This document shows positions 1-64,000 of a DNA stretch of 64,000 bases, one piece after another (position 1 is the first letter of the stretch; the number at the start of each line of letters is the position of its first letter). A program made the translations under genes and the position numbers. The notes under the pieces were generated by a model, which searched no databases, had not been told where the DNA came from, and worked only from the letters and a program-made list of their open reading frames with translations. Source of the stretch: Escherichia coli (lineage in GTDB: Bacteria; Pseudomonadota; Gammaproteobacteria; Enterobacterales; Enterobacteriaceae); assembly GCF_030384885.1 (NCBI RefSeq), contig NZ_CP128613.1; one strand, 5' to 3'.

Positions 1-528
1 TGCTGCTTCAACGGCGGGATATCCTTGCAGCAAGCCGCTGCCGGAGAATGCCCCTATTACCGTACCAAATACCCACGATGACCATGAACTGAAGGCAATG
101 CCGATCATCCAGTTCTCGCTCCAGCGGCGATTATTGCGTACCAGTTTTGCGGTTGCGGCGGCAAAAACCTCATCCGTCAGGCCAAACGCCCACAGGGCAG
201 TTTTCGATTTTTGCAGACGCTGAATAATACGGCTACGCAGTGACGGGCCATACAAAACATGGCGAACATCCATTGCCATGACGGTCAGTGCAGCAACCCA
301 CAAACTACTCCCGGCTGCCAGCATCGCGGTAATGACGAACTGGCTCGCGCCTGCATAAATGATGCAGGAGAAAAAAACGCTTTCGAGAGGAGAGAATCCC
401 AGACGGGTCGCATTCAGACCAAACGCAAAGGCCACCGGAATATAACTAATAACAATCGGTAAACTGTCTTTGCATCCTTCCATGAAGGTCGCCGAACCAG
501 GAGCAGGCTGTGGAGTAGGGCTTTCCAT
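1..528 (-). CDS. ygaZ: AzlC-family exporter subunit YgaZ, N-terminal part (gene runs off the window start)
   Basis: Minus-strand translation from ATG (complement of 526-528) reads MESPTPQPAPGSATFMEGCKDSLPIVISYIPVAFAFG... with no stop before the window edge; sits downstream of ygaY as in E. coli. Confidence 0.7.
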   Translation of the reverse strand, partial: MESPTPQPAPGSATFMEGCKDSLPIVISYIPVAFAFGLNATRLGFSPLESVFFSCIIYAGASQFVITAMLAAGSSLWVAALTVMAMDVRHVLYGPSLRSRIIQRLQKSKTALWAFGLTDEVFAAATAKLVRNNRRWSENWMIGIAFSSWSSWVFGTVIGAFSGSGLLQGYPAVEAA

Positions 529-651
529 AGAGTGTACGCTTAACGATTGTTAATATTATAAATAGACTGAATGAATATCTTAACCTTATCAGACTGATGG
601 GCTTCTTAACACCCTTATAAGTGTAAAGCCACGAAAACGGTTGCTGATTGC

Positions 652-1836
652 TTAAATTGCGGCTTCCTGACGATGAAAACCTCGCCACCAGACCAGTAAG
701 TTAACCAGGGCAATCGTCGCGCCAGCCAGACAAACGCCAGCCCAACCGCCATGTTGCCAGGCTGAGGCTGAAATTAGCGAACCGGCGGCACCGCCAATGA
801 AGTAGCTGGTCATGTAACCTGCGGTCAGGCGATTACGCGCATCAGGGTGTATTCGATAAATTACCGTCTGGTTAGTGATATGCACGCCCTGCACGGTGAG
901 ATCCAGCACCAGGATGCCGATAATCAAGGCCAGTACGGAAGTGTGTCCAAACCAGATAGCCAGCCATGAAAGTAACAGCAGCAGCAGGCCGAAAGTTGTG
1001 GTGAGGTGTGATTTGCCCTTATCGGCAAAACCGCCCGCCGGACGAGCGCCCAACGCTCCGGCAGCTCCCGCGAGTCCAAACAGACCAATTACGCCATCGC
1101 TGTAATTAAAAGGCGGAGCGGCGAGCAAAAAGGCCATTGAGGTCCAGAGAATGCTGAAGTTGGCAAAGGTCAGGCAGCCCAGCAACGCGCGGGTGCGCAG
1201 AATTTTATCGCTGATAAACATGCTGAAAACGGAACCAAGCAACTGTGGGTAGTTGAGGTGGGTTTCTGATTTCATTTGTGGCAGACCACGCCATAATGCC
1301 AGCGCCATCAGTGCCATTAACACCGAGGCAACCCAAAAGACGGTGCGCCAGCCGCCGAGGTTTGCCAGCAACCCGGCAACGGTTCGTGCCAGCAAGATCC
1401 CCAACAGCAGCCCGCTCATAATGGTGCCGACCACTTTGCCGCGTTTGTCCGGTGAAGCCAGCGTCGCTGCCAGCGGAACCAGAATTTGTGCCACGACCGA
1501 GAATAAACCGGTTAATGCCGTACCGAGGATCATCATCGCCAGCGACTGACTGCTGGCGGTAATCAACATACCGCCCGCTGCCAGTAAGGTCATCGAGACA
1601 ATCAGGCGGCGGCGTTCAAACATATCACCGAGGGGAACAAGAAACAGCAGACCTGCGGCATAGCCCAACTGCGCGGCGGTAACAATAAAGCCCGCCGAAC
1701 TGGCGGAAAGGGAAAAGTTACGCGCGATGGTGTCGAGTAATGGCTGGGCGTAATAGTTACTGGCTACCGCCAGACCGGTGGCGATAGACATCAGCACGAT
1801 CAGTGCCGGGCTAAGCTCATGATTAGGTTTAGTCAT
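652..1836 (-). CDS. ygaY: MFS family transporter (394 aa, intact)
   Basis: Long ORF with multiple hydrophobic helices, adjacent to proX; position matches ygaY. Confidence 0.8.
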   Translation of the reverse strand: MTKPNHELSPALIVLMSIATGLAVASNYYAQPLLDTIARNFSLSASSAGFIVTAAQLGYAAGLLFLVPLGDMFERRRLIVSMTLLAAGGMLITASSQSLAMMILGTALTGLFSVVAQILVPLAATLASPDKRGKVVGTIMSGLLLGILLARTVAGLLANLGGWRTVFWVASVLMALMALALWRGLPQMKSETHLNYPQLLGSVFSMFISDKILRTRALLGCLTFANFSILWTSMAFLLAAPPFNYSDGVIGLFGLAGAAGALGARPAGGFADKGKSHLTTTFGLLLLLLSWLAIWFGHTSVLALIIGILVLDLTVQGVHITNQTVIYRIHPDARNRLTAGYMTSYFIGGAAGSLISASAWQHGGWAGVCLAGATIALVNLLVWWRGFHRQEAAI

Positions 1837-2027
1837 TATTTTTGTTCATCAGGTGATGATTAAGCTGGAAATCAATAATAGCGGATGTTGATGAATATGG
1901 GATGAAAGATAGATTGTTGAAATGTGCGGTGTGGTTTGCAGGCATGATAAGACGCGGCCGCGTCGCATCAGGCATTGTGTACAGAGCGGCGGATGAGGCA
2001 AAAGCGCCTTATCCGCCCGAATAAAAA

Positions 2028-3020
2028 TTACTTCTGCGCTGCCAGCGCCTCATTCACCCAGCCATCGAACTGCTGCTGGTGGGCTTTGATCCAGCCATCA
2101 ACGTGGCCCTGGATATCGCCTTCTGAGGCTTTGCCGTCATGCATGATGGCGTTCTGGGCGTTAATGTCTGCCACCGGCAACTGCATAATGGCAAATAGTT
2201 TGGCTGCCGCCGGGTTTTTCTCGGCCCAGGCTTTGTTGGCAACGATATGCATGGTGCTGACCGGGAAGCCATAATTCGCACCATTCGGCAGTTTAGTGTC
2301 GGCGTTTTTATCGCCCGGCAGTGCGGAGAACGGCACCTGCAACCAGACGACATCTTTGCCCGGCTTCAGTTCGTTACTCACCCAGTACGGCGTCCAGGTG
2401 TAGTAAAACACCGGCTTACCCTCTTTGTAACGACTGATGGTGTCAGCCATCATCGCTGCGTAGTTCCCCTGATTATGCGTCACGGTATTGGTCAGTTCAT
2501 ACGCTGCAAGCTGGTGGTTGATCGCACCTTCGCAGCCCCAGCCTGGGTTACAGCCAGTCAAATCTGCTTTACCGTCGCCGTTGGTATCGAACAGTTTGGC
2601 GATCTTCGGATCTTTCAGTTGCGCGATGTTGGTGATTTTGTACTGGTCGGCGGTTTTCTTATCGATCAGGTAACCCTGTGCCGCGCCGTTAACGAATACC
2701 CCTTCACGATAAAATTTCTTATCGCCACCGGCAGCTTCGTACATGTTGTCATGCAGCGGCGTCCAGTTCACGGCGGTGAAGGTTGCATCGCCGGAAGCAA
2801 GTGAGGTGTAGCCAACGTTGTAATCCACTTCGCTGGGTTTATTGACGGTATAACCTAATTTCTCCAGCGCGCGGCTGACCAGCAGCGTCTGGAAAGTTTC
2901 TTCGGTGATGGTGCTCTGAACCGGATTAACAGTAATGCCTTTGCCCGGCAGGTCGGCAGCAAAAGTTTGTGTAGAGATAAGCGTGGCAAACGCTGTCGCA
3001 AAAAGTACGCTATGTCGCAT
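2028..3020 (-). CDS. proX: Glycine betaine/proline ABC transporter periplasmic binding protein ProX
   Basis: Protein from [31 protein letters not shown]... recognisable as ProX with signal peptide; start placed at ATG 3020 rather than the longer ORF-track extension. Confidence 0.9.
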
Positions 3021-3077
3021 TGTTATTCCTTTTTTTGGCAGGGTGATAATGCCCGGCGTCACCGGGCAAGTGCAGAG

Positions 3078-4142
3078 TTACTTAATGAATGGGCGGGTCA
3101 GCAGACCGACAGGGCCAGTGGTGTACCAGCGACGGTTGCCGCGACTGCGTGAGTCGCGCCCAACGGCCTGCGTCAGGCGGTCGAGGATAATGGCGAGGAT
3201 CACAATCCCGACGCCGCCAACGGTGGCAAGGCCCATATCCAGACGACCGATACCGCGTAGTACCATCTGACCCAGCCCGCCGACGGCAATCATCGAGGCG
3301 ATGACCACCATAGAAAGGGCCAGCATCAGCGTCTGGTTAACGCCCGCCATTATGGTCGGCATCGCCAGCGGTAACTGAACTTTGAACAGCATTTGACGCG
3401 GGCTGGCACCGAATGAGCGCGAGGCTTCAATTAAATCCGCCGGAACCTGATTAATACCAAGAATCGTCAGACGGATAATCGGCGGCAGAGCAAAGATTAT
3501 AGTCACCACTACGCCCGGCACGTTGCCGATACCAAACAGCATGACGATTGGCACCAGATAAACAAACGCTGGCGTGGTCTGCATGGCATCAAGCAGTGGA
3601 CGAATAATTTTCGCCGCTCGCGGACTTCTCGCGAGCCAGATCCCCAACGGCAAACCTATGACGATACAGAACAGCAGGGCGGTTAACACCAGCGCCAGGG
3701 TAACCATGGCCTGCGACCAGGCACCGATTGCGCCGATGGCAATCAGCGAAACCAGCGTCGCCACGCCCATTCCGACCCCGGAAATCTGCCAGGCGATGAG
3801 AGCGAAAACGATAATCGCCACCGGCGCGGGCATACCCAGCAGCAATTGCTGGAAACCGTTGAGGATGTAATCGACCGGAACGCGCACGCCCTGAAAGACG
3901 GGACGAAAATGGGTAACGACCCAGTCGATCCCTTCAGTGACCCAACTGTCGAGCGGGATCAGCGTTTTATGGAACGGATCGAGAATATTAAAATGTTCGA
4001 CATTTGGCGCAGGCGTACTGGTCAGCCAGTCAGCGCCACCGCCGTCAGTCGGTGCAGTCGCCGGTGTACCCCAGGCGTCTGCGGATTGTGCAGCACTGTC
4101 CGCCGCTGGCGTGGTATCCCACGGATTATTTTGATCAGCCAT
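3078..4142 (-). CDS. proW: Glycine betaine/proline ABC transporter permease ProW
   Basis: 354-aa membrane protein with ABC permease signature, between proV and proX. Confidence 0.9.
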
Positions 4143-5337
4143 TATTTACCCCCTCACGATCTAAAGCGCGCAGCAGCATTCCTTTCGAAATGATGCCGAC
4201 ATACTGTTGGTCCTCGTCGACCACGGGCACCGCACAGGGCGCTTGTCCGACATGAGAGAGCAACTCGCTAAGAGGCGTTTGCGCATCGACTGCTAATGGT
4301 GCATCAATCAGCGCCGCATCAAGACCTTGCTGCTGCGTTAACGCGGTTTTAAGCGAATCGATAGACACAGCGCCGACAAACTTATTACCGCGTTCGATAA
4401 CGTAGCCATATTCGCGGTCTTCATCCTGCAATAATTTCAATGCCGAACGTGGGCCGAAGCCAGGGGTTTTACGAATTAAGCCATTCGGTGTCCGACGGGC
4501 AATATCTTTCGCACTGAATACCTGACTAATATCAACGCCACGGAAGAAGGTACGGACATAATCATTCGCCGGATTATTGAGAATTTCATCCGGTGTGCCA
4601 ACCTGCACCACTTCACCATTTTGCATAATGGCAATTCGGTCGCCAATACGCATAGCTTCGTCGAGATCGTGAGAAATAAAGACAATGGTACGTTGATGTT
4701 TCGCCTGTAATTTTACCAGCTCATCCTGCATCTCAGTGCGAATTAATGGATCAAGCGCCGAGAAGGCTTCGTCCATTAATAATATATCCGGATTAATTGC
4801 TAATGCGCGTGCTAATCCGACGCGTTGACGCATCCCACCAGAGAGCTCGTCCGGGTAGCTATGGGCATAATTTTCCAGCCCGACCTGACGCAGTGCATCA
4901 AGGGCTTTTTCCCGACGTTCTTCGGCATTAATTCCGGCCAATTCCATACCGAATGCAGTATTGTCCAGCACGGTCATATGCGGCATTAAGGCAAAGGACT
5001 GGAAGACCATCGCAATCTTTTTTCTGCGCACCTCACGGAGTTCGGCGTCGGATATTTTGGCAATATCCACACCATCAATCAGCACTTGCCCGCGGGTGGG
5101 TTCAATCAGGCGATTGAGAAGGCGTACCATTGTGGATTTACCCGAACCGGATAATCCCATGATGACAAATATCTCGCCTTCTTCAATGGCCAGACTGGCG
5201 TCTTTTACGCCAAGCGATAGCCCGGTTTTTTCCAGAATTTGTTCTTTTGAAAGTCCTTGTTCGATATATTTGAACGCTCGCTGAGGATGCTCGCCAAATA
5301 TTTTATAGAGATTTTTAATTTCTAATTTAATTGCCAT
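4135..5337 (-). CDS. proV: Glycine betaine/proline ABC transporter ATPase ProV
   Basis: Walker [13 protein letters not shown] signature [16 protein letters not shown]-terminal CBS region; 400 aa. Confidence 0.92.
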
Positions 5338-5692
5338 GCAATAGAAAGATTCCTGTTATTTGTTTATGTCGATACATTACCCAATGGAAATAGTCACTTT
5401 TTTCTACCCTAACATACTGAGAATCTGAGGCAACCCCTGATGGTAAATGTGGCATGAATATTGATGCGAGCAAATCGCCGGAATTTCCCGTGATATAAGG
5501 GCTGAGAGCGAATCGAGAAAAGTTGATATTTTTTGTCATAGATAGCGAAAAAACGCCTGAATATTGTGGTTTCAGGCGAATAATGCAACAGAGTATCAGT
5601 GTAGATCACCACAAAATATTTGCGTGATAAAAAGCTATTTGGCAGGAATTATTTCCCTACTGTGGTTGGTGATATTTTTGAAAATAACACAC
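5338..5692 (-). promoter_or_regulatory. proU (proVWX) upstream promoter region
   Basis: AT-rich intergenic region upstream of proV; osmoregulated proU promoters are known to lie here; individual -10/-35 elements not resolved by eye. Confidence 0.35.
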
Positions 5693-6661
<969 letters not shown>

Positions 6662-8806
6662 TTAAAGCGCGCAGGAGACGCAGCCTTCAATTTCAGTACC
6701 TTCCAGCGCCATCTGACGCAGGCGGATGTAGTAGAGCGTTTTGATACCTTTGCGCCAGGCGTAAATCTGCGCTTTGTTGATATCGCGAGTGGTGGCGGTA
6801 TCGGGGAAAAACAGTGTCAGCGACAGCCCCTGATCGACATGGCGAGTCGCTTCGGCGTAGGTGTCGATGATCTTTGCTGCGCCGATTTCGTAAGCGTCCT
6901 GATACAGCGCCAGATTCTCGTTAGTCATAAACGGGGCAGGGTAGTAAACGCGTCCTGTTTTGCCCTCTTTGCGTATCTCTACTTTCGCCACAATCGGATG
7001 AATACTCGACGTGGCATGGTTGATATAAGAGATGGAACCGGTTGGCGGCACCGCCTGGAGATTTTGGTTGTATATGCCATAGCGCATCACGTCGTCGCGC
7101 AGCTGCGCCCACATCTCACGGGTAGGTAACGTAATACCGCTGCGGGCAAACAGTTCGCCAACTTTCGCCGTTTTCGGCTGCCAGTTCCCTTGCAGATATT
7201 GGCTGAAATATTCACCATTGGCATAGCGTGACTGTTTGAACCCGGCGAAGGTTTCACTGCGTTCGCGCGCCAGCAACATCGAGGTACGCAGTGCGTGCCA
7301 GGTGATGGTATAGAAATAGAGATTGGTGAAATCCAGTGCTTCCGGCGAACCATAGGCGATGCCTTCTCGCGCCAGATAACCGTGTAAATTCATCTGCCCC
7401 AGACCGATAGCGTGTGAGGCGGCATTTCCGGCTTCGATGGACGGCACGCTGCGAATATGACTCATATCTGACACCGCAGTTAAACCGCGCACGGCGATCT
7501 CTACCGTGCGGGCAAAGTCGGGGGAATCCATGGTGTGGGCAATATTCAACGAACCTAAATTGCAGGAAATATCATGGCCTGTGCGGGCATAGTCGAGATT
7601 CTCGTCATACTCTGAGGCGCTGTTAACCTGTAAAATTTCTGAGCAGAGATTGCTCATATTTATGCGCCCGGCGATAGGGTTAGCACGGTTAACCGTGTCT
7701 TCATACATGATGTAGGGATAGCCGGACTCAAACTGGATTTCTGCCAGTCGCTGGAAGAAATCACGGGCGTTGATGTATTTTTTGCGGATTCGCTCATCGG
7801 CAACCAGTTCGTCATAGTGTTCACTGATGGCGATATCGGCAAACGGCTTGCCATAAACACGCTCAACGTCATAGGGCGAAAACAGTGCCATCTGCGCATT
7901 CTCTTTTGCCAGATGGAAGGTGATATCCGGGATAACCACGCCCAGCGACAGCGCTTTAATGCGGATTTTCTCGTCGGCATTTTCCCGCTTTGTATCGAGA
8001 AAACGCAGAATATCGGGATGATGGGCATGTAAATAGACTGCGCCAGCACCCTGACGAGCGCCGAGCTGGTTGGCATAGGAAAATGCGTCCTCCAGCATTT
8101 TCATCACCGGAATCACGCCAGAAGATTGATTTTCAATACGTTTAATTGGCGCGCCCGCTTCCCGCAGATTCGACAGCAAAAATGCCACGCCGCCGCCGCG
8201 TTTCGACAGTTGTAGTGCGGAATTTACCGCCCGGCCAATCGACTCCATATTGTCTTCAATACGCAGCAAAAAACAGGAAACCAGTTCGCCGCGCTGCCGC
8301 TTACCGCAGTTGAGGAATGTCGGTGTTGCAGGCTGAAAGCGTCCTGACAGCATCTCATCGGTCAGTTGCGTAGCCAGTGTTTTATCGCCTTGTGCCAGCG
8401 TCAGCGCCACCATCGTGACTCGATCGGCAAAATCTTCCAGATAATGCTTACCGTCGAATGTCTTCAACGTATAGCTGGTGTAAAACTTCCATGCTCCGAG
8501 GAATGTCTGAAAACGAAAACCGCTGGCGTGTGCGTGGGCAAACAGCGTAATGACAAAATCGCGAGAGTAGCGGTTGAGGACGTTTTCATCATAGTAACCT
8601 TCGTTGACCAGCCAGTTCAGGCGCTGCTGCTGGCTACTGAAGGTCACACTGTTCGGACGCACATGTGTCGCCATAAAGGCGTCAACGGCCTGGCGATCTT
8701 TATCGAACTGAATGCGACCTGCGCTATCGTAAAGGTTAAGCATCGCATTCAGAGCGTGGTAATCCATCGTTTCCTGCGTCAGGCGTTCTGCGGTTGTCGT
8801 TGCCAA
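6662..8806 (-). CDS. nrdE: Class Ib ribonucleotide reductase alpha subunit NrdE
   Basis: 714-aa protein with RNR catalytic motifs (NLCSEI region, C-terminal CVSCAL). Confidence 0.92.
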
Positions 8807-9189
8807 AATTCGGTTACTCCTTTACGAACGTTTTCGATATCGCTTTGCGTACCCATGAGTTCAAAGCGGTACAGCCACGGCACGCCGCATTTCCGGGCAA
8901 TCACATCTCCGGCGCGGCCATACGCCTCACCAAAGTTGCGATTACCCGAAGCAATAACGCCGCGAAGCAACGCCCGGTTATGCTCGTCGTTTAAAAAGCG
9001 AATGACCTGTCGTGGCACCGCGCCAGCTGTACCGCCGCCGCCGTAAGAGGGCACGATCAGGATGTAAGGCTCGTCTACCTGAATCCGTTCCCGCTCATTG
9101 AGCGGGATGCGCACCGCGGGCAGCCCTAAACGTTCGATAAAACGCTGCGTATTTTCGGAGCTGCTGGAAAAGTAGACGAGCTGGCTCAT
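8779..9189 (-). CDS. nrdI: Flavodoxin-like NrdI
   Basis: 136-aa ORF overlapping nrdE start, begins [17 protein letters not shown]. Confidence 0.9.
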
Positions 9190-9431
9190 GCACTGGCCGC
9201 GTGTGGCGCTGAATGCAGACGATTGATCATGTCCGGGCGGAAACCAGACCAGCTAAGATCGCCTGCAATCACTACCGGCAACTGACGAAAGCCCTGAGCA
9301 CGTAACGCTTCCGCCGCTTCAGGAACGCGATCGACATTAATCATTTCAAAATCAAAGCCCCGGTTTTCCATCGCCCGTTTGGTGGCGTGGCACTGAACGC
9401 AATCGTTACGAGTGTAAATAGTAATGCGCAT
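9186..9431 (-). CDS. nrdH: Glutaredoxin-like protein NrdH
   Basis: 81-aa ORF with CVQC redox motif, translationally coupled to nrdI. Confidence 0.9.
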
Positions 9432-9639
9432 GATTCGTATTTCCGTTTAAAATGAAGATACGGCGCGATGATACGCGTCGGGTTGTCTCTCTGCTGATAC
9501 AGAGATACTAGATGTAGTTGAAAAAAGATTCAACCATACAAGATATGGGAATTTTAGATTGATTACACCACCGATGAATGGCTCAACGGGGTAGGGGATT
9601 TTGTGTTTTTTTGCCGGGCGATTGCCCGGCATCAGGAAG

Positions 9640-10071
9640 TTACATCCGCATGGAAACGGCCAGGCGGTTAAAGCAATTCATCAGCCCGATGGCAAATGTT
9701 AAGTCGCTGATTTCTGCTGCGCTGAAATGCTCAAGCAAAGGCTGATAAACGTCGTCCTCCGCATGGGTTCGGGCAATATCGGTCACCGATTCCGCCCATG
9801 CCAGCGCCGCCCGCTCGCGATCGTCAAAATGATGGCTTACGCGCCAGCCTGCCAGGGCATCCAGCTTATGCTGCGGCACACCGGATTTGCGTAATGCTTT
9901 GCTGTGCATCTCCAGACAAAATGCGCAACCATTGATTTGCGAGACGCGCAAATAAACTAACTCCATCAGCGTAGTTTCCAGCGTGCTATTTTCCAGCGCC
10001 GTTTTGGCCTGCACCAGCGCGTTATATACCGTTGGGCTAAGTTCGTAGTAAGGCTGACGTAATGTAGTCAT
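9640..10071 (-). CDS. Carboxymuconolactone decarboxylase / AhpD-like family protein
   Basis: 143-aa protein with CxxC-containing motif (NGCAFCLEMH) typical of the AhpD/CMD fold; divergent from the adjacent MocR-like regulator. Confidence 0.7.
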   Translation of the reverse strand: MTTLRQPYYELSPTVYNALVQAKTALENSTLETTLMELVYLRVSQINGCAFCLEMHSKALRKSGVPQHKLDALAGWRVSHHFDDRERAALAWAESVTDIARTHAEDDVYQPLLEHFSAAEISDLTFAIGLMNCFNRLAVSMRM

Positions 10072-10158
10072 ACAGTTTCTCCTCTTATTAACGCCCGCAA
10101 TGTAGCACTATAATGGACTGCTAAAGAGAGCCATAAATTACCTAAAAAAGCAGACCAT

Positions 10159-11493
10159 ATGCCGCGCTATCAGGATATCGCCCGTCAGTTAAAAACGGCT
10201 ATTGAGCAAGGGGAACTGAAACCCGGCGCAAGGCTACCTTCAAGTCGTACCTGGTCGCAGGAACTGGGGGTGTCTCGATCCACTGTCGAAAATGCGTATG
10301 CTGAGCTGGTGGCGCAAGGATGGCTGATCAGGCGGGGACAGGCTGGCACATTTGTCAGTGAGCAGATATATCCGCAACAATCTACTGTACAAGTTGTGGC
10401 TTTTGCCGGTGAAAGTCAGCAACCGTTGCCATTTCAAATGGGATTACCCGCACTCGATCTCTTTCCGCGAGAGCTGTGGGCGCGGGTGATGGGGCGTCGC
10501 CTTCGTACCCAGACGCGCTTTGATTTGGCGTTAGGCGATGTCTGCGGTGAGGCGGCGTTGCGTGAGGCAATAGTTGATTACTTACGCGTTTCACGTGGGA
10601 TTGATTGTCAGCCAGAGCAGGTCTTTATCACTCACGGTTATGCGGCCTCAATGGCTTTAATTCTGCACGCGCTGGCGAAACCGGGAAACGGGATGTGGAT
10701 GGAAGATCCCGGCTTTCCACTGATTCGCCCGATTGTCACTCGCCACGGTGTGGAAATTTTGCCTGTGCCGGTTGATGACAACGGACTGGATATCACAAGA
10801 GGAATACAAAATTATCCTGATGCGTGTTTTGCCCTGATAACACCAGCACACCAAAGCCCGCTGGGTGTGGCGCTCTCTTTAGCGCGCAGGCATCAGATAC
10901 TGGAATGGGCAGAGCGTAGTCAGGCATGGATTATTGAAGATGATTATGACAGTGAGTTTCGCTATCACGGTAAGCCGTTACCGGCGTTAAAAAGTCTCGA
11001 TGCACCGCAGCGGGTAATTTATGCCGGAACATTCAGCAAAGCACTATTTCCTGCATTGCGCTGTGCGTGGCTGGTGGTGCCGGTGAAGCAAATTGCACAA
11101 TTCCGCCACCAGGCGTCACTGGCTCCATGTGCGGTACCTGTTCTATGGCAGAACACACTGGCAGACTTTCTTCGCGAGGGGCATTTCTGGCGGCATCTGA
11201 AGAAAATGCGTCAGCATTATGCTCAACGTCGGCAATGGATTGAGCAAGCGTTGACGCAGCAGGGATTTCAGGTTGTGCCGCAGAAAGGTGGTATCCAGAT
11301 GGTGATCAGAATGATGGGCGATGATATTGCCCATGCGCGTAAAGCCAATGCTGCAGGCCTTGCGGTGCAGGCACTTAGCGACTGGCGTATCCGCTCAAGT
11401 GGGGAAGGTGGATTACTTCTCTCTTTTACCAATATCGTTAACGAAGGTATGGCGCGACAGGTAGCACAACAATTACGTAAAGCCTTAAGCTAA
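10159..11493 (+). CDS. MocR/GabR-type transcriptional regulator (GntR HTH fused to PLP-dependent aminotransferase-like domain)
   Basis: 444 aa; N-terminal GntR-like region (LPSSRTWSQELGVSRSTVENAYAEL) and C-terminal aminotransferase-like region (FSKALFPALRCAWLVVP). Confidence 0.75.
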   Translation: MPRYQDIARQLKTAIEQGELKPGARLPSSRTWSQELGVSRSTVENAYAELVAQGWLIRRGQAGTFVSEQIYPQQSTVQVVAFAGESQQPLPFQMGLPALDLFPRELWARVMGRRLRTQTRFDLALGDVCGEAALREAIVDYLRVSRGIDCQPEQVFITHGYAASMALILHALAKPGNGMWMEDPGFPLIRPIVTRHGVEILPVPVDDNGLDITRGIQNYPDACFALITPAHQSPLGVALSLARRHQILEWAERSQAWIIEDDYDSEFRYHGKPLPALKSLDAPQRVIYAGTFSKALFPALRCAWLVVPVKQIAQFRHQASLAPCAVPVLWQNTLADFLREGHFWRHLKKMRQHYAQRRQWIEQALTQQGFQVVPQKGGIQMVIRMMGDDIAHARKANAAGLAVQALSDWRIRSSGEGGLLLSFTNIVNEGMARQVAQQLRKALS

Positions 11494-11518
11494 AAAACCC
11501 CGAAATCAGGCTTCGGGG
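11492..11518. terminator. Bidirectional rho-independent terminator between MocR-like gene and ygaM
   Basis: Hairpin CCCCGAA-loop-TTCGGGG flanked by an A-tract on the plus strand (T-tract on minus). Confidence 0.55.
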
Positions 11519-11549
11519 TCAAAGACGCGTATTTATTATCATTGTTGCA

Positions 11550-11879
11550 CTACGATTTGCGCATGCTTAACAGTGCGCCGATAAAAATACCTACCGCAGC
11601 TGCTGTACCCACGCTACACCAGGGTCTTTCACGAACAAAAGAATCCGCGCAGCCAACGGCATCGCGCGCGGCTTGCTGGACGCGAGTACGACCATGCATT
11701 CGCGCTCTGGTTTCTTTCAGTAGAGCCTGCGCTTTACTACGAGCGGCTTCGGCTTCCCCTTTGGCGTCGCTGCCCCAGGACTTCAATACAGACTCGAGAC
11801 TGTCAGCCAATTGATTGACATCATTCTGGATATCCTGCACGCCATCATCAACGTCGTTGCGGTTCGGTCGGTTAAACAT
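11550..11879 (-). CDS. ygaM: DUF883 membrane-anchored ribosome-associated protein YgaM
   Basis: Protein MFNRPNRNDVDDGVQDIQNDV... with C-terminal TM segment; start chosen at the internal Met of the 113-aa ORF. Confidence 0.8.
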   Translation of the reverse strand: MFNRPNRNDVDDGVQDIQNDVNQLADSLESVLKSWGSDAKGEAEAARSKAQALLKETRARMHGRTRVQQAARDAVGCADSFVRERPWCSVGTAAAVGIFIGALLSMRKS

Positions 11880-12030
11880 ATGATCCCCCATTAGAATTCG
11901 ATGTAATTTTCAGTGTAGACCATAATTTTCTTAACTGAGGTTCATCGCGGCTTTATGGACTTTTCTGAAAGCGTTGTGAATGCGCAATCAGGTAAGGTAG
12001 GACCGCAGTTGATAATAACGAGGATCAAAT

Positions 12031-12375
12031 ATGTATTTACGACCAGACGAGGTGGCGCGCGTACTTGAAAAAGTCGGTTTTACTGTCGATGTGGTAACCC
12101 AGAAAGCTTATGGCTACCGCCGTGGGGAAAATTATGTCTATGTTAATCGCGAAGCGCGAATGGGACGTACCGCCCTGGTGATTCATCCAACATTAAAAGA
12201 ACGTAGTTCAACACTGGCTGAACCCGCTTCCGATATTAAAACGTGCGACCATTACCAGCAATTTCCGCTCTATTTAGCGGGTGAACGTCATGAGCATTAC
12301 GGTATCCCACATGGCTTTAGTTCGCGTGTTGCGCTTGAACGTTATTTGAATGGTTTATTTGGCGAAGCCAGTTAA
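12031..12375 (+). CDS. ygaC: Uncharacterized protein YgaC
   Basis: 114-aa ORF at the conserved position between ygaM and alaE. Confidence 0.8.
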
Positions 12376-12411
12376 AGACGCGACTGGCGATGCCAGTCGC
12401 GAAAAGAAGGG

Positions 12412-12861
12412 TCAGGCTTTTACCTGCTGGTAACGGCTGACTTTAAACAGTCGGCGGCAATAATCGAGGAAGTAGCCATAAACCGCCCCCATCAACATCG
12501 AAACAACGATGTTTGAACTGACCGCCGCCATAATCTGATGCCAGTCTGCGCCCACCACTAACAAGATCGCCACATACACCGGTGACTGGAACGTCACATA
12601 CGCCAGGATATCCGCCAGATTTTTTACCCAGCCCGACGGACTAACTTTGCGTGCCGCGCGCATAAACAGATCGCGGTACATACCGTATGGCCATGCAATT
12701 AAGATGTTTACCGGAATCGCTACCAATCTGGAATAAATAGACTGTTCGAAGCTCATTCCGGAGAGGAAAACTTCAATACACATGTTCACGACAGAACAGT
12801 AAACAACCATCGCGAACGTATCTGCAACTGCATGACGCAAGCGTGACTGCGGTGAGAACAT
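12412..12861 (-). CDS. alaE: L-alanine exporter AlaE
   Basis: 149-aa small membrane protein at the position of alaE (ygaW). Confidence 0.85.
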
Positions 12862-13528
12862 GCTAATGCTCCTTAATAAAAGCGTAATGGGACGTTAATA
12901 GAGATGAAAGCAGTGGATCTCATTGCCATCTGCATTTTCGCATAGCGTATATCGCTGGCTATGACTAATCAATTAGTGAAAAATTTTTATTTAATCTGTT
13001 TTTGTAGATAAAATATTCCGTAGCGGCGCGTTTTTTGTACATTGTGGATTTTTACATGCTGATATGATTTATTTTCAATTAAATCAATTAGATATGCACG
13101 TATCTTTATTTTCACTAATGAAAGTTTGGGGGTGAGGTAACGCTATAAGCGTAGAGAGTTCGGTGTATGCAGTGACTGGGTCATTTTCAGCATTTTTTAT
13201 GCCAGACAATGTACATTAACAGCAGAAAGCACCAGTGAGTGATGTTTATTTTTATTCGTATATATTGCATTTTTATTCGATTTGGTTTTATCAGGCTTGC
13301 GGGATTAGCGAGCGGCGAGCGCCGCTCTGTTCACCAATAACCGAAATTACTCATCAAATTGGCTAATATATAATCTTGAAATTATTCTGAGAGTTTCAGA
13401 AAATAACAGCTGAAATAATCTCGTGCAGGACTGTAAATAGATTAAATTTTGTGGAAATATAATAAGTGATCGCTTACACTACGCGACGAAATACTTTTTT
13501 GTTTTGGCGTTAAAAGGTTTTCTTTATT

Positions 13529-13933
13529 ATGTCCGTAATGTTACAAAGTTTAAATAACATTCGCACTCTCCGTGCGATGGCTCGCGAATTCTCCATTGAC
13601 GTTCTTGAAGAAATGCTCGAAAAATTCAGGGTTGTCACTAAAGAAAGACGTGAAGAAGAAGAACAGCAGCAGCGTGAACTGGCAGAGCGCCAGGAAAAAA
13701 TTAGCACCTGGCTGGAGCTGATGAAAGCTGACGGAATTAATCCGGAAGAGTTACTGGGTAATAGCTCTGCTGCTGCACCACGCGCTGGTAAAAAACGCCA
13801 GCCGCGTCCGGCAAAATATAAATTCACCGATGTTAACGGTGAAACTAAAACCTGGACCGGTCAGGGCCGTACACCGAAGCCAATCGCTCAGGCGCTGGCA
13901 GAAGGTAAATCTCTCGACGATTTCCTGATCTAA
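13529..13933 (+). CDS. stpA: H-NS paralog StpA
   Basis: 134-aa protein [32 protein letters not shown]... with C-terminal [19 protein letters not shown]-binding motif; long AT-rich upstream region. Confidence 0.92.
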
Positions 13934-13979
13934 TTACTGAGGCCGGATGTCGCTGCTATGGCGCGTCCGGCGTCGCTTC

Positions 13980-14504
13980 TCAAGCTTGTTGGTTCCACGG
14001 CATCTTATCTAACAACCTTGCCATCCCACAAAAACCGCTAATTCCTGCAAACAGTAACCCGGCACCAACAAAGCCACTTAATAAGAAGAAACCACTATTT
14101 ACGGTATAACCCAGTACAACGCCGATTAATATTAAACCACCCGCGGCGATCTGCACCTGGCGCATTAACGGCAAGGGTTGAGACTTATTTACCGCAACTG
14201 GCAATCCTGCTTTTTTCCAGCCATCAATCCCATCTTCGAGTAAAAAGATTTCTGCGGGTGCGGCAATCGCTGCTAATTTATCGGCGTTATTACTGGTGCG
14301 TTTACCTGCCTGGCAGTGGAATATAATTTGCTCGCGACGTAATTTAGCCGGAAGACCTGACTGTTCGAGCACGGATAATGGAGCCAGATCTGCTTCAGGA
14401 ATATGTTCACGAAGATATTCATCAGCATCACGAATATCGATTAACTTTGCGCCGCGTGCGATTAATTCTTGTGCATCATGCGGCGAAATGGTTGTCAAAG
14501 CCAT
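13980..14504 (-). CDS. ygaP: Membrane-anchored rhodanese (thiosulfate sulfurtransferase) YgaP
   Basis: 174 aa; rhodanese active-site region FHCQAGKR plus C-terminal hydrophobic segments. Confidence 0.88.
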
Positions 14505-14513
14505 AGTGACTCC

Positions 14514-14813
14514 TTACGGACAATAGACATTTTTCAGGGTGGCGATAATGGCATTTACCGCCTCATTTTTAATGGAATATAGAATGCGTTGGGCATCCCG
14601 TTGGCTGTCGAGAAGCCCTTCGTCTCGCATACGAGCGAGATGCTGTGATGTCGCAGAGGCACTCAATCCGGTAATGCGCGTCAGCTCTCCCGCGCTGGTG
14701 CCGGGTGAACCGCTAAGCATGCACAGAATCAGCAACCGTTTGGGGTGGCTCATTGCTTTCAGTAAGGCTGCTGCCTGTTCGGCACTGGCCTGTAATTGCG
14801 CGAGTTCAGTCAT
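14514..14813 (-). CDS. ygaV: ArsR/SmtB-family transcriptional regulator YgaV
   Basis: 99-aa HTH protein upstream of and co-oriented with ygaP. Confidence 0.88.
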   Translation of the reverse strand: MTELAQLQASAEQAAALLKAMSHPKRLLILCMLSGSPGTSAGELTRITGLSASATSQHLARMRDEGLLDSQRDAQRILYSIKNEAVNAIIATLKNVYCP

Positions 14814-14995
14814 AGTTATTTAAGTGTTTTCTAAATTAAGAAAACTCTAAACTAAAAATACAACATATGCCAGCATCAGCCGCGTAAATGAGAGTAAAAG
14901 CGTAAGCTGAAACTGGCAGGCTCCGCTAAAATTACTACGCTTAAGAGATAAAATCTCTTTTTAAACAATGAGTAATTTTCTTATAGGGAGTACAT

Positions 14996-15154
14996 ATGGG
15001 TTTTTGGAGAATCGTCATCACCATCATTCTGCCGCCGCTCGGCGTGCTGCTCGGTAAAGGGTTCGGTTGGGCGTTCATTATTAATATTCTGCTGACACTG
15101 CTTGGGTATATCCCCGGTTTGATTCACGCATTCTGGGTGCAAACCCGCGATTAA
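14996..15154 (+). CDS. yqaE: Small membrane protein YqaE (UPF0057/Pmp3 family)
   Basis: 52-codon ORF MGFWRIVITIILPPLGVLLGKGFGWAFIINILLTLLGYIPGLIHAFWVQTRD with AGGGAG Shine-Dalgarno; not in the ORF track (below length cutoff). Confidence 0.8.
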   Translation: MGFWRIVITIILPPLGVLLGKGFGWAFIINILLTLLGYIPGLIHAFWVQTRD

Positions 15155-15237
15155 ACCTGTCCTCACCCCCGCGGCGTTAACGCGCCGCGTTCCTCTGCTA
15201 CACTTTCTGAGTGTTTCCGTTAACGAATGAGGTAGCT

Positions 15238-15687
15238 ATGGGTCTGTTCAATTTTGTGAAAGATGCCGGAGAAAAACTCTGGGACGCGGTTACAGGTCAG
15301 CACGATAAAGACGATCAGGCGAAAAAGGTGCAGGAGCATCTGAATAAAACCGGTATACCTGATGCCGATAAAGTGAACATTCAAATTGCCGACGGCAAAG
15401 CGACGGTCACTGGTGACGGCTTAAGTCAGGAGGCGAAGGAGAAAATCCTTGTTGCGGTGGGGAATATTTCCGGTATTGCCAGTGTCGATGATCAGGTGAA
15501 AACGGCGACACCAGCCACTGCCAGCCAGTTTTATACCGTTAAGTCTGGCGATACTCTGAGTGCCATTTCCAAACAGGTCTACGGTAACGCCAATCTGTAC
15601 AATAAAATCTTCGAAGCGAATAAACCGATGCTGAAAAGCCCGGATAAAATTTACCCGGGGCAGGTGTTGCGTATTCCTGAAGAGTAG
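15238..15687 (+). CDS. kbp: Potassium-binding protein Kbp (BON + LysM domains)
   Basis: Protein [18 protein letters not shown]...; C-terminal LysM ([32 protein letters not shown]); start at ATG 15238 with RBS. Confidence 0.88.
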
Positions 15688-16350
15688 TTAATTGCCAGCC
15701 ATCGCCTGCTGGATAATGGGAATTGGCGTCAGTAAATGTTGGCGCATTAACTCACTGGCGCGCGCGGTATCTCGCGCCAGTACCGCCGCTGTCAGGGTCT
15801 GGTGCTGATCGTGTTTATCCTCCAGCATTTCTACCGAAAGCACTGTTCGCCGCAGCCAGATAAATCGATAACGCGCCGCCAGATCAAACAACCGTTCACG
15901 CATTTGCAGCAAATAGTGAGAACCACAGCCCGCCACAATTGCAGTATGAAACGCCTGATGACGCAGATCCCACTCATCAAGCATTTTCTCACTGGCGTCA
16001 CAGGCCTCAAGCTTACTGAGCAGATGCGCCTTCGCAAGAACGTCAGCCTCCCACTCATCGCCACCGCGGGCAATCGCCAGACTCACCAGCATCGCTTCCA
16101 TATTGGCGCGGGCGTCGAAAATATCGAGCAGCTCCTGCTCTGACATAGAAGCCACCCGATACCCTTTTTGATTCACCACCGTGACCAGTCGTTCTGCTAC
16201 CAGTTGCGAAAGCGCTTCCCGCAACGGCCCAACGCCAAGTGCATAACGCGATGTCAGCAAACTCATCCGTAATTTTTCATCCGGTTGAAAATTACCGCGA
16301 ATAATATCGTTCTTCAGCCAGCGATAGCCATCCAGAGACGTAATGGTCAT
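15688..16350 (-). CDS. csiR: GntR-family repressor CsiR
   Basis: FadR-like GntR regulator downstream of gabP; start at MTITSLDGYRWLKNDIIRGNF. Confidence 0.85.
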   Translation of the reverse strand: MTITSLDGYRWLKNDIIRGNFQPDEKLRMSLLTSRYALGVGPLREALSQLVAERLVTVVNQKGYRVASMSEQELLDIFDARANMEAMLVSLAIARGGDEWEADVLAKAHLLSKLEACDASEKMLDEWDLRHQAFHTAIVAGCGSHYLLQMRERLFDLAARYRFIWLRRTVLSVEMLEDKHDQHQTLTAAVLARDTARASELMRQHLLTPIPIIQQAMAGN

Positions 16351-16370
16351 GGTGTGACTCCTGATCATTA

Positions 16371-17771
16371 TTAGCGCGTATTATGAACGGGTGTTTTTTG
16401 CCACAATACCAGTTTTTTCCAGCGCGCCATAATCGGCACGGTACAGATTATCCCTATCGCTAATAAACCGGTGGAGATCACTTCTAACTGTTGCGCCGGG
16501 CGGAATAGCATCACTACCAACACAAAGGTAATAAAGCCGATTACCAGCCAGGTGAGCCACGGATAAAGCCACATCCGCAGGCGAATTTCGCTTCCTTCTG
16601 CTCGCAGAATTTTGCGCATCCGCAATTGTGAAACGGCGATGACTAAATAAACCAGCAGGGCGATAGCGCCGGAGCTGTCGATCAGAAATTTAAACACTTT
16701 CGCAGGCGCGTAATAGTTAACCACCACCGTTAAAAATGCCGCGCCGGTGGAGAGTAATACCGCCACATACGGGGTTTTACTGCGGTTGATTTTACCCATT
16801 ACCGCGGGAGCATCACCGCGACGGCTTAAGGAGTAGAGCATTCTGGAAGCGGTATACAGCGCCGAGTTCAGGCAACTGGTTACGGAAAGTAATATCACGC
16901 AGTCCATGATTAATTTCGCATGGGGAATATTGAGCAATTCCAGAACCGAGCGATAAGATCCAACGGCTTTCAGCCCCGGCATATTCCACGGTATTAATGC
17001 CACGACGACAAAAATAGAGCACAAATAGAAGATAGAAATACGCCAGATAACCGAGTTGGTGGCGCGGACAATATGTTTTTCCGGCGTGTCGGATTCCGCG
17101 GCGGCAATGGTGACAATTTCTGCGCCCATAAACGAGAACATGGTGATCAACATCGCGCTTAATACCGCACCGAAGCCATTGGGCATAAAGCCGCCGCTAT
17201 CCCACAATCTTGAGATCCCGCTCACTTCGGCATAAGGGTAAAAACCGCTAATTGCGACTGCACCAAGGAAAATAAAAGCCAGGATAGCGATGACTTTGCA
17301 CAGCGCCAGCCAGAACTCAAATTCGCCGTAGTTTTTAACGCTTAATAAATTACTGCCAGTTAAGGCGAGGGTAATGACGAGGGAAAATAACCAGATGGGA
17401 ATGCCTGGAACCCACGAGTGCAGGATCATGGCGGCGATGTTGGCTTCCAGCGGGATAACCAGTACCCAAAACCACCAGTACAGCCAGCCGATGGTATAAC
17501 CCGCCCAACGGCCAATAGCTTTATCGGCATAGGTGGAAAACGAACCCGTGTCGGGCGTGGCAACCGCCATTTCCGCCAGCATCCGCATAATCATAACTAC
17601 CAGTAATCCGGCGAACAAATAGGCCAGCAATACCGCCGGGCCCGCTTCGGCGATGGCGACGCTGGAACCAACAAACAGACTTGCGCCGATAACACCTGCA
17701 ATAGACAACATGGTGACGTGGCGTGACTTCAGCCCGCCGCCTAACTCATGTGGTTGTGATGATTGCCCCAT
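16371..17771 (-). CDS. gabP: GABA permease GabP (APC family)
   Basis: 12-TM amino-acid permease; start at MGQSSQPHELGGGLKSRHVTM rather than the ORF-track extension. Confidence 0.9.
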   Translation of the reverse strand: MGQSSQPHELGGGLKSRHVTMLSIAGVIGASLFVGSSVAIAEAGPAVLLAYLFAGLLVVMIMRMLAEMAVATPDTGSFSTYADKAIGRWAGYTIGWLYWWFWVLVIPLEANIAAMILHSWVPGIPIWLFSLVITLALTGSNLLSVKNYGEFEFWLALCKVIAILAFIFLGAVAISGFYPYAEVSGISRLWDSGGFMPNGFGAVLSAMLITMFSFMGAEIVTIAAAESDTPEKHIVRATNSVIWRISIFYLCSIFVVVALIPWNMPGLKAVGSYRSVLELLNIPHAKLIMDCVILLSVTSCLNSALYTASRMLYSLSRRGDAPAVMGKINRSKTPYVAVLLSTGAAFLTVVVNYYAPAKVFKFLIDSSGAIALLVYLVIAVSQLRMRKILRAEGSEIRLRMWLYPWLTWLVIGFITFVLVVMLFRPAQQLEVISTGLLAIGIICTVPIMARWKKLVLWQKTPVHNTR

Positions 17772-18008
17772 CCTGAATCCTCTCGAAAGTGTGACACTTG
17801 GGAGAGCGGCCCGACATTTCCCGCGTCGGGTCACGCGTTTAATTGTTATTGGTTCTTTTTGCCGGAGAGCGGCTCCGCCTTATCCGGCCGACATAGATTT
17901 ATTCCTGTTCACGTACAGATTGTTGGATGCGGCGTAAACGCCTTATCCGACCTGGATTCTCGTAGGCCGGACAAGACGCGAAGCGTCGCCTCCGGCATGG
18001 GTGCGGTG

Positions 18009-19289
18009 CTACTGCTTAGCCTCATCAAAACACTGGCTGATGATCTCCAGACCCTGACGGATCTGAGCGTCTTCAATGGTGAGCGGTACAAGGATGCGCA
18101 GCACGTTGTAATACGGGCCGCAGGAGAGAAGAATCAGGCCTTTATCGCGGGCGCGAGCCACGATCTCGGCGGTGAGTTTTGCGTCCGGTTTACTGTGATC
18201 GCCACCTTCAAACAGCTCTATAGCGATCATCGCCCCCAGCCCGCGAACGTCGCCGATCTCGGTGTGTTTTTCGGCGATCGCCAGCAATCCGTCTTTCAGC
18301 TTTTGCCCCAAATCGTTGGCTTTTTGCAGCAGATTTTCCTGCTCGAATACCTTCAACACTTCCAGCGCTGCCACGCAGGCAATCGGGTTACCCGCATAGG
18401 TACCGCCCAGACCGCCTGGAGCGACGGTATCCATCACTTCGGTGCGCCCGGTGACGCCCGCCAGCGGGAAACCGCCTGCGATCGATTTCGCAAAGGTGGT
18501 GAGATCCGGCGCGACGCCCATTTGCTCCATCGCAAACAGTGTGCCGGTACGCCCCGCGCCGCTTTGCACTTCATCGGCAATCAACATGATCCCGTGCTCG
18601 TCACACAGCGCGCGTAAACGCTGCATAAATGCAGGTGTCGCGGCGTAGAAACCGCCTTCACCCTGAACCGGCTCAATCACGATGGCGGCGATATCTTCCG
18701 GCGCAGCGTCATTTTTGAAGATCCGATGAATACTGGCGATAGCGTCATCTTCACTGATGCCGTGCAGCGGGCAAGGATAAAGCGCGCGATAAACATGGCC
18801 CGGCATCAGGCCCATGCCAGCAGAGTACGGGTTCACCTTACCAGTCAGCGCCAGCGTGTAGTGCGTGCGCCCGTGATACGCGCCGCTAAAGGCGATGGTA
18901 CCGCTACGTTTGGTGGCGGCGCGGGCGATTTTCACCGCGTTTTCCACCGCTTCGGAGCCCGTGGTGACCAGCAGCGTTTTTTTGGCGAAATCGCCTGGCA
19001 CCTTCTGATTCATAATCTCGCACAGCGCCAGATACGGCTCGTAGGCCAGCACCTGGAAGCAAGTGTGCGACAGCTTTTTCAACTGCGCTTCCACAGCCGC
19101 CACCACTTTCGGATGCAGGTGCCCGGTATTGAGCACCGCAATCCCGCCCGCGAAATCAAGATACTCACGGCCTTCAACGTCCCACACCCGGCAGTTTTCT
19201 GCGCGATCAGCGAAAATCGGGTGAATTTGCCCAACGCCACGGGGAATCGCCTGACTGCGGCGTTGCATTAACTCTTTATTGCTGCTCAT
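18009..19289 (-). CDS. gabT: 4-aminobutyrate aminotransferase GabT
   Basis: 426-aa class III PLP aminotransferase. Confidence 0.92.
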   Translation of the reverse strand: MSSNKELMQRRSQAIPRGVGQIHPIFADRAENCRVWDVEGREYLDFAGGIAVLNTGHLHPKVVAAVEAQLKKLSHTCFQVLAYEPYLALCEIMNQKVPGDFAKKTLLVTTGSEAVENAVKIARAATKRSGTIAFSGAYHGRTHYTLALTGKVNPYSAGMGLMPGHVYRALYPCPLHGISEDDAIASIHRIFKNDAAPEDIAAIVIEPVQGEGGFYAATPAFMQRLRALCDEHGIMLIADEVQSGAGRTGTLFAMEQMGVAPDLTTFAKSIAGGFPLAGVTGRTEVMDTVAPGGLGGTYAGNPIACVAALEVLKVFEQENLLQKANDLGQKLKDGLLAIAEKHTEIGDVRGLGAMIAIELFEGGDHSKPDAKLTAEIVARARDKGLILLSCGPYYNVLRILVPLTIEDAQIRQGLEIISQCFDEAKQ

Positions 19290-19302
19290 TCGCGTTCTCC
19301 AG

Positions 19303-20751
19303 TTAAAGACCGATGCACATGTATTTGATTTCTAAATAATCTTCGATGCCATACTTCGAACCTTCACGACCCAGCCCCGAGGCTTTTATGCCGCCGAACG
19401 GGGCCACTTCATTGGAAATAATGCCGGTATTGATGCCGACGATGCCGTACTCCAGCGCCTCGCCCACGCGGAAGACGCGGCTTAAATCACGGGCGTAGAA
19501 ATAGGCGGCAAGACCAAACTCGGTGTCATTGGCCTGCGCAATCACATCGGCTTCATCTTTAAAGCGGAACAGCGGGGCGAGGGGGCCGAACGTCTCTTCT
19601 TTCGACACTTTGGCGTTGGCAGGAACATCCACCAGAATGGTTGGCTGGAAGAAGTTGCCGCCGCGTTCATGCGCTTTACCGCCGCAAACCACGCGCGCGC
19701 CTTTCTCCAGCGCATCGGCGATATGCTCTTCCACTTTTGCTACCGCTTTTTCATCGATCAGTGGCCCAATGGTGACGCCTTTTTCCAGCCCATCACCGAT
19801 GTACAGTTTGCTCACCGCCTGCTGCAATTTTTCAGCAAAGCGGTCATACACGCCGTCCTGTACATACAGGCGGTTGGCGCAGACGCAGGTTTGCCCGGCG
19901 TTACGGAATTTCGAGGCCAGCGCACCTTCCACGGCTTTATCGAGATCGGCATCGTCAAAGACGATAAACGGCGCGTTGCCGCCCAGCTCCAGCGACACTT
20001 TTTTGATGTCTTTCGCGCACTGTTCCATTAACTGGCGACCAATTTCGGTCGAGCCGGTAAACGACAGCTTGCGCACCAGCGGGTTGCTGGTCAGTTCGTT
20101 ACCGACCGCGCCCGCCGAACCGGTCACCACGTTAAATACGCCAGCCGGAATGCCCGCGCGAATCGCCAGCTCTGCCAGCGCCAGCGCAGAGAACGGCGTC
20201 TGACTGGCGGGCTTCAGCACCATCGTGCAGCCTGCCGCCAGCGCCGGACCGGCTTTACGGGTAATCATCGCCGCCGGGAAGTTCCACGGCGTGATAGCGG
20301 CGGTAACACCAATCGGCTGCTTGATGACAATCAGGCGCTTATCGGCCTGATGACCGGGAATGGTGTCGCCATAAATGCGTTTGCCTTCTTCGGCAAACCA
20401 CTCAATAAATGAGGCGGCGTAGCTGATTTCGCCTTTCGCTTCCGCCAGCGGTTTGCCCTGTTCGAGGGTCATCAGGCGCGCTAAATCGTCCTGATGCTCC
20501 ATCATCAAATTGAACCAGTTACGCAGAATGTTGGCGCGTTCTTTGGCGGTAAGGGCACGCCAGGCGGGCAGGGCGCGGTTGGCGGCGTCGATAGCGGCGC
20601 GGGTTTCATCTGCGCCCATTTTGGGTACGCTACCCAGCTTGTCGCCATTCGCCGGATTGGTGACCTCGATGACTTCGCCATTGTTGGCGTCCAGCCATTC
20701 CCCGTTAATTAACGCCTGCTGGCGGAATAAGTTACTGTCGTTCAGTTTCAT
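19303..20751 (-). CDS. gabD: Succinate-semialdehyde dehydrogenase (NADP+) GabD
   Basis: 482-aa aldehyde dehydrogenase with catalytic Cys region (GQTCVCANR) and ELGGNAP motif. Confidence 0.92.
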   Translation of the reverse strand: MKLNDSNLFRQQALINGEWLDANNGEVIEVTNPANGDKLGSVPKMGADETRAAIDAANRALPAWRALTAKERANILRNWFNLMMEHQDDLARLMTLEQGKPLAEAKGEISYAASFIEWFAEEGKRIYGDTIPGHQADKRLIVIKQPIGVTAAITPWNFPAAMITRKAGPALAAGCTMVLKPASQTPFSALALAELAIRAGIPAGVFNVVTGSAGAVGNELTSNPLVRKLSFTGSTEIGRQLMEQCAKDIKKVSLELGGNAPFIVFDDADLDKAVEGALASKFRNAGQTCVCANRLYVQDGVYDRFAEKLQQAVSKLYIGDGLEKGVTIGPLIDEKAVAKVEEHIADALEKGARVVCGGKAHERGGNFFQPTILVDVPANAKVSKEETFGPLAPLFRFKDEADVIAQANDTEFGLAAYFYARDLSRVFRVGEALEYGIVGINTGIISNEVAPFGGIKASGLGREGSKYGIEDYLEIKYMCIGL

Positions 20752-20773
20752 CGCTACATCCTGTTTTCAAAGG

Positions 20774-22042
20774 TTATTGATTAAAGGCGGCGTGTAAGGC
20801 ATCCACACTACGTGCCGCTCGCAGCGTGCGTCCGGGGTTACTCTGGCTTGCCAACAGCGTTTGTACCTTGCTGACAATATGCGCACCAATAGGAATTGCT
20901 GATGTCGCTGCCGGGGAGGGCGCATTGCAGGTGTGGATCGTGCGCGGGGTGGTGACAAACAGAAAATCGTCAATCAGCTTGCCGTCCGGCGATACTGCCT
21001 GCGCCCGCACACCGGCGGGCCAGGGCTGGAGATCGCTTAACGAAAGCCCGGGACAATACTTTTGCACCAGCCGCAGATAGCCGCTTTTGCACAGCGAGTT
21101 TTTCATCTCGCCCAGTCCTGAGCGTAGATGGTTTTGCAGCACCCGGCGAATCCCCGACGAGCCCAAAATTTCCAGCGTGTCGCTAAATGAGAAGTCGCGC
21201 TTGCGATAGCCTTCGCGTTTGAACGCCAACACCGCGTTTGGCCCAACGGTCACGCTGCCGTCGATCATCCGGGTGAGATGAACGCCTAAAAATGGCATTG
21301 CCGGGTCGGGAATGGGGTAAATCAGGTGGTTAACAATCTGGTTATGCGCCGGGGCAAGGCGGAAATATTCACCGCGGAACGGGCAGATGATAAAGCCCGG
21401 TTCGAGGCCGAGCATTTTCACCAGCCGGTCAGCCATCAGCCCGGAACAGCTAATCAGCGTCGATGCTTCATATTCACCGCCCTGACGGGTCCGTATCACC
21501 ACGCCGTTTTTATGCTCACTGAGGGCGCTGACTTCGGCGTTATAAATAATCTCACCGCCTCTGGCCTGGAAGATTTTTGCCATCGCCGCTGTCACTTCGC
21601 GGTAGCTGACAATACCGCTGGACGGCACAAAAATGCCGCCAAGCCCGGTGATATTCGGTTCGCGCTCGCGCAGTTCCTCGGCGTTTAACCACTCGCGCTC
21701 GATCCCGTTCGCCGCCGTGCGTTCCCATAAAGCGCGCATCCGTTCCATTTCGAGTTCAGACGTGGCGACCAGCATCTTGCCGCAGTTGTCGTAGCGAATG
21801 CCGTTTTGATCGCAAAAGGCTTTAGTGGCGCGGTTTCCCGCCAGGCAAAACTGCGCCTTCAGGCTGCCGGGCGTGTAATAGACCCCGGCATGGATCACGC
21901 CGCTGTTGTGGCCCGTCTGGTGACAGGCCGGGCCGGACTCTTTTTCCAGCAACGCAATACGGGCGTCCGGATAGACATCAATCAGTTGCATGGCGGTCGA
22001 CATGCCGATGATGCCGCCGCCAATAATCACAAAATCATACAT
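20774..22042 (-). CDS. lhgO: L-2-hydroxyglutarate oxidase/dehydrogenase LhgO
   Basis: 422 aa, N-terminal FAD-binding GxGxxG (MYDFVIIGGGIIGMSTA). Confidence 0.9.
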   Translation of the reverse strand: MYDFVIIGGGIIGMSTAMQLIDVYPDARIALLEKESGPACHQTGHNSGVIHAGVYYTPGSLKAQFCLAGNRATKAFCDQNGIRYDNCGKMLVATSELEMERMRALWERTAANGIEREWLNAEELREREPNITGLGGIFVPSSGIVSYREVTAAMAKIFQARGGEIIYNAEVSALSEHKNGVVIRTRQGGEYEASTLISCSGLMADRLVKMLGLEPGFIICPFRGEYFRLAPAHNQIVNHLIYPIPDPAMPFLGVHLTRMIDGSVTVGPNAVLAFKREGYRKRDFSFSDTLEILGSSGIRRVLQNHLRSGLGEMKNSLCKSGYLRLVQKYCPGLSLSDLQPWPAGVRAQAVSPDGKLIDDFLFVTTPRTIHTCNAPSPAATSAIPIGAHIVSKVQTLLASQSNPGRTLRAARSVDALHAAFNQ

Positions 22043-22061
22043 CCGCTCAATTCCTTTGCGC

Positions 22062-23153
<1,092 letters not shown>

Positions 23154-23373
23154 TTATTGTGATCAAAAGCAACAAATTAGTAACATTTAATGTAGGGTAT
23201 TAAGGCAAAGGAGACAGGAAATGAATAACTAAAGCAACAGGTTAGGGAGAGCTACCATCAGAGAACAGATTATCTGGTCGATAAAAAACAGTAAATGGCT
23301 TCACTGCAAAATGACCGTTAGTAAACTAAACATATCATCTGCCCCGTTTTAGCGGGGCAGATATAACATTAAA

Positions 23374-34016: not shown

Positions 34017-34139
34017 TCACCAGGAGCCGCGGCTCCTTTGCGTATCCTTTTATGTCTCCTCACCGTCTGGTCGGTGTCTTGCTGAGACTTCTAACTTCCT
34101 GTTTTTGTTGGTGTTGTCCTTACACCGTCCAATCATGAT

Positions 34140-34183
34140 TGGTGGGCTGGCGGGAGTTGAACCCGCGTCCGAAATTCCTACAT
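34140..34183. repeat. attL: direct repeat of ssrA 3' end (1-nt deletion relative to attR copy)
   Basis: TGGTGG-GCTGGCGGGAGTTGAACCCGCGTCCGAAATTCCTACAT matches 48498-48542 except for one missing A. Confidence 0.85.
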
Positions 34184-34310
34184 ACTAATAATATATCTTT
34201 AAAATCAAAATATTCTATTATTTATCAATGTATTATGTTTATGTGGTGTTAAGGGGTTTATATGGGTTTTAGTTCTCTGCCGCCAAAATGCCGCCAAAAA
34301 AATTGAATGG

Positions 34311-34336
34311 TAAAACGCCAGTTCGTTGAACTGGCG
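34311..34336 (-). terminator. Rho-independent terminator of the dcd-like/thyX-like operon
   Basis: Perfect hairpin CGCCAGTTC-G-TTGAACTGGCG followed (on minus strand) by TTTT, 10 nt after the thyX-like stop. Confidence 0.55.
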
Positions 34337-34346
34337 AGATCTTGTC

Positions 34347-35114
34347 TTATTGTTTTATTATCTTAACGTGCGCCGTTCCTCCATTGACTTTTTCGAAATC
34401 TTGGAACAAGGCAGGGGCATCTTGAGTTACAATATCGTAAAGTTTTTCTGAAACTGTTCTCATTTCATAGTCACCCTGTATTGCTCCTCTCATTTCGAAG
34501 AAGTGTCGAATTGCGCGAGCATTTGCTGTGACGATTATTTTTGTCTCGGTTGCATTAGGCAATATAGAGCGAGAAGCGCTTCTTAAGGCCCGCATTTTTT
34601 CTTTTTTGTTCTCATACGATTGGTTTTCACGGATTTTTTTCAAGGATTGCTTATAAAAATCCAGACTACTTTCAATATGTTGGCACCATGACTTAAACAA
34701 TTCTGGGTCATTTTTTACTTCTATAGGGGCTACGAATTCAGCATCGGATTCATCATGATACTGTTGGGATAACTGGCTATATGAAAAACCAGCTCTATGC
34801 CGAACTAGCTGGTGTGTAAATGCACGAGATACCCCAGTAATTAAAAAGGTCCAGTTCAAATGTTCTAAGACACTTTCATGCCCTTGAATAATTAAATTGT
34901 TGATATATTGACTTGTAGTCCGTGGAGACTGCTTATCCTCTCCAAAAGACATATAACATAGCCTGCCAGCGGCCTCTACCAGAAGCTCAGCTTCGGTCGC
35001 CTGCCCTTTGCGAACCCATTGCAATGATGATGTGTTTAAAAAATCATCAAAAACATTACTTTCAAATGAAGGGTGTGATATGCATTTTACTGATAAATCA
35101 GAGATTTTTATCAT
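34347..35114 (-). CDS. ThyX-family (flavin-dependent thymidylate synthase, Thy1 domain) homolog
   Basis: 255 aa; signature RHR-x8-S (LVRHRAGFSYSQLSQQY), upstream GHESVLEH and downstream TANARAIRHFF blocks align with canonical ThyX (GHETPFEH ... WFRHRIASYNELSGRY ... TVNARSLMNF). Low GC. Confidence 0.75.
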   Translation of the reverse strand: MIKISDLSVKCISHPSFESNVFDDFLNTSSLQWVRKGQATEAELLVEAAGRLCYMSFGEDKQSPRTTSQYINNLIIQGHESVLEHLNWTFLITGVSRAFTHQLVRHRAGFSYSQLSQQYHDESDAEFVAPIEVKNDPELFKSWCQHIESSLDFYKQSLKKIRENQSYENKKEKMRALRSASRSILPNATETKIIVTANARAIRHFFEMRGAIQGDYEMRTVSEKLYDIVTQDAPALFQDFEKVNGGTAHVKIIKQ

Positions 35115-35116
35115 TT

Positions 35117-35902
35117 TTACTCCCGTATAGCTTTTGGGGTGCTTACTTTAGCATCAACCTTTGGTTCGTTTGATTTAGCATTTTTTAGTAATTCAACGGT
35201 GCTTTTTAGGCTATTTATTTCATTTTGTTGAACTTTTATTGTTAATTCAAGATCTTTTGTACTACTGACATTACTGGATACTATTTGAAATAAGAAAGGA
35301 ATTGCTAGGGTTATCAACGTTAGCATTAAGGCTGCTATCGCAATTATAAAGCCAGTTTTTTTCGCAATGATTTTATTGATTTCTTTCGGAAGTCGTTTAT
35401 CAAGTCCTGCAAAATCCTTTCCCATTCTAGAAAGTTGATCATCATCCAATTTATTTACGATTTTTCCTTGGTAACCTTTAGTCGGTATTATTGTTTTAAA
35501 TAATAACATTCGGGCTACTGCTGAATTTTGTGTCAATGAGAATGGTTCTTTTGACATATTTACAAGATATATTGAAATTATGCCATTATATCCAGGGTCA
35601 ATATGCCCTGGATTCGTCATGATAATTCCATTTTTTGATAGTGTGTTTCTTGGAAATATTACACCAGCTAAATTTTTTGCAAGTTGGAATTTTTCATTTA
35701 ACTCTAATATTACAGTTTCCCCTGGCATCAGGATATGGTTGTTACGTGTTTTTTTATTGTCTTGACAGTCTGGTATATGTATTGTTTTTACAGAGAGATC
35801 AATGCTTGCAGATTGAACTTTAAATGTTCCATTTAATACCGTTAATGGATCAAAAATGTTGCCTCGCTGAATTTCATCATTGATTTCTATTTCAGACAGC
35901 AT
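35117..35902 (-). CDS. dCTP deaminase/dUTPase-superfamily protein with C-terminal transmembrane helix and coiled-coil tail
   Basis: 261 aa; residues 1-150 align with E. coli Dcd (ASIDLSVKT / LMPGETVILEL / GHIDPGYNGIISIYLVNMSKEPFSLTQNSAVARMLL vs ATVDVRLGN / LHPGELALAV / [34 protein letters not shown]); C-terminal hydrophobic segment GFIIAIAALMLTLITLAIPFLF then K/E-rich tail. 2-bp gap to the thyX-like gene. Confidence 0.75.
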   Translation of the reverse strand: MLSEIEINDEIQRGNIFDPLTVLNGTFKVQSASIDLSVKTIHIPDCQDNKKTRNNHILMPGETVILELNEKFQLAKNLAGVIFPRNTLSKNGIIMTNPGHIDPGYNGIISIYLVNMSKEPFSLTQNSAVARMLLFKTIIPTKGYQGKIVNKLDDDQLSRMGKDFAGLDKRLPKEINKIIAKKTGFIIAIAALMLTLITLAIPFLFQIVSSNVSSTKDLELTIKVQQNEINSLKSTVELLKNAKSNEPKVDAKVSTPKAIRE

Positions 35903-35928
35903 ATCAAAATCCTATATTTGTAAAGTTA

Positions 35929-36942
35929 TTATAAATTAGCCAGAGGGTTTTTTATTACTGCATCTTCAAGATGCTCTGGGGAAAAATGTGCATAAATCAT
36001 AGTCATTTTTATATCAGAGTGGCCTAAAATATCTCGTAAAACCAAAATATTACCACCATTCATCATAAAATGGCTGGCGAATGTATGGCGCAGAACGTGA
36101 GTGCATTGGCCCTCTGGTAACTCAATGTCAGCTCGCTTTACTGCTCGTTCAAAGGCTTTTCTGCAAGGAGTGAATAACTTCCCTCTGTTCTTAGGGAGTT
36201 CGTCATACAGATCCTGAGATATCGGCACGGTACGGTTTTTCTTGCCCTTAGTCTTGGTATAGGTGATCCGGTATTTCGATAACTGATGGCCCTGCAGATT
36301 TTCGGCTTCACTCCAGCGCGCGCCGGTGGCCAGGCATATTTTTGTAATTAAAAGTAGACTGGGGCTTTGAGAATCAGCACAGGCATCCAGCAGACGTTTA
36401 ATTTCTTCCGGGGTCAGGAACGACAGTTCACCCTCAGCAATTTTAAATGTTGGCAGCCCGGCAAGCGGATTGGGGGCTGACCAGTGGCCCAACTTTTTCA
36501 GTGTGCCAAAAACAGATGATAGGTTGCGCTGTTCAAGGTTTACAGTGCGGGGCTTAACGGGCGACATAAGCGTGCCCTCTTCATTTCGCACTTCACCTTT
36601 TAGCCGCGCTTCTCGGTATTTAGTAAAATCACCGGCTGTCAGCTCTGAGGCGATGGGATCGCCTAGACCATTACAGATAATTCTAAGTTTCGCCATGAGG
36701 CGCTTGGGGTCTGCGAGTGTTTGACCATACAGGGAATACCACTGCTCAATTAATTCTGATAGGTGTCGCCGATCTTCCTTTTCCCCCAGCCATGGCTTTT
36801 TGTTCACTTCTTCCATTGTGAAGCTTTCAAAAGCAATGGCTTCGCCTTTCGTAGCAAATTGCTTACGCACGCGCTTGCCATTGCGTCCATGGGGATAGCA
36901 CTCGCACAACCATTTACCGTTTGGCTGTTTTCTGACAGTCAT
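35929..36942 (-). CDS. int: Tyrosine recombinase, P2/186-type prophage integrase
   Basis: 337 aa; N-terminal GRNGKRVRKQFATKGEAIAFE, catalytic-region motifs (LATGARWSEA, HVLRHTFASHF, MIYAHF) typical of P2-like integrases. Confidence 0.85.
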   Translation of the reverse strand: MTVRKQPNGKWLCECYPHGRNGKRVRKQFATKGEAIAFESFTMEEVNKKPWLGEKEDRRHLSELIEQWYSLYGQTLADPKRLMAKLRIICNGLGDPIASELTAGDFTKYREARLKGEVRNEEGTLMSPVKPRTVNLEQRNLSSVFGTLKKLGHWSAPNPLAGLPTFKIAEGELSFLTPEEIKRLLDACADSQSPSLLLITKICLATGARWSEAENLQGHQLSKYRITYTKTKGKKNRTVPISQDLYDELPKNRGKLFTPCRKAFERAVKRADIELPEGQCTHVLRHTFASHFMMNGGNILVLRDILGHSDIKMTMIYAHFSPEHLEDAVIKNPLANL

Positions 36943-36944
36943 GT

Positions 36945-37577
36945 TTAGATACTCTTTATTACTTTGACTGCACGCCCAATAACTTCCACATCATCAGTAG
37001 AGCACTCGAAAGACGCTTCATCTTGATTTACTACAATCTTATTGCCGGGAATCCGCATGATTTTTGCAACAATAATCATTCCATCAATATTGATAAGCCA
37101 GAATCCATTGCTGACCTGTTTAATTGATTTATCGATGAGATAACAATTAGTAGGGGTTTCTAAGAACATCAATTCTTCATAATCTGCAGGTAATATGCTG
37201 TGGTCTAGGAAAATCTCTTCATCAATACTGAGTTGTCCATTCTCCAGGGTTCCTTTAGGAATAGCTGGAGTTATGAGTTTGGATAACGGTTTAATTGCTT
37301 GTTTGTTCTCATTATGAGAACTTTTCTCAGGCTCAGCTCCTCCTTTCATGCTTCCCTGTCCTGTAGCTAACCAAAGCAACGAAACACCGGTTTCTAGTGC
37401 GCACTGAATTATCCAGTCAGCAGGAAAGCTGTCACGTAACACTCTGTTTGCCATAGTGCTTTTTGAGACATTCAGGTGCTCGCTTAATGCCTGCTTAGTT
37501 GTGAATCCATAAGCCTCAAGCAGCCTTTCAATAGCTGCCTTACCTCCCGTATCGGAACCCATTCTGATGTTTAACAT
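36945..37577 (-). CDS. Phage CI-like repressor (186 CI-type HTH)
   Basis: 210 aa; HTH region LSEHLNVSKSTMANRVL; immediately upstream of and overlapping int start (cI-int operon), divergent from apl/cox-like gene. Confidence 0.7.
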   Translation of the reverse strand: MLNIRMGSDTGGKAAIERLLEAYGFTTKQALSEHLNVSKSTMANRVLRDSFPADWIIQCALETGVSLLWLATGQGSMKGGAEPEKSSHNENKQAIKPLSKLITPAIPKGTLENGQLSIDEEIFLDHSILPADYEELMFLETPTNCYLIDKSIKQVSNGFWLINIDGMIIVAKIMRIPGNKIVVNQDEASFECSTDDVEVIGRAVKVIKSI

Positions 37578-37698
37578 TGGTGATCTCCATTTGACAATCT
37601 TGAATCAAGATCGTAATGTCTTCATGTCTCTTGATGTGAGAGTTTAAGAGACGGGCTAAAACGAACTAACACGCACACAAAGTAAGAGATACTGCACT

Positions 37699-37941
37699 AT
37701 GAGTACTGATATTTCAATTCGTGTACCAAAAGAGATGGCTACGCCTGCAGAGTTCGCAGAGTGGGAGGGTATTTCCCGCGGCTCTGTTTACCAAAAAATT
37801 CACCATGGTCAACTTGCTAAGTACATGGTCAAGAAAGAAAAAAACAAAGGCCGCGTAAGCCTGCGTTATCTGATGTACAAAACCGATCAGGTCCGTGAAT
37901 CCCTCGGTCATTCCAACTTCCGCGTCATTGTTGGTAAGTAA
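37699..37941 (+). CDS. Apl/Cox-like excisionase/lytic switch regulator
   Basis: 80-aa basic protein divergently transcribed from cI-like gene, HTH-like EWEGISRGSVYQKI. Confidence 0.6.
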   Translation: MSTDISIRVPKEMATPAEFAEWEGISRGSVYQKIHHGQLAKYMVKKEKNKGRVSLRYLMYKTDQVRESLGHSNFRVIVGK

Positions 37942-37973
37942 GTTCAATTATGGGAACTTTCTAAGGGGGCACC

Positions 37974-38483
37974 ATGTTTGATTACAAGATTTCCAAACAT
38001 CCGCATTTCGATGAAGCCTGTAGGGCTTTTGCACTGCGCCACAACCTGGTGCAACTGGCAGAACGTGCAGGCATGAATGTGCAGATTCTGCGGAACAAGC
38101 TGAACCCAGCTCAACCTCATTTATTAACTGCACCAGAAATCTGGTTGCTTACCGATCTGACTGAAGATTCAACGCTGGTAGATGGTTTTCTGGCTCAGAT
38201 TCACTGCCTGCCATGTGTACCGATTAATGAGGTGGCAAAAGAGAAACTGCCACATTACGTCATGAGTGCAACCGCAGAGATCGGGCGTGTCGCGGCAGGT
38301 GCGGTTTCTGGCGATGTAAAAACCAGTGCAGGCCGTCGTGATGCGATCAGCAGCATTAACTCTGTTACACGACTGATGGCGCTGGCTGCTGTTTCATTGC
38401 AGGCCCGTTTACAGGCTAATCCTGCGATGGCGAGTGCGGTTGATACCGTGACTGGCCTCGGTGCTTCATTCGGTTTGCTGTGA
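37974..38483 (+). CDS. CII-like phage regulatory protein (186 CII-like)
   Basis: 169 aa; position and size match phage 186 CII; HTH-like N-terminus. Confidence 0.6.
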
Positions 38484-38489
38484 GGTGCT

Positions 38490-38787
38490 TATGCTGATGA
38501 AAGAACCATCATTTGCATCGCTCCTGGTAAAACAAAGTCCGGCAATGCACTACGGTCACGGCTGGATCATGGGTGAGGATGGTAAACGCTGGCATCCGTA
38601 CCGTTCACAAGATGAATTGCTGTCTGAATTGACCACGAGGAAACGGAGAAAGTCCAAATGTATGCGGCAGAAAATAAAGTGGTTTATCACTTTCGTTACA
38701 GAGGGGAGAATTATTCAGTACCTGAAGATGATTTGCTCTGTTGCTATCCGTCGTTGTCGGGCGATGGTAGCTACTTTTTCACGCTAA
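38490..38787 (+). CDS. Hypothetical small phage protein (possibly shorter; overlaps next ORF out of frame)
   Basis: ORF begins MLMKEPSFASLLVKQSPAMHYGHGWIMGEDGKRWHPYRSQDELLSEL; distal part overlaps 38658-38882 and may be a read-through artefact. Confidence 0.35.
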
Positions 38788-38882
38788 AGGATGGAACCTT
38801 TATACGTGGTGAAAAAGTACAAGAAGTGATGCGTATAAAGACATCACCTCTTGAACGTTATCGGCGAAATATTTATCGGTAA
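38658..38882 (+). CDS. Hypothetical small phage protein
   Basis: 74 aa, preceded by GGAGAAAG Shine-Dalgarno. Confidence 0.5.
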   Translation: MYAAENKVVYHFRYRGENYSVPEDDLLCCYPSLSGDGSYFFTLKDGTFIRGEKVQEVMRIKTSPLERYRRNIYR

Positions 38883-39121
38883 CGATCTATCAGTGTCTGT
38901 ATCAGATGAGTGAATTCTTGTTGTTTAACCGAACCTAAAGGAAGTTTGTTTAATTCTTCGCGGAGGAGCTCAAAAAATGCTGATTGATTTGCTGAGTCAG
39001 TTCGAAATAAGGAGTGGATCAGACCTGAAACAAGAATTCGTTGAACAGCAACCTCATCGCGAAGACTGGAGATCTCGTTTTCAAGTTGCTCTATACGCTC
39101 TCTTTCAACCGGGTTCAACAT
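38873..39121 (-). CDS. Hypothetical coiled-coil protein (82 aa), opposite strand to early operon
   Basis: ORF MLNPVERERIEQLENEISSLRDEVAVQRILVSGLIHSLF...; heptad-like pattern; opposite orientation to flanking genes. Confidence 0.4.
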   Translation of the reverse strand: MLNPVERERIEQLENEISSLRDEVAVQRILVSGLIHSLFRTDSANQSAFFELLREELNKLPLGSVKQQEFTHLIQTLIDRYR

Positions 39122-39202
39122 TGATGATTCCTTCTAGCTATCAATATGTTGGTAATGGATCATATCAAAAATTTTTTAGTAGATGTGTTGTGGGATGCAT
39201 AA

Positions 39203-39544
39203 ATGGCTATTGAAGGCACTGCGGCGACTGTTCCATTAAGCCCCGGTGAACGCCTGAATGGACTTAATCACATTGCGGAGTTAAGGGCGAAAGTTTTTGG
39301 CCTGAATATTGAGTCAGAGCTTGAGCGGTTTATTAAAGATATGCGTGATTCACGGGATATTAATAGCGAACAAAATAAACGGGCACTGGCTGCCATATTC
39401 TTTATGGCAAAAATTCCAGCTGAACGTCATAGCATCAGCATTAATGAGCTGACCACTGACGAAAAGCGGGAGTTGATTAAAGCAATGAATCATTTTCGTG
39501 CAGTGGTGAGCTTATTTCCCAGACGGCTAACCATGCCGAATTAA
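39203..39544 (+). CDS. Hypothetical phage protein (113 aa)
   Basis: ORF in early-operon orientation. Confidence 0.5.
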   Translation: MAIEGTAATVPLSPGERLNGLNHIAELRAKVFGLNIESELERFIKDMRDSRDINSEQNKRALAAIFFMAKIPAERHSISINELTTDEKRELIKAMNHFRAVVSLFPRRLTMPN

Positions 39545-39605
39545 CCAACTAATGAAATTAATGGCGTAAACCCGCCGGGCATCCCTTTATCTAAATTCAG
39601 GAGAA

Positions 39606-39845
39606 TTGATTATGCGTAATATTGAAACCCTCTCGACCAAAACCGGACCGGATGACGCAGGGCTTAATATTTTACTGACAGAGGCTCGTCTGGAAGAACG
39701 CCGGGCAAGGGCTGAAGCAATGGCAGCTCGCCTTGATAGCCTGGCGTGTCATATCACATCCCGCCAGCTAACCCACGTCGAAGCGGCAGAACTGCTTCGT
39801 GTGACTGCTGAAGCAATCCAGAACGAAGCGCAGGAGATCCACTGA
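39606..39845 (+). CDS. Hypothetical phage protein (79 aa)
   Basis: ORF with GGAGAA RBS; stop overlaps next start (ATGA). Confidence 0.5.
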   Translation: MIMRNIETLSTKTGPDDAGLNILLTEARLEERRARAEAMAARLDSLACHITSRQLTHVEAAELLRVTAEAIQNEAQEIH

Positions 39846-40072
39846 TGGCTGATGCAATGGATCTCGTACAGCAGCGCGTTGAAGAAGAACGCCAACGCCA
39901 TATCCGTGCTGCCCGTGCCAAAACGCCGGGCGTGTCCCGCGTGCTTTGCATTGAGTGTGAAGCGCCAATTCCGCCAGCACGCCGCCGTGCCATTCCGGGT
40001 GTGCAGCTTTGCATTACCTGTCAGGAAATCGCAGAGCTGAAAGGCAAACATTACAACGGAGGTGCTGTATGA
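39845..40072 (+). CDS. TraR/DksA-family C4 zinc-finger protein
   Basis: 75 aa with CIECEAPI...CITCQ four-Cys motif. Confidence 0.7.
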   Translation: MADAMDLVQQRVEEERQRHIRAARAKTPGVSRVLCIECEAPIPPARRRAIPGVQLCITCQEIAELKGKHYNGGAV

Positions 40073-40926
40073 GCACCATCCTGAAATGGGCGGGAAATAA
40101 AACTGCCATAATGTCCGAACTGAAAAAACATCTTCCTGCTGGCCCGCGACTGGTTGAACCTTTCGCGGGTTCCTGTGCTGTGATGATGGAGACGGATTAT
40201 CCCAGCTATCTGGTTGCGGATATTAATCCTGATTTAATCAACCTCTATAAAAAGGTTGCCGCTGATTGTGAATCGTTTATATCTCGCGCCAGAGTTTTAT
40301 TTGAGATCGCAAACAGGGAGGTGGCTTATTACAACATAAGGCAGGAGTTTAATTACTCAACTGAAATTACTGATTTCATGAAAGCGGTATATTTCCTGTA
40401 TCTCAATCGTCACGGTTACCGTGGTTTATGTCGCTATAACAAGAGCGGGCATTTCAACATTCCCTACGGTAATTATAAAAATCCGTATTTCCCTGAAAAA
40501 GAAATTCGCGCATTTGCAGAAAAGGCCCAGCGAGCAACGTTTATCTGCGCCAGCTTTGATGAAACGCTGGCGATGTTGAAGGCGGGGGATGTGGTGTATT
40601 GCGATCCGCCGTATGACGGTACGTTTTCCGGCTATCACACTGACGGCTTCACTGAAGATGACCAGTATCACCTGGCATCTGTTCTTGAACATCGGTCATC
40701 AGAAGGACATCCGGTCATTGTTTCTAACAGTGACACATCCCTGATCCGTTCGCTGTATCGCAATTTTACTCACCACTACATCAAGGCAAAACGCAGCATC
40801 GGTGTGGCAGCTGGCGAGGGTAAATCAGCAACAGAAATCATTGCTGTTTCCGGGCCGCGCTGCTGGGTGGGATTTGATTATTCGCGTGGCGTGGATAGTT
40901 CTGCCGTGTACGGAGTACGTGCATGA
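40069..40926 (+). CDS. DNA adenine methyltransferase (Dam-like, D12 class N6-adenine MTase)
   Basis: Protein [25 protein letters not shown]...EPFAGSCAV... and DPPY catalytic motif (VYCDPPYDG). Confidence 0.85.
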
Positions 40927-43337
40927 GTCATGCCGATATGAACAACTGCTGCGGCTTTAACGAAGCTGCCGCATCGTTCTCATGGAACAGCCCGAAAAAG
41001 GCCATTAACCCTTATCTGGACCCGGCGGAAGTTGCGCCGGTTTCTGCGCTTTCAAACCTGATCACTCTGTACGCTACTGATAACGAGCAGGAACAACTGC
41101 GCCGCGAGGCACTGAGTGATCAGGTCTGGGAGCGTTATTTCTTTAATGAATCCCGTGATCCTGTCCAACGCGAAATGGAGCAGGATAAGCTCATTAGCCG
41201 GGCAAAGATGGCGCATGAGCAGCAGCGTTTTAATCCAGACATGGTCATTCTGACTGACGTCAACGCCCAGCCTTCCCATATCAGCAAGCCGCTGATGCAA
41301 CGTATTGAATATTTCAGCAGCCTGGGCAGGCCAAAGGCTTATTCCCGCTATTTGCGTGAGACGATTAAGCCATGTCTGGAACGACTGGAGCATGTACGCG
41401 ACAGCCAGCTATCTGCATCTTTTCGTTTTATGGCAAGCCATGAAGGGCTGGACGGTCTGCTGATCCTGCCTGAAATGAGTCAGGATCAGGTGAAACGCCT
41501 GTCTACCCTTGTCGCTGCGCATATGAGCATGTGTCTTGATGCCGCTTGTGGTGATTTGTACGCCTCCGATGATGTTAAGCCAGAAGAAATCCGCAAGACA
41601 TGGGAAAAGGTGGCTGCAGAAACCCTGCGACTGGATGTCATACCGCCTGCGTTTGAGCAACTCCGCCGGAAAAGAAACCGCCGCAAACCTGTGCCTTATG
41701 AACTCATTCCGGGTTCGCTGGCGCGTATGCTGTGCGCCGACTGGTGGTATCGGAAATTATGGAAGATACGTTGCGAATGGCGGGAAGAGCAGTTGCGTGC
41801 TGTCTGCCTGGTCAGCAAAAAAGCATCTCCCTATGTCAGCTATGAAGCCGTGATGCATAAACGTGAGCAGCGCCGTAAGTCGCTGGAGTTTTTCCGTTCT
41901 CATGAACTGGTGAACGAAGACGGCGACACGCTGAACATGGAGGATGTGGTAAACACCAGCAGCAGCAACCCGGCGCATCGCCGCAACGAGATGATGGCCT
42001 GTGTTAAAGGCCTAGAGCTTATCGCGGAAATGCGTGGTGACTGCGCCGTTTTCTACACCATCACCTGTCCGTCACGTTTCCATTCCACGCTAAATAACGG
42101 CAGGCCAAACCCGACCTGGACCAACGCGACAGTAAGACAAAGCAGCGATTATCTGGTCGGCATGTTTGCTGCATTTCGTAAGGCTATGCACAAAGCCGGG
42201 TTGCGCTGGTATGGCGTGCGGGTGGCTGAGCCGCATCATGACGGCACAGTTCACTGGCACCTGTTGTGTTTCATGCGCAAAAAAGACCGCCGCGCCATTA
42301 CTGCATTGTTGCGTAAGTTTGCCATCCGTGAAGACCGCGAGGAGCTGGGCAATAACACGGGGCCACGCTTTAAGTCTGAGCTGATAAACCCGCGCAAAGG
42401 AACGCCGACAAGCTACATTGCGAAATATATCAGTAAGAATATTGACGGGCGTGGTCTGGCTGGCGAGATCAGTAAGGAAACGGGTAAATCCCTGCGTGAT
42501 AACGCTGAATACGTTAATGCCTGGGCGTCTCTGCATCGTGTTCAGCAATTCCGCTTCTTTGGCATTCCGGGGCGTCAGGCTTACCGTGAACTGCGATTGC
42601 TGGCTGGTCAGGCGGCAAGGCAACAGGGTGACAAAAAAGCAGGTGCGCCGGTACTGGATAACCCGCGCCTTGATGCCATCCTGGCTGCTGCTGATGCTGG
42701 TTGTTTTGCCTCCTACATCATGAAGCAGGGCGGCGTACTGGTTCCCCGCAAATATCACCTCATCAGAACCGCTTATGAAATCAACGAAGAGCCGACCGCC
42801 TATGGCGATCACGGTATTCGTATTTATGGCATCTGGTCACCCATTGCAGAGGGCAAGATCTGCACTCATGCAGTGAAGTGGAAAATGGTTCGTAAGGCCG
42901 TTGACGTTCAGGAGGCGGCAGCCGACCAGGGCGCTTGCGCCCCTTGGACTCGTGGCAATAACTGTCCCCTTGCTGAAAATTTGAACCAACAGGAGAAAGA
43001 TAAATCAGCTGATGGGGACACCAGAACGGACATTACCCGCATGGATGACAAGGAGTTGCACGATTACCTGCACAGTATGAGCAAAAAAGAGCGCCGGGAA
43101 CTGGCTGCAAGGTTACGCCAGGTGAAACCGAAACGGCGTAAAGACTACAAACAGCGAATTACAGACCATCAGCGACAGCAGCTCGTCTATGAACTGAAGT
43201 CCAGGGGATTTGATGGCAGTGAGAAAGAAGTCGATTTGCTCCTTCGCGGTGGCAGTATTCCGTCAGGAGCAGGCCTGCGTATTTTCTATCGGAACCAGCG
43301 TCTGAAGGAAGATGATAAGTGGCGGAACCTGTATTAA
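40923..43337 (+). CDS. Phage replication initiation protein (186/P2 gene A-type endonuclease)
   Basis: 804-aa protein following Dam in early operon; size and position match P2/186 protein A. Confidence 0.7.
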
Positions 43338-43489
43338 TTACGCGGGTTAACAATTCGTGCCCTTAATAATACCAGGCATATCAGGCTGATGAATGTAAAA
43401 AAACGTTTTACATCAGTAAGATTATTATATACTGTAAATATAAACAGTGGTTATCTATACAGTATTGCTTTGGTGTCATAGGAGGAAAG

Positions 43490-43678
43490 ATGCAGGACTA
43501 TTTTTTGGAGTCTTTGAAGCTCCAGCGCATTGATTTTTTTCTTAAGCTTGTAGCGGCTAGTGAGTGTAGTGATGAAGAGAAGGGGCTGGCTCTGCAGTGG
43601 GTTTCTGAACTGACAGATGAACTCATGGCAAAAATCAGAACCCACGAATACAACCGCTCAATGGATGTCATCAGCTGA
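43490..43678 (+). CDS. Hypothetical protein (62 aa)
   Basis: Small ORF with GGAGGAAAG RBS upstream of ATG. Confidence 0.45.
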   Translation: MQDYFLESLKLQRIDFFLKLVAASECSDEEKGLALQWVSELTDELMAKIRTHEYNRSMDVIS

Positions 43679-43688
43679 GGTGACTTTT

Positions 43689-43922
43689 ATGCGCATTGAA
43701 ATAATGATCGATAAAGAGCAGAAGATTAGCCAGTCTACCCTGGACGCCCTTGAATCCGAGCTTTACCGCAATCTGCGCCCCCTGTATCCCAAAACGGTAA
43801 TCCGTATCCGTAAAGGTAGCTCTAACGGTGTGGAACTGACCGGACTGCAACTGGACGAAGAAAGAAAACAAGTGATGAAAATTATGCAGAAGGTGTGGGA
43901 AGACGACAGCTGGCTGCATTGA
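43689..43922 (+). CDS. DinI-family protein
   Basis: 77 aa MRIEIMIDKEQKISQSTLDALESELYRNLRPLYP...VWEDDSWLH, resembling DinI (MRIEVTIAK...DALAGELSRR...W...). Confidence 0.7.
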   Translation: MRIEIMIDKEQKISQSTLDALESELYRNLRPLYPKTVIRIRKGSSNGVELTGLQLDEERKQVMKIMQKVWEDDSWLH

Positions 43923-44035
43923 TTTTGTCAATAGACGCTTGTTTTTACTAATCAAAAAGGGTTACATATGAGTGAGAGGCGATGTCAATCAGATATCGCC
44001 TTGTTTTTTGTCAAGAAAAGAATAATAGGCTAAAA

Positions 44036-44713
44036 ATGAAAATTAATAATGTAGCGTTACCAATATCTCTTGCTGTAATCCTAACTGGTTGCGTGCCACA
44101 TGCTTCTAACCGAAATATCACTGCTATTGAAGTGGTGAAGCCTGCTATTGGGCAAAGTGCTACCGCCTACATGGGCGATCCCATTATCACATCTGCTACT
44201 GGATTTAAAACGGACGTACTAGAACTTGGTGCGGCTAATGGTGCATTGTCTTCTATCGCTGCTGGTACATATTGCAGTGAGGGGAATGGAATTTACCGCA
44301 ATTATCATAACCCTCAAGCTGTTGCGTTAAAAAATCTCTATGGGCAAATCGGTAACTATGTTGATTATGTTAGTTACGATGCTGCAAAAAATGAGATATC
44401 ACCGCCAAATGGTACTTCTTATACTGCATCAGAAATTTCTATCAAACGTGTTCCTGATGGGCTGTGTCGAGTTAGTAACTCATTGGTTAAGACTATCGAA
44501 TACAATGGAAATGCAGGCGGTGTAATGAAGTTCACCTATCGTGAATTTGCAAACGATATGGCTCGTGCAGCATTTACAACAGATTTTTCTGTAGATTCTA
44601 AGGGAAGTGACGTTATCGCTTACAAAGGTGCCAAGTTCAAAGTGAACAAGGCTGATAACTCGTCTATTTCTTATACAATTATTTCTGGCTTTGACAAGGC
44701 TGTCACGTTCTAG
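44036..44713 (+). CDS. Predicted lipoprotein (225 aa), function unknown
   Basis: Signal peptide with lipobox (MKINNVALPISLAVILTGC); low-GC; located in cargo region after replication gene. Confidence 0.6.
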   Translation: MKINNVALPISLAVILTGCVPHASNRNITAIEVVKPAIGQSATAYMGDPIITSATGFKTDVLELGAANGALSSIAAGTYCSEGNGIYRNYHNPQAVALKNLYGQIGNYVDYVSYDAAKNEISPPNGTSYTASEISIKRVPDGLCRVSNSLVKTIEYNGNAGGVMKFTYREFANDMARAAFTTDFSVDSKGSDVIAYKGAKFKVNKADNSSISYTIISGFDKAVTF

Positions 44714-45038
44714 GTTTCACGCTTACTGAGTATGTTACGATTTTGCACATTCTGCATAAACGCGCATGTCTATGCTGCATGAGATCGCATGATCGTTTGA
44801 GGATCTTTTGTGTTAAGGCCCGCCAGTTCTGGCGGGCTTTTGCGTAGATCATGCAGGTGCATGAAAACCACTACATAAAGCGGGCAGGCGTGGCGGGGAT
44901 ACGAGCGCGCGTTATGACAAATAGATGATTAGCCTGATTTATTCACAGCTGTATAAATGATCACCTTGTAATTAGGTAAGTAATGTCTTCTATTATCATT
45001 GATTTGATAGGATTAATCTGTTTTTTGAGGATTAGAGG

Positions 45039-47375
45039 ATGATTGAAGAGGTAGTTATTGACAAAGTAGGCTCATATAATGGCCCTACTCAGCTTTTACA
45101 TGGGCTTTCTAAATTTAACTATTTATATGGAGCTAATGGTGCAGGTAAAACAACTATAAGTAAAATTATTAATGACCCTGAACAATATCCAACATGTCCG
45201 ATTAAATGGAAAAATAATATATCTTTAATAAGCTACGTATATAATAAAGATTTTGTTGAAAGAAATTTTAGTCAAGATAAAATTAAAGGTGTATTTACCC
45301 TTGGTAGCGATCTTAAGGAGGATGAAGAGAAATTAATATCTCTTGAAGAAGAAAAAAATAAGCTAATAGAATCTATTATAGCAAAGGAAAAGCTAATAGA
45401 TGGTGGTGATAATATATTAGGCGTTGTTAAACAAATCGAAGACCATGAAAAATCTTTTAAAGATTCATGTTGGAAGCAAAAAGTAAAACATGATAATGTG
45501 TTCTCAAAGGCTTTTGAGGGATTAAGGAATAGTAGTGAAAAATTTAAAGCTAGAGTGTTGGCTGAGTATGAAAATAACACATCAGAAGTTTGCTCAATAG
45601 CAGAGCTAATTGAGAAAGCAAAAATTGTTTTTTCTACTGAATTGACATCACATGTATCAATTACAATTCCATCCTTCAATGGGATAGATGATATTTTGAG
45701 TAGGGAGATTTGGAGTGAGCGTATTCTAGGGAAAAAAGACGTTAGTGTTTCAGACTTAATTACAATGCTCAATAACAGTGATTGGGTTAAGGAAGGTTTA
45801 ACATATTTCAGTAAATCTAATCCCAAGTGCCCATTCTGCCAGCAGGATGTAAATGATAATATATTTGATAATCTATCATCATATTTTGATAAAACATATG
45901 AGTTAAAAAAAAGAGAAATCGATGCATTGGTTTTACAATATGAACATCAACTTAATAATATCTTGCAGGCGATAGATGATATAAGGGCGATTAAATCTCC
46001 ATTCATAAATTATGAAGTGTTTGAGGATAAGGCTAAGATAGTATTATCTGAATTAAACAAGAATTTTGAATTGGCAAAAAATAAACGCAATTTTTTAAGT
46101 GAATCAGTTCATTTTAGTGACTTAAGTGAAGTTGTTGATGATTTTATTTCTTTTTTGAATGATTCAAATCTATTGATAGATAATAATAACAAAATACACA
46201 GTAATAGAAAGGTAGAGGCTAGTAATCTTTCTAATCAGATATGGGCATATATCGTAAAGGTGGAGTTAAAGTCTGAAATAACTTCTTACCGTAGCGAATC
46301 TGATAAATTTAATAGGAAGTTACAAGGGCTTAAATCTGGGTTAGAGGAAGACAAAAAGAAGTTAATGTTAAATGCTTCGGCTATTGAGGCAATTGAGTCT
46401 AATAAAACCAGTACTCTTCCAACTATTACAAAAATTAACAAGATTCTGGATTCTTATGGCTTCAAAAATTTTTACTTAAAACCCTCCGAAGATAAAAAGC
46501 ATTATATGATAGTGAGAGATAGTGGAGATAATGCTCGTACAACCCTTAGCGAGGGAGAAAAGACATTTATCACTTTTTTGTATTTTTATAGCCTTGTTAG
46601 AGGGAGTGATAATGCATCAGGTGTTTTAGATGATCGTGTTGTAGTATTTGATGATCCAATTTCAAGTTTAGATAGTGATATTCTGTTTATTGTAAGTTCG
46701 TTGATTAAAGATTTAATGGAGGATGTTCGTAAGGATGAAGGAAATATTAAGCAAATTATATTCCTTACACATAATATTTATTTTCATAAAGAGTTGACTT
46801 TTAATACTAAAAGATCCGGTAATCAAGCAATGAAAGAGGAGACTTTTTGGATTGTAAGGAAAAAAGGGAAGGTCTCATATCTTGAAAAGTGCGAATCAAA
46901 CCCAATAAAAACGTCTTATGATTTGCTCTGGTGCGAATTGAGAAGAACAGATATTAATAATAATACTATACAAAATACAATGCGAAGGATTTTGGAGAAT
47001 TACTTTAAGATATTAGGTGGGATGGATATTAGGAAGCTTGAATGTCATTTTTATGGTGATGAAAAAATCATATTTAAATCTTTAGTGTCATGGATTAATG
47101 ATGGTTCTCATTTTGCAGGTGATGATCTTTATATGAATTTAGATACGGAGTCTGTGCAAAAATATTTAATTGTTTTTCAGAAGATATTTGAGTGTAGTGA
47201 GCATACTGCCCATTACAAAATGATGATGGGTGAGTTTTATAGACCGTTAAATGAGTCACTTCATCTACAAGATGAGTTTGATATTGATGATAGTGCGAAT
47301 GATGAGTATGCTTCGTCAAAAATTGAGATAGAAGATGGAATAAACACATCTCTACATAGTAATACATATTTGTAA
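45039..47375 (+). CDS. PrrC/RloC-like ABC-type ATPase (AAA_13-like) with CxxC motif and C-terminal putative HEPN-like domain
   Basis: 778 aa; Walker A GANGAGKTT, Walker B VVVFDDPISSLD, H-loop-like FLTHN, long K/E-rich coiled-coil insert containing CPFC; C-terminal domain with RKLECH (R-x4-H) and RRILE (R-x3-E) motifs; very low GC. Confidence 0.65.
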   Translation: MIEEVVIDKVGSYNGPTQLLHGLSKFNYLYGANGAGKTTISKIINDPEQYPTCPIKWKNNISLISYVYNKDFVERNFSQDKIKGVFTLGSDLKEDEEKLISLEEEKNKLIESIIAKEKLIDGGDNILGVVKQIEDHEKSFKDSCWKQKVKHDNVFSKAFEGLRNSSEKFKARVLAEYENNTSEVCSIAELIEKAKIVFSTELTSHVSITIPSFNGIDDILSREIWSERILGKKDVSVSDLITMLNNSDWVKEGLTYFSKSNPKCPFCQQDVNDNIFDNLSSYFDKTYELKKREIDALVLQYEHQLNNILQAIDDIRAIKSPFINYEVFEDKAKIVLSELNKNFELAKNKRNFLSESVHFSDLSEVVDDFISFLNDSNLLIDNNNKIHSNRKVEASNLSNQIWAYIVKVELKSEITSYRSESDKFNRKLQGLKSGLEEDKKKLMLNASAIEAIESNKTSTLPTITKINKILDSYGFKNFYLKPSEDKKHYMIVRDSGDNARTTLSEGEKTFITFLYFYSLVRGSDNASGVLDDRVVVFDDPISSLDSDILFIVSSLIKDLMEDVRKDEGNIKQIIFLTHNIYFHKELTFNTKRSGNQAMKEETFWIVRKKGKVSYLEKCESNPIKTSYDLLWCELRRTDINNNTIQNTMRRILENYFKILGGMDIRKLECHFYGDEKIIFKSLVSWINDGSHFAGDDLYMNLDTESVQKYLIVFQKIFECSEHTAHYKMMMGEFYRPLNESLHLQDEFDIDDSANDEYASSKIEIEDGINTSLHSNTYL

Positions 47376-47424
47376 TTTTATTGCAATTGCCAGTAGCAAC
47401 AATACGGTACTGGCAACTAATATT

Positions 47425-47965
47425 TTAGTTAAGCTCATATGGAGAAAATTCTATAAGTTTCTCCCCGAGCCATGCGTTTATTTCCATAAATCGTTTTTGC
47501 AAAGGAATTAATTCATTTATCACAAAAACCTTACTAGCCTTCTCCACATCCCCAAACCCCCCAACATTATTAGGCATTATCCCCATCATTTGCGGCGGCA
47601 CACGGTGTGCCGCCATCATGTCGTCCCGGCTCACGTTCTTGATATTCAGAAACTCATCCTTCGCCGCGACTTCTGACAACGGGATAATCTGAAGCCCGTC
47701 CTTTTTGCCGTTAGGAGAGTACATAAACAGGTTGCGGAAGTTGCCTGGCCCTTTGGCACTTTTCATTGCGTTGCGGAGGTTGTTCACATCTTCTTGGTTC
47801 TGTGCGGCATCGGTCATGTACATGATGAAACCTGCATGGCTGCCGTTGATGTAATACTTACGGCGGAACAGTGTGGCGGACTCGTTGAGCAGGGCTGACG
47901 GGATGGCAGAGAGATAACCTGGCAGGCCGTAGATCTCCTGGTTGATGTCCGGTTCCGCCCTTAAT
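47425..47965 (-). pseudogene. Phage portal protein (P2 gpQ-like), 3' fragment only
   Basis: C-terminal portal-like sequence (...FRNLFMYSPNGKKDGLQIIPLSEVAAKDEFL...); reading frame extends upstream without start until sequence character changes near 47965. Confidence 0.6.
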
Positions 47966-48153
47966 CATCTCAACCATGCGTTACAGCTCGATCCCCGCTG
48001 TGGCGTGAAAAAAGACAAACAGCAGCTGGAGCGCAGACTGCGCAATGACAGCCGCTGACAGAACGTGCCCCCGCGCACGGGCGGCACGGGGTGGCGAAAG
48101 GCACAGCCACATCAAAACCCCGTCCACCGCCCTTTATTTCAGGAGAAAGCAGC

Positions 48154-48354
48154 ATGAAGTTTGTTGCGCCAGAACAGGCACCGGAACAGGCGGAAATCAT
48201 CAGAAACACGCCGTTCTGGCCTGATGTGGACCTGTCGGAGTTTCGCAGTGTCATGCGCACTGACGGCACGGTGACGCAGCCGCGTTTAAAGCAGGTTGCG
48301 CTGTCGGCAATTTCGGAGGTCAACGCACCGATACGACCATTTGCATTGATGTAA
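48154..48354 (+). CDS. Hypothetical small protein in prophage remnant (66 aa)
   Basis: ORF MKFVAPEQAPEQAEIIRNTPFWPDVDLSEFRSV... preceded by AGGAG RBS; identity not recognised. Confidence 0.4.
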   Translation: MKFVAPEQAPEQAEIIRNTPFWPDVDLSEFRSVMRTDGTVTQPRLKQVALSAISEVNAPIRPFALM

Positions 48355-48497
48355 ACAAAGTGAAGTTCTTCCATGTGAAACCTCTTTGCATGATTTCAAG
48401 ATGGCGACAGGCAAGATGGACGCAAAAGTCTGTCGCCATTTTGCCGCCACTACCAAAGAAAAAGGGGCTACGCTTTCACGTAACCCCTTGATTTATT

Positions 48498-48542
48498 TGG
48501 TGGAGCTGGCGGGAGTTGAACCCGCGTCCGAAATTCCTACAT
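48498..48542. repeat. attR: ssrA 3'-terminal att core
   Basis: TGGTGGAGCTGGCGGGAGTTGAACCCGCGTCCGAAATTCCTACAT, repeated at 34140-34183. Confidence 0.85.
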
Positions 48543-48860
48543 CCTCGGTACTACATGCTTAGTCAGTCTTTACATTCGCTTGCCAGCTGCGGACGGACAC
48601 GCCACTAACAAACTAGCCTGATTAAGTTTTAACGCTTCAACCCCAGGCAGGGCTTCCACGCGATCTCTTTTGGGTTTGACCTCTCTTGATCCCCGTCCTA
48701 AGAGCGGAGGCTAGGGAGAGAGGGCTCTAAGCAGGTTATTAAGCTGCTAAAGCGTAGTTTTCGTCGTTTGCGACTATTTTTTGCGGCTTTTTACGAGGCC
48801 AACCGCCCCTCGGCATGCACCTTGGGTTTCGCAAATCCCGTCGAATCCAGAATCAGCCCC
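48498..48860 (-). ncRNA. ssrA: tmRNA (SsrA)
   Basis: Reverse complement matches E. coli tmRNA from 5' GGGGCTGATTCTGGATTCGACGGG to 3' ...GGGTTCAACTCCCGCCAGCTCCACCA, including the tag-coding region. Confidence 0.95.
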
Positions 48861-49074
48861 AATGTGTAACGGTAAGTATACCAGATTCATGAGTGCCATG
48901 ACCAGCCTCAATGGCGTTATCGTTAAAGATTTAGCACCCGTGTAGCCTGATATTTATTCGATTAAGCAATGGGATGGCAACATTTGGGTCGGATGTGATA
49001 GCCAATAAGATGTTCATTCGCGCCGCCGGAGAGGGTGGCGCGGTGAGGAACTGGTCAATAATTGGAGTGCAGAT

Positions 49075-49557
49075 TTAACGGTGGGCGTTTTTCATGATAC
49101 GCGCTTTATCCACCTGCCATTCGCGTTCTTTGATGTCTGAACGTTTATCGTGCTGTTTCTTACCTTTAGCGACGCCGATTTTCACTTTGCACCAGGCATT
49201 TTTCCAGTACAGGGAGAGCGCCACTACGGTATAGCCTTCTCGATTGACGCGACCGTACAATGAGTCCAGTTCGCGCTGGTTGAGAAGTAACTTGCGGGTA
49301 CGGGTAGGATCGCACACCACATGCGTGGATGCCACAGCCATTGGCGTGATGTTAGCGCCAAACAGAAATGCTTCTCCATCACGTAGAAGGACGTAGCTGT
49401 CGCTGATATTGGCTTTTCCTGCGCGCAGGGATTTAACCTCCCAGCCTTGCAGGGCAAGTCCCGCTTCGAACTCTTCTTCGATAAAGTATTCGTGACGGGC
49501 GCGCTTGTTAAGCGCGATGGTCGCTGAACCAGGTTTATGTGCTTTTTTCTTCGTCAT
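49075..49557 (-). CDS. smpB: SsrA-binding protein SmpB
   Basis: 160 aa [33 protein letters not shown]...; upstream of ssrA on the same strand. Confidence 0.95.
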
Positions 49558-49688
49558 AAGCGTCGTGAATCATCGGTAATCTGAAATCGAAAACACCCCA
49601 TATCAATCCTGCGGGGGACAAGGCTCTATCTTAGCATGAACCCGATGTTACCCAGCGCCGGGATAGCGTTTTTTTTACAGCAGGATAA

Positions 49689-50165
49689 ATGATATTATTT
49701 GTTGGATTTTTGTTGATGGAAATTGTTATGCCTCAGATTAGCCGGACCGCACTGGTACCCTACAGCGCGGAGCAAATGTATCAGTTAGTGAATGACGTTC
49801 AGTCTTATCCTCAGTTTTTGCCGGGTTGTACCGGAAGTCGGATTCTGGAGTCCACTCCTGGGCAGATGACCGCGGCGGTAGATGTCTCTAAGGCTGGGAT
49901 CAGCAAAACGTTTACTACCCGCAACCAGTTGACCAGTAACCAAAGTATTCTTATGAATCTGGTGGATGGGCCGTTCAAGAAATTGATCGGTGGATGGAAG
50001 TTTACGCCGCTGAGCCAGGAGGCGTGTCGTATCGAGTTTCATCTCGACTTTGAGTTTACCAATAAGTTGATTGAACTCGCCTTTGGCCGCGTGTTTAAAG
50101 AGCTGGCGGCTAATATGGTCCAGGCTTTTACGGTTCGTGCGAAAGAGGTTTACAGTGCCAGGTAA
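49689..50165 (+). CDS. ratA: Ribosome association toxin RatA (SRPBCC fold)
   Basis: 158-aa ORF at conserved position divergent from smpB. Confidence 0.85.
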
Positions 50166-50445
50166 AATTGCCGTTGAGGTGGCTTATGCTCTACCTGAGA
50201 AGCAGTACCTGCAGCGCGTGACGCTGCAGGAGGGCGCGACGGTTGAAGAAGCTATTCGCACCAGTGGCTTGCTGGAATTGCGTACCGATATCGATTTAAC
50301 TAAAAACAAAGTCGGCATTTACAGCCGTCCGGCAAAACTGAGCGATACCGTGCATGATGGCGATCGGGTGGAGATTTATCGTCCTCTCATTGCCGATCCG
50401 AAAGAGCTTCGCAGGCAACGAGCAGAAAAATCAGCGAATAAATAA
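50155..50445 (+). CDS. ratB: RatB (UPF0125 protein)
   Basis: GTG-initiated [30 protein letters not shown]... overlapping ratA stop. Confidence 0.75.
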
Positions 50446-50452
50446 CAGACAG

Positions 50453-50482
50453 AAAAAAGGTGCTCATTGAGCACCTTTTTTA
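50453..50482. terminator. Bidirectional rho-independent terminator (ratB / bamE)
   Basis: Hairpin GGTGCTC-ATT-GAGCACC flanked by A6 and T6 tracts. Confidence 0.7.
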
Positions 50483-50506
50483 ACGTCTTTGAGAGCAACT
50501 TTATTA

Positions 50507-50848
50507 TTAGTTACCACTCAGCGCAGGTTTGTTATCAATGTTGGTCAACACCCCGCTACTGTTAAAGGTCAGCGTCAGCGTTTGCTGCGTTACACCTTCA
50601 TGACCTGGTTGCTGGCGGAAGACATAGAACCAGGTATTCGTACCAAATGGATCGGACATCAGCGGTGTACCCAATGCGTACGCAACTTGTTGTTGCGTCA
50701 TGCCAACACGTATTTTGGATACGTCGTTAGCGGTCAGATAGTTCCCCTGGTTGATGTCAGGACGGTAAACCACTCGCTCCAGAGTGGAACAGCCTGCGGT
50801 CAACATCAATAGTACTGCTGCTGCAGCAGTCAGCGTTTTACAGCGCAT
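50507..50848 (-). CDS. bamE: Outer membrane assembly lipoprotein BamE
   Basis: 113 aa with lipobox LTAGC. Confidence 0.92.
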
Positions 50849-50996
50849 AGTGATTTGATTCCTTTTCGGGCCCGAGCAGTACGTGGCTCATCTGTAATAT
50901 GCCGATGATAATAGACCTTTCATCACTTTAAAACCTTTTGCTTTCCGGTCTTACGGCGTTTTGCTGTTTACTCTGACCGTGAAGCAGGAAAAAAGT

Positions 50997-52658
50997 TTAC
51001 GCCGCAAGCAGTTCTTTCGCATTCGCCAGTGTGTTACGTGTGACTTCACTGCCACCAAGCAGGCGCGCCAGCTCTTGTAACCGCGCTTTTTTGTCCAGCG
51101 ACTCCATATGCGTTTCTGTCATCGCACCATCGGTTTCTTTGCTGACAAAATAGTGTTGATGACCACATCCCGCGACTTGTGGCAGGTGGGTAACACACAT
51201 CACCTGAGTTGATTCGCCGAGTTGACGCAGCAGTTTGCCGACAACTGCCGCTGTTGGACCGCTAATCCCTACATCCACTTCATCAAAAATCAGTGCCGGG
51301 GTTTCCATTTTACGCGCTGTGATGACCTGAATTGCCAATGCGATGCGGGACAATTCACCACCAGATGCGACTTTGGCAATAGGCTGCATTGGCTGACCTG
51401 GGTTGGTGGTTACCCGAAACTCAATACGATCAGCGCCGTCAGCGCCCAGGTGATGCTCGTCAAATTTAACATCAATCGTAAACTGCCCATGCGGCATAGA
51501 GAGTGCATGCATACTGTCGGTGATCAGCTGTGCCAACTCATTTGCATAATGCTGGCGTTGCTGGTGTAACGCGCGCGCCGTTTCCAGTGCCTGCTGATGA
51601 TGTTTCGTTACCGCCAGCGCGAGCGTTTCTTGTGAGTCGGCCTGATCGTCCAGTTGCTGCTGTTCTTCCAGTAGCGACTGGTAATACTGTGGCAATACCT
51701 CAGGGCTGACGTGATGTTTACGTGCCAGCGAAATCTGTTTTGAGATGCGCTGTTCAAGTTCAAACAGTCGGTTGGGATCAAGATCCAGACGATCGCAGTA
51801 GTGGCGCAGTTCGTCGCTGGCTTCAGCAATCTGGATGGTAGCCTCTTCCAGCATATCAAGTACGCCGGACAGTTTGCTGTCCATGCCAATCAATTCGCTC
51901 ACCAGTTGTTTAGCCGTGTAAAGCTGGCTTTGCAGGTTTGCGTCTTCGCCGTCGGCCATTAATGCCAATGCATTCTGGCTGGTGGTCAGCAATTGACCGC
52001 TGTTCGCCAGACGTTTGTACTCTTCGTCGATTTGCTCAAACTCTCCGGGCTGCGGATTAAATTCGTTCAGTTCTTTTAATTGGTATTGCAGCAGCTCCGC
52101 ACGAGCGGCGCGTTCCTGACTTAACTGTTGATGATGCGCGAGGTCGCGGCAGCTTTGATGCCACAACTGATAACGTGCGGTCATTTCCTGAAGCAGAGAG
52201 GTTTCATTGGCATAGCCATCAAGCAGGAATTTTTGGTGCTCGGGTTTGGTGAGTAATTGATGGGCGTGCTGACCATGGATCTGAATGAGCAACTGGCCCA
52301 GTTCGCGCAGTTGTGACAGTGGAACAGCTGTACCGTTGATAAAACCACGAGAGCGACCATCGCTACTGATTACGCGACGAAGCAGGCATTCACGGCCATC
52401 TTCCAGTTGGTTTTCTTCCAGCCAGCGCAGTGCTGCGGGTGTATCTTTCAGAGAAAAACGGGCGCACAGATCTGCGCGAGCAGCGCCGGTACGCACCATG
52501 TCGGCTTCAGCGCGACCGCCGAGACAAAGGCCCAGGGCATCTATTGCAATAGATTTACCCGCGCCGGTCTCGCCGGTGATTACGGTCATGCCGCTGTGAA
52601 AATCAATCTCAAGCTCACGAACGATAGCAAAGTTGCTGATGGTCAGTTGTGCCAACAT
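50997..52658 (-). CDS. recN: DNA repair protein RecN
   Basis: 553-aa SMC-like ATPase (Walker A GETGAGKS), coiled-coil middle. Confidence 0.95.
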
Positions 52659-52743
52659 AGTTGTTTTCCTGTATGAAAAACCATTACTGTTATTGTGTAC
52701 AGTATAAACTGGTTTTATATACAGTAAAGAGGCTGGCGTAAAA

Positions 52744-54336
<1,593 letters not shown>

Positions 54337-54342
54337 ATGTCT

Positions 54343-54372
54343 GATGGCCGACGTGAAGTCGGCCATTTTTTT
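54343..54372. terminator. Rho-independent terminator after grpE (bidirectional)
   Basis: Hairpin GGCCGAC-GTGAA-GTCGGCC followed by ATTTTTTT. Confidence 0.75.
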
Positions 54373-54976
54373 AGCTTAAAAAATCCTGTACTTCCAGCCA
54401 CGGCGTGTTGAAATCATCTATTTTTTTATAGTCGTTCATTGGCAGAACGACCACGTTATAGGTGTCAGAACCTTCATTCAGATCAAAAATCTGAAAGCCT
54501 CTCTTATTGAGTTCGGTCTGGATGCGTTCAAAGATCTCGTCAAGGTAGCGGTCTCCGGCTTCACAGACATCGGAGATTTCATCCTCTTGGGTTATTTCGA
54601 CAAGAAGATTCCTTAATTCCTCAGAAGCTGTCAGGTTTTTTGTGAGTTCATAAAAGCGATCTGCAGCAAAATTAGCCAGCTCACCTTCTTCATCTTCACC
54701 TTTCCAGTCAACGAGTTGAATTAATCCTTCACTGCGTAGAACCTGTAAAAATGCCTGCGCCAGGTCATGATTTCCGAGATCGCCTCCACTGCAATCGAGA
54801 ACGTCTTGCAATCCATATTCGTCTTCATCTTCGTCTTCAAAGATTTCAGGTTGCGTCGAAAGTTGAGAGAAAATAGTGGGCCATAAGGTTGGGGTGTGCT
54901 GTAAAAAAACGCTGGCGACGACGTTGAGGTCGTCGGAAAAATCCTTATCCCATTCAATTACATAATCTTCTGACAT
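54371..54976 (-). CDS. Hypothetical highly acidic protein (about 201 aa; alternative start at 55012)
   Basis: ORF with acidic runs ([17 protein letters not shown]); preferred start [12 protein letters not shown] has AAGGA 11 nt upstream; separated from corB by its own terminator; GC visibly below neighbours. Confidence 0.55.
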
Positions 54977-55061
54977 AACATCAATATCCTTTCCGAATGC
55001 TTGAAAAGACATTATTACATTGCTAAGTAAATGACAGGAATTGATGGAATCCTAAAAGATG

Positions 55062-55090
55062 GCGATAAAAAAGGCGAACCGGAGTTCGCC
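55062..55090 (-). terminator. Rho-independent terminator after corB (yfjD)
   Basis: Minus-strand hairpin GGCGAACTCCGGTTCGCC followed by TTTTTTT. Confidence 0.65.
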
Positions 55091-55096
55091 ATTGTG

Positions 55097-64000: not shown

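Follow-up and report, generated by a model that had tools for sequence, protein, structure and literature searches.

The window, the whole 64,000-nucleotide stretch of Escherichia coli DNA that was analysed, contains the remains of a P2-type prophage with a low-GC gene of the AAA_13 family next to cos (Table 1). The 778-residue reading frame lies exactly where the preliminary description had placed it, and the gpA, DinI-like and portal genes flank it as described there. The very low GC content noted at that stage is borne out: the gene has a value of 0.306, whereas the window as a whole has 0.476 and the neighbouring gpA gene 0.528. The GC content around the gene is about 50%, and at 30.6% GC the AAA_13 gene looks like acquired cargo.

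Table 1. Features of the AAA_13 locus, in window coordinates; residue numbers are those of the AAA_13 protein.
Feature	Position	Strand	Remarks
gpA replication endonuclease	40923..43337		
DinI-like gene	43689..43922		
Lipobox protein (phrog_1353, function unknown)	44036..44713	+	True tin/old position, between DinI-like gene and cosR
Terminator-like hairpin GGCCCGCCAG-ttct-CTGGCGGGC, then TTTT	44818..44845	+	Right-end side of cos; read directly from sequence
cos site GGCGTGGCGGGGATACGAG	44887..44905	+	133 bp upstream of AAA_13 start codon
RloC-like AAA_13 gene	45039..47375	+	778 aa; ATG start; intact ORF; 30.6% GC
Walker A GANGAGKTT	45129..45155	+	Residues 31–39
Helical coiled-coil-type insert splitting the ATPase head	45315..46400	+	Residues ~93–454 (~360 residues)
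CPFC, zinc-hook-type CxxC	45828..45839	+	Residues 264–267, near insert midpoint
ABC signature (C-loop) LSEGE	46545..46559	+	Residues 503–507; S504, E505, G506, E507 invariant
Walker B and D-loop VVVFDDPISSLD	46638..46673	+	Residues 534–545; D538, D539, P540, S542, S543, D545 invariant
H-loop LTHN	46764..46775	+	Residues 576–579; T577, H578, N579 invariant
C-terminal all-helical domain, putative anticodon nuclease	46914..47237	+	Residues 626–733; AF2 models
RRILE, Arg-x3-Glu of PrrC/RloC type	46983..46997	+	R649 and E653 invariant (121/121)
RKLECH, R-x4-H of the preliminary description, unconserved	47031..47048	+	R665 in 11/121, H670 in 14/121
G-S-H with candidate catalytic H691	47103..47111	+	G689, S690, H691 invariant; 37 residues after E653
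Disordered acidic tail	47238..47372	+	Residues 734–778; 11 D/E vs 2 K/R; pLDDT <40
Inverted repeat TTGCCAGTA...TACTGGCAA	47387..47416	.	Between convergent AAA_13 and portal stop codons; read from sequence
Portal (gpQ) remnant	47425..47823	-	C-terminal 132 aa only

The cos core occurs once in the window, together with its flank it aligns to cosR and cosL of P2, and cos occupies the same position at seven related loci. This places the AAA_13 gene between cosL and the portal, whereas tin and old of P2 lie across cos from it. An earlier assignment to the equivalent of the tin/old hotspot holds for the gpA–gpQ hotspot, whose layout next to cos is found here as in intact prophages, but not for the strict tin/old position, which precedes cosR. 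The lipobox protein encoded at that position was considered as a partner and rejected as a separate cargo gene, because it is absent from all other AAA_13-carrying loci. The terminator-like hairpin on the right-end side of cos is kept in loci L001, L002 and L004. A promoter scan from cos to the ATG returned nothing convincing; a conserved TATAAA element upstream of the gene was seen by eye. On the other side, the portal remnant corresponds to residues 212–343 of a 343-residue portal protein with 100% identity, and from the portal N-terminus onward only a 58-residue gpL fragment is left of the prophage.

Family assignment and ATPase architecture

The protein matches the Pfam AAA_13 profile (PF13166) with an E value of 6.7e-164, residues 10–718 aligning to positions 2–713 of the 713-position model, which is an end-to-end match far beyond chance. 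The PADLOC candidate PDC-S06 (model PDLC04890) is matched over positions 1–725 of 732 (E 1.5e-266), and the PADLOC PrrC HMM aligns to residues 459–703 (E 2.5e-11), so that the profile comparison with the AAA_13 and PrrC families proposed at the outset supports both relationships. Homologues with 42–45% identity are named 'wobble nucleotide-excising tRNase' by JGI or UniProt, relatives with 35–45% identity bear this label in COG/UniProt, and full-length structural matches were found to entries named 'CR006 P-loop' and 'Wobble nucleotide-excising tRNase' (E 4e-80 to 1e-49). The protein WP_040072399, from an intact P2-like prophage, is 99.9% identical. NCBIfam holds no model that names the 778-residue protein, and searching the PDB by sequence and by profile yielded no PrrC or RloC relative of solved structure. 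PADLOC files the family as a candidate and not as a named system, and the annotation of PHROG 2801 reads 'unknown function'. Weak PADLOC matches to Lamassu LmuB, PARIS AriA, MADS mad3 and AbiLi represent generic similarity of ABC/SMC heads, and were rejected because their scores fall 800 or more bits below that of PDC-S06 and cognate partner genes are lacking.

Conservation of the motifs was scored over 121 homologues, one of which is gapped at Walker A. All of the motifs quoted in the preliminary description are present: GANGAGKT(T) at residues 31–39, CPFC at 264–267, VVFDDPISSLD at 535–545, (L)THN at 576–579, RRILE at 649–653 and RKLECH at 665–670. It had omitted the ABC signature, LSEGE at 503–507, and the invariant G-S-H at 689–691. 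The Rad50-like ABC ATPase head is formed by two discontinuous segments (residues 1–90 and 460–618), and the solved structures nearest to it are Rad50, SMC, LmuB and AriA. In Walker A, Gly31, Asn33, Gly36, Lys37 and Thr38 are identical in the 120 sequences that cover the motif.

The head is split by the insert, as had been proposed. In the AF2 model the insert forms long helices over residues 93–454 with a low-confidence apex (233–283), and the nearest solved folds for the region are the Rad50, SMC and LmuB heads with coiled coil. Cys264, Pro265, Cys267 and Gln268 of the putative zinc hook are invariant in 121/121 sequences. At exactly this region the protein weakly resembles, by profile, the Rad50 hook of P. 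furiosus (1L8D, 6ZFF; E 0.11), and an RloC orthologue with a CPFCQ...YFDDTF hook is shown in Fig. S1 of PMC2610378.

C-terminal domain and candidate nuclease residues

The published triad pattern of RloC is R-x3-E-x36-52-(S)H, often with a Ser before the His (PMC2610378). The arrangement R649-x3-E653-x37-S690-H691 falls within this pattern, and all four residues are invariant among the 121 homologues. Of the two C-terminal motifs proposed initially, RRILE is therefore retained, its Arg and Glu being invariant, whereas RKLECH, the only R-x4-H and taken initially for the HEPN motif, is fortuitous (Arg in 9% and His in 12% of the sequences); the conserved catalytic-type His is H691. This residue occurs in the context W-[IV]-[NH]-D-G-S-H, in which positions -4 to -6 are Asn, Ile/Val and Trp. 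No Arg is found 4–6 residues ahead of H691, and the canonical HEPN motif Rx4-6H (PMC3710099) is accordingly absent there. Counterparts of His295 and Arg349, both essential in PrrC, are not evident by position, Ser684 standing at the Arg349 position by offset, while Arg650, Asp695, Asp696 and His725 are additional invariant residues. The alignment to the PrrC HMM reaches into the C-terminal domain. Because the HEPN motif is missing and the PrrC counterparts are not evident, catalytic competence is plausible, but not assured, at the level of sequence.

The preliminary description had proposed a PrrC/RloC-like ABC ATPase, and this is borne out by the AAA_13 match, the PrrC HMM and the invariant RloC triad pattern. 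On these grounds, the AAA_13 gene probably encodes a single-polypeptide anticodon nuclease of the RloC family that is carried as defence cargo by a P2-type phage. The assignment is built on the motif pattern, the profiles and the labels of relatives, and the protein was set beside the RloC proteins GkaRloC and AbaRloC by their published description; 158 residues of GkaRloC rebuilt from the corrupted text of Fig. S1 in PMC2610378 had no match in the protein database.

On a different reading, the protein belongs to the same ATPase superfamily and acts in defence, but its effector chemistry is other than the cleavage of tRNA anticodons. The clade could have diverged from the characterised RloC proteins, and its C-terminal domain could bind or cut other RNA or DNA, or recruit a host factor. 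The missing Rx4-6H motif, the lack of evident equivalents of His295 and Arg349, the extra invariant residues and the listing of the family in PADLOC as candidate PDC-S06 only are in line with such divergence. Against it, the residues found by mutagenesis to be essential in both PrrC and RloC are matched, in pattern and in spacing, by R-x3-E...N-x2-S-H, and the PrrC HMM aligns through the region of the C-terminal domain. We thus regard a non-anticodon effector as unlikely.

Distribution and proposed function

The AAA_13 gene was found in 25 of the 5426 complete E. coli genomes. Most P2-like phages are devoid of it, including P2 itself, in which the gap between cosL and Q measures 187 bp. Relatives likewise follow cosL in P2-like phages of Enterobacter and in P4-like satellites of E. 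coli, and in all eight P2-like or P4-like loci compared (the window and seven related ones) the gene lies about 130–250 bp inside cosL. Defence genes that accompany it include those for a KAP NTPase and DarTG. Across the contexts of the relatives no neighbour is conserved, which fits a self-contained switch. The gpA–gpQ hotspot has been shown to hold anti-phage systems (PMC9122126); WP_106509408, 98% identical at the DNA level, is listed for the P2 hotspot in Table S5A of the same study, and a related AAA_13 system in this hotspot was annotated there as 'RloC-like' (Rousset 2022). The AAA_13 systems lay outside the set assayed by Rousset et al. 2022.

The Rad50-like head with its hook, together with the distance of about 130–250 bp to cosL throughout the P2-like and P4-like elements, would also suit a protein that serves the DNA transactions of the phage itself, acting in the manner of Rad50 or SbcC at the cohesive ends, in replication or in packaging, and not in defence. 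This is very improbable, as the gene is low-GC, replaceable cargo that is rare among E. coli genomes and dispensed with by most P2-like phages, no partner of the Mre11/SbcD type is present, and the protein has a PrrC-type C-terminal domain, which Rad50 and SbcC lack (PMC2610378). It is equally hard to credit that the gene is a silent relic contributing nothing to the host: the decay of the prophage, the lack of a called promoter upstream and a remnant arrangement shared by no complete E. coli genome point that way, but the reading frame is full length and nearly identical to copies in intact prophages, the conserved upstream region is intact, including the TATAAA element, and old and tin of P2 are expressed at the hotspot in lysogens from their own promoter, as annotated in AF063097.

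For the RloC-type nuclease that we favour, the RloC proteins of Geobacillus and Acinetobacter (PMC2610378, PMC3458546, PMC3874168) provide models of the mechanism, from which we infer expression, a trigger, tRNA targets and a defence phenotype by abortive infection. By analogy, the protein would be latent at rest. DNA ends or breaks arising during infection or genotoxic stress would raise the ATPase activity through a switch of which the zinc hook forms part, and this stimulation would unmask the nuclease, which would cut tRNA anticodon loops and might excise the wobble nucleotide. The resulting halt of translation would abort the infection, and the lysogen population and the prophage would be protected.

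The acidic tail, which carries a SAND motif at residues 752–755, is conserved only in the enterobacterial clade borne by P2-like and P4-like elements. It could be a DNA-mimicking auto-inhibitor or an element that binds the trigger, and could in this way set the threshold of the Rad50-like head for free DNA ends, for example those of incoming linear phage genomes. The site flanking cos could in turn explain a transfer of the cassette between helper phages and satellites by recombination at cohesive ends. Taken together, these proposals would make the clade a specialised, cos-linked variant of RloC, an idea that we put forward as decidedly doubtful.

If active, the protein would be another ATPase-coupled tRNA nuclease among the cargo of the cos-adjacent hotspots of P2 and P4, beside the TOPRIM tRNases Old and PARIS, and would strengthen the case that abortive-infection modules of equivalent function, but with nuclease folds unrelated to one another, are exchanged at these hotspots. 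The case for an antiviral role of RloC rests chiefly on biochemistry and on activation by DNA damage. A prophage-borne RloC of E. coli would lend itself well to direct tests of this role with a panel of coliphages, and to finding the phage-derived signal that switches on the Rad50-like sensor.

Comparison with known systems

Old of P2 and PARIS, the latter an ABC ATPase sensor with a TOPRIM tRNase, are likewise cargo of the P2/P4 hotspots in which an ABC ATPase is coupled to a nuclease, and abortive tRNA cleavage is the reported mode of action of both (PMC11464382; bioRxiv 10.64898/2026.07.10.737580). Their TOPRIM effector is unrelated to the helical domain of PrrC/RloC type, and a long insert with a hook is missing from their ATPase. 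The similarity is purely one of functional analogy.

System #5 of Rousset 2022 ('AAA_13, RloC-like', 420 occurrences) and APECO1_4465 share with the AAA_13 protein the Pfam family, the A–Q hotspot and the CPFCQ hook. An RloC orthologue borne by a prophage of E. coli APEC O1, between phage replication and capsid genes, was reported by Davidov and Kaufmann 2008 (PMC2610378), and prophage ABC-HEPN proteins including the 'APECO1_4465' family were described by Anantharaman 2013. Identity of system #5 and APECO1_4465 to the AAA_13 protein is 25% over the first ~400 residues, so that the latter represents a separate lineage, which is much rarer than system #5. In Enterobacter phage ENT4, a relative with 25% identity occupies the old/tin side of cos and its transcription runs away from cos, whereas the AAA_13 clade lies on the Q side.

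In PrrC, the tRNA-Lys anticodon nuclease of E. coli, the ATPase motifs (LSKGE173, Asp215, Asp216, SSLD222 and TTH251 in EcoPrrC; PMC3025547) are collinear with those of the AAA_13 protein (LS[KE]GE, DD, SSLD and TH). The collinearity extends to Arg649 and Glu653, which correspond to Arg320 and Glu324 of EcoPrrC at an offset of 329, and to Asn687, Ser690 and His691, which correspond to Asn352, Ser355 and His356; over all motifs the offsets are 323–335. By contrast, PrrC has ~396 residues and an uninterrupted ATPase, whereas the AAA_13 protein contains the long coiled-coil and hook insert, and the LARP motif of PrrC, like His295 and Arg349, was not found in the AAA_13 protein. Moreover, PrrC is invariably encoded within a type Ic hsd locus, which keeps it silent; no hsd genes lie near the AAA_13 gene, and the contexts of its relatives are also free of restriction–modification genes.

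The likeness to RloC (Geobacillus kaustophilus and Acinetobacter baylyi; COG4694, AAA_13) comprises the ABC ATPase motifs, a helical insert at the centre that bears a C-x-F-C hook, the C-terminal R-x3-E-x36-52-(S)H pattern, a size within the published range of 658–897 residues (PMC2610378) and the occurrence as a solitary gene with no restriction–modification neighbour. The AAA_13 protein differs in having no Arg within 4–6 residues of the catalytic-type His, and its enterobacterial clade adds the acidic tail of ~45 residues with the SAND motif and is linked in its location to the cosL flank in P2-like and P4-like elements. The AAA_13 gene adds a member to a kind that has already been described, and does not constitute a new category.

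Family assignment and motifs

The AAA_13 gene is an unbroken reading frame of 778 codons with an ATG start and a GC content of 0.306; the window as a whole has 0.476 and the replication gene next to it 0.528. This confirms the low-GC, 778-aa gene reported in the preliminary description. The profile search proposed there supports its PrrC/RloC-like assignment: Pfam AAA_13 matches residues 10–718 over the entire 713-position model (E 6.7e-164), and the PADLOC PrrC model aligns to residues 459–703 (E 2.5e-11). The top PADLOC family is PDC-S06 (E 1.5e-266), a candidate single-gene system; a 2025 preprint regards an E. coli ATPase of this family as probably a genuine defence protein. The protein has no NCBIfam model, RefSeq names it 'AAA family ATPase', and the matching PHROG 2801 is annotated 'unknown function'. 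A protein database search returned hundreds of full-length relatives at 42–45% identity, several of them labelled 'wobble nucleotide-excising tRNase' by JGI.

Davidov and Kaufmann (PMC2610378) defined RloC proteins as 658–897 aa long, with ABC motifs like those of PrrC, a zinc hook (CxxC) within a coiled-coil insert, and a C-proximal Arg-x3-Glu-x36-52-His whose His is often preceded by Ser. All motifs quoted previously are present in the protein, and R649-x3-E653-x37-S690-H691 fits the RloC C-terminal pattern. The earlier reading of RKLECH as a HEPN-type R-x4-H does not hold; because R665 is found in 11 of the 121 aligned sequences and H670 in 14, the match is fortuitous.

The gene adds one uncharacterised member to an already described RloC-like kind. 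An E. coli APEC O1 orthologue (YP_852004, 738 aa), with the neighbours 'phage replication initiation, capsid', already appears in Table S1 of Davidov and Kaufmann 2008 (PMC2610378), and Anantharaman et al. 2013 (PMC3710099) reported APECO1_4465-type ABC-HEPN proteins in prophages and proposed exclusion of other phages. The abundant hotspot AAA_13 system of Rousset et al. shares 25% identity over the first 400 residues, with the hooks aligned, and is a separate lineage; their table of cloned and tested systems (PMC9122126) has no AAA_13 entry.

Features of the window and of the AAA_13 protein (residue numbers refer to the 778-aa protein)
Feature	Position	Remark
ThyX and dCTP-deaminase/dUTPase-fold pair	34347..35114 (-) and 35117..35902 (-)	immediately outside P2-type integrase
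Integrase	35929..36942	
CI repressor	36945..37577	
CII-like gene, then Dam methylase	between CI repressor and gpA	
gpA	40923..43337	
DinI-like gene	43689..43922	
Lipobox ORF	44036..44713 (+)	225 aa, signal peptide (…ILTGC), phrog_1353, function annotated unknown
cos site	44887..44905	core and flank align with right and left ends of P2 DNA
AAA_13 gene	45039..47375 (+)	
Portal remnant	47425..47823	C-terminal 132 aa, 100% identical to residues 212–343 of 343-aa intact portal
gpL fragment	ORF 48154..48351	matches gpL residues 1 to ~58 at 94% identity
tmRNA	48498..48860 (-)	3' end adjoins prophage remnant (decayed part 47425..48497)
cos in related loci compared for its position	L001/L002/L004 11849; L005 1030; L006 5; L007 5856; L008 476	
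Walker A GANGAGKTT	residues 31–39	motif check
CPFC hook	residues 264–267	motif check
ABC signature LSEGE	residues 503–507	missed in the preliminary description
VVFDDPISSLD (Walker B/D-loop)	residues 535–545	motif check
LTHN (H-loop)	residues 576–579	motif check
RRILE	residues 649–653	motif check
RKLECH	residues 665–670	motif check
G-S-H	residues 689–691	missed in the preliminary description
N-terminal ATPase lobe	residues 1–90	AF2 model
Long helices	residues 93–454	AF2 model
Low-confidence apex holding CPFC	residues 233–283	AF2 model
C-terminal ATPase lobe	residues 460–618	AF2 model
All-helical domain	residues 626–733	AF2 model
Disordered tail	residues 734–778 (47238..47372)	disordered at residues 740–778 in the AF2 model

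Predicted fold and conserved residues

The full-length AF2 model has a mean pLDDT of 78.7. In a Foldseek search of AFDB50, the model matched 'CR006 P-loop domain' and 'Wobble nucleotide-excising tRNase' proteins over its full length (E 4e-80 to ~1e-49). The top PDB structures were Rad50 (Mre11-Rad50 complex), SMC heads, Lamassu LmuB, PARIS AriA and retron PtuA (E 2e-7 to 1e-3), a profile search of PDB sequences found no solved PrrC or RloC, and the hook region matches the P. furiosus Rad50 zinc-hook crystal structures weakly (E 0.11). The tail is acidic (11 D/E, 2 K/R), contains a conserved SAND motif (residues 752–755), and is limited to the enterobacterial P2/P4-borne clade, being missing in the 42–45% relatives.

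In the alignment of 121 sequences, residues identical in every sequence covering the column (one gap at Walker A) comprise G31, N33, G36, K37, T38, S504, E505, G506, E507, D538, D539, P540, S542, S543, D545, T577, H578 and N579 of the ATPase motifs; C264, P265, C267 and Q268 of the hook; and N646, R649, I651, E653, Y655, G689, S690, H691, H725, M728 and M729 of the C-terminal domain. Compared by residue number (Meineke and Shuman, PMC3025547), the EcoPrrC motifs are collinear: LSKGE173 corresponds to E507 (offset 334), D215 and D216 to D538 and D539 and SSLD222 to D545 (323 each), H251 to H578 (327), R320 and E324 to R649 and E653 (329), and N352, S355 and H356 to N687, S690 and H691 (335). 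No Arg occurs 4–6 residues before H691, and the PrrC-essential H295 and R349 have, judged by position, no evident counterpart. Relative to PrrC, the protein adds R650 (Arg in 120/121, Lys in one), D695 and D696 (119/121 each) and H725 (121/121). The missing Rx4-6H Arg and these additional residues leave room for a diverged effector chemistry.

The host prophage and the position of cos

The host element is a P2-type prophage, which is decayed, with its integrase at the far end, away from ssrA. Among the complete E. coli genomes of the collection, none has a remnant arranged in this way. The AAA_13 gene occurs in 25 of 5426 such genomes, with 20 full-length copies at 98–99.9% identity. Three copies were inspected, each in an intact P2-like prophage at a chromosomal site of its own. 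All of them follow gpA and the DinI-like gene, with an extra hypothetical gene intervening in one, and directly precede the portal gene; the window has the same order, as described previously. ThyX, an FAD-dependent thymidylate synthase (TIGR02170, 154.8 bits; cutoff 87.9), is not known as a usual E. coli gene. The dCTP-deaminase/dUTPase-fold protein beside it scores under all curated cutoffs, PADLOC matched neither, and together the two could form a cargo module acting on the nucleotide pool or on DNA modification. About 370 bp past ThyX, left of the remnant, lies a gene for a 1551-aa Ag43/AIDA-I-like autotransporter adhesin (29324..33979 (+); beta-barrel domain E 2.6e-97).

The window contains one copy of the P2/186 cos core, GGCGWGGCGGGGA (44887–44899). 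P2 itself carries tin and old in the stretch from orf91 to cosR, and its cosL is only 187 bp from the Q stop codon; in the window, a 2.5-kb low-GC cassette with the AAA_13 gene is inserted into this cosL-Q interval. The site previously called tin/old-equivalent is within the gpA-portal interval, but lies across cos from tin and old in P2. Between the DinI-like gene and cosR, at the true tin/old position, stands the unrelated lipobox ORF, which is absent from the other loci carrying the AAA_13 gene and may encode a surface or superinfection-exclusion factor.

Four E. coli loci are almost identical over about 280 bp 5' of the gene, cos included. Throughout the loci examined, the clade lies 130–250 bp inside cosL, including relatives in Enterobacter P2-like prophages (62% identity) and in E. 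coli P4-like satellites (51%), the latter in the P4 hotspot described by Rousset et al., flanked by psu/cos and int. Phage ENT4 carries a 25%-identical AAA_13 on the opposite (old) side of cos. More distant relatives, at 43% identity, stand alone in the chromosome or at the end of a prophage and have no neighbouring gene in common. Because right-end cargo varies in other genomes (KAP NTPase, DarTG or ComF-like) while the AAA_13 gene stays on the left-end side, the parts of the A-Q hotspot on either side of cos assort independently of each other, in line with the recombination at cohesive ends suggested by Rousset et al. (PMC9122126).

About 80 bp 5' of the start codon, CTGTATAAATGATCACCTTG (44949..44968) is kept between E. 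coli and Enterobacter P2-like copies while the surrounding sequence diverges, and may be a -10 element of a promoter firing just inside cosL; a consensus promoter scan upstream of the gene did not call it. Beside these results stands the rival reading that the gene is silent in the window's prophage remnant.

Proposed mode of action

In RloC from G. kaustophilus and A. baylyi, the nuclease is activated when the Rad50-like head hydrolyses ATP, a step that requires DNA; hook mutations short-circuit this switch, double-strand-break inducers activate the enzyme in vivo, and two successive cuts remove the wobble nucleotide (PMC2610378, PMC3458546, PMC3874168). This mechanism, carried over to the AAA_13 protein, is the best-supported model. 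What the analysis shows is family membership, intact motifs, organisation as a single gene and residence in the hotspot, whereas we infer expression, trigger, substrate and phenotype. In a P2 lysogen the protein would be latent until infection yields DNA ends or damage, and would then disable translation. That the protein instead serves DNA transactions of the phage itself is unlikely, given that the gene is uncommon, replaceable cargo of low GC content and has no Mre11-type partner.

The PrrC/RloC-like interpretation of the preliminary description is essentially right, with corrections to the R-x4-H motif and to where the gene lies relative to cos. The strict cosL linkage common to helper-phage and satellite versions and the clade-specific acidic SAND tail are of modest interest, and the gene offers a chance for a direct test of RloC-type defence in E. 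coli. The proposed logic is the same as that reported for Old, the classical hotspot occupant, and for PARIS, both of which use TOPRIM nucleases (PMC11464382; bioRxiv 10.64898/2026.07.10.737580).

Follow-up and report, generated by a model that had tools for sequence, protein, structure and literature searches.

Region 47425-48497 of the Escherichia coli DNA studied here (a 64,000-nucleotide stretch of contig NZ_CP128613.1, assembly GCF_030384885.1, hereafter the window, whose coordinates are used throughout) is very probably the scar of two deletions in a P2/186-type (Fels-2-like) prophage located beside the tmRNA gene, ssrA. The element to which the scar belongs adds one more case to the well-known defective prophages of the P2/186 type, and the scar itself is a textbook defective-prophage deletion; its use lies in the correct annotation of the region, which should read as four pseudogene fragments and not as an orphan gene. 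Since the two deletions cut through the portal, gpM, gpL and BRCT-domain genes, the scar is made of non-functional gene fragments, and only the final ~120 bp, adjoining ssrA, are likely to be of consequence.

Three prophage fragments beside ssrA

Two intact prophages were used as references, that of MINF_1D (L001), in which the same AAA ATPase adjoins the portal gene, and that of CH4793 (L002/L006), which is located at ssrA with its BRCT-domain gene adjoining ssrA. Pairwise alignment with them revealed 3 collinear and co-oriented fragments of one prophage, designated A, B and C, separated by 2 junctions, J1 and J2 (Table 1). When region 47000-48900 was compared with 5,426 complete E. coli genomes, the query split cleanly, with no genome covering more than half of it: 47000-47956 matched prophages annotated as "AAA family ATPase / phage portal protein" with up to 99.8% identity, 47948-48327 had 95-99.5% identity in 980 genomes to regions annotated as terminase endonuclease/small subunit and head completion/stabilization protein, and 48326-48900 matched "ssrA / BRCT domain-containing protein" with up to 100% identity.

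Table 1 Features of the prophage remnant, its junctions and the adjoining tmRNA gene (coordinates of the window)
Feature	Position	Strand	Evidence or remark
attL core, 38-bp exact copy of ssrA 3′ end	34146-34183		Identical to attR core, 48505-48542
thyX, cargo between attL and int	34347-35114	-	Pfam Thy1, 2.6e-48
dCTP-deaminase/dUTPase-like (DCD-like) cargo gene	35117-35902	-	Pfam DCD, 5.9e-15; dUTPase, 1e-12
Integrase, full length	35929-36942	-	Pfam Int_N, Phage_integrase
CI repressor, full length	36945-37577	-	TUM12355 annotation
Replication endonuclease (gpA homologue), 804 aa, full length	40923-43337	+	L001 2415-bp gene
243-aa cargo ORF, function unassigned	43982-44713	+	Internal start gives a lipoprotein-type signal (…LAVILTGC)
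Conserved non-coding block, 152 bp	44760-44911		Cos-like sequence GGCGTGGCGGGGATACGAG at 44887-44905
AAA_13 ATPase, 778 aa, candidate defence gene	45039-47375	+	Pfam AAA_13, 5.8e-164, full length
Hairpin between convergent AAA_13 and portal genes, 49 bp	47376-47424		Folding z -4.2 (plus), -3.4 (minus)
Fragment A, 3′ 532 nt of portal gene (gpQ homologue)	47425-47956	-	C-terminal 177 of 343 codons
Junction J1	47948-47956		Crossover within TTCC (47953-47956)
Fragment B part 1, end of gpM homologue (small terminase/endonuclease subunit)	47957-48058	+	Last 33 codons and stop; 98.7-99.5% identity to annotated "terminase endonuclease subunit" genes
Fragment B, native M-L spacer, 95 bp, GC-rich, with gpL ribosome-binding site	48059-48153	+	Collinear with L001 18633-18727
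Small ORF, 5′ part of gpL homologue plus tail	48154-48354	+	ATG 8 nt after GGAG
Junction J2, gpL/BRCT-domain gene	48326-48327		2-bp microhomology CA; three-way alignment
Fragment C part 1, start of BRCT-domain gene	48328-48374	-	First 16 codons, ATG at 48374
Fragment C part 2, prophage right end	48375-48497		Adjoins ssrA; carries terminator-like hairpin
Hairpin followed by UUUUUCUUU (U-run)	48462-48489	-	Terminator scan; -23.6 kcal/mol, z = -3.5
ssrA (tmRNA), intact	48498-48860	-	ARAGORN; Rfam tmRNA, 295.8 bits; attR core 48505-48542

Fragment A aligned with L001 without gaps and with 99.7% identity up to 47956. Its frame, which terminates at a stop at 47425, corresponds to Phage_portal (PF04860) profile positions 142-277 of 321 (37.5 bits, under the 39.1-bit cut-off). 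A full-length portal with its own start codon is absent from the remnant: the frame meets a stop directly across J1 and its first own start is the ATG at 47823, so it was considered a pseudogene.

Fragment B (47957-48327) corresponds to L001 18521-18901 with 98.7% identity; the fold of the M-L spacer was not significantly stable (z = -1.8). In the small ORF, 48154-48327 are the first 58 codons (of 154) of the head completion/stabilisation gene gpL homologue (gpL′), and 48328-48354 add a 9-residue out-of-frame tail (PIRPFALM, the first codon straddling J2) and a stop, antisense to the BRCT-domain gene. The ORF matched positions 1-44 of the 139 of Pfam Phage_GPL (PF05926; E = 1.8e-13), and its 66-aa product clusters with NCBI proteins named "head completion/stabilization protein, partial"; the full-length domain (139 positions; about 154 aa in relatives) is not present, and the fragment is a pseudogene piece of a member of this family.

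In intact relatives the BRCT-domain gene encodes 160 aa and lies between ogr and attR. The part retained in fragment C was 100% identical to CH4793 L002 8001-8049, and the identity to CH4793 remained 100% over the 575 bp comprising the BRCT start and ssrA. Starting from this BRCT start, a chimeric minus-strand ORF of 134 aa (47970-48374) runs antisense through gpL′ and the truncated gpM (gpM′), thereby spanning J2 and ending about 15 bp short of J1. No sigma-70-like promoter was found in 47300-48900, and an Rfam scan of 47300-48950 returned only the tmRNA.

The 3′ end of ssrA abuts the scar, and smpB lies just beyond the gene. The hairpin at 48462-48489 is the only terminator-like site in the scar region, and the prophage right end that adjoins ssrA is conserved in other prophage-bearing strains. 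Because this hairpin is located directly downstream of ssrA, about 120 bp of phage DNA would supply the tmRNA terminator; judging from its sequence and position, the phage-derived hairpin likely serves as the terminator of the tmRNA gene. The need for a terminator of ssrA may limit how far deletions extend.

An earlier note, made from the DNA letters alone, had anticipated much of this layout. The minus-strand portal frame with its C-terminal part is there, as are the ORF at 48154-48354 behind its ribosome-binding site and the abutting 3′ end of the tmRNA gene, and the loss of portal character that it had placed near 47965 occurs 9-12 bp away, at 47953-47956. The note had described the ~530 bp up to the tmRNA gene as GC-rich, which is true of 47957-48327 (58% G+C) but not of the last 170 bp (44%). 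It had also suggested that a fragment from the far end of the prophage may be retained; such a fragment does exist, namely 48326-48497 (172 bp, with the BRCT start and the attR-proximal terminator), but it is not the small ORF, which Pfam and the alignments place behind the gpM 3′ end in the middle of the head operon. The matches to tail gene D and Ogr/B that it had suggested looking for were not present in 47425-48497.

Junctions and deletion sizes

Three-way alignment of the window with both parental sequences revealed that J1 lies in an imperfect match of 9 out of 10 nucleotides, TCCGGTTCC in the portal gene versus TCCGGCTTCC in gpM. The parental sequences read …GATGTCCGGTTCC|ATCAG on the portal side and …AATCCGGCTTCC|GCCCTT on the gpM side, and the window reads …GATGTCCGGTTCC|GCCCTT. 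Within portal nt 1-640, the site used is the one with the best homology to that gpM site. Neither J1 nor J2 contained inserted DNA, an IS element or other foreign DNA in the three-way alignments, and an IS-mediated origin was rejected on this ground.

Among the 5,426 complete genomes, no single intact progenitor combining these modules was found, the best coverage being 75%; the deletion sizes were therefore measured on related, not identical, prophages. With the CH4793 prophage as the ruler, deletion 1 is 4,865 bp long and fused portal nt 501-505 to the 3′ end of gpM, with the loss of the portal N-terminal half, large terminase, scaffold, capsid and most of gpM. Deletion 2, measured in the same way, is 16,708 bp long and fused gpL codon 58 to BRCT codon 16, with the loss of the rest of gpL, gpX, holin, lysin/lysozyme, spanin, every tail and baseplate gene, D, ogr and the greater part of the BRCT-domain gene. 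The total loss is about 21.6 kb from a prophage of about 33.6 kb (33-34 kb). The alignment with intact prophages, which the earlier note had proposed for mapping the endpoints, disclosed neither a full-length portal nor uninterrupted collinearity, and its reading of a deletion junction inside the portal gene stands; the late region was indeed lost, but across two junctions, of which the one at 48326-48327 had been missed.

Gene content of the 14.3-kb remnant

The att repeats, both of which are kept, bracket an element of 14.3 kb. The 3′ end of ssrA is a classic integration site, and site-specific integration is evident here from the duplicated 38-bp att core and the integrase domains. The attL sequence also matches that of the intact MINF_1D and CH4793 prophages, and to the left of it lies conserved chromosome, including ypjA, ypjCB, a recombinase pseudogene and a tRNA-Ile.

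The integrase and the CI repressor are 99.7% identical and equal in length to the site-specific integrase and CI of TUM12355, in which the thyX and DCD-like pair is also annotated. The gpA homologue is 97.9% identical to, and collinear with, the gene annotated "replication endonuclease" in L001, and the Phage_GPA domain was found in an identical public contig (L008). The early operon and a DinI-like gene are also kept. The 152-bp non-coding block shows 100% identity to Fels-2 and 95-99% identity to relatives from Salmonella, Klebsiella and E. coli, in which variable cargo begins directly after it. A search for the 19-nt P2-type cohesive-end sequence, allowing up to 3 mismatches, gave no hit in either the window or the intact relative; a 186-like variant, the putative cos-like sequence of Table 1, was seen by eye.

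As for the cargo, the AAA_13 ATPase had a full-length PADLOC match to PDC-S06 (1.5e-266), no PADLOC match was obtained for the thyX and DCD-like pair, and the 243-aa ORF matched neither Pfam nor PADLOC entries. This ORF is missing from L001 and CH4793 and is 98.6% identical to a sequence of Klebsiella phage 4LV2017. Together, the cargo set (thyX and DCD-like gene, 243-aa ORF and AAA_13 gene) did not occur in any of the 5,426 complete E. coli genomes. The hairpin separating the AAA_13 and portal genes is a probable bidirectional terminator.

The remnant is without any complete virion or lysis gene. From the set required for particle formation (portal, terminase, scaffold, capsid, head completion, lysis, tail and Ogr), the leftovers comprise 177 of the 343 portal codons, 33 gpM codons and 58 of the 154 gpL codons, with all others being absent.

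Comparison with known elements

The closest resemblance is to Fels-2/186-type phages (Peduoviridae, Felsduovirus-like) integrated at ssrA, as in CH4793 and MINF_1D, with which the remnant shares the att site and orientation; in the intact prophages int is distal to ssrA, and ogr and the BRCT-domain gene are proximal. The gene order of this type is int-CI-…-A-DinI-cos-cargo-Q-P-O-N-M-L-…, and the surviving pieces are collinear and co-oriented with it, following the arrangement A - cos - cargo - Q(-) P(-) O N M L(+) … D ogr - att when compared with L001 and L006. The fragments are 98.7-100% identical to the intact prophages. The remnant differs in having lost ~21.6 kb, comprising the head, lysis and tail genes together with D and ogr, and it cannot form particles.

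Prophage domestication is a general picture in enterobacteria, and cryptic prophages resulting from deletional decay include CP4-57 at ssrA and the P2 remnant ogrK-yegZ, both in E. coli K-12. Like these, the remnant has lost lytic and structural modules by deletion and kept integrase, repressor and accessory genes, with gene fragments at the junctions and parallel independent decay in other strains. It differs from them in nothing of kind, being a specific, previously unlisted allele with junctions defined at the base level.

The remnant also resembles P4-like satellites in its size of ~14 kb, in encoding integrase, immunity and replication functions of its own, and in having a cos-like site but no structural genes. 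Unlike these, it is derived from a helper-type phage by reduction, its replication gene is of the P2 gpA type and not P4 alpha, and no sid, psu, delta or epsilon-type genes were noticed among its ORFs (34-48 kb).

Lying by the cos-like block in the gpA-gpQ interval, the AAA_13/PDC-S06 gene and the 243-aa ORF occupy the position of the P2 defence hotspot, which Rousset et al. 2022 (PMC9122126) located beside cos, with both cos and hotspot between gpA and gpQ. That hotspot was described in P2-like phages, whereas in the remnant it outlives the virion genes; a text search of the paper returned no mention of degraded prophages. The remnant is a further example of cargo and candidate defence genes that outlive the virus which delivered them.

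Recurrence of the allele and decay of related prophages

Contigs from at least 7 independent public runs had 99.9-100% identity to the window across both J1 and J2. Runs of the lineage with this remnant include ERR13369355, ERR12948940 and SRR35948513. The exact 66-aa gpL′ product was found in two public runs and the chimeric 134-aa ORF in at least 5 more, the latter being read exactly on 9 public contigs, and one public contig, 14,381 bp long and equivalent to 34154-48534, spans the entire remnant from one att repeat to the other. The allele is real. There is virtually no chance that it represents an assembly or sequencing artefact in which prophage reads were joined into a chimera, given that identical junction sequences were recovered in at least 7 unrelated runs, with the one contig bounded exactly by the att repeats; the one point in favour of an artefact is that complete genomes do not contain this configuration (neither J1 nor J2 occurred in any of the 5,426). 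An exact scan of JGI metagenome contigs for J1 gave 0 matches.

Other prophages of the group decay in comparable ways. A sister remnant in TUM12355 is 99.7% identical over thyX-int-CI and has other junctions (portal-tape-measure) and a truncated replication gene. A series of related elements (L021-L025) has one common terminase-portal junction combined with differing further deletions, a pattern which shows stepwise decay in this phage group.

Proposed origin of the scar

The remnant is a product of ordinary prophage decay, for which the following course is proposed. A temperate phage of the P2/186 group, ~33-34 kb in size and closest to the Fels-2 type, would have integrated into the 3′ end of ssrA. 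Two deletions at short homologies would then have removed the entire morphogenetic and lysis region, one by fusing the portal gene with the 3′ part of gpM and the other by fusing gpL with the BRCT-domain gene of the right end. Collinearity, the short homologies and the lack of IS or foreign DNA point to illegitimate recombination, presumably by replication slippage or short-homology end joining.

Alleles with one of the two junctions alone were not encountered in the complete genomes, public contigs and metagenome scan, so that we infer, and do not observe, that the two deletions were separate, sequential events. The same lack of intermediates, together with the microhomology at both junctions, would also suit a single complex event, in which a ~21.9-kb deletion was accompanied by copying of the 371-bp gpM′-gpL′ piece as templated filler, e.g., by serial template switching. 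Such an event is very unlikely, since the middle piece is in its native order and orientation, two simple deletions need no extra assumptions, and stepwise deletions are directly visible in the related L021-L025 and L022. Two successive deletions are thus preferred.

The 14.3-kb remnant, with its int, CI, replication gene, cos-like site, cargo and candidate defence ATPase, presumably persists because it is harmless or useful. That the scar fragments themselves were kept for a function, with the 132-aa portal or the 66-aa gpL′ peptide blocking the assembly of superinfecting P2-like phages, is extremely unlikely. Many independently truncated prophages do retain this 132-aa portal ORF, which starts at the ATG at portal nt 634, and its neighbour is a retained candidate defence gene. 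However, this set of prophages was found by searching for that very ORF, the retained portal length varies from 390 to 787 nt, the promoter scan described above was negative, the late-gene activator ogr is deleted, and the portal is intact in 19 of the 20 prophages with this cargo in complete genomes.

Apparent clustering of breakpoints in portal genes

Portal truncation is rare in complete genomes: it was seen in 43 of 1,251 portal-bearing records, and in 1 of 20 when only those with this cargo are counted. Searches with the truncated-portal ORF and its variants brought up many further remnants. In all, 10 junctions, from different strains, several portal lineages and at least 2 chromosomal sites, have portal-side crossovers at nt 247, 338, 426, 427, 503, 504, 505, 541, 543 and 641. 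The partner genes were P (twice), M, U, T (four times) and D (twice). Three tight clusters were noticed, at nt ~426, 503 and 541; J1 is one of the three events at nt 503-505, which have different partners.

Five pairs of junctions lie no more than 3 nt apart (P = 0.002-0.005 under a uniform null; P = 0.015-0.03 after removal of two possibly derivative events), figures which come from a small, post hoc sample whose recovery, partly by ORF identity, favours junctions between about nt 307 and 633. The clustering should accordingly be taken as a lead and not as a result.

Several possible causes were examined. Microhomology density was flat along the portal gene, and the energies of DNA hairpins at nt 480-560 were unremarkable. 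On inspection by eye, none of Dcm sites (CCWGG), Chi-like sites, type I-E PAMs, invertase crossover sites and the att core fitted all three clusters. With regard to gpA nicking as a possible cause, a nick sequence of the P2 origin was absent from the window. In a ranking test, a model with a fixed portal break was not favoured over one with a fixed partner.

It is rather doubtful that P2-type portal genes are fragile at specific sites, or that the remnant is mobile with the aid of a helper. If there were fragility, a recurrent nick or double-strand break would be one candidate cause and homology-facilitated illegitimate recombination with phage fragments ending at fixed positions would be another. 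As for mobility, since att, int, the replication gene and a cos-like site are kept, a helper P2-like phage could in principle mobilise the remnant as a defence-carrying pseudo-satellite. The use of portal nt ~503 by two other independent deletions is a hint that the J1 breakpoint may not be random, and this reuse of a few portal nucleotides as deletion endpoints in unrelated strains is the only part of the present case that could repay more work.

Clustered deletion endpoints in the portal gene and decay of related prophages

The portal-side ends of ten deletion junctions, namely J1 of the remnant in the window (the portal'/gpM' junction, 47953-47956) and those of the comparison loci L007, L013-L019, L021-L025, L032 and L033, fell into groups at nt 426-427 (n = 2), nt 503-505 (n = 3) and nt 541-543 (n = 2) of the portal gene, with partner genes that varied from event to event. 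Under a uniform null, the clustering had a P of 0.002-0.03, the range being set by the assumptions made; as the sample is small, post hoc and gathered partly via ORF identity, we treat it as a lead. Microhomology density and hairpins were each considered as the cause of the clusters, and both failed to account for them.

The remnant of E. coli TUM12355 (L007) arose independently of that in the window. In it, portal nt 246 was joined to a truncated tape-measure gene and the replication gene had no N-terminus, and ogr, D and U were still present. The public contigs carrying AIPR and DarTG cargo (L021-L025 and L028) had one terminase'-'portal junction common to all, and were set apart by further deletions reaching the scaffold gene, a baseplate gene, the lysozyme gene or a tail-fibre gene; in one of them, an IS1 was located inside the cargo. 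Together, these contigs form a readable series of stepwise decay.

The portal gene was also inactivated by a route other than deletion. In L026/L027 and L029-L031, the portal DNA was full length but encoded two separate ORFs; a frameshift or a nonsense mutation is the presumed cause. The 133-aa portal ORF of L029-L031, named after a Salmonella Dublin record (the organism of these Logan contigs may differ), was listed in 400 index blocks, and the split portal appears to be fixed in a heavily sequenced lineage.

Coordinates of the features described (in the window unless another sequence is named)
Feature	Location	Strand	Remarks
tRNA Met (CAT anticodon)	26188-26263		ARAGORN call
thyX and 261-aa dCTP-deaminase/dUTPase-like gene	34347-35902	minus	Cargo pair between attL and int
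243-aa ORF	43982-44713	+	Between DinI-like gene and cos-like block
Non-coding block with cos-like motif, 152 bp	44760-44911		
Chimeric 134-aa ORF	47970-48374	minus	BRCT-domain gene start, then antisense gpL' and gpM'
"Terminase large subunit domain-containing protein" ORF, 708 bp	L001 (E. coli MINF_1D) 13454-14161		Additional ORF, between portal and terminase genes
L007	E. coli TUM12355, NZ_CP134376.1 1227438-1248487		At ssrA; separate remnant of nearly identical prophage

Reading frames at the junctions and cargo genes

The chimeric ORF spanning J2, the gpL'/BRCT-domain gene junction, begins as the BRCT-domain gene itself, of which it retains the true start codon and codons 1-16; if the native promoter of this gene survives, transcription would read on, in the sense direction, into the portal fragment. 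The additional terminase-like ORF of the intact MINF_1D prophage occurred in several further genomes, and is either a partial duplication or a module inserted into the P-Q operon.

Over the cos-like block, identity was 100% to Salmonella phage Fels-2 and 95-99% to Klebsiella and E. coli relatives. Variable cargo began directly after the block, marking a sharp mosaic boundary. The 243-aa ORF shared 98.6% identity with Klebsiella phage 4LV2017, was missing from the E. coli reference prophages and had neither a Pfam nor a PADLOC match; a start at an internal Met is predicted to yield a lipoprotein-type signal peptide (...LAVILTGC). The thyX and dCTP-deaminase/dUTPase-like pair was also carried by the TUM12355 remnant. 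PADLOC gave no match for either gene, and a role in the nucleotide pool or in DNA modification is therefore possible.

Possible trace of an older prophage

A third, degenerate P2-type right end was observed at 28592-28667, with 92% identity over 64 bp, terminator hairpin included, to 48436-48499. It was followed by decayed sequence resembling the 3' end of ssrA, adjoined by a recombinase pseudogene and ypjA, and conserved across some 2,400 genomes; its appearance suggests the attR of a far older P2-like prophage. The counterpart of the tRNA called as Met was annotated as tRNA-Ile in related genomes, and this tRNA is therefore probably of the ileY type, with a lysidine-modified CAT.

Follow-up and report, generated by a model that had tools for sequence, protein, structure and literature searches.

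An open reading frame for a small acidic protein lies between grpE and yfjD (corB) in the Escherichia coli chromosome analyzed here. It raises the question of whether this ORF is a recent insertion specific to one strain or an established resident of the locus, and of what its product might do. We analyzed a 64,000-nt stretch of contig NZ_CP128613.1, hereafter called the window. A first-pass annotation of this DNA had reported a roughly 200-aa ORF, very acidic and of lower GC than its neighbors, and had proposed that it might be a strain-specific insertion. For acidic proteins of such a size, it had pointed to immunity, anti-restriction and DNA mimicry as frequent roles. The coding sequence and one internal feature are located as follows.

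54371..54976, minus strand: coding sequence of the DUF6630 gene, 201 aa, stop codon included (supported by the ORF and its translation, Pfam, RefSeq, dN/dS and AlphaFold).
54421..54427, minus (coding) strand: A7 homopolymer at codons K183-K184, a frameshift hotspot (from the sequence).

The ORF was listed from 54371 to 55012 on the minus strand (213 aa), with an internal ATG at 54976 that yields a protein of 201 aa. Based on an alignment of the upstream regions, ATG 54976 and a GGAAAGGA box are kept in Escherichia, Salmonella and Superficieibacter. ATG 55012 is not conserved in the orthologues, and the 213-aa reading was rejected on this ground. All orthologues start with MSEDYVIEW or a close variant of it. 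The 201-aa product is identical to RefSeq WP_001287921.1, and this form is annotated as a "DUF6630 family protein" in E. coli 2013C-4282 (NZ_CP027579.1), whose sequence is 100% identical. Given this annotation and the conserved ATG, the interval 54371-54976 given by the first-pass annotation is the exact coding sequence. The Pfam match, the intact orthologues in at least six genera and the dN/dS values all indicate that the ORF is a real gene and not a chance reading frame.

The acidity and the low GC content that had been reported were both borne out. The protein contains 49 D+E residues (24%) versus 12 K+R residues, which corresponds to a net charge of -37 and a pI of 4.05, and it has no signal peptide. 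GC content is 43.1% for the gene (GC3 42.6%) versus 50-54% (GC3 53-64%) for its neighbors grpE, yfjD, ypjD, nadK, recN and ffh. This low GC content is conserved across four genera, where the gene ranges from 43 to 45% (GC3 42-48%) and the flanks from 50 to 55%. Two frameshifted variants found in the databases, P0007 (187 aa, 52 member sequences) and P0009 (232 aa, 82 contigs), break at the A7 tract. Frameshifted and other truncated forms occur in both E. coli and Salmonella.

The gene is located between the convergent grpE and yfjD/corB, in the same direction as yfjD and convergent with grpE. One terminator hairpin is present on each side, and the terminator scan and the folding confirmed this arrangement as it had been reported. 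The reported ownership of the hairpins did not hold: they had been taken for the gene's own terminators and are those of grpE and of yfjD. The signals surrounding the gene are listed below.

54343..54374, plus strand: terminator of grpE, a 10-bp stem followed by T7, which abuts the DUF6630 stop codon.
54987..54994, minus strand: Shine-Dalgarno-like GGAAAGGA box, ~10 nt upstream of ATG 54976 (putative function, from sequence and conservation).
55011..55017, minus strand: possible -10 element, TAATAAT preceded by TG, with an ATAA core conserved in alignment A4 (candidate).
55067..55090, minus strand: terminator of yfjD/corB, hairpin GGCGAAC-TCCG-GTTCGCC followed by T6, upstream of the DUF6630 gene.

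The yfjD hairpin (55090-55073 on the minus strand, then T6) was predicted to fold at -13.1 kcal/mol with a z-score of -3.9, and homologous hairpins (GGCGrnC...GTTCGCC) are shared by Escherichia, Salmonella type B and Superficieibacter. The grpE hairpin (54343-54367 on the plus strand, then T7) reached -18.1 kcal/mol with a z-score of -4.75. On the minus strand the same hairpin folds at -16.1 kcal/mol and is followed by a weak U-tract with a U-poor tail; this terminator may be bidirectional. An isrD-like Rfam match to the grpE terminator hairpin was dismissed, as its 19.8 bits fell short of the gathering score of 37. The yfjD terminator probably insulates the DUF6630 gene from yfjD read-through and, because it stands upstream of the gene, a promoter of its own would be needed in the ~95 bp before the start codon. 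The candidate for its -10 element is a conserved TAATAAT/GATAAA sequence located ~35 nt before the ATG. No convincing -35 element was found upstream of this candidate, and a consensus promoter scan upstream of the gene returned no site. This organization suggests that the DUF6630 gene is a separate transcription unit enclosed between the terminators of its neighbors.

We then compared the locus with E. coli K-12, from which the first-pass annotation had supposed the gene to be missing. This was correct: based on both alignment and annotation, the yfjD and grpE stop codons of K-12 lie just 54 bp apart. Pairwise alignment with K-12 defined the following segment.

54330..55095, no strand assigned: whole cassette without K-12 counterpart, 766 bp, containing one ORF.

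The cassette stands in place of the 54-bp intergenic region of K-12, its shared terminator and the last codon of grpE, so that GrpE ends with AKAK* in the window versus AKAKA* in K-12. The shared terminator of the K-12 junction is unrelated to the cassette. No integrase and no tRNA or tmRNA site was found at the cassette ends, and no border repeat can be seen when the segment is aligned with K-12. The locus therefore does not present the marks of a site-specific island, and the cassette borders coincide with the ends of grpE and yfjD. The gene is accessory in E. coli: it is carried by 303 of the 5426 complete genomes (~6%), and in every carrier it is chromosomal and sits between grpE and yfjD. 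A contiguous 54-bp junction of the K-12 type was found in 5122 of these genomes. Together, the two states account for 5425 of the 5426 genomes, which indicates a polymorphism with two clean states. Identity to the window, measured over an 801-bp query spanning the cassette (54300-55100), was at least 99% in one carrier, 95-99% in 291 carriers and 80-90% in 11 carriers. A core gene of known function that is present in K-12, the outcome that would have refuted the first-pass annotation, is not what we found.

The proposal of a strain-specific insertion was not supported by the comparison with other genera. Using tblastn searches of the flanking proteins, we found that the order ypjD, yfjD and DUF6630 gene, facing grpE and followed by the divergent nadK, is kept across seven enterobacterial lineages, and the identical slot is occupied in at least six genera. 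Amino acid identity to the window protein in this slot is 90% in E. whittamii, 67% in Superficieibacter electus, 62% in Salmonella enterica, 45% in Klebsiella spallanzanii, 40% in Entomohabitans teleogrylli (where the contig ends within the gene) and 33% in an enterobacterium from a metagenome, which shares 92% GrpE identity with the window. Both the yfjD hairpin and the low GC content are conserved across genera. In K. spallanzanii, just 61 bp separate yfjD from the gene, and no terminator hairpin could be aligned there. The scan of species representatives for homologues returned no Salmonella locus; in Salmonella LT2, a gene whose locus tag is possibly STM2680 may occupy this slot.

From these results, the DUF6630 gene is best seen as long established in the Enterobacteriaceae, an accessory gene residing in one fixed chromosomal slot and not a fresh insertion. 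The most parsimonious reading is that an old resident was lost repeatedly and is now missing from most E. coli (~94%, K-12 included). No recognizable remnant of the cassette was found in the K-12 junction by pairwise alignment, so the direction of the original event is read from outgroup synteny alone. Enterobacterial chromosomes are known to have variable slots between core genes, in which one cassette can replace another by way of the flanking homology. The DUF6630 slot resembles them in its conserved flanks, its presence/absence pattern, its very divergent alleles and the sharp breakpoints that recombination leaves where the flanking genes end. It differs from them in that it holds a single 0.77-kb gene cassette without mobility genes and not a multi-gene island.

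To characterize the forces acting on the gene, we estimated dN/dS with the Nei-Gojobori method and obtained 0.09-0.17 in every pair with unsaturated dS, which indicates that the protein is under purifying selection. The ORF is intact, with 199-203 aa, in nine of the nine orthologues compared. Between E. coli and Salmonella, the DUF6630 protein is 62% identical versus 91-98% for GrpE, YfjD, NadK and Ffh. The protein thus appears to be functional, yet less constrained than its neighbors. Fast evolution driven by positive selection was considered and rejected, since dN/dS is ~0.1 and the divergence of alleles within the species is old (dS 0.86).

This old divergence is apparent in an E. coli allele (locus L003) that is 75-82% identical to the window only within 54400-54950. 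In this interval, 6-19 mismatches per 50 bp were counted in all bins but one, versus 0-4 per 50 bp in the upstream intergenic region and the flanks; the upstream region is 97-98% identical. The dS of 0.86 is close to the depth that separates E. coli from Salmonella. Two Salmonella loci (L022 and L023) possess a cassette of the Escherichia type. Their gene and both intergenic regions are 93-94% identical to the window at the nucleotide level, while the flanking ffh, ypjD, yfjD, grpE, nadK and recN are 80-88% identical. In two other Salmonella loci (L004 and L005), the allele is 67% identical to the window in nucleotides and the flanks are equally Salmonella-like. The breakpoints map near the 3' ends of yfjD (~55200) and grpE (~54340). 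The excess of identity of the cassette over its flanks points to an exchange by homologous recombination. The conserved flanks therefore appear to let divergent alleles pass by homologous recombination from one lineage to another, also across the Escherichia-Salmonella boundary. On sequence comparison, the slot appears to hold at least three deep classes of alleles and a null state, which are common to species and genera.

The protein itself was assigned to Pfam family DUF6630 (PF20335) with 45.5 bits for the 201-aa form and 43.9 bits for the 213-aa reading, relative to a gathering score of 27 bits. It is a single-domain member of ~200 aa and does not differ from the family. NCBI PGAP names it "DUF6630 family protein" and older records name it "cytoplasmic protein". 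All 26 members of alignment A2 match DUF6630 and no other Pfam family was matched. The sequence carries the motif [VI]DW-x-GE-x-x-G...F of the family and its G-x-D-x-Y beta-hairpin. In alignment A2, D90, E94 and F103 are invariant, W91 is nearly so, and L156 and D171 are found in at least 90% of the sequences. In alignment A5, which contains distant homologues only, D, W, E, F and D are invariant, and the conservation extends down to ~20% identity. Acidity is a family-wide property, with net charges ranging from -4 to -40.

The family is tiny. An exhaustive phmmer search of 1.84 billion representative sequences yielded 37 matches at E<=1e-3, many of them fragments, and profile searches added ~10 further members, all of them single-domain proteins of 136-282 aa. 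Members were found in Enterobacterales, Enterovibrio, Campylobacteraceae, Chitinophaga and other Bacteroidota-like contigs. The AlphaFold2 model built from 26 sequences is confident (pLDDT 91.7, pTM 0.88) and predicts an alpha/beta fold that comprises six short strands as well as about ten helices. Foldseek found no significant match for this model in PDB (best E 0.37, TM at most 0.19) or in the viral models of BFVD (best E 0.52). A profile search of the PDB sequences returned coiled-coil noise only. The NCBIfam scan returned no match and no PADLOC defense model matched at E<=1, so that the protein does not classify with described defense proteins; the only PHROGs match was insignificant (E 0.19). 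No homologue was found among 50,697 phage records, and none on genuine plasmids: the two "plasmid" matches are chromosomal segments that carry the core genes from trmD to smpB, including ffh, rpsP and recN. Our literature search found no paper on DUF6630, PF20335, STM2680 or a gene between grpE and yfjD.

Outside of this slot, about 13 distinct contexts of homologues were compared, and most homologues are solitary genes amid housekeeping genes. The homologue lies between gsiA and moeA in L008, between a gene for a LysR regulator and a dms-like operon in L015, and between recR and htpG in L021, a Budvicia-like genome whose homologue is 22% identical. In L026 and L027 it directly follows an aroE-like gene; this tight upstream gene was considered as a toxin and rejected, precisely because it is aroE-like. 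In L029 it follows a thioredoxin-family gene near lpxD/C/A, and in Enterovibrio (L018) it adjoins the gene of an 857-aa protein of unknown function. Three contexts are of a different kind. In L009, a 38%-identical homologue stands at the end of a vgrG-DUF4123-effector island with the order VgrG C-terminus, DUF4123 adaptor, fragmented effector, tandemly duplicated small genes, 182-aa ORF, DUF6630 gene and IS3 transposase. The Chitinophaga homologue (L017) has an IS3 integrase gene and genes for uncharacterized proteins as neighbors, and the homologue of L019 is followed by two unknown genes and then by an ankyrin-repeat gene. These three contexts hint at islands of interbacterial conflict, which is suggestive but thin. 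L009 is the one toxin island among the ~13 contexts, and the gene is third in its downstream array and not adjacent to the effector. We found no domain fusion among the distant homologues, all of which are single-domain proteins.

Several explanations can be weighed against these observations. A recent foreign insertion specific to this strain, bringing an anti-restriction or anti-defense gene of the Ocr/ArdA type, would agree with a GC content below that of the flanks, the absence from K-12 and the very acidic product. This explanation is largely refuted and we consider it barely credible: the same slot is found in at least six genera with a divergence that broadly tracks relatedness, the borders show no repeats, integrase or tRNA, and the protein has no structural match in PDB or BFVD, no PADLOC match and no significant PHROGs match. 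The lack of homologues on phages or genuine plasmids, the "plasmid" matches being chromosomal, argues against anti-restriction in particular. A decaying relic without current function and heading for loss is almost as hard to credit. Its loss from 94% of E. coli, the frameshifted (A7 tract) and truncated variants of E. coli and Salmonella, and a low GC3 that suggests weak codon adaptation are what such a relic would display. A dN/dS that stays at 0.09-0.17 up to saturating divergences, an ORF of 199-203 aa preserved in every lineage, the conserved Shine-Dalgarno-like box and a confident, well-packed model (pLDDT 92) are not. It is also improbable that the protein is an accessory of the heat-shock chaperone network. 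The gene does adjoin grpE in seven enterobacterial lineages and the 22%-identical Budvicia-like homologue lies between recR and htpG. However, these are the only two slots in support, the other homologues being located elsewhere; the gene is convergent with grpE and thus not co-transcribed with it, it has no evident sigma-32-like promoter, and its fold matches no chaperone or co-chaperone.

Position and conserved residues might instead indicate a metal-binding or enzymatic protein acting through D90, E94 and D171, perhaps tied to the divalent-cation function of CorB/YfjD (CNNM family); a cytoplasmic Mg2+/Co2+ buffer or accessory factor would be an example. D90, E94 and F103, and D171 in at least 90% of the sequences, are indeed conserved down to ~20% identity, D+E make up 24% of the protein, and in each of the seven lineages that share the slot the gene follows yfjD immediately and on the same strand, with a gap of 61 bp and no aligning terminator hairpin in K. 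spallanzanii. Yet a strong terminator separates the two genes in Escherichia, Salmonella and Superficieibacter, the non-syntenic homologues are not beside CNNM/CorC genes, no enzyme matches the fold, and yfjD works without the DUF6630 gene in 94% of E. coli. On balance, we regard such a role as rather unlikely. We are slightly less doubtful of a nucleic-acid mimic or regulator, in which the polyanion would sequester a basic DNA- or RNA-binding protein of the cell itself. Some small acidic chromosomal proteins act in this way: DMP12 and HI1450 bind HU, and RraB binds RNase E. The candidate partners would be a nucleoid protein, an RNase or a ribosomal protein. Such a role is consistent with a net charge of -37 and a pI of 4.05, which would give the strongly acidic surface of DNA mimics, as well as with the family-wide acidity, the purifying selection, and a cytoplasmic, single-domain product whose gene is always alone in housekeeping surroundings. 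The protein is likewise small and extremely negative when compared with Ocr, ArdA, DMP12 and HI1450, but its predicted alpha/beta fold matches none of them, nor any other solved DNA mimic or acidic regulator. In addition, carriage by phages or conjugative plasmids would be expected of a protein of the Ocr or ArdA type; the DUF6630 gene is chromosomal, in a fixed core slot, and was not found on phages or true plasmids. Finally, absence from 94% of E. coli and alleles with a dS of ~0.9 within one species are unexpected for an endogenous regulator.

Our best guess, which is tentative and falls well short of probable, is a function of the orphan-immunity type, in which the DUF6630 protein would bind or inhibit a basic partner on its own. 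This reading derives from the family-wide negative charge, the solitary gene, the polymorphism of multiple alleles and a null state, and the one homologue in a T6SS island. The protein would act alone as a stoichiometric binder that neutralizes a positively charged partner, the most plausible of which would be a nucleic-acid-targeting toxin delivered by competing bacteria. The family-wide acidic surface would provide electrostatic complementarity with this partner, and the conserved DW-x-GE and G-x-D-x-Y elements might form the structural core or a binding pocket. The lack of a signal peptide is in line with an immunity protein. So are the patchy presence, the multiple old alleles and the exchange across genera, which are expected under frequency-dependent selection, and the contexts of L009 (vgrG island), L017 (IS3 integrase) and L019 (ankyrin-repeat gene).

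Like the orphan immunity proteins of T6SS, CDI and polymorphic toxins, of which the SUKH/SMI1-KNR4 and Imm families are examples, the DUF6630 protein is small, acidic, cytoplasmic and single-domain. It also shares with them a patchy distribution, divergent alleles, horizontal exchange and, for one homologue, a place in the tail of an effector island. It differs from them by its mostly housekeeping contexts and by the lack of an adjacent toxin: its neighbors in the window are grpE and yfjD, and no toxin gene adjoins most of its homologues either. Neither its sequence nor its fold is similar to a described immunity family, and no immunity, defense or phage model resembles it. The conservation of D90, E94 and D171 at 20% identity is more typical of a metal or active site, selection is purifying and not diversifying, and most immunity families are larger than this tiny one. 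These differences and the conserved acidic residues weigh against an immunity function.

The DUF6630 gene is already known, as a catalogued family with RefSeq annotation, and for a catalogued gene with a domain of unknown function the finding in itself adds little. What our analysis adds is the conserved slot, its three allele classes and null state, the transfer of the cassette between Escherichia and Salmonella, and a confidently predicted fold that appears to be without solved or viral counterpart. The 303 carriers and 5122 non-carriers constitute a natural set to mine for co-occurring toxins or phenotypes. If it turned out to act in immunity or as a mimic, the protein would represent a new family and would illustrate how protective genes are exchanged by recombination in the absence of mobile elements. 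It is conceivable, although we hold it to be doubtful, that DUF6630 proteins form a structurally new class of stand-alone protective proteins, either orphan immunity proteins or nucleic-acid mimics, maintained across Escherichia and Salmonella as a balanced polymorphism both of presence or absence and of multiple alleles. If this is true, the grpE-yfjD junction would be a one-gene "defense slot" without mobility genes, encoding a fold unseen in PDB and exchanged between genera.

The core genes that surround the DUF6630 cassette, from recN to ffh (window 50997-58723), share only 95-97% nucleotide identity with their K-12 counterparts, and the proteins that they encode are 99-100% identical to those of K-12. 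A query of 801 bp spanning the cassette (54300-55100) was matched at 99% identity or more in a single genome, 2013C-4282, among 5426 complete genomes. Together, the nucleotide identities and this single match indicate that the source of the window is a divergent Escherichia lineage rather than a typical E. coli; this lineage is possibly a cryptic clade.

Two mechanically listed reading frames at grpE and one homopolymer within the DUF6630 gene stand out at the locus:

52744-54366, minus strand: nadK as listed, an ORF of 540 aa running antisense through grpE.
53287-54336, plus strand: the grpE frame as listed, open for 153 codons upstream of the true start.
54421-54427, coding strand of the DUF6630 gene: a run of seven A (A7) at codons K183-K184.

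The strand opposite grpE contains no stop codon across the entire gene, which is why nadK was listed as a 540-aa ORF. Both this extended nadK and the 153-codon upstream extension of grpE were rejected as genes and are artefacts of ORF listing. The A7 run is the point at which frameshifted database variants of the DUF6630 protein break. One variant of 187 aa (P0007, 52 member sequences) ends in ...KKNR*, and in another of 232 aa (P0009, found on 82 contigs) the reading frame extends into the strand antisense to grpE. Such variants could reflect either recurrent inactivation of the gene or sequencing errors at the homopolymer.

A contig of 413 bp with ~1x coverage (L014, NZ_POUC01000996.1) in an assembly of Streptomyces cahuitamycinicus encodes a protein fragment that shares 92% identity with the DUF6630 protein of E. 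coli; this contig is almost certainly an enterobacterial contamination. Two Salmonella records are filed as plasmids:

L022, NZ_LN868944.1: 'plasmid 2', 728 kb.
L023, NZ_CP110658.1: plasmid pS2122_1, 272 kb, IncHI2A.

Each of them contains trmD-rimM-rpsP-ffh-ypjD-yfjD-grpE-nadK-recN-bamE-smpB, a block of chromosomal core genes. Either these records are pieces of chromosome that were wrongly assigned or assembled, or, in the case of the IncHI2A record, a chromosomal segment has been captured by a plasmid.

Distant homologues occupy other surroundings. On a metagenomic contig (L009, 1-7441) that carries a vgrG-DUF4123 island, whose effector is apparently frameshifted, and an IS3 element, a set of small genes is present in two tandem copies (3264-4206 and 4221-5182), and the last gene before the IS3 element is a DUF6630 homologue. 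In a Budvicia-like genome, a solitary homologue (L021, 8001-8558) lies between recR and htpG. This is the second instance, after grpE, of the family adjoining a heat-shock gene, which may be coincidental. Finally, P0078 (L019, 8001-8645) and the homologue at L029 (6727-7341) present a hydrophobic N-terminal segment resembling a signal peptide (MKKFIFTLFGSLLGLNA..., MKSVIIALIAMLFANTS...). These N-termini suggest that part of the DUF6630 family may be exported, in contrast to the enterobacterial proteins.
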